DNA from: a virus
Taxonomy: Duplodnaviria > Caudoviricetes
Reading direction: 5' to 3' (one strand)
IMG/VR virus record: IMGVR_UViG_3300048882_000040
Span: 1-27,922 of that record
DNA: 27,922 nt
Shown here piece by piece: positions 1 through 27,922 of the stretch. The notes under the pieces are model-generated. The model was not told the DNA's origin. It saw only the letters and a program-made list of their open reading frames with translations, and did no database searches. Every line of letters begins with the position of its first letter. The stretch's first letter is position 1. A program made the translations under genes and the position numbers.

Positions 1-1
1 A

Positions 2-10
2 TGGTATAAT
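2..10 (+). promoter_or_regulatory. Probable -10 element of a sigma70 promoter whose -35 lies upstream of the window
   Basis: TGGTATAAT, the same -10 context as the promoters at 7961, 8786 and 19361; the -35 cannot be seen. Confidence 0.5.
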
Positions 11-18
11 GGTGGTTA

Positions 19-98
19 GGTCGAGAATTTAATGGATAATCAGTCTCGACTACAAATATATGTGGCTGCTAGATCTATTAGGTTCTCGGCCTTTTTTT
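19..98 (+). ncRNA. Structured leader or small RNA: long hairpin followed by U7 (terminator/attenuator-like)
   Basis: 19-37 GGTCGAGAATTTAATGGAT pairs fully with 73-91 ATCTATTAGGTTCTCGGCC when 4 G-U pairs are allowed; T7 at 92-98; starts just after the TATAAT. Confidence 0.55.
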
Positions 99-116
99 CG
101 TCTAAAGGAAGTTAAT

Positions 117-1481
117 ATGGCTAAAAGTTGTAAAGATTTATTTGAGAAAGCTATGAAAAAGGCTGGAAGACTAGAAGCCCAAGTGGAAGCCTTAGAACTA
201 GACTTAGGCCCTACAGCCCTTCGTACCCAAGGAGGGCTGGATAAAGAGTCAATAAACGAAATGCTAGGATACCAGAGACGTAATACAGTCAGAGCAGGGG
301 TGACTACCTGGTTAAATAAAAAACAAAATAGAAATGCTACTAAAGTGGGAGGATACAAATATTCTTTTACTAAGCTAACACACATGGAAGGGGGTAAAAG
401 AGGTGTACAAAAAGATCTACACGCTCAGGCCTCCAGGCTTTTGGACGGCCCCTTAAAAGGCGTAAGAGAAGGAAGGGCCTTAGATCAAGGGCACTTTGTA
501 GGTAGCTCCGCAGGAGCAGTAGGTAAAGTAAAGTACGGAAGAGCCGTTTTAGGTACGCAAGGTCTATCTGAGGTATCTGCAGAAAATATAGCCTATGGAG
601 TGGTAGGTAGAATAGCACAAGCAAAAGAAACCATAGGTATGGAGGCGGCAGGCCCGGGAGCAAGTGAGCATTATGATGCCAAAAAAGCCATAAAGCCACT
701 AGAAAAACAGGTGGGAGACCTTTTGGAGGGTATGGTTGCTATAGAGTTTGTAAAAGACATGGTAGATCAGATAATGGCTAACCTGGCCGATGGTAAGCCC
801 TTAATGCAGGCTACTCTAGAGATTTCTAAAGATAATAGAGCATTTGGTAACGTAGAAAAGGTATTAGGTCAGGAAATAGTAAAAGAATTTGTCAGAGTAT
901 TTGAAGAAAATATTATAGAAAGTACCCAAAAGTTTATGGAGGTAGAAGGACTAAACTGTACGTCCTCCCCCAGCACTGAAGAGAGTATAGCTATAGCAAT
1001 AGAAAGAACTATAATGGGAGTTAAAGCTAAAAAAGCTAAAAAACGTAAAGTTATTAAACCTAAGATTAAACCTAAAGTAATTTTTAAGGTAAAGAAAACC
1101 AAAGCAGTAATCCCTAAGATAGCTAAAAAGAAAGGGCAAATACAGGCTCAAATGAGTCCTTTAGCTTTAAGAGGTTTACTACAGCGTGCAATAAGCGCAG
1201 CTATAAAACATAACATGGGTAAAGGCAGAGCTAGGACCGTTCTAAACTATAGAACGGGGCGTTTTGCAGAAAGTGTGAATATTGATAACGTTGTGCCTCG
1301 TAGAGATGGCGCAATGATCGCGTTTTATTCTTATATGAAAAATCCTTACTCCACTTTTGCGGAAGGGGGTGCTCAATACCCAAGTAAGCCAAGTCGTGAC
1401 CCAAATTTACTTATCAAGAAGTCTATGCGTCAATTGGCTGCTGCTGCAGCAGTTACACGCTTCTTCCCAATGGAGTCATAA
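117..1481 (+). CDS. T5 p143-like tail completion protein homolog with long N-terminal extension
   Basis: C-terminal LNYRTGRFAESV, YSYMKNPYSTF and RDPNLLI resemble recalled T5 p143 motifs (RTGRFANS, YNYMTRPYSVF, RNPQKLI); start moved to ATG 117 after AAGGAAG; Lys-rich linker. Confidence 0.65.
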   Translation: MAKSCKDLFEKAMKKAGRLEAQVEALELDLGPTALRTQGGLDKESINEMLGYQRRNTVRAGVTTWLNKKQNRNATKVGGYKYSFTKLTHMEGGKRGVQKDLHAQASRLLDGPLKGVREGRALDQGHFVGSSAGAVGKVKYGRAVLGTQGLSEVSAENIAYGVVGRIAQAKETIGMEAAGPGASEHYDAKKAIKPLEKQVGDLLEGMVAIEFVKDMVDQIMANLADGKPLMQATLEISKDNRAFGNVEKVLGQEIVKEFVRVFEENIIESTQKFMEVEGLNCTSSPSTEESIAIAIERTIMGVKAKKAKKRKVIKPKIKPKVIFKVKKTKAVIPKIAKKKGQIQAQMSPLALRGLLQRAISAAIKHNMGKGRARTVLNYRTGRFAESVNIDNVVPRRDGAMIAFYSYMKNPYSTFAEGGAQYPSKPSRDPNLLIKKSMRQLAAAAAVTRFFPMES

Positions 1482-1482
1482 T

Positions 1483-1911
1483 ATGAAAGTACTATTATTA
1501 TCACTATCTCTGTTATTAACCTCTTGTGTATCTATTCCAGGAATGCCAGAGTCTATGCAAGGTAAGAATTTGGTCAAGACAGGGACTACTACGGCTGTAA
1601 CTTATGCAATAGCTGGGCCTATACCAGCTATGCTGAACTTGGCCACTAGTGTAGTAGTTGATGAAGTATTACCGAAAGCAGACACATCTTGTAAAGTAGA
1701 AAAAGATAACACACAACAATTGTGGTCTTGTCTATTTGAAGAAACAAAAGAATTAGTAATAGGGGGCATTATAGTATTTCTATTGTTCACTACAGTTATT
1801 GGCCCTTGGGCAGTACAACGTAGAAATAGAAGAAGAATGAAGTACGATCAATATAAATATGAAGCCAAAGCTGCTAGAGTAGTAAATGTGGAGGCTCAAA
1901 AGAAGGATTAG
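1483..1911 (+). CDS. Lipoprotein with C-terminal transmembrane helix (u-spanin-like topology)
   Basis: ATG 1483 with GGAG SD; MKVLLLSLSLLLTSC lipobox; TM LVIGGIIVFLLFTTVIGPWAV followed by QRRNRRR. Confidence 0.6.
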   Translation: MKVLLLSLSLLLTSCVSIPGMPESMQGKNLVKTGTTTAVTYAIAGPIPAMLNLATSVVVDEVLPKADTSCKVEKDNTQQLWSCLFEETKELVIGGIIVFLLFTTVIGPWAVQRRNRRRMKYDQYKYEAKAARVVNVEAQKKD

Positions 1912-1912
1912 T

Positions 1913-2002
1913 ATGAATACAGAAGAAAAGATGGCGTGGTTCTGGGTAGCACTAATAGCTCTAGGAGTTATGTTTAGTGTACCTGAAGCTCAGGCATTAT
2001 AA
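1913..2002 (+). CDS. 29-aa hydrophobic peptide MNTEEKMAWFWVALIALGVMFSVPEAQAL
   Basis: Hand-translated; AAGGA SD; abuts the previous stop; below the ORF-track cutoff. Confidence 0.5.
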   Translation: MNTEEKMAWFWVALIALGVMFSVPEAQAL

Positions 2003-2003
2003 A

Positions 2004-2096
2004 GTGAGAAAGGTAAGATGCATCAACTGTGGAGTAGCAATAATCTCTGCAATTGCATTTTTTATATCGATAGCAATTCTGCTATTAGACAAATAG
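2004..2096 (+). CDS. 30-aa single-TM peptide (M)RKVRCINCGVAIISAIAFFISIAILLLDK
   Basis: GTG start 1 nt after the previous stop; fills the gap before the next gene; CxxC then hydrophobic helix. Confidence 0.35.
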   Translation: MRKVRCINCGVAIISAIAFFISIAILLLDK

Positions 2097-2106
2097 GAAG
2101 AAGAAA

Positions 2107-2685
2107 ATGGATTTATTAGTAACGTATTGGCAGTTCACTATAGTAGTAGGACTTATTTTTATAGCTTGGATTGTAAACTACCTTAGTAGCGACGGATCAA
2201 GCATGAAGTGGGCCCAAGAAGGTATGCCTAAAATGAAGCCTCTACCTATAGAAACTAAGAGCAAAGGATTTTGGGGTGGTGTTTGGATGTGGTTTATGAC
2301 TACACGTAAATGGGAAATTGTAGAAGATTTTTACTTTACAATAGATGCCCAACGTCTTGTTATTCCAGCAGGATTTACTTTTGATGGTGCTTCAGTACCT
2401 AAGTTCTTACGTACTTGGTTATCACCAATGGGAGTACTATTAGTAGGAGGTTTAGTTCATGACTACGGGTATAAGTATGCAACATTACTAAAAGATAGTA
2501 AAGAGGCCACAGTAGGATCAAAAACTCAAAAAGAGATGGATGTAATTTTTAGAGATATTAATGTAGAAGTAAACGGGTTTAAAGTATTAAATTATGTGGC
2601 TTATTACGCACTTAGACTTGGTGGATTCGCAGCGTGGAACGGACACCGTAAAACAGGTGCCGTATGGATAAGTTCAGTTAAATAA
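2107..2685 (+). CDS. DUF1353-family protein with N-terminal TM helix
   Basis: IPAGFTFDGASVP, GLVHDYGY, MDVIFRD and YYALRLGG match the DUF1353 pattern; hydrophobic N-terminus. Confidence 0.75.
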   Translation: MDLLVTYWQFTIVVGLIFIAWIVNYLSSDGSSMKWAQEGMPKMKPLPIETKSKGFWGGVWMWFMTTRKWEIVEDFYFTIDAQRLVIPAGFTFDGASVPKFLRTWLSPMGVLLVGGLVHDYGYKYATLLKDSKEATVGSKTQKEMDVIFRDINVEVNGFKVLNYVAYYALRLGGFAAWNGHRKTGAVWISSVK

Positions 2686-2698
2686 CTAGGATAATAGT

Positions 2699-2998
2699 AT
2701 GCAAGAAGAAATTAAACAAGCAGAACACCAAAGGTTAGAAGAATCTATGGATAATTCATGGAAAGATGAGTTCATTGTCTTAGTATTTTCGTTCCCTATT
2801 GTTATCAATTTCTTAATGCCTCTATTTACTGAAACAACAATGACAGAAGCATGGGCTAATTTAGCCCTAGCACCCGAATGGTATACAACAGTTATCAGTA
2901 TATTAGTATTAGTTATATTTGGATTAAAGAATGTGGTTTACAAGGTAGCAGATAAACTATTCGAAACAGGAACTAAAACCTGTAAGTGTAAAAAGTAA
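2699..2998 (+). CDS. Holin-like membrane protein
   Basis: SWKDE followed by a TM helix, P-E-W-Y and a second TM ending in FG, then a basic tail; pattern of GTA-3TM-type phage holins. Confidence 0.5.
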   Translation: MQEEIKQAEHQRLEESMDNSWKDEFIVLVFSFPIVINFLMPLFTETTMTEAWANLALAPEWYTTVISILVLVIFGLKNVVYKVADKLFETGTKTCKCKK

Positions 2999-3022
2999 TT
3001 ATATTAGTAAGGTACTTAATAA

Positions 3023-3718
3023 ATGAGTAGAGCAAAAAAGGTAAGTGCCTGTGCACTTATGAATAAGCAACATTTAGAGTTACAAGAGTTTGACCCATTA
3101 ACGGAGGCCCAAGGGAACTTCTTTGCTAATTATAGTTCCGGTAAGTCCCAAATATTGGCGGGAAGTGCTGGTACAGGTAAAACATTCATGGCATTGTATA
3201 TGGCATTTAATGAGATACTAAACTCTAATCTTAACTATAGAAGAATAGTTATTATTAGAAGTGCCGTGGCCACTAGAGATATTGGATTCCTACCTGGTAA
3301 CCTTGATGAGAAACAAGCAGTATATGAAATACCTTATATTGGTATTTGTAATGAGTTGTTTAATCGTGGTGATGCCTATGGCTTAATGAAGAAGAATGGC
3401 ATTGTAGATTTTATGTTAACCTCTTATGTTAGAGGTATAACTCTTGATGAGACTATTATAATTGTTGATGAGTTTCAAAACTTAACCGCCCACGAAGCTG
3501 ATTCAATAGTAACTAGACTAGGTAAAGGTTCTAAGATTGTATTCTGTGGTGACACATGTCAGACAGACTTTACTAGGAACAATGAAAAGGACATTCATAA
3601 GTTTGTTGACGTCCTTAAAAGAATACCACAGCATTTTACTATGAACGAATTTGTATCGGATGACATTGTAAGGTCAGGTATTGTTAAAGATTATATTAAG
3701 GCAAAGGAAAACTTATGA
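3023..3718 (+). CDS. phoH: PhoH-like ATPase
   Basis: Walker A GSAGTGKT, IGFLPG, VRGITLD, IIVDEFQNLT, TRLGKGSKIVFCGD, DIVRSG. Confidence 0.95.
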   Translation: MSRAKKVSACALMNKQHLELQEFDPLTEAQGNFFANYSSGKSQILAGSAGTGKTFMALYMAFNEILNSNLNYRRIVIIRSAVATRDIGFLPGNLDEKQAVYEIPYIGICNELFNRGDAYGLMKKNGIVDFMLTSYVRGITLDETIIIVDEFQNLTAHEADSIVTRLGKGSKIVFCGDTCQTDFTRNNEKDIHKFVDVLKRIPQHFTMNEFVSDDIVRSGIVKDYIKAKENL

Positions 3719-4269
3719 ATAAAATAGGGCTAGGTTGGGTATTGGCTATAGTGTTATTGGCAACATATGAAAAGGTATATGCATTAGATCCTATCATTAC
3801 AGATTCAACTACAAGAAGCACAGTACACTCGACGGGAGAGGTGAAGACTACAATAGTATCTCCACCACCTTCTGCTATTACTCCTACATTCACAGGTAGT
3901 TCAAACTCGGATTCTTGCACAGTTGGCGTTGCTGGTGCTGTTCAAACACAGATACTAGGTATAAGTGCGGGAACAACTAGTAGAGATTTAAACTGTGAGA
4001 GATTAAAGAATGCCAAGACGTTGTATGATATGGGTATGAAAGTTGCCGCGGTATCGGTATTATGTCAAGATGTAAGAGTATTTGATGCTATGTTAATGGC
4101 AGGAACTCCATGTCCTTATAATGGTATCATTGGTTCAGATGCTAGAATTGCTTGGCAAAATGATAAAGATAATCAACCTAAGAAGGATATAGAAGATGAT
4201 TCGATTGACCCGCTTAAGATACTTACTGGCGTTGGTAGTGCTGTGCTTGGCATCTTACTCTTACTCTAA
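3715..4269 (+). CDS. Exported Cys-containing protein with C-terminal TM (cassette gene 1)
   Basis: ATGA overlap with phoH; signal peptide ending VYA; 4 Cys; amphipathic hairpin between Cys1 and Cys2; hydrophobic C-terminus. Confidence 0.75.
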   Translation: MNKIGLGWVLAIVLLATYEKVYALDPIITDSTTRSTVHSTGEVKTTIVSPPPSAITPTFTGSSNSDSCTVGVAGAVQTQILGISAGTTSRDLNCERLKNAKTLYDMGMKVAAVSVLCQDVRVFDAMLMAGTPCPYNGIIGSDARIAWQNDKDNQPKKDIEDDSIDPLKILTGVGSAVLGILLLL

Positions 4270-5083
4270 CTGGAATTACGGCACAACTAATAATGCTGCT
4301 GGAACTAGTCTTAATTGGGGCATGCCTAATTTGTTTCCAGAGGCTAACAACCTAAGTATTAACGGAGTATATTACAGGTACACACCAATAAAGAATACCG
4401 CAGATGATATGTTAGTACATGTGCAGAATGAAGATGCTATTAATGGGGGATACATCTTTAAAGAAACAGATGATTGGAGTGGTAGACCGGGGGGAACACC
4501 AATTAATAAAGTTATTGGATTACCAAATATACCCCAAGAATTATGGGGTGACGGCTCTATTGAAGTAGAGGGTACTGGTACTGTACAAGATGCTTCCGTA
4601 GTATACAGTTACAAATATGATAATACATGTGTAACCCCATTATCAGATCCTAGCTGCCCTGGGTACGCAGAAGCCTTATTAGGTACAATAAATAGTATAC
4701 CAGAACCAGTAGTATATAATGCATTAGATGACGAGAATGTCAAAGATGTATTAGATAATAAGACAGAATTAAAAGAATCAGAGGAAGAAGAAATATCTGA
4801 TGAAGAAGAAGAAGAAATTGATTTAGATGAGTTATTATCAGAGATTGATAGCAAGATTATGTTGGCTCAGACTATTGCTCAAAATCAACTAATGAAGGCG
4901 ATGACATTGACTGTAAATGTGGATAGTTATTATGCTAAAAAGATTAAGGGTGGTGTTTATAAAGAAACAGTAAGTCTAAAAGATAAACACTTACCTGATA
5001 ATAAACGAGGCGCTAGGCTGGGTCTTGCACAACAAGTAAAGCACACCAAAATGGTTGATATGCAATACAACAAAGGAGAATAG
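4196..5083 (+). CDS. Exported beta-rich protein with CxxPLSDPSCPGY motif and acidic tract (cassette gene 2)
   Basis: Signal peptide ending SYS; Asn/Gly/aromatic-rich N-domain; poly-Glu linker; overlaps the previous gene by 74 nt, so the start is uncertain. Confidence 0.7.
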   Translation: MIRLTRLRYLLALVVLCLASYSYSNWNYGTTNNAAGTSLNWGMPNLFPEANNLSINGVYYRYTPIKNTADDMLVHVQNEDAINGGYIFKETDDWSGRPGGTPINKVIGLPNIPQELWGDGSIEVEGTGTVQDASVVYSYKYDNTCVTPLSDPSCPGYAEALLGTINSIPEPVVYNALDDENVKDVLDNKTELKESEEEEISDEEEEEIDLDELLSEIDSKIMLAQTIAQNQLMKAMTLTVNVDSYYAKKIKGGVYKETVSLKDKHLPDNKRGARLGLAQQVKHTKMVDMQYNKGE

Positions 5084-5084
5084 T

Positions 5085-5579
5085 ATGAAGATTTTATTAA
5101 CAGCAGTAGGTTTAGTATTCGCACTAAATGTAATGGCAGAAGATGTGCCCGTACAAGGTAGCGTACAAATGAGGTGTCTAATTACAACAGATATTCCAGG
5201 TGTCTATGGTAACCCTAATCCACACACACTAAGTACATCAGTAGCAAATGGGGGAGTACTGCCCGTAGTAAGATACGATATTACATTAGCAGATAGTTAC
5301 AAAGCAAAGATTACAACTCCTACGAGTTTCTCGTCTAGTCCGGTACTAAATGATACTGTTACTTGGGCAGGATCAACATCGGTAGCACAAACTTCTGATG
5401 CTGGTATGTCTGGATATGAAGCTGCCAAGGTTACATATGATTCAAGTACTGAGTATGACTTAACAGTTGCAGGATCAACGTGGTTTTCTGCTACCCTAAC
5501 TGCTACAAATGGTTATGATAAAGCATTTCCAGGTGGCGTGTATAACGCTATTTTAGTTGCTGAGTGTATCGCTAAGTAA
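5085..5579 (+). CDS. Putative pilin/fimbrial-subunit-like exported protein (cassette gene 3)
   Basis: AAGGAG SD, ATG 5085; signal ending VMA; N-terminal VPVQGSVQMRC and C-terminal PGGVYNAILVAEC resemble chaperone-usher (Csu/SCPU-type) subunit termini; Thr/Ser-rich. Confidence 0.55.
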   Translation: MKILLTAVGLVFALNVMAEDVPVQGSVQMRCLITTDIPGVYGNPNPHTLSTSVANGGVLPVVRYDITLADSYKAKITTPTSFSSSPVLNDTVTWAGSTSVAQTSDAGMSGYEAAKVTYDSSTEYDLTVAGSTWFSATLTATNGYDKAFPGGVYNAILVAECIAK

Positions 5580-5582
5580 AAT

Positions 5583-5978
5583 ATGCAATTTGTCTCTAAG
5601 CTGATCGCAACCCCCGTGCTTCTGGGCGGATTGATATTAGCATTTGATGCCGGGGCGCACGAGATGACACCAACTTACCCTAAGTTTGAATCCTCTTTTG
5701 TTTCTGGTATATCGAAGACTAAGATGAGATTGTTTAATAAACGTAATGATGTAAGTTATTATCAGATAAATGTATTTGATTCTGAATGGGTAGCAGTGCC
5801 TTTCGTTACACCATATAAAATAATCAAAATGGGATACTTAGAAACTATCGAGTTTGATGTGTATATTAAACAAGGTGATTTGAAAAAAGCAACGTATATA
5901 TGCTCTAAGTCTAAATTAAAATCAATTGATGTTAAGTCAAGTGGTATATCAAGTAGGATATGTTCTAAGATAAAATGA
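5583..5978 (+). CDS. Putative single-domain pilus chaperone-like (PapD N-domain-like) exported protein (cassette gene 4)
   Basis: Signal ending AGA; mature HEMTPTYP...MRLFN...YYQINVFD echoes the N-terminal Ig domain of periplasmic chaperones; 2 Cys. Confidence 0.45.
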   Translation: MQFVSKLIATPVLLGGLILAFDAGAHEMTPTYPKFESSFVSGISKTKMRLFNKRNDVSYYQINVFDSEWVAVPFVTPYKIIKMGYLETIEFDVYIKQGDLKKATYICSKSKLKSIDVKSSGISSRICSKIK

Positions 5979-6385
5979 GATATTTATTTATCATACTGGC
6001 GGTGATAAGTTTAAAGGTTAATGCTAATGCTTTAAGTCTACAAATTCCTAGCATGTCAAACAGTTACGCTTCGGATAAGTTTAGGGCAGGAAATTTAGAT
6101 TGTTCTAATGCTATTGGGGGTACTATGAATTTAGAATTTGGTATGACAGGTATTGTTAATAATGCTCAGTCGCCCTTTAGTTCAGATGATTTGGATAACC
6201 CTACTACAAAAGATGTAGGATTATATGCTAGAATCATTATACCATTAAATGCTCCAAAGGAACGTATTAACTGTAATACCCTATATCAATTAGAGTTATC
6301 AAAGAAACGATTAGAGGTAATGAAATTAGAAGAAGAGTTGAATGCTTTAAGAAGACTTCAATTACAAGGACAATTCGAGAATTAA
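5975..6385 (+). CDS. Exported protein with Cys-bracketed beta-hairpin and C-terminal coiled coil (cassette gene 5)
   Basis: ATGA overlap; signal ending VNA; alternating strands NLEFGMTG and VGLYARIIIPL; helical tail KKRLEVMKLEEELNALRRLQ. Confidence 0.7.
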   Translation: MRYLFIILAVISLKVNANALSLQIPSMSNSYASDKFRAGNLDCSNAIGGTMNLEFGMTGIVNNAQSPFSSDDLDNPTTKDVGLYARIIIPLNAPKERINCNTLYQLELSKKRLEVMKLEEELNALRRLQLQGQFEN

Positions 6386-6386
6386 T

Positions 6387-6890
6387 ATGGCAAACTTAGG
6401 TAAAGACTTAGATAAGATTGAGGATGCCAAGGATAAACTGGCTAATACCACTTTTAATATACTTGGGTATAAACTAACACCCACTCAATTAGGTATGGCA
6501 TTTGCTGCTTTATCTGCTGTACTCGGTACTCTATATGGGGGGTTCACAACGTATCAAAAGATTGAAGGTCTTGCTAACTTAGATGTTGAGGCATATCAGC
6601 AGCAAATGGATGTTATGGATACCAAGATCGAAAGCACCCTAGACTATACAAGAGATATTAAAAATGGTTTAAGAGATGATATTAATCGTATTGAAAAGGT
6701 CGCTGATAGAGTTGAAGATGATGTTAATAAGTTAGAAGATAAAATTAGAGATATGATTGATGATGCTGAAGTTCGATTCGAAACTAAACGTGACCAACTA
6801 AGAACATCAAATAAAGCAGATATTAAAGAGTTAGAAGAAAGACTTAATGCTAAAGTACAAAGAGCATTAGATAATCCATTAGCAAATTAG
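6387..6890 (+). CDS. Membrane-anchored coiled-coil protein (cassette gene 6)
   Basis: TM LGMAFAALSAVLGTLYGGF followed by a long charged heptad region ending ALDNPLAN. Confidence 0.75.
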   Translation: MANLGKDLDKIEDAKDKLANTTFNILGYKLTPTQLGMAFAALSAVLGTLYGGFTTYQKIEGLANLDVEAYQQQMDVMDTKIESTLDYTRDIKNGLRDDINRIEKVADRVEDDVNKLEDKIRDMIDDAEVRFETKRDQLRTSNKADIKELEERLNAKVQRALDNPLAN

Positions 6891-6897
6891 TATATCA

Positions 6898-7056
6898 ATG
6901 TTTGAGAAATTAATACACCGCATCGCGGAAAAAGAATGTTTTAAATCGTGGACTTGGGTCAAGTGTAAATGCTTGGCCTTTTTATTAATAATGATTGTGG
7001 GGGTACCTCTAATAATAGCGGTGAGTACTATGATTGCATCAGAGGTATTGGAATGA
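6898..7056 (+). CDS. 52-aa single-TM protein
   Basis: Hand-translated MFEKLIHRIAEKECFKSWTWVKCKCLAFLLIMIVGVPLIIAVSTMIASEVLE; its stop overlaps the next start (ATGA). Confidence 0.6.
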   Translation: MFEKLIHRIAEKECFKSWTWVKCKCLAFLLIMIVGVPLIIAVSTMIASEVLE

Positions 7057-7601
7057 AAAGTACGTTACAAGGAATTTTATTAGCAGGTATTTTAGGGTTA
7101 CTACTATTGGGGAATAGTAAGTACATATATGCACTCGATGACTTTGACTTAATGAAGTATGGGCCTGAGGATACTATAGAAGTTGTTAGAACAGACTTCA
7201 TTATTAAATTTGTATTGTACAAGTTTCCACAAAGATTAAATGAAGCATACGAAAGTGCTAATGGAGAAGCATTACCAGAAGGGGGGAGTGTAAGAGGCTT
7301 CGCAGTAGTTAAACCTGATGAAGATATTTGTTTTGTACATATCATTATACCAAAAATTTGGGATGATAGAGAATCATTAACTATTATAGGTCACGAAATA
7401 ATGCACTGTGCATTGGCAGACCATAAGCCCATTATTATTAATGATATTGCTGAAACTGAAATTGAAATTGAAATTGAAACTGAAATTGAAACTGAAACTG
7501 AAGTCTTGGGCGACATAGAGGATTTGTATGCTCAAGATCGTATACTAGAACTAGAATGGTTAAAAGAAGATTATGAGAAAATGGGAATTAAAATATATTA
7601 A
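7053..7601 (+). CDS. Exported HExxH zinc-metallopeptidase-like protein
   Basis: Start moved to ATG 7053 (GAGG SD, ATGA coupling); signal/TM N-terminus; IIGHEIMHCALADH. Confidence 0.6.
   Translation: MKSTLQGILLAGILGLLLLGNSKYIYALDDFDLMKYGPEDTIEVVRTDFIIKFVLYKFPQRLNEAYESANGEALPEGGSVRGFAVVKPDEDICFVHIIIPKIWDDRESLTIIGHEIMHCALADHKPIIINDIAETEIEIEIETEIETETEVLGDIEDLYAQDRILELEWLKEDYEKMGIKIY
7452..7499 (+). repeat. Eight tandem GAAAYT hexamers encoding (E-T/I)8
   Basis: gaaact gaaatt gaaatt gaaatt gaaact gaaatt gaaact gaaact. Confidence 0.9.
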
Positions 7602-7604
7602 GAG

Positions 7605-7634
7605 TTTAGGGAAACCTAAAAGTCCGAGATGACT
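7605..7634 (+). promoter_or_regulatory. Twin hairpins in the leader of the 73-aa gene
   Basis: TTTAGG-GAAA-CCTAAA (GNRA loop) directly followed by AGTC-CGAGAT-GACT. Confidence 0.4.
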
Positions 7635-7672
7635 AAAAAATATATTACAACAACAACAAAGGAAAAATATAT

Positions 7673-7894
7673 ATGTTAAAAAATATTGTAGGCTGGATCA
7701 AGTCTGGAACAGAAGCTGGTGTAGCATTAATCGCTTTAGGAATTGTGTTACAAGTGATATTTGGTGGGCAGGTGCCATTTATCGGAAGCGATATCGTAGG
7801 CACGATTACAGGTATTATTACAGGCTTAGGTAACGCAGGCTTAGTAGGCTTAGCCTCTTTAGCAGTAATTTATCACATTTTCACGAAAAAGTAA
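7673..7894 (+). CDS. 73-aa Gly-rich hydrophobic membrane protein
   Basis: AAAGGA SD; 2-3 hydrophobic/amphipathic helices, KK C-terminus; followed by a terminator. Confidence 0.85.
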   Translation: MLKNIVGWIKSGTEAGVALIALGIVLQVIFGGQVPFIGSDIVGTITGIITGLGNAGLVGLASLAVIYHIFTKK

Positions 7895-7910
7895 GATAAT
7901 ATAACCCTTA

Positions 7911-7938
7911 AAAACCTCACTTAATTGTGGGGTTTTTT
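7911..7938 (+). terminator. Rho-independent terminator
   Basis: AAAACCTCAC-TTAATT-GTGGGGTTTT then further T residues. Confidence 0.8.
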
Positions 7939-7960
7939 ATGGGTAATCGAAAAATAATGC

Positions 7961-7989
7961 TTGACAAAATGGTATAATCTTGGTATAAT
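7961..7989 (+). promoter_or_regulatory. Sigma70-type early promoter
   Basis: TTGACA-17 nt-TATAAT. Confidence 0.9.
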
Positions 7990-8024
7990 ATATCGTATTG
8001 AATAAAAATTTGGAGGAAAAACTG

Positions 8025-8303
8025 ATGACTTGGTACTTGTGGTATCTAGTTTTCGCTATCTCAGGTGGAGTAATGTCTCATAGAGTGTTATATGCCCCAG
8101 CGACAAGGTTAGCGTTAGAACTAAATCCCTCTTGTATATGTTTGACGAGTCCCATTCTAACACAAGCTATATGGGTGATACTATCAGCGATAGTAGCCCC
8201 CTTACTAATAATACCTATACTAATACCAAATAAGCAAGAAATATTTATCATTACCCTAGCAAAAGTATTTGCTAGTAAAAACGGAGAAGACGAAAATGAG
8301 TGA
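8025..8303 (+). CDS. Hypothetical membrane protein
   Basis: GGAGG SD, ATG 8025; two hydrophobic segments. Confidence 0.7.
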   Translation: MTWYLWYLVFAISGGVMSHRVLYAPATRLALELNPSCICLTSPILTQAIWVILSAIVAPLLIIPILIPNKQEIFIITLAKVFASKNGEDENE

Positions 8304-8517
8304 GAAGGAATCAACAATTACTATTGAGGATAAAGAATATAAGTTTGACGACTTAACTGAGCAACAGCAAAGTTTAGTCTCAATCTATAGAACATGGTCT
8401 AAAGAACTAAATGGCCTAAGATTAGACGTAGCTAAAACAGAGTCGGCTTTACGCGACTTAACTAGAGAAATTACTTCTTCTTTTAAAGAAGAAGAAGAAG
8501 AAGAAGTAGAAGACTAA
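8296..8517 (+). CDS. Small acidic coiled-coil protein (DUF6447-like)
   Basis: GGAG SD, ATG 8296; TITIEDKEYKFDDLTEQQ then coiled coil. Confidence 0.6.
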   Translation: MSEKESTITIEDKEYKFDDLTEQQQSLVSIYRTWSKELNGLRLDVAKTESALRDLTREITSSFKEEEEEEVED

Positions 8518-8519
8518 TC

Positions 8520-8702
8520 TTGAATAAAGAAGGCTTAATCCATTCTATCTTATTGTTACACAACTTAAGAGAGGATTTAAAACCCAGTCTTGTTAAGACA
8601 CCTATAAAAGTATTACAGGCCCTGTATGACAAGGGGTTTGAAAATGCTAAGGAGCATAACAATATTAGGGCGCGACTGTCGAAGTATGAAGCAGTAGATT
8701 AA
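8520..8702 (+). CDS. Hypothetical protein
   Basis: 60-aa ORF (TTG start) filling the space before a terminator. Confidence 0.55.
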   Translation: MNKEGLIHSILLLHNLREDLKPSLVKTPIKVLQALYDKGFENAKEHNNIRARLSKYEAVD

Positions 8703-8725
8703 GTATTCTTTAGGTTTAGCGAATC

Positions 8726-8747
8726 GGAGGCTGCGGCCTCCTTTTTT
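8726..8747 (+). terminator. Rho-independent terminator
   Basis: GGAGGC-TGCG-GCCTCC-TTTTTT. Confidence 0.9.
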
Positions 8748-8785
8748 GTCTCTGAAGTATTTAGGTATTTAAGCTAAAATATTTC

Positions 8786-8814
8786 TTGACAAAATGGTTA
8801 AATCTTGGTATAAT
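8786..8814 (+). promoter_or_regulatory. Sigma70-type early promoter
   Basis: TTGACA-17 nt-TATAAT. Confidence 0.9.
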
Positions 8815-8870
8815 ATGTTTGTGAAATTGAGAAATCACAGAAAAATTTTAATTTAACATAAGGAAAAAAT

Positions 8871-9233
8871 ATGGCTTGGACAGATGAAGCAAAAGCAGAA
8901 GTAATCGCAGAATATCAGGATAGAGAACCTACTCCTGAAAATAGTATGGATATCGTTAAGGAATTAGCTGAGGAAACTGGGCAAACTCCAAACGGTGTAC
9001 GTATGATTCTTTCGAAAGCAGGTGTATATGTAAAGAAAGCTCCAGCAGCTAAAGCAGGAAGCGAAGGTGGTGATAAGCCTAAGCGTGTAAGCAAAGCAGA
9101 GCAAATTGATAAGTTAAATGGTGCCTTAACTGACGCTGGTGTAGAAATTGATACTGATATTATCGAGAAACTTACTGGTAAAGCAGCACTATACTTCTTT
9201 GAAGTAGTAGATAAACTTAATAAGGAAGACTAA
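8871..9233 (+). CDS. D3: T5 D3-like DNA-binding protein
   Basis: NGVRMILSKAGVYVKK and IIEKLTGKAA resemble T5 D3; position in module. Confidence 0.8.
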   Translation: MAWTDEAKAEVIAEYQDREPTPENSMDIVKELAEETGQTPNGVRMILSKAGVYVKKAPAAKAGSEGGDKPKRVSKAEQIDKLNGALTDAGVEIDTDIIEKLTGKAALYFFEVVDKLNKED

Positions 9234-9877
9234 TGGCTACGCGTGGGGTTAAGGTAAAAGCAGGAGAGGACTTATCAGACAGCAGTGTCAAGAGAGTAAT
9301 CGAATTCTTAGAGGCAGAAAAACCCATAACTAAAAAGGAAGCGTGCAAAATGCTTAACATTAGTTATAATACTACTCGTCTTAACAACATTATAGAAGGC
9401 TACAAGGATAGAGTCGCAATGACTAAACGCCTTAAAGCCAAAAAACGAGGAACACCCGTTGCCCCACTAGAGTTAGAAGGTATTATCCTTGACTATTTAA
9501 AAGGCACATCAATAGTAGATTTGGCAAAACGTAATTATCGTTCTACCTTATTTATTAAAGGTATTATCGAAAAGTATAATGTCCCACCACGAGCTAAGGC
9601 CTCGAGTTACTTTAGACCTGAAATGCTTCCAGAAGAAGTATTAAAGGAAGACTACGAACCCGGAGAGATGTGCTGGTCGTCAAGGTACAATACTTTAGCT
9701 TCCATTGATAAAGAAGTACAATACAATAAGGAACATGGTAAAGTATACCGTATTTGGACGTATGGCAAAAACTCTCAGTATGCGTGTCAACCTTGGTACG
9801 AGTTAGGTAGTCTAACTCACTTGGAAGATGAGGGAATAAACGTAAGACAGGCCGCTAGTCAAATGGACTATGAGTGA
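9233..9877 (+). CDS. D2: T5 D2-like protein
   Basis: TKKEACKML, KKRGT, RNYRS and YELGSLTHLE resemble T5 D2. Confidence 0.8.
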   Translation: MATRGVKVKAGEDLSDSSVKRVIEFLEAEKPITKKEACKMLNISYNTTRLNNIIEGYKDRVAMTKRLKAKKRGTPVAPLELEGIILDYLKGTSIVDLAKRNYRSTLFIKGIIEKYNVPPRAKASSYFRPEMLPEEVLKEDYEPGEMCWSSRYNTLASIDKEVQYNKEHGKVYRIWTYGKNSQYACQPWYELGSLTHLEDEGINVRQAASQMDYE

Positions 9878-10184
9878 ATTATACAACAGAGTAATCTATG
9901 AAAATGAAGTTAAAGGAGAGCAATATAGGCTAACCGTCTCTGAGTTCAGAGAACAGATGTACTTACATATACGAAAGTACTATCTTAGTTTCGATGAAGG
10001 GTATTTACCCACTAAAGAGGGAGCTTGTATACCAATGACTATAGGGTCAGTGGCAGAACTATTTGACGCATTAGTAGATTTATTATCAGAAACAGAAGTA
10101 AAGTTTAGTTTCGCTAAGGAACTAAGAAAAGAATTGGAGGAAATTGTAAATGACGGACATCTCGACAAAGTTGAGAGAGGCTAG
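9870..10184 (+). CDS. PC4/p15-like ssDNA-binding protein
   Basis: LTVSEFREQMYLHIRKYY...PTKEG PC4-fold pattern; T5-like position before the ligase. Confidence 0.8.
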   Translation: MSELYNRVIYENEVKGEQYRLTVSEFREQMYLHIRKYYLSFDEGYLPTKEGACIPMTIGSVAELFDALVDLLSETEVKFSFAKELRKELEEIVNDGHLDKVERG

Positions 10185-11091
10185 TAAAGCCTACTACGAC
10201 GGAAAACCCACAATGTCAGACGAAGACTTTGACCTTTTGGCCGAAGCTCATAAGTTTGAAGAACTGGGCGCTCCTGTTAGTGATCGCGTTAAGCACACAT
10301 ACCGAATGTTCTCCCTACAAAAGTATTATAAGGGTGAAGGTAAAAATCCTTTAGAGGGCTACAGTAATAATATTATTGAAACTCCTAAGTTGGATGGAGC
10401 CGCTATCTCAATCTTCTATAGTGAAGGTAAAGTTAAACAAGTTTTAACAAGAGGTGATGGCTTTGAAGGATTAGATATAACGAATAAGTTTATATTTAAC
10501 CAACCTATACCTTATATGATTAATAATATGGGAGAGTTCCAAATTACTGGAGAGATTGTAGCCCCAAAAGAGATACCCAATGCTAGAAATTACGCAGCAG
10601 GTGCATTAAATCTAAAAGATACTCAAGAGTTTCTTAGTAGAGATTTAACTTTTATTGCCTATAATGTTCAACCCAGTATGAGCGATTCTTTCTCTCAAGA
10701 TATGTATCTATTAGAGTGCTTAGGTTTTAATGTAGTTACTAAACAAGACTGGAAAGAGTTTCCTACCGATGGTAGGGTATTCCGAGTGGATAACTATGAG
10801 GACTTTAAGAACTACGGAGAAACTTCTAAACATCCTAAAGGTGCCTATGCTTTCAAAGAGCGTAGTGCAGGAGTTCCAACAACGTTACTTGATGTAGTTT
10901 GGCAAACAGGAAAGTCGGGTAAAGTTACTCCGGTAGCTATTTTAGACCAAATAGAAATTGATGGGGCTAAGATAACCCAGGCGACTTTGAATAACATTAA
11001 GTACATAGAGGACTTAGGGTTAGAGATAGGTTGTACCGTTACAGTAGAAAGAGCTGGGGGTATCATACCTCGAGTCATAAAAAGAATTTAA
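10150..11091 (+). CDS. ligA: NAD-dependent DNA ligase subunit A (adenylation and OB domains)
   Basis: YYDGKPTMSDEDFD, KLDG, TRGDG, GEIV, RNYAAG, TDGRVF, WQTGKSGKVTPVA, ATLNN, RAGGIIP. Confidence 0.95.
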   Translation: MTDISTKLREASKAYYDGKPTMSDEDFDLLAEAHKFEELGAPVSDRVKHTYRMFSLQKYYKGEGKNPLEGYSNNIIETPKLDGAAISIFYSEGKVKQVLTRGDGFEGLDITNKFIFNQPIPYMINNMGEFQITGEIVAPKEIPNARNYAAGALNLKDTQEFLSRDLTFIAYNVQPSMSDSFSQDMYLLECLGFNVVTKQDWKEFPTDGRVFRVDNYEDFKNYGETSKHPKGAYAFKERSAGVPTTLLDVVWQTGKSGKVTPVAILDQIEIDGAKITQATLNNIKYIEDLGLEIGCTVTVERAGGIIPRVIKRI

Positions 11092-11115
11092 TTATAACCT
11101 CAGGTAAAATAGTTC

Positions 11116-11144
11116 TTGACAAAATGGTCAAACTTAAGTATAAT
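11116..11144 (+). promoter_or_regulatory. Sigma70-type early promoter between the ligase halves
   Basis: TTGACA-17 nt-TATAAT. Confidence 0.9.
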
Positions 11145-11157
11145 ATACATATATAGA

Positions 11158-11925
11158 ATGAAAAAACAAATTTATAAAATAATAACTCAACCAACTAACT
11201 GCCCAGCGTGCAACGCTGACTTAGTTAAAGTTAAAGACCAATTATTTTGTAGAAATGAAAGTTGTGAGGCACAGTCATCTAAGAAGTTAGAACACTATGC
11301 GAAAGTTTTAAAGATTAAGGGTCTAGGCCCGAAAAGTATTGAAAAACTTGGTATCGCAACTATATCAGACCTATACGATTTAACAGAAAGCACTTTAGTA
11401 GATGTCCTTGGGAAAAACGGAGTAAAGATTTACTCCAACATCCAAGTCAGCAAGACTGCAGACCTAGCATCATTGCTACACGCTTTCTCTATAAATTTAG
11501 TAGGGTCAACAGCAGGTAAGAAATTATCTGTAGTTATATCCCACATTGAACAATTCGATGAGGAGAAAGGCAAGCAAGCAGGCTTAGGACAAAAGACTAT
11601 TAAGTCTATCTTAGACTGGATTGCTAAAGAGTATTTCGGCAAAGGCATAAACAAACTGCCTTTGAGTTTTAAATCTTCTGAACAAGAAAGTAGCCCAGTA
11701 GAAAGTAATGGGCTTAAGGTTTGCATAACAGGTAAGCTGGTTGACTTTAAGAACAGGACAGAAGCGGGCGAATATCTCAAGTCTAAAGGTTATATTATCG
11801 TATCGGGCGTAAGCAAGAATACAGATATACTAATAGATGAAGAGGGTAGACAATCAAGTAAACGAACAAAAGCCGAAAGTCTAAATATAGACATTACAAC
11901 AATTAAACAACTTATAGGAGATTAA
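11158..11925 (+). CDS. ligB: NAD-dependent DNA ligase subunit B (Zn finger, HhH, BRCT)
   Basis: CPAC...FCRNESC, IKGLGPKSI, BRCT VCITGKL...GVSKNTD; the ORF-track TTG start is the -35 box, so ATG 11158 is used. Confidence 0.9.
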   Translation: MKKQIYKIITQPTNCPACNADLVKVKDQLFCRNESCEAQSSKKLEHYAKVLKIKGLGPKSIEKLGIATISDLYDLTESTLVDVLGKNGVKIYSNIQVSKTADLASLLHAFSINLVGSTAGKKLSVVISHIEQFDEEKGKQAGLGQKTIKSILDWIAKEYFGKGINKLPLSFKSSEQESSPVESNGLKVCITGKLVDFKNRTEAGEYLKSKGYIIVSGVSKNTDILIDEEGRQSSKRTKAESLNIDITTIKQLIGD

Positions 11926-11928
11926 AGA

Positions 11929-12672
11929 ATGGCAAATTCTATCCCAAAGTGGACAGACGAACGTACTGACACACTAACAAAACTGGTAGGCGACAAGTTA
12001 CCAGTAACACAAGCTACAGTAATTAGTACTGCGGTAACATTAGAGACTACTCCACGTAGTATTTCTTCTAAGTTACGCAAGATGGGTTACGAAGTAGAAT
12101 TAGCTGCTAAAGCTAACACACGCGCATATACTGAAGCTCAGGAATCTGAGTTAGCAGAGTTTGTTAATGACAATTCTGGTCGTTATACTTACGGCGAAAT
12201 CGCTGCGATGGTATTTGAGGGTGAGTTTAGCCCTAAGTCAATTCAAGGCAAGTTATTGTCTATGGAATTAACTGAAGCAGTTAAACCAACAGTACGTGAA
12301 GCTGCTGCACGTACTTACTCAGACAGCGAAGAAGCTACTGTATTAGAAATGATCGGTAATGGTGACTTCGTTGAGGATATTGCTGATGCTTTAGGTAAAA
12401 GCATTAACTCTATCCGTGGAAAGGCTCTTAGTCTTTCTAGAACTCACGGCGTTTCTATGCCTAAGCAGCGTGAGTCACACGCTAAAGTGAAGACCGACGC
12501 TTTAGAAGCTCTTGGCAGTGTTTCTGACATGTCTGTTGAAGATATCGCTGATGCGATTGGCAAAACAGTACGTGGCGTTAAAACAATGTTGACACACCGC
12601 GGTATTTCTTGCTCTAACTATGATGGTGCTAAGAAATCTGCTGCTGCTGCCGCTAAGCGCGCTACTGCATAA
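11929..12672 (+). CDS. D5: T5 D5-like DNA-binding transcription regulator
   Basis: Repeated HTH-like units (RSISSKLRKMG, KSIQGKLLS, NSIRGKALS, RGVKTMLTHRG); position after ligB. Confidence 0.85.
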   Translation: MANSIPKWTDERTDTLTKLVGDKLPVTQATVISTAVTLETTPRSISSKLRKMGYEVELAAKANTRAYTEAQESELAEFVNDNSGRYTYGEIAAMVFEGEFSPKSIQGKLLSMELTEAVKPTVREAAARTYSDSEEATVLEMIGNGDFVEDIADALGKSINSIRGKALSLSRTHGVSMPKQRESHAKVKTDALEALGSVSDMSVEDIADAIGKTVRGVKTMLTHRGISCSNYDGAKKSAAAAAKRATA

Positions 12673-12698
12673 GTAGTCCCCGCTTACTCAACAGCTTT

Positions 12699-12730
12699 AA
12701 GGGATAGGTAGCAATACCCATCCCTTTTTT
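12699..12730 (+). terminator. Rho-independent terminator
   Basis: GGGATAGGTA-GCAA-TACCCATCCC-TTTTTT (one mismatch). Confidence 0.85.
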
Positions 12731-12747
12731 ATTCTTTGGAGAAACGT

Positions 12748-13047
12748 ATGAAAATAACAGTAGAATATGAGGACATGGACAGCTTAGTCCCAGAGGAAGT
12801 GGTAAGTACTAATCTTAACTACTTCGGACCGGGCACTACTGTAAAGGTAGCTCCCACATATGATACTGCTAACGCGTATATCTATTTTGGCATACAGGGG
12901 TTAATAACCCAAGAGCAAATAGAGTTATACCACGACGCAGGAGCTATGTATAAGACTAAGCTGGCGGTTCTCAGAGACGAAATCTTAGAAAAACTAGAGA
13001 TTGAATTAAACCGAGTTATTATTGATAATGAAGCTAAACTAGGATAG
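12748..13047 (+). CDS. Hypothetical protein
   Basis: GGAG SD, ATG 12748; no motif recognised. Confidence 0.7.
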   Translation: MKITVEYEDMDSLVPEEVVSTNLNYFGPGTTVKVAPTYDTANAYIYFGIQGLITQEQIELYHDAGAMYKTKLAVLRDEILEKLEIELNRVIIDNEAKLG

Positions 13048-13051
13048 TAAT

Positions 13052-14422
13052 ATGGCGGATATAGGAAGTATCGTCCTGCATAAGCTCCTAGAAGAAAGGA
13101 GTCTTGATGGTTGGACACGATTAAAATCAGCATTTTTCGGGTCTTCTCACACATCTATTTATAGTGCTATTAATAAGCACTATTTAAAACACCAAGAAAT
13201 TCCTAGTTTTGAGGATTTATTAATACTAACTAGGGATGGACCTCTTAAACGAGGCCTAAAGGCATTAGAAGAGTTAGAAACTCCTGAGGTAGACTTAGAC
13301 CTTGCTATTGAAGCATTGATTAATGAGTTCTCACAAAATGAAGCCTTGCTACAGATTGATAAATTTGTAGATAGAGTTACAATGATGGATACTGATGAAG
13401 TAAAAGATGAGATTGCTCACATACTTATGTATCTTGATGAAAAGACTCACACAAGTGAAAAGATTGCCACTATGGCAGACATGAACTTATTTAATATTGA
13501 GGAGTCCGAGCAATTATTCCCTATGGGACTTAATAATAAGTACGACTCAGCTTTAGGTGGCTGTGCTCCTCAAGAATTAGTATTACTTGGAGGTTACCGA
13601 GGTTCAGGTAAATCCGTAGTAAGTACAAACCTTATGGTTAATCAGTATCTAATGGGCAATTCAAGTGTCTACTTTAGTATTGAAATGAGAGCGCAAGAAG
13701 TATTCTCTAGAACTATGAGTATACTTGCTGATGTGAACAATACAAACTTAATGAGAGGTCAAAGTTCAGAAAGAGATATGATGAACCTAGCTCATCACCG
13801 AGCAGAAATGTTTGTAGACTCTCAAGACGTATTAAAAGATTACTTAGTACATAAGGACTTCGATAAGTTTGAGAGGAAGTTAAACCACGAAAAGTTACTA
13901 AAGCCAGACAATCAAATGGTTATCATTGATGACCAGAGATTGACTGTACCTAATATTGATTTACATTTACAGAACTTCAAAGCACAGTTTGGCGATAAGC
14001 TAAAACTAGTAGTTGTAGACTATGTAAACCAGATTGTTGCAGAGGATATGTATAATTGGCAAACACAACTTACGCTAAGTAAAGAGTTAAAGAACTTAGC
14101 GAGAAAACATAATGTATGTATAGTTGCCCCTTACCAAATCGATGCAACTGGTGAAGCAAGATACTCTAAAGGTATATTGGACGCGGCTGATAGAGCTTTC
14201 ATTCTTAAACCTCAAGAACATGAAACAGGTATCTTTAGTTTCGAAACCACAAAAATGAGAAATGGAACCCCAATGAACTTCTCTAGTACGATTAGTTGGC
14301 AATCATTGAAGATTTCTCCAGTAGATGTACCTTTTACTGATAAAGAAGGGGGTACAACTACTAAAAGAAAAGCCCCTAAAGCTAAACAATTAAACAAAAT
14401 GTCAGACGACCTATCTTATTAA
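13052..14422 (+). CDS. D6: DnaB-like replicative helicase (T5 D6-like)
   Basis: Walker A GYRGSGKS, FSIEM, VVVDYVN, KMRN; upstream of primase. Confidence 0.9.
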   Translation: MADIGSIVLHKLLEERSLDGWTRLKSAFFGSSHTSIYSAINKHYLKHQEIPSFEDLLILTRDGPLKRGLKALEELETPEVDLDLAIEALINEFSQNEALLQIDKFVDRVTMMDTDEVKDEIAHILMYLDEKTHTSEKIATMADMNLFNIEESEQLFPMGLNNKYDSALGGCAPQELVLLGGYRGSGKSVVSTNLMVNQYLMGNSSVYFSIEMRAQEVFSRTMSILADVNNTNLMRGQSSERDMMNLAHHRAEMFVDSQDVLKDYLVHKDFDKFERKLNHEKLLKPDNQMVIIDDQRLTVPNIDLHLQNFKAQFGDKLKLVVVDYVNQIVAEDMYNWQTQLTLSKELKNLARKHNVCIVAPYQIDATGEARYSKGILDAADRAFILKPQEHETGIFSFETTKMRNGTPMNFSSTISWQSLKISPVDVPFTDKEGGTTTKRKAPKAKQLNKMSDDLSY

Positions 14423-14425
14423 ATT

Positions 14426-15268
14426 ATGAACGCAGAAGAAGTATTAAGTGAAAGAAGTGTACAATTCTCTAGTCAGGGAGGAGACCTTGTAGTAAAGTGT
14501 CTAAACCCTGAGCATGAGGATGGAACACCTTCCATGCGTATCGATAAGATTACAGGTGCTTTTCACTGTTTTAGTTGTGGGTTTAAGGGTTCTATCTTTA
14601 AACACTTTGGGTTAGTTAATGACCTAAAAGATGTTAGAATACAGAATATAAAAAAGAAAATCTCTAAGTTACTAGCTGCAGACATTTCGATGCCAATAGG
14701 CTCAGTACCTTTTACAGAATCTTTTAGAGATATATCTGTAGAAACATTAAACCGTTTTGAAGCCTTTACACATAAAGACTTCGAACACCGGATAGTATTT
14801 CCTATCCGAGATATCTTAGGTGAGATAATCATATTCATAGGTAGACACATGCACAGCAATGTTAACCCTAAGTATATGCTAACTCCACCTAAAGTATCGC
14901 CTCCTTTATTCCCAAGTAAGCCAAAAATGTTACAAGGGTCGATAATTTTGGTTGAGGGTATATTTGATATGCTCAATCTACAGGATAAAGGACTTTCCAA
15001 CGCAGTGTGTGCCTTTGGTACTCAAACACTACTAAAAAGCTGGGAAGAAAAACTAGACCCTTTCAAATTATTAGGTCTAAATAAAGTATATATTTTATTT
15101 GACGGAGATGCCGCAGGGCAAGTAGCAGCTAAGAAGCTGGAAAAAGAAATAAATAAAGAATATTTAACAGAAATAATAAACCTACCCAATGGGGTAGACC
15201 CAGGCGATCTATCTGAAGAGGATGTTTTAGCCTTGAAAGAGTTGGTGTACGATAAAAATAATTCTTGA
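14426..15268 (+). CDS. DNA primase
   Basis: CLNPEH...CFSC zinc finger; TOPRIM LVEGIFD, FDGDAAG, DPGD. Confidence 0.92.
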   Translation: MNAEEVLSERSVQFSSQGGDLVVKCLNPEHEDGTPSMRIDKITGAFHCFSCGFKGSIFKHFGLVNDLKDVRIQNIKKKISKLLAADISMPIGSVPFTESFRDISVETLNRFEAFTHKDFEHRIVFPIRDILGEIIIFIGRHMHSNVNPKYMLTPPKVSPPLFPSKPKMLQGSIILVEGIFDMLNLQDKGLSNAVCAFGTQTLLKSWEEKLDPFKLLGLNKVYILFDGDAAGQVAAKKLEKEINKEYLTEIINLPNGVDPGDLSEEDVLALKELVYDKNNS

Positions 15269-15293
15269 CAAAAACTTAAAATTTCTGTATAAT
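15265..15293 (+). promoter_or_regulatory. Sigma70-type early promoter for the polymerase
   Basis: TTGACA-17 nt-TATAAT. Confidence 0.9.
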
Positions 15294-15327
15294 ATACATT
15301 ATAAAATCAAAAAAAGGAAAATAAAAA

Positions 15328-17568
15328 ATGAAAGTAGCAATTATCGACAAAGCCCCCTCTAACACTAACTATAGCACATACTTTGACTTTGAGTTTGATA
15401 ACTTACATATGTCAGATACTAAAATTAAGAAACTATTAAAGAAAGATATTACTTTAGAAGTAAATCTTGACGACTATGACTTTGTATTACTTGTAGGCTC
15501 TGAAGCAGCTAAGAACTATGCTAAAATTACTTCAGTTACTCAATATCAAGGACAATTAGTAGACGGTAAGTTCTTACCTATGATTAACCCAGGTATGCTT
15601 TCTTTTAAACCAGAAGGTAAACCAGCATTTGCACAAGCAGCTAAGAAGATTAGTAGGCATGTTGCGGGTATAGTAGATGAAGTAGTAGATGGGGAGTATG
15701 AAGGTATCGAAGATGAAGTTCGTGCTAAAGAATACTGTCAAATGGTATTAGATATGACAGATATTGATGCAATTGCAGTGGATACAGAGACTACTTCATT
15801 GTATCCTAGAGACGGTTATGTTCTTGGGATATCTTTATCACATAAAGTAGACCAAGGTGTGTACATTTCAACAGATTGTATTGATGAAGAATTAGAGTCA
15901 TTATTACAACAATTATTCATTAAGTACACAGTAGTTATGCATAATGCTAAGTTTGACTTACATATGCTTGAGTACCACTTTAACTTTAAGTTTCCTAAAG
16001 TTGATGACACAATGATTATGCATTATAACTTAGATGAAACCCCAGGTACTCACGGACTAAAAGCTTTGGCTATGAAGTATTGTAAACACTTAGGGGACTA
16101 TGATAAAGCATTAACAGAGTTTAGATCAGATTACTGTAAAACTCATAAGATTAAGCAGATGGATTTTACATATGACTTAATCCCATTTGATATCCTATCT
16201 AAGTACGCTGCGATTGATACAGCAGCAACTATTGAACTATATTTTAAGTTCAAACCAATTATTGATAAAAGCCCTAAACTAAAGAAAGTCTATAATGATA
16301 TTCTTATCCCAGGTATGCGTTTCTTAAAAGAGATGGAAGATAACGGAGTACCTTTTGATAAAGATAGACTAGTAAAAGGCCAAACTAAAATGGCAGAACA
16401 AATTAAGGTACTACAGGATAACTTATACTCCTACGAGGAAGTACATAAGTTTGAGGAAAACCAAAGCAAAATATTTAACCCTAATTCTCCTATGCAATTA
16501 AGAGTTCTTCTTTTTGACATATTGGGTCTAGTACCCGTACCGGGAAAGAAGACCGGTACTGGAGCAATTAGTACGGATGCGGAAGTCTTGGAAATTCTAT
16601 CTAAAGAACACGAGCTACCTGGAGCTATCTTGGGTATTCGTAGAGCTAGTAAGATTAAAAACACATACTTAGATAAGATTATCCCCGCACTTGATGCAGA
16701 TAAAAGACTAAGAACAGGATTTAACTTAACATCTACAACCTCGGGACGTCTGAGTTCAAGCGGTAAGCTTAACATGCAGCAACTACCTAGAGATAACAAG
16801 ATTGTTAAGTCGTGTATTAAAGCACGCCCAGGGTACAAGATTGTATCCCAGGATTTAGCAACAGCAGAAATGTATGTAGCTGCAATTCTATCGGGGGATA
16901 AAGCACTACAAGATGTATTTATCAGTGGAGGAGACTTCCATAGTTCAATGGCACATAGAATCTTCCAACTACCTTGTGCAGTTGAAGAAGTATCCAAAAA
17001 GTTTAAGAAAAAGCGTCAAGCTGCTAAAGCTATTTCGTTTGGTATCTTATATGGTTCCGGACCGCAGAAAGTTGCGGAAACTGCTGGAGTTAGTTTGGGA
17101 GAAGCTAAAGACGCTATTAAGGACTACTTTGAAACATTCCATAGGCTAAAGAGTTGGTTAGATGAGTCGCAGAGAGCAATCAAGCAGAACCAGTTTATCT
17201 ATAGTGCACTAGGAAGAAAGCGTAGAGTTCCTAATGTTATATCCACGGATAGAGCAGTAGTAGGTCACGAAGTACGAAGTGCAGTAAACTTCTTAATCCA
17301 ATCAGTAGCTTCCGATATTAACCTATTAGCCGCTATTGATATGCAAAACTATATTAAAGAGCGTGGTATGAAAGCTAAGATATTTGCTTTAGTACATGAC
17401 TCGGTATTAGCAGAAGTTCCAGAAGATGAGTTAAATGAGTATAATGCTAAGTTAGCAGAATTGACACAGTTAGACCGAGGAGTAAGTATTCCTGGTACGC
17501 CTGTGGGGATTGATATTGAAATTGGAGACGATTACTCATTTACTGACCCAGAAGAAGTTTGGGGATGA
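15328..17568 (+). CDS. pol: Family A DNA polymerase with 3'-5' exonuclease
   Basis: Exo DTET, HNAKFD, YAAID; SGRLSS; motif A DLATAE; motif B RQAAKAISFGILYG; motif C VHDS. Confidence 0.97.
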   Translation: MKVAIIDKAPSNTNYSTYFDFEFDNLHMSDTKIKKLLKKDITLEVNLDDYDFVLLVGSEAAKNYAKITSVTQYQGQLVDGKFLPMINPGMLSFKPEGKPAFAQAAKKISRHVAGIVDEVVDGEYEGIEDEVRAKEYCQMVLDMTDIDAIAVDTETTSLYPRDGYVLGISLSHKVDQGVYISTDCIDEELESLLQQLFIKYTVVMHNAKFDLHMLEYHFNFKFPKVDDTMIMHYNLDETPGTHGLKALAMKYCKHLGDYDKALTEFRSDYCKTHKIKQMDFTYDLIPFDILSKYAAIDTAATIELYFKFKPIIDKSPKLKKVYNDILIPGMRFLKEMEDNGVPFDKDRLVKGQTKMAEQIKVLQDNLYSYEEVHKFEENQSKIFNPNSPMQLRVLLFDILGLVPVPGKKTGTGAISTDAEVLEILSKEHELPGAILGIRRASKIKNTYLDKIIPALDADKRLRTGFNLTSTTSGRLSSSGKLNMQQLPRDNKIVKSCIKARPGYKIVSQDLATAEMYVAAILSGDKALQDVFISGGDFHSSMAHRIFQLPCAVEEVSKKFKKKRQAAKAISFGILYGSGPQKVAETAGVSLGEAKDAIKDYFETFHRLKSWLDESQRAIKQNQFIYSALGRKRRVPNVISTDRAVVGHEVRSAVNFLIQSVASDINLLAAIDMQNYIKERGMKAKIFALVHDSVLAEVPEDELNEYNAKLAELTQLDRGVSIPGTPVGIDIEIGDDYSFTDPEEVWG

Positions 17569-18065
17569 TTGGAAAACCTTTAGAAAACATTAAGTACCCT
17601 GTATACCCTTTAAGAGGGTATACAAAGATAACTGATATTAATGGAGTGGTCAAAGTATATACTCAGTACAAAATGTATATTATAGATGACCGAAACTTAG
17701 AGGGGGAAAATTTAGGTGAGCGCCGACTACGATTGAAAAAGTTCAAATATCCGTTACTTAAGAGCATATGTACTGCCAAAGATGTAATTATGAGTACTAA
17801 GAAGGTTTTTATAGATGATGAGGGTACGATATTCAAATATGTAAAGACTAGAAAGGCGAGGCTCATGTACAGACAGATAGCTGAGTTAATAAGACTACCT
17901 TTTGGTAGCACAAAGATTTTAGTAAGAGGTATAAACTCCCCTTTCATTATGGCACAGGAAATACCTAATGTGTATGCCTATGCAGGACTACTACAGATTG
18001 ATGGAGGTTACATACTGTACGAAGTATCACAGAAGAAGAAGGAGGACTCATGGCGAAAAGTATAA
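17565..18065 (+). CDS. Conserved T5-like hypothetical protein between pol and D10
   Basis: ATGA overlap with pol stop; syntenic with T5. Confidence 0.75.
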   Translation: MIGKPLENIKYPVYPLRGYTKITDINGVVKVYTQYKMYIIDDRNLEGENLGERRLRLKKFKYPLLKSICTAKDVIMSTKKVFIDDEGTIFKYVKTRKARLMYRQIAELIRLPFGSTKILVRGINSPFIMAQEIPNVYAYAGLLQIDGGYILYEVSQKKKEDSWRKV

Positions 18066-19351
18066 ATAAAGCAGTTCTTAGTAATAGAATATATCTTAAT
18101 GTAAATGATGACTTAGTAGAAATACTAGAAAGAACTTTAACATATGAGATAGAACAAAAAACTGGTAATCCTTTAGACTCTAATGTTTTAATAATTAGAA
18201 ACGCTATTAGAATTAATAAAGACTTATACTCTATACCTAGTGGCAGAGCAGACTTAATTCCTAGTGACTATACGATAGTAGATAAACAAATAAAACTTAA
18301 GGCTAATTTCCCTAAGTTCAAGTTTACTTTAAGACCCAGCCAACAAAAGATATATGATGAAGTAACAGGCTCTTGTTTAATTAATGCTCCAGTTAGTTAT
18401 GGAAAAACCTTTCTAGGTTTAGCAATCGCTGCCAAGATGGGGTACAAAACATTAGTCATTGTACATACCATAGCATTAAGAGACCAATGGGCTAAGGAAG
18501 TGGAGAAATGCTTTGGTTTTAAGCCGGGAATTATTGGCTCTGGTAAGTTTGAAATAGACACTCCTATCGTTTTAGGTAATATTCAGACTATACGAAAGAG
18601 AGTACCAAAACTAATAGAAGCCTTTGGTACTATACTAGTAGACGAGTGTCACCATACCCCTGCAGCAACTTTTACTGATGTACTAAATAAAATAAAAGCA
18701 ACAGTAAAAATAGGCCTATCTGGCACACTGCAGAGAAAAGATAATAGGCACGTAGTATTAAAAGACTACTTTGGATTTACATTGTTTCAGCCTCCGGTTG
18801 AGAACTCAATGAAGCCCGAAATATTTATACTAAATACAGGTATATTCTTTAGTAGTAATAGAAACATTCCGTGGGCTATTAGAGTAAATGATCTAGTAGC
18901 TAGGGCGGATTATAAAAAATTAGTCGCTGATGTTGCCCAAACACAGGCAATAAAAGGACATAAAGTATTAGTAGTAGCAGATAGAGTACAATTCCTAGAA
19001 GATATATCGGAATTATGTGGTTCTAATGCTATGACTATAACGGGCAAGACAGAGAATAGAGACGAGATGTTGAAATCTATTGACACAGATAAAGATATTT
19101 TATGTGGTAGTATTAGTATTTTTTCAGAGGGTATTTCATTAAACTCTCTCTCATGCTTAATTCTTGCAACACCTATTAATAATGAACCTATGTTAACACA
19201 ACTCATAGGTAGAATTATTAGAATAAAAGAGGGTAAGAAGACACCAGAAGTTATTGACTTGAACCTGAAAGGTTCTACTGCTAATAACCAGGCTACTGCA
19301 CGAGCGGGATTATACCTAAAATTGGGTTATAAAATGCATAACCTAACTTAA
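18050..19351 (+). CDS. D10: SF2 helicase (T5 D10-like)
   Basis: LRPSQ, PVSYGKT, DECHH, GLSGT, FSEGIS, QLIGRIIR. Confidence 0.92.
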   Translation: MAKSINKAVLSNRIYLNVNDDLVEILERTLTYEIEQKTGNPLDSNVLIIRNAIRINKDLYSIPSGRADLIPSDYTIVDKQIKLKANFPKFKFTLRPSQQKIYDEVTGSCLINAPVSYGKTFLGLAIAAKMGYKTLVIVHTIALRDQWAKEVEKCFGFKPGIIGSGKFEIDTPIVLGNIQTIRKRVPKLIEAFGTILVDECHHTPAATFTDVLNKIKATVKIGLSGTLQRKDNRHVVLKDYFGFTLFQPPVENSMKPEIFILNTGIFFSSNRNIPWAIRVNDLVARADYKKLVADVAQTQAIKGHKVLVVADRVQFLEDISELCGSNAMTITGKTENRDEMLKSIDTDKDILCGSISIFSEGISLNSLSCLILATPINNEPMLTQLIGRIIRIKEGKKTPEVIDLNLKGSTANNQATARAGLYLKLGYKMHNLT

Positions 19352-19360
19352 AAATATTAC

Positions 19361-19389
19361 TTGACAAAATGGTCAAACTTTGGTATAAT
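19361..19389 (+). promoter_or_regulatory. Sigma70-type early promoter
   Basis: TTGACA-17 nt-TATAAT. Confidence 0.9.
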
Positions 19390-19401
19390 ATGCTTTGATA
19401 A

Positions 19402-19797
19402 ATGATAAAATATAATTGGAAAAAAGTTAAGCAATGCGCGGGTGGTAAGCCCAAGGTTGTACTAGCTTTAATGTATTTACTAACGAGAGGTGTTGTACCC
19501 ACAAAATGGGGCAAGTACCTAAGAGATTTAAATCTAAAAGGAATACAAGGAGATAGTTTTATTTTAAACCCCGAGGAACTATTAGAGTCTTTAGACTCCT
19601 ATAGTGAATCAGATGTTATAATGTATATTCACTTAGCTAGCCTAAGGAATTATGCGACTTATCGTTTAGAAGGTAAAGCAATTTTACCGCTTTTACATGC
19701 TGATATACATGAAAAATATATACAACAAAACGGACTACTAGAGATAGTAGGAAATACAATACAATTTAAATACGAGGAAACACAAAATGGCAATTAA
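19402..19797 (+). CDS. Hypothetical protein upstream of D11
   Basis: 131-aa ORF directly after the promoter, overlapping the D11 start. Confidence 0.7.
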   Translation: MIKYNWKKVKQCAGGKPKVVLALMYLLTRGVVPTKWGKYLRDLNLKGIQGDSFILNPEELLESLDSYSESDVIMYIHLASLRNYATYRLEGKAILPLLHADIHEKYIQQNGLLEIVGNTIQFKYEETQNGN

Positions 19798-20431
19798 CTT
19801 TAAAAAAATCAACGGTAAAGCAAAGAAAGGCGGAGCAGAACTATTAACATTAGTTGATGGAGATAATACTTTTAGAATGGTTGGAGACATTGTAGCACGC
19901 TACAATTACTGGGTACAAGGTTCTAACGATAAAAACCTTCCAATGGAATGTTTAGGTTTCGATAGAGAGTCTGAATCTTTTAAGAACTTAGAGAAAGACT
20001 GGGTTCGTCACTACTTTCCAGAACTTAAGTGTTCTTGGGCATACGCAGTAATGGCTATCGATCGCGCAGACGGTAAGCTAAAACTTCTTAATCTAAAGAA
20101 AAAGATGTTTGAGCAAATCCTAACTGTTGCAGAAGAGTTAGGTGACCCTACAGATACAGCTACTGGTTGGGATATTACGGTAAACCGTAAGAAGACTGGA
20201 CCATTAGCATTTAACGTAGAGTACACAGTTAAGCAAATGAAAATCAAAGCCACTCCACTTAGTGAAGCAGACAACGAGTTAATCGCAGAGTTAAAGCCGA
20301 TTGACAAAATCGTAGTTCGCCCTACTTCGGATGAGCAAAAGATTTTCATTGAACAAAATATCTTAGGCAACACTGATGAAGTAGCAGCTGAAGTAACAAA
20401 GGAGTTTGAATCTGCAGAGGATTTAGGTTAA
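19787..20431 (+). CDS. D11: Single-stranded DNA-binding protein (T5 D11-like)
   Basis: ARYNYWV, KCSWAY, LGDPTD...GWDI...KTGPLAFNVEY, acidic tail; synteny. Confidence 0.85.
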   Translation: MAINFKKINGKAKKGGAELLTLVDGDNTFRMVGDIVARYNYWVQGSNDKNLPMECLGFDRESESFKNLEKDWVRHYFPELKCSWAYAVMAIDRADGKLKLLNLKKKMFEQILTVAEELGDPTDTATGWDITVNRKKTGPLAFNVEYTVKQMKIKATPLSEADNELIAELKPIDKIVVRPTSDEQKIFIEQNILGNTDEVAAEVTKEFESAEDLG

Positions 20432-20446
20432 TAGTTACTGCTTTAG

Positions 20447-20475
20447 AAAGGGACGTATTATTGCGTCCCTTTTTT
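20447..20475 (+). terminator. Rho-independent terminator
   Basis: AAAGGGACGTA-TTAT-TGCGTCCCTTT then T run. Confidence 0.85.
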
Positions 20476-20492
20476 AATTTTAGGAGGAAAAT

Positions 20493-21434
20493 ATGAAAGT
20501 ATTATTCTCGGCGGACTGGCATATTAAATTGGGACAAAAGAATGTACCAAGAGAATGGCAGAAAAACCGATTTCACTCAATGTTCAAAAAGTTACACGAA
20601 CTAGAAAAAGACGTTGATTTAAACGTTGTGGGCGGAGACGTATTCGATAAAGTACCTAATCTAGAAGAATTAGAATTATTCTTTGAATATGTGAAAGGTT
20701 GTACTATTGAAACAATTATCTTTGACGGAAACCACGAAGCAACTAAGAAAGGGCACACCTTTCTAACCCAACTGCAAACAGTAGTTAATGGTCTAAACCC
20801 TTTGGTAAAGATTATAACAAGTAGTTGTTCTATACATAATATGGATTTCATTCCATACACAGAACTAAAAACTTTTAAAACAAAAGATTTTAGTAATCAA
20901 ATTTTATACACCCACGTACGGGGCGAGATCCCTCCACACGTATCCCCAGAGATCAATTTAGAAATTTTAGAGCATTGGGATAAAGTATTTGCAGGGGACT
21001 TACACGCCCACTCAAATAGTCAAAGAAATATAGTATACCCAGGTAGTCCTTTAACTACATCATTTCATCGAAAAGAAGTTCAAGCAGGAGTACTTATTTT
21101 AGACTCTGAAACTTTGGATTACAAGTGGATTGATTTAGAACTACCACAATTACTACGAGTAACAGTAGATAATGAAAAAGATATGGTGAAGACAGACTTT
21201 CACCACACCATTTATGAAGTTACAGGAGATTTATTATCACTAGCAGGATTAAACCTCGATAATGAATTACTAGATAAGAAAATTGTTAATAGGAATAGTG
21301 AAGCTACTCTTAATCTAAAAGATATGTCTTTAGAAGAAGAGTTATTCGAGTACCTACAGAATGTACAAAGTCTAGATATTACAAAAATAGAAAGCATACT
21401 AGGAGTATTTAATGATTTATCTAAAGACGCTTAA
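20493..21434 (+). CDS. D12: Mre11/SbcD-like nuclease (T5 D12-like)
   Basis: ADWH, GGDVFD, GNHE, GDLH, YPGSP metallophosphoesterase motifs. Confidence 0.92.
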   Translation: MKVLFSADWHIKLGQKNVPREWQKNRFHSMFKKLHELEKDVDLNVVGGDVFDKVPNLEELELFFEYVKGCTIETIIFDGNHEATKKGHTFLTQLQTVVNGLNPLVKIITSSCSIHNMDFIPYTELKTFKTKDFSNQILYTHVRGEIPPHVSPEINLEILEHWDKVFAGDLHAHSNSQRNIVYPGSPLTTSFHRKEVQAGVLILDSETLDYKWIDLELPQLLRVTVDNEKDMVKTDFHHTIYEVTGDLLSLAGLNLDNELLDKKIVNRNSEATLNLKDMSLEEELFEYLQNVQSLDITKIESILGVFNDLSKDA

Positions 21435-23211
21435 GTGGGATAACTGTTTTTCCTACGGAAAGGATAATTCAATTAACTTTGATGATTCAGCAGTTACTCA
21501 GCTAATAGGTACAAATGGTACTGGTAAAAGTAGTATTCCTTTGATACTTGAAGAAGTATTATATGGAAAGAATAATAAAGGTATTAAAAAGCAGGATATT
21601 CCTAACAGATACTTAGATGCAGGTTACCATATAGAACTAAAATTCAACGTTGATAAAGATAAGTACGAAATAGTACTAAATAGAAAGTCTAGTATCTCTT
21701 TGAAAATAGCCAAAAATGGTACTGATATTAGTAGTCATACTACTACAGCTACATACAAAACTATTGAAAACATATTAGGTTTAAACTATAAGACGTTTTC
21801 ACAACTATTCTATCAAAGTGCTTCTTCTAACTTAGAGTTTCTAAAAGCTACCGATACTAATAGAAAGAAATTTTTAATAGCGTTACTAGGTTTGGATAAG
21901 TATATTGAATTATTCGAGTTATTTAAAGATAAGCACAAAGAGTACAATTCATCTTTAGTAGCTATTGAAGCAAGTTGTTCTGTTATTGATAATTGGTTAG
22001 CAGAAAACGCTTTAGAAGATACTACTCCTATGAATATACTAGATGTTCCCGAAGATGCTGCTAAAGAAGTAGAAGAGTACGCTAAACTAAAAGGTGAGTA
22101 CGATAACGCAGAGCAAATAAATAAAGATATTAATAAGAATAATGAGTATATGAAAATGCTTAAAAATGTTGATATTGATGAAGTAATTAGGCAGGTGGAC
22201 AAACCTGAGTCCACGGACTCAGAGGTCCAAGAGAAAGGTTCTCTAACCTCGCAGTCTACTGCTAAGAAGGCTTTGATTACAAAACTATCAAAACTAGACT
22301 CTCAGTGCCCTATGTGTATGCAGTCGGTAGATGAAAAGTTTATTACAGATTTAATCTCCAAAGCTAAAGAAGTTATTAGTAGTAATACGTTACGTATTGA
22401 AGAAGTTGAAGATATAGTTACAAGTGCCAAAGCGGGGTTATTAGCATACCGCACTCACCAAAAAGTAGTAGCAGACTTCGAAAACTTAAACAACTTGGTA
22501 GATAGTACAAAAAGTACTAAGTTAGTAGATAGAGATAACGTACAAACTAAGATGGTAGTTTTGAAGGAAACAATACAACAAGTACGCAAGGATATTAAAA
22601 AAGCAATAGCTCATAATGAAAAAGCAACTGCTTTTAATACCAAAATAGACGTGATTTTAGAGCAAACTGCTGATTTTGAAGAAAAACTACGTATTAAGAC
22701 TGTAGAATTAGATGAGTTAAGAGAGTTAGCCACTATAGTAGATATACTAAAGAAATCTTTTAGTACAAACGGTTTAATAGCTTATAAGATTGAGTCTTTA
22801 GTTAAAGATCTAGAGGATGAAATAAATAAGTACCTAGCAGAATTATCCGCTGGAAGATTTCAGTTGAATTTCAATTTGAAAGGTGAGAAGTTGAATATTC
22901 AGATAATAGATGAAGGTAGAGCAGTTGAGATAGAGGCTCTATCCAGCGGGGAGTTTGGCCGAGTGAACACTGCTACATTACTTGGAATAAGAAAGGTAAT
23001 GAATATACTTTCCAAATCTAAACTAAATTTGTTAATCTTAGATGAGGTTATGGGAGTCCTAGATGACTCGGGAAAAGAAAAATTAGTTGAGATACTGCTT
23101 GATGAAACCGAGATCAATACGTTTATTGTTTCACATGAGTACACTCATCCATTGCTTAATAAAATTAATATCACAAAAGAAAACAATATATCGAGGTTAG
23201 AAAATGGTTGA
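21412..23211 (+). CDS. D13: Rad50/SbcC-like ATPase (T5 D13-like)
   Basis: GTNGTGKSS, coiled coil with CPMC zinc hook, LSSGE, LILDE, IVSH. Confidence 0.93.
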   Translation: MIYLKTLKWDNCFSYGKDNSINFDDSAVTQLIGTNGTGKSSIPLILEEVLYGKNNKGIKKQDIPNRYLDAGYHIELKFNVDKDKYEIVLNRKSSISLKIAKNGTDISSHTTTATYKTIENILGLNYKTFSQLFYQSASSNLEFLKATDTNRKKFLIALLGLDKYIELFELFKDKHKEYNSSLVAIEASCSVIDNWLAENALEDTTPMNILDVPEDAAKEVEEYAKLKGEYDNAEQINKDINKNNEYMKMLKNVDIDEVIRQVDKPESTDSEVQEKGSLTSQSTAKKALITKLSKLDSQCPMCMQSVDEKFITDLISKAKEVISSNTLRIEEVEDIVTSAKAGLLAYRTHQKVVADFENLNNLVDSTKSTKLVDRDNVQTKMVVLKETIQQVRKDIKKAIAHNEKATAFNTKIDVILEQTADFEEKLRIKTVELDELRELATIVDILKKSFSTNGLIAYKIESLVKDLEDEINKYLAELSAGRFQLNFNLKGEKLNIQIIDEGRAVEIEALSSGEFGRVNTATLLGIRKVMNILSKSKLNLLILDEVMGVLDDSGKEKLVEILLDETEINTFIVSHEYTHPLLNKINITKENNISRLENG

Positions 23212-23659
23212 TAGTAGAGCTAAAGGAAGAACTGCAGAGTACAAAGTTAGAGATTTACTAAGAAAGCGCACGGGGATAGACAAGTGGGAGCGAGTTCCTT
23301 TATCTGGAGCAGGGCACATCAAAGGAGACGTATACTTAGCTAACTCTTCTAACTACTATTGTATTGAAGTAAAGTCTTATAAAGATGACCAAATACACAG
23401 CAATCTAGTAAACGATACAAAGTCCCAGTTAGAGAAGTTTTGGGATCAAGCAGTAAGAGAGGCCAAAGAGATGACTGCGGAACCTATATTAGTATTTAAG
23501 AAAGATAGGGGCAAGTGGTTAATAGCAACAGAAGTAGGGGAAATGATTACACCAGAGTTAATCTTTCAACCAGATGAAGAAACAACATTACACATATACT
23601 TATTTGAGAAGTGGCTAGAAACTAAGCCCTCCAGTATATTTAAAAAGGAGTATGAATGA
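23204..23659 (+). CDS. D14: PD-(D/E)XK resolvase-like nuclease (T5 D14-like)
   Basis: SRAKGRTAE, RVPLSGA, KGDV, CIEVK. Confidence 0.85.
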   Translation: MVDSRAKGRTAEYKVRDLLRKRTGIDKWERVPLSGAGHIKGDVYLANSSNYYCIEVKSYKDDQIHSNLVNDTKSQLEKFWDQAVREAKEMTAEPILVFKKDRGKWLIATEVGEMITPELIFQPDEETTLHIYLFEKWLETKPSSIFKKEYE

Positions 23660-24498
23660 AATTTAACGATTTAAAAGCAGCACAAGAAAGAGACAACCTA
23701 CTAGTAGTAGATGGGCTAAATCTAGCCTTTAGATATAAACATAGTGGGTCTACTAACTTTGCAGCGGATTACTTGAGACTAATACAATCTCTTGCACAAT
23801 CTTATAGCGCTGCTAAAGTTATTGTTACTTCGGACTGGGGTAAATCGAGTTATAGACTTGCCGTAGATAAGGAGTACAAAGGTAACAGAACAAAACTTAG
23901 GGAGAAACAAACTGAAGAAGAGAAAGATGCCTTCACAGCTTTTATACAAGAGTACGATAGAACATTAAAACTAGTGGGAGAAGTCTTCCCTGTAGTTAAG
24001 TTTAAGGGTGTGGAAGCGGATGATATCGCAGCATATATTGCTAGTAAGTTTGATGATAATGAGTTAGAGCATTGTTGGTTAGTAAGTTCAGATAAAGACT
24101 GGGACTTATTAATTACCAACTTTATATCTCGTTTCTCTTATGTAACTAGAAAAGAAACCACAGTACAGAACTTCGAAGAAACACATAACTGTACTCCAGA
24201 AGAGTTCATTAGTATGAAAGCTTTAATGGGGGATACGGGAGATAATGTTCCAGGAGTTTCGGGAGTAGGTGCAAAACGTGCTTATGCTTTAATAAGAGAA
24301 TATGGTAGTGCTTTAGATATTTATGACCAAATACCTTTGCCTGGAAACTATGTATATATTAAAAACTTAAACGCTTCAGAGGATAGAATTTTAACTAACT
24401 ATGAGTTAATGGATTTACTTACATACTGTGAGGAAGCTATCGGAGAAGACAACGTAAAAGAATTGAACGAATTATTGGAGCGATATGTTAATAACTAA
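23656..24498 (+). CDS. D15: 5'-3' exonuclease/flap endonuclease (T5 D15-like)
   Basis: VDGLNLAFR, YKGNR, EADD, SSDKDW, GDTGDNVPGVSGVGAKRA. Confidence 0.95.
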   Translation: MKFNDLKAAQERDNLLVVDGLNLAFRYKHSGSTNFAADYLRLIQSLAQSYSAAKVIVTSDWGKSSYRLAVDKEYKGNRTKLREKQTEEEKDAFTAFIQEYDRTLKLVGEVFPVVKFKGVEADDIAAYIASKFDDNELEHCWLVSSDKDWDLLITNFISRFSYVTRKETTVQNFEETHNCTPEEFISMKALMGDTGDNVPGVSGVGAKRAYALIREYGSALDIYDQIPLPGNYVYIKNLNASEDRILTNYELMDLLTYCEEAIGEDNVKELNELLERYVNN

Positions 24499-26773
24499 AA
24501 GGAACGGAGAAAGCACTGAGTTGGATTTAGATAAAATCCATCAAATGCTAGAAAACTGTAAGAAGGAAGATTTAGGTAGAGAATTAAACGTATCAGTATC
24601 AGATACAGCACTTAACGCGCATATCAAGTTTGCTGAAGGTATGAAGACTTCTGATATTCAACAGACACTAATTAAGTCAGCAGCTGAGAAGATTAGTCCT
24701 CAAACTCCTGATTACTCTATCTTTGCAGGTAGACTGTTAGTAACAGAAATGCGTAAAGAATGTTATGGGAGTTTTCAACCTGCTCGTTTTATTGACTATA
24801 TTAAAGCTAACGTAGACTGTGGGCTGTATGATCCAATCATCTTAGAGTTATACTCTGAAGAAGAAATTGATATGTTGGAGTCGGAGATGGACTATGATAA
24901 TGATTTCGCTCGTCCTTATTCTTCTATCGTTCAGCTAGATAGCAAGTACCTAATAAAAGATGCTAAGACGGACAGACGACTAGAGATGATTCAAGAAACG
25001 TTTATGCTTATCGCTATGACTATCTTTGCGACTGAAGAAGATTGCATTGATTTAGTTATTGATATGTACAATGCATTAAAAGATGATAAAATTAGTCTAC
25101 CAACACCTATTATTAGTGGCGTTCGTACACAGTTGAAGATGTTCAGCTCTTGTTGTTTACTTCGAATGGGCGACAGTACAGAGTCTATTTTAGCTTCTGA
25201 GTATGCTCTATCATTGATGACAGCAAATAGAGCAGGTATTGGAGTGGATATGGCTCCAGTTAGAGGCATACTCGCGCCAGTTAAGAATAACACAGTAAAA
25301 CACACAGGTGCTCTACCCCTACTCAAGTCAATTGAAGCTGCTAGTAAGCAGTTCACACAGAACAGCTTACGTTCTGGAGCTACGGTGGTTAACTACCCTG
25401 TATTTAACTGGGAGATAATGGATGTATTGGAGTATAAAAATAATCAAGGTAGTAATACAAATAGGGCTCGTTTTATCGATTACACGATCGGTCTACCTGA
25501 TTTATTTCTCAAGCGTGTCTTAGCAAAAGGCGATTGGACTTTATTTAGCTCAGAAGAAGTTCCTTTACTACTATCAACGTATGGGCAACCGGAGTTATTT
25601 GACCCTGTATATGAAGAATATGAAAAAGATGAAAGTATTAGAAAAATGGTGTTACCCGCAACTGAGATATTTAATAAGCTTATTAAAGAACGGGTGGGTA
25701 CTGGGCGTATTTACATTCATTTTATTGACAACGTTAATCGTCAAGGAATGTTCGATGAGCAAATCACCCAAACCAATTTATGTAGTGAAATCTTCTTACC
25801 AACGCGTGATGTGATGTTTGAAGGTCTAAAGCAGACTAAGTTAAGTACAGACTGGTATGATTTAGATGATGGTATGGTTGCCCTATGTATCTTAGGGTGT
25901 GTAAACTTTGGTAAGTTAGACTCTATTGATGAGTTAGAGGGGCTAACAAGTATTTTAGTACGCTTCTTAGACAACCTAATTGACGTCCAAGAGTACCCAA
26001 TGGATGCTACTGAATGGCCTACTAAAGGTTATAGGTTCCTAGGTATTGGTATTAGCGACTTCGCCCACTTCTTAGCTAAAAATGAGGCTGTACTTGGCAC
26101 ACAAGCCGCCTTTAAGCTTACGCATGAATGGGCAGAGCGATTCCAATACGGCTTAGTAAGAGCAAGTATCAATTTGGCTAAAGAGAAGGGTGCTTGTTAC
26201 TACTCTGATAAGTCATTGTACTCTCAAGGAGTTATGCCAGTAGATACATATAATACTAACGTAGACCAGTTGTACCCTAATGATTTATTATGTGACTGGG
26301 AACTTCTAAGACACGAGGCTAAGGAGTACGGAATAAGAAATACAACACTTAGTGCAATTCCTCCAACTGCAAGTTCATCACTTGTGAGCAACTCAACGCA
26401 AGGTATTGATCCTATTCAAAGTACAACAGATACTTTTGAGGCCAGTAACTTCACAGTTAAGAGTTTGATTCCAGGTTTTGATAAAGAGCCTTATTATATG
26501 AGCGCATGGAGTATGCCAGGTAATAATTCTTCTGAGTACATTAAGCTTATGGCTGTACTACAGAAGTTCATTGACCAAGGTATGAGTACAAATCAATGGT
26601 ATGACCTAACCAAATTACCTAATAAGATATTAGATAGCAATAGAGTTAAAAGGGATATCCTTACAGCATGGAAATACGGACTAAAGAGTCTATACTACAT
26701 TAGAACTAAGGATAAAGAGAATAAATCAGAAACAATCGTTAGTGATTGTGAATCAGGAGCATGTAGCATATAA
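24485..26773 (+). CDS. nrdA: Class I ribonucleotide reductase alpha subunit
   Basis: ATP cone (ITKRNG), PTP, SSCC, TNLCSEI, PTASSS, KSLYY tyrosine pair, C-terminal CESGAC. Confidence 0.93.
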   Translation: MLITKRNGESTELDLDKIHQMLENCKKEDLGRELNVSVSDTALNAHIKFAEGMKTSDIQQTLIKSAAEKISPQTPDYSIFAGRLLVTEMRKECYGSFQPARFIDYIKANVDCGLYDPIILELYSEEEIDMLESEMDYDNDFARPYSSIVQLDSKYLIKDAKTDRRLEMIQETFMLIAMTIFATEEDCIDLVIDMYNALKDDKISLPTPIISGVRTQLKMFSSCCLLRMGDSTESILASEYALSLMTANRAGIGVDMAPVRGILAPVKNNTVKHTGALPLLKSIEAASKQFTQNSLRSGATVVNYPVFNWEIMDVLEYKNNQGSNTNRARFIDYTIGLPDLFLKRVLAKGDWTLFSSEEVPLLLSTYGQPELFDPVYEEYEKDESIRKMVLPATEIFNKLIKERVGTGRIYIHFIDNVNRQGMFDEQITQTNLCSEIFLPTRDVMFEGLKQTKLSTDWYDLDDGMVALCILGCVNFGKLDSIDELEGLTSILVRFLDNLIDVQEYPMDATEWPTKGYRFLGIGISDFAHFLAKNEAVLGTQAAFKLTHEWAERFQYGLVRASINLAKEKGACYYSDKSLYSQGVMPVDTYNTNVDQLYPNDLLCDWELLRHEAKEYGIRNTTLSAIPPTASSSLVSNSTQGIDPIQSTTDTFEASNFTVKSLIPGFDKEPYYMSAWSMPGNNSSEYIKLMAVLQKFIDQGMSTNQWYDLTKLPNKILDSNRVKRDILTAWKYGLKSLYYIRTKDKENKSETIVSDCESGACSI

Positions 26774-26988
26774 TGGATAAAATTAACCCAGACCACTATA
26801 ATAGACACCCCTCAGGGATCAGTGCTATTCAAATTACGGAACATATGAATTTCTGTTTAGGAAATGTTATAAAGTATGTTTGGAGAGCAGATGAAAAACA
26901 CAGAGATGGGGGTATTGAAGACCTTACCAAAGCCAAATGGTATTTAGAAAGAGAACTTGCAAGGAGACAAAGTAATGCCACTATTTGA
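26773..26988 (+). CDS. DUF3310-like protein
   Basis: INPDHY, FCLGNVIKYVWRADEK, EDLTKAKWYL. Confidence 0.85.
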   Translation: MDKINPDHYNRHPSGISAIQITEHMNFCLGNVIKYVWRADEKHRDGGIEDLTKAKWYLERELARRQSNATI

Positions 26989-27718
26989 AAATGATAATCA
27001 AAAGATAATTACCTCTGCTATAAAGCAAAAAAGATCACCTATTAACACTTGGGATAGCTTTACTAAAGCTACTCTTATCTCTCACTCTATGCCTGCAGAA
27101 GGTATGCAAGAATTAGACAGTGCCCAAGACCTTATAGCCTTTTGTGCACGAGTTAGTAACCCTAGTAACCAATTCAATAAGGAGACTAATGAGCAGTTAA
27201 TTAAGTATTTAATAAAGCACAAGCACTGGTCTCCTTTAGAGATGGTTAGTGCTACTATTGAAATAGAGACTACTAGAGATATTGGTAGACAGATGCTTAG
27301 ACATAGAAGCTTTTCATTTCAAGAGTTTAGTCAGCGCTATGCAGACCCTACTAAAGATATGAAGTTTATGTTAAGAGAGTCTAGACTACAAGATACTAAG
27401 AATAGACAAAATTCTATTCGTACAGAAGATAGTAGACTAGCAGCAATGTGGCGTATGCAACAGGACAGAGTTATCCAAACAGCTCTAGAGGCTTATAAGT
27501 TTGCTATTGATAATGGTATAGCTAAAGAGCAGGCTCGCGTAGTATTGCCAGAAGGTAATACAATGTCTAGACTTTATATGAATGGCACACTTCGTTCATG
27601 GGTTCACTACATTGAGCTTAGAAGTGCTAATGGTACTCAGCTTGAACATATTGAAGTAGCTCAAGCGTGCGCCAGAGAGATTGCTAAGATATTTCCATTA
27701 ATGGAGGAGTTACTATGA
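26975..27718 (+). CDS. thyX: Flavin-dependent thymidylate synthase
   Basis: ARVSNP, HWSPLE, RHRSFSFQEFSQRY, KEQARVVLP, TQLEH; AAGGAG SD before ATG 26975. Confidence 0.95.
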   Translation: MPLFENDNQKIITSAIKQKRSPINTWDSFTKATLISHSMPAEGMQELDSAQDLIAFCARVSNPSNQFNKETNEQLIKYLIKHKHWSPLEMVSATIEIETTRDIGRQMLRHRSFSFQEFSQRYADPTKDMKFMLRESRLQDTKNRQNSIRTEDSRLAAMWRMQQDRVIQTALEAYKFAIDNGIAKEQARVVLPEGNTMSRLYMNGTLRSWVHYIELRSANGTQLEHIEVAQACAREIAKIFPLMEELL

Positions 27719-27922
27719 GTTTATACGACCCACATATTAAACAATGGTTTAAAGATAGGGGTATTACCAAAAATAGTACGCCACAAACACAGGCGCTAAA
27801 GTCCTTAGAAGAAGTAACGGAACTATTAGTAGCTATACAGGCAGAAGACAAAGTTGAAATGATGGATGCTGTAGGAGATATATACGTAACCTTAGTAGGA
27901 GTATGTGAAACAGGAGGACTAG
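27715..27922 (+). CDS. MazG-like nucleotide pyrophosphohydrolase (truncated by window end)
   Basis: Hand-translated MSLYDPHIKQWFKDRGI...QALKSLEEVTEL...MDAVGDIYVTL (EExxE...DxxGD); GGAGG SD; ATGA overlap. Confidence 0.75.
   Translation, partial: MSLYDPHIKQWFKDRGITKNSTPQTQALKSLEEVTELLVAIQAEDKVEMMDAVGDIYVTLVGVCETGGL

Follow-up and report, generated by a model that had tools for sequence, protein, structure and literature searches.

What might a marine bacterial virus do with six tightly linked + strand genes whose products are predicted to be proteins of the host envelope? In the stretch of 27,922 nucleotides analysed here (the window), the genes are g1 (3715-4269, 184 aa), g2 (4196-5083, 295 aa), g3 (5085-5579, 164 aa, ATG start), g4 (5583-5978, 131 aa), g5 (5975-6385, 136 aa) and g6 (6387-6890, 167 aa). 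Each overlaps the next or is separated from it by 1-3 nt, in agreement with the tight coupling described in the first-pass annotation: g1 and g2 overlap by 74 bp, g4 and g5 by an ATGA, and the gaps are 1 nt (g2/g3), 3 nt (g3/g4) and 1 nt (g5/g6). A terminator-like stem-loop, a consensus match only, lies 66 nt 3' of g6 (6956-6979, +). Relative to a related locus (L001), uncorrected pN/pS is 0.13-0.27 across all six genes. No functional family was found for g1-g5 in Pfam, NCBIfam or PHROGs; g1 (phrog_20531), g3 and g5 (phrog_37374) match PHROGs families of unknown function. Sequence-profile searches of the PDB with g1-g5 gave nothing below E 0.18, and the ESM Atlas gave no usable named match for g1.

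Gene order was read in the 80 best of 599 viral matches to g1, loci that are not a random sample because they were selected for likeness to the g1 of the window. Among them g2 was found in 79, g3 in 74, g4 in 71, g5 in 67 and g6 in 63, with no exception to strand or order. The full six-gene order is present in 63/80 and the remaining 17 all end at a stored contig edge, bearing out the conserved order that had been proposed. The upstream phoH (3023-3718, +), translationally coupled to g1 through an ATGA overlap, is an inconstant partner (5/80 loci); a membrane protein (phrog_2524, 2699-2998, +), presumably holin-like, stands near the cassette in 7/80. The idea that the six genes form one unit did not survive this comparison: the cassette divides into two nested modules, B (g3-g4-g5) and A (g1, a variable g2 slot and g6), each found without the other. 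Module B occurs alone in cultured lytic Vibrio phages, on plasmids and on Nitratireductor chromosomes, so that the trio is not phage-only, and module A occurs alone in pelagiphages. Since the modules occur separately, g1 is dispensable for the putative pilus. Both modules are represented among cultured phages, module B in pVp-1 and the Thalassavirus phages and module A in HTVC023P, HTVC202P and Mosig, which makes the system directly testable. Module B of Nitratireductor shows tandem repeats and g3 paralogues, and on two plasmids the module adjoins EAL genes.

An estimated ~3000 viral stretches carry g1 patterns, and g3 relatives number 3983 at 90% clustering among 8000 scored, or 561 clusters at 50%. 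In cellular genomes, the g5 profile matched only the centre genome among 400 in the class of G005, 2/401 in the class of G001 and, in the phylum of G806, 2/401, of which one was the centre genome and the other a weak match off any plausible gene, while the g1 profile matched 0/400 and 0/5. Loci L089-L101 from MAGs resemble phage contigs caught up in binning and were left out of the cellular count.

Export to the envelope, as first proposed for five of the products, is well reflected among homologues. A simple signal-peptide rule (K/R plus an 8-residue hydrophobic core) holds in 79/79 homologues of g1, 75/76 of g2, 72/72 of g3, 66/68 of g4 and 64/64 of g5, compared with 14/140 control ORFs. Lipobox patterns are rare (0/79, 3/76, 6/72, 2/68 and 1/64, respectively). 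The even cysteine counts reported for the mature chains (4, 2, 2, 2, 2) were confirmed gene by gene: g1 68/94/117/133; g2 145/154, with C17 falling in the signal; g3 31/161; g4 107/127; g5 43/100; g6 has none. These cysteines are invariant in the g1, g3, g4 and g5 alignments and at least 90% conserved in g2. The description of g6 as a membrane-anchored coiled coil also stands, given a TM-like N-terminal stretch in 52/58 homologues and weak, coiled-coil-type Pfam matches. The first-pass annotation had not mentioned a C-terminal TM-like stretch in g1, present in 75/80 homologues.

The clearest structural lead comes from g4, which is predicted to fold as half of a pilus chaperone, a single PapD-like N-domain, in line with its earlier designation as a chaperone. 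The model (pLDDT 92) aligns over its full length to pilus-chaperone N-domains, best to 9fx8_C of a type 1 pilus complex (Z 10.9, rmsd 2.5, 97 aligned), then SafB (Z 10.8), YadV (10.3), the CFA/I chaperone (10.0) and PapD (9.7); pilus chaperones make up 9/24 of its listed structure matches at Z>=8. The fold is common to non-chaperones too (CsxA, Z 10.7; MSP/ASH domains, up to 9.8). Compared with 14 PapD_N domains, the g4 profile scored 22.3 (E 0.0034), above the maximum of 40 shuffles (15.1); Pfam PapD_N matched none of 55 g4 family members. Homologues are ~120-140 aa long and mature g4 is 106 aa, with an invariant Cys pair in the last two strands. The second chaperone domain, the part engaged by ushers and by subunit C-termini, is absent from g4; a search among longer proteins for a two-domain form returned one match, an apparent frameshift read-through and weak evidence.

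The usher itself is missing, as had been claimed: the largest ORF of the cassette is 295 aa, and no Pfam usher (PF00577, ~800 aa) was found across the window. None stands beside module B in the loci inspected, whether bacterial, plasmid or phage. Three of five module B carrier genomes have an usher and PapD_N in an operon apart from module B; the other two, both drafts, gave no match to either.

The case of g3, designated a pilin on first pass, is divided. Its model (pLDDT 95) is an Ig-like beta-sandwich in which, in the monomer, mature residues 1-12 lie outside any strand and carry alternating hydrophobic V3/V5/V9, next to an invariant C13/C143 pair (mature numbering) and a C-terminal GxY..C strand that is kept in 114/124 full-length relatives. 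In the ESM Atlas, g3 reaches an SCPU-bearing bacterial cluster at 0.95, 14% of whose members carry SCPU. However, no chaperone-usher pilin was among the 50 matches listed in either of two structure searches; the best listed (Z 8.1) were Ig domains of adhesins, FnBPA and SdrD among them, in a range deemed unspecific. Comparison with SCPU pilins by profile did not exceed shuffled controls (16.95 against a maximum of 18.5; with 124 relatives, 14.6 against 18.3), and none of 41 relatives scanned matched a pilin Pfam family. The predicted fold and the free N-terminal segment give the pilin proposal partial support.

The third constant gene of module B, g5, encodes a signal peptide, two strands of alternating residues (33-41 and 62-73) around a variable loop between the invariant cysteines, and a coiled-coil-like helix. 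In Vibrio phages the second strand ends IGLKLTYKF or VAGIELSYKF, which to our eye resembles the strands of outer-membrane barrels, making g5 a candidate oligomeric outer-membrane pore. In module A, g1 combines a signal peptide, a Thr/Asn-rich N-part of varying length, a Pro motif, a Cys-flanked, Gly-rich putative beta-hairpin, helices and the TM-like tail, with residue alternation at 46-64; judged by this layout, it is a candidate outer-membrane anchor or pore. In Variovorax, g1 stands after a secreted Gly/Ser/Ala-rich protein. Profile comparison of g1 with g5 gave only E 0.14, and homology between them is therefore not demonstrated. The g2 product (signal peptide, beta-rich N-domain, CxxxxxDPxC motif, acidic linker, conserved C-terminal segment) may be a displayed or tip protein. 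Unlike proteins fill its slot in other phages: the profile comparison of g2 with the long pelagiphage partner gave E 0.37 and 0.057, and since only HTVC115P gp53 matches the g2 profile (E 2e-3), that partner is taken to share the slot and not to be a homologue. After its anchor and coiled coil, g6 ends in an invariant DNPL motif.

Related phages appear to switch the cassette on late. The T4-type late-promoter motif TATAAATA stands upstream of g1 in 24/78 loci, where ~2 are expected, and upstream of g2-g6 in 0-3 loci, showing an enrichment at the cassette. Transcription was not accepted from the one RNA-labelled run, whose 8 scattered low-depth contigs fall both within the cassette and beyond it and could represent DNA. 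Expression that late leaves little time before lysis, a point against a fibre reading.

Because one cassette protein has the predicted fold of half a pilus chaperone, the set would likely make a surface fibre late in infection without an usher. Our tentative preference, held at somewhat less than an even chance, is for a late-expressed minimal chaperone-subunit fibre system that exports through a pore of small subunits. Here g4 would quite probably chaperone g3, and g3, by a slight balance, would polymerise by donating its N-terminal strand to the following subunit. That g5 oligomerises into a beta-barrel falls just short of that balance; rings of this small protein would be the outer-membrane exit of the fibre. 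More tentatively still, module A, with g6 at the inner membrane, g1 at the outer membrane and g2 as cargo, might anchor or tip the fibre. As to purpose, we can offer only a speculation that we consider rather doubtful: the doomed cell would become sticky, so that progeny are freed beside new hosts or particles. The complete picture, in which lytic marine phages encode their own pilus, is likewise improbable as a whole: the chaperone would have one domain and the subunit an Ig fold, hairpin proteins of ~120 residues would form a ring in place of the usher of 800 residues, the assembly would dock on a second module for trans-envelope display, and late activation would glue the infected cell to new hosts or particles before it bursts.

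Alternatively, the proteins could remain within the envelope and assist lysis, g6 in the manner of an inner-membrane spanin with g1 as the partner in the outer membrane, or as a complex that braces the envelope and times lysis. This is unlikely, but several features speak for it: the anchored coiled coil of g6 with its conserved C-terminal motif, the N-terminal signal and C-terminal TM of g1 (75/80), the late promoters upstream of g1, and module B immediately preceding a holin and an M15 endolysin in pVp-1 and Brizo. Endolysin clusters occur in 22/26 pelagiphage-type loci of at least 9 kb, which are however close kin and not independent, and in at least 12/40 six-gene loci, both counts being a floor for which only 7 frequent clusters were considered. 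The 'lysozyme' labels adjoining g1 in CRP-810 and CRP-207, by contrast, sit on g6 homologues. Outer spanins are lipoproteins, whereas lipoboxes are scarce in g1-g5 (0-6 per family); chromosomal and plasmid copies of module B have no annotated lysis gene nearby, and spanin systems are not known to include a protein with a chaperone fold.

Clearly less probable is a role in superinfection exclusion or lysis inhibition, in which the exported proteins would block receptors or host pili, by masking or jamming them, or would detect secondary adsorption. Exclusion genes tend to be single, expressed early and quick to evolve, whereas this is a six-gene late operon with its order kept and a pN/pS of 0.13-0.27 relative to L001. 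The predicted envelope location would suit such a role, as would the position of module B in D479, three genes downstream of rIIA/rIIB, and phage pilus components in defence offer a precedent in the available part of PMC12952977. Slightly weaker again is the case for virion decoration, by which disulfide-bonded fibres would fold in the periplasm and join virions at lysis. Late timing, tail-fibre genes among the neighbours and, in pVp-1 and Brizo, the position of module B directly 3' of a large gene that may be fibre-like are consistent with it, but the same cassette occurs with T4-like, T5-like and siphovirus tail markers, g1 and g6 carry membrane anchors and the trio is present in non-phage DNA. 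Finally, g3 and g4 might be a chaperone-subunit pair that borrows a host usher, with g5 a periplasmic adaptor instead of a pore. The usher elsewhere in 3/5 carrier genomes would allow this, yet none was found in the other two and g4 does not have the second chaperone domain; we regard it as very improbable.

No prior description of the system was found in the literature searched, which covers only a minority of subscription papers, and the available part of PMC10504331 contained nothing relevant to the cassette. Should the usher-less fibre reading in its complete form be true, donor-strand fibres would have a new route of secretion, and viruses that are very common in the ocean a new dispersal strategy. 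Replacement of the usher by g5 would make the set a minimal and perhaps ancestral version of pilus assembly with a chaperone; late building of a fibre by lytic phages would mean that they actively change the surface of the infected cell.

Among known systems, we take spanins (Rz/Rz1, T1 gp11) to resemble g6 in their inner-membrane-anchored periplasmic coiled coil, late expression and frequent lysis neighbours, whereas the cassette has no lipoprotein partner, carries extra exported cargo and shares module B with non-phage DNA. Pores of the curli CsgG/CsgF type would presumably be alike in that a small subunit contributes beta-strands to an oligomeric barrel in the outer membrane, through which a fibre protein is exported; g1 and g5, in contrast, are not lipoproteins, have no PDB sequence match and seem to give two strands each, and the cargo is Ig-like. 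The prophage FimU-like type IV pilus proteins, in the available part of PMC12952977, are also phage-encoded pilus-like components at the cell surface, but there a single type IV pilin subverts a host machine, as opposed to a multi-gene, Sec-exported Ig/chaperone set in lytic phages. In Synechococcus elongatus, Synpcc7942_0905/0906 are reported to have a signal peptide, to be very highly transcribed and to occur in the exoproteome, and biofilm formation persists in the double deletion (available parts of PMC6091082 and PMC11345509). The chaperone-usher pili (Fim, Pap, Saf/Caf1, CFA/I, archaic Csu/CupE, ECP) share with the cassette a Sec-exported subunit, in g3 predicted to be Ig-like and to have a putative N-terminal extension, adjoining a PapD-like protein, paralogous subunits and, on plasmids, EAL neighbours. 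The Cys pair in the last two strands of g4 also seems to us to resemble that of FGL chaperones. The cassette departs from these pili in several respects: (i), it has no usher and its chaperone is single-domain (106 aa mature); (ii), the g3 Cys pair joins the first and last strands and was not matched to solved pilins; and (iii), its constant third gene encodes a 118-aa hairpin/coiled-coil protein and its carriers include lytic phages.

Re-reading of the window bears out the six ORFs of the + strand cassette described in the first-pass annotation (g1, 3715-4269; g2, 4196-5083; g3, 5085-5579; g4, 5583-5978; g5, 5975-6385; g6, 6387-6890), with their coupling, Cys counts and export signals, and the cassette is a real, widespread and unannotated system. 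The signal-peptide rule identifies 96-100% of homologues per family for g1-g5 (control ORFs, 14/140), and pN/pS against a related locus (L001) is 0.13-0.27 for all six genes. Gene order, whose conservation that annotation had proposed to check, is constant: among the best 80 of 599 viral g1 matches, 63 loci hold the complete six and each of the 17 incomplete ones ends at its stored edge. Genes found beside it include those for a family B polymerase, a T5-type small terminase, a central tail fibre J and several unrelated endolysins, which places the cassette in several phage lineages. No published description was found in the titles and abstract openings of the literature searched.

The source record is linear (estimated completeness 25%), and of 24 runs listed with the region, 9 of them possibly the source itself, 23 are hydrothermal-vent and one is marine sediment. 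A tail-related gene, DUF1353, a phrog_2524 membrane protein and phoH lie 5' of the cassette; two long + strand ORFs overlap at 60-1481 (T5 p143 match confined to residues 364-436) and 1357-1911 (phrog_19883). A terminator-like hairpin lies 3' of g6. The next ORF, g7 (6969-7601, start likely near 7053), has a hydrophobic N-terminus, an HExxH motif and an (IE/TE)n repeat (about 7453-7500), and is present in only 1/80 related loci. The right two-thirds of the window match a split NAD ligase, D5-like regulator, DnaB, primase, PolA, SbcCD, RNR and ThyX, in our own reading a T5-like replication block; two perfect sigma-70 consensus promoters with TG extension (7961-7989 and 8786-8814) and a terminator (8726-8741) mark the switch to this block downstream of the cassette. 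The motif TATAAATA, the T4 late-promoter consensus, occurs within -200..+60 of g1 in 24/78 loci (background 0.024 per such window) and near g2-g6 in 0-3 loci; in phages using it, the six genes probably form a late operon beginning at g1.

The predicted structure of g4 is a PapD-like domain. Its top structural match is a type 1 pilus assembly complex chain (Z 10.9, rmsd 2.5, 97 aligned), tied with SafB (10.8), the non-chaperone CsxA (10.7), YadV (10.3) and the CFA/I chaperone (10.0), with MSP/ASH domains next; the g4 profile scores higher against 14 PapD_N domains than 40/40 shuffles. The g3 model is a beta-sandwich with residues 1-12 outside any strand; its top matches are staphylococcal adhesin Ig domains (Z 7-8), and the matches listed include no chaperone-usher pilin; an Atlas feature match to an SCPU-bearing cluster is counterweighed by non-significant g3 profile tests. 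Several g3 relatives carry another extension in place of the N-terminal strand, as might be the case in tip or base subunits. The layout shared by g1 and g5 (Cys, two alternating strands, Cys, helix) fits, as a sequence pattern, hairpin subunits of an oligomeric barrel.

The cassette divides into module A (g1, a variable g2 slot, g6) and module B (g3-g4-g5). In the cultured pelagiphages HTVC023P, HTVC202P, Mosig and HTVC115P, two genes follow g1, one for a long acidic protein and the next for a short coiled coil ending NPL; this coiled coil is a g6 relative (E 1.4e-5). Among 80 viral loci retrieved with HTVC023P g1, many of them short, profiles match g1 in 76, g6 in 24 and g2-g5 in none. The middle slot holds unlike proteins in CRP-810, CRP-207 and a spring podophage. 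The GenBank 'lysozymes' CRP-810 gp51 (L085:5264-5686, E 3.5e-9) and CRP-207 gp73 (L088:3292-3873, E 1e-11) are g6-type TM/coiled-coil proteins, likely misannotated, and the CRP-810 'OmpA family protein', gp53, is homologous to g1. The spring podophage g1 gene (L087:3941-4447) is unannotated in GenBank, two tiny reverse ORFs being annotated there instead; an unannotated g1 homologue also follows a secreted Gly/Ser/Ala-rich protein, with flanking response regulators, in a Variovorax replicon (L231:2552-4200). Many g1 relatives (P0128, P0130, P0136, P0143, P0151, P0162, P0210) carry 100-150 Asn/Thr-rich repeat residues between signal peptide and conserved domain, possibly a beta-solenoid passenger.

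Module B also travels separately. Bacteria account for 18 of the 31 genome loci that carry g5 (17 Hyphomicrobiales, one Vibrio, its g3-like genes assigned by eye); the bacterial loci hold g3-g4-g5 in up to three tandem copies, without g1, g2 or g6 matches. A g5 tblastn against phage records (loose limit E<=1, best E 3e-6) matched 86, 81 of them Vibrio. Vibrio phages are absent among the 13 records matched by g1. All four Vibrio phage regions examined encode g4 and g5; g3 matches by profile in pVp-1 and Brizo, and D479 and 2.275.O have instead a similar signal-peptide protein, judged by eye. In Vibrio sp. WXL210 (L119:3011-11881), g4-g5 followed by two g3-like genes lie within a mobile element, flanked by recombinase-like and single-subunit RNA-polymerase-like ORFs (labels by eye). 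In two plasmids, module B adjoins EAL genes.

We tentatively propose, at somewhat less than even confidence, that all six proteins reach the envelope late in infection, where g4 would bind unfolded g3 and complete its fold, g3 units would link by donor-strand exchange, and the chain would exit via a ring of g5; module A would contribute g6 as a strut in the inner membrane, g1 as outer anchor and g2 as cargo. The favoured benefit would be to make the infected cell adhesive before it lyses. A role as a lysis accessory, acting like a spanin or bracing the envelope, is unlikely, though the foremost of the alternatives: endolysins lie near the cassette in at least 12/40 long six-gene loci and in at least 22/26 long pelagiphage-type loci, which are close kin, but the lipoprotein of a spanin pair is missing. 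The two modules might have separate jobs, and of the two, module A is the more credible candidate for a lysis role. Exclusion is improbable, decoration of the virion a little more so. Borrowing of a host usher appears very improbable; of five module B carrier genomes tested, three have a separate operon that encodes an usher together with a two-domain chaperone, and neither protein was found in the other two.

Should Synpcc7942_0905/0906 of S. elongatus be homologous to the cassette, release outside the cell would be favoured: 0905 is reported to rank first in abundance among protein-coding transcripts and to have a signal peptide (PMC6091082), and 0905 and 0906 are reported as exoproteome proteins not needed for biofilm (PMC11345509). 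Compared with chaperone-usher pili, the cassette lacks the usher and the two-domain chaperone but resembles their chaperone-subunit step, and our verdict is a new form of chaperone-assisted fibre assembly, with a putative pore and function.
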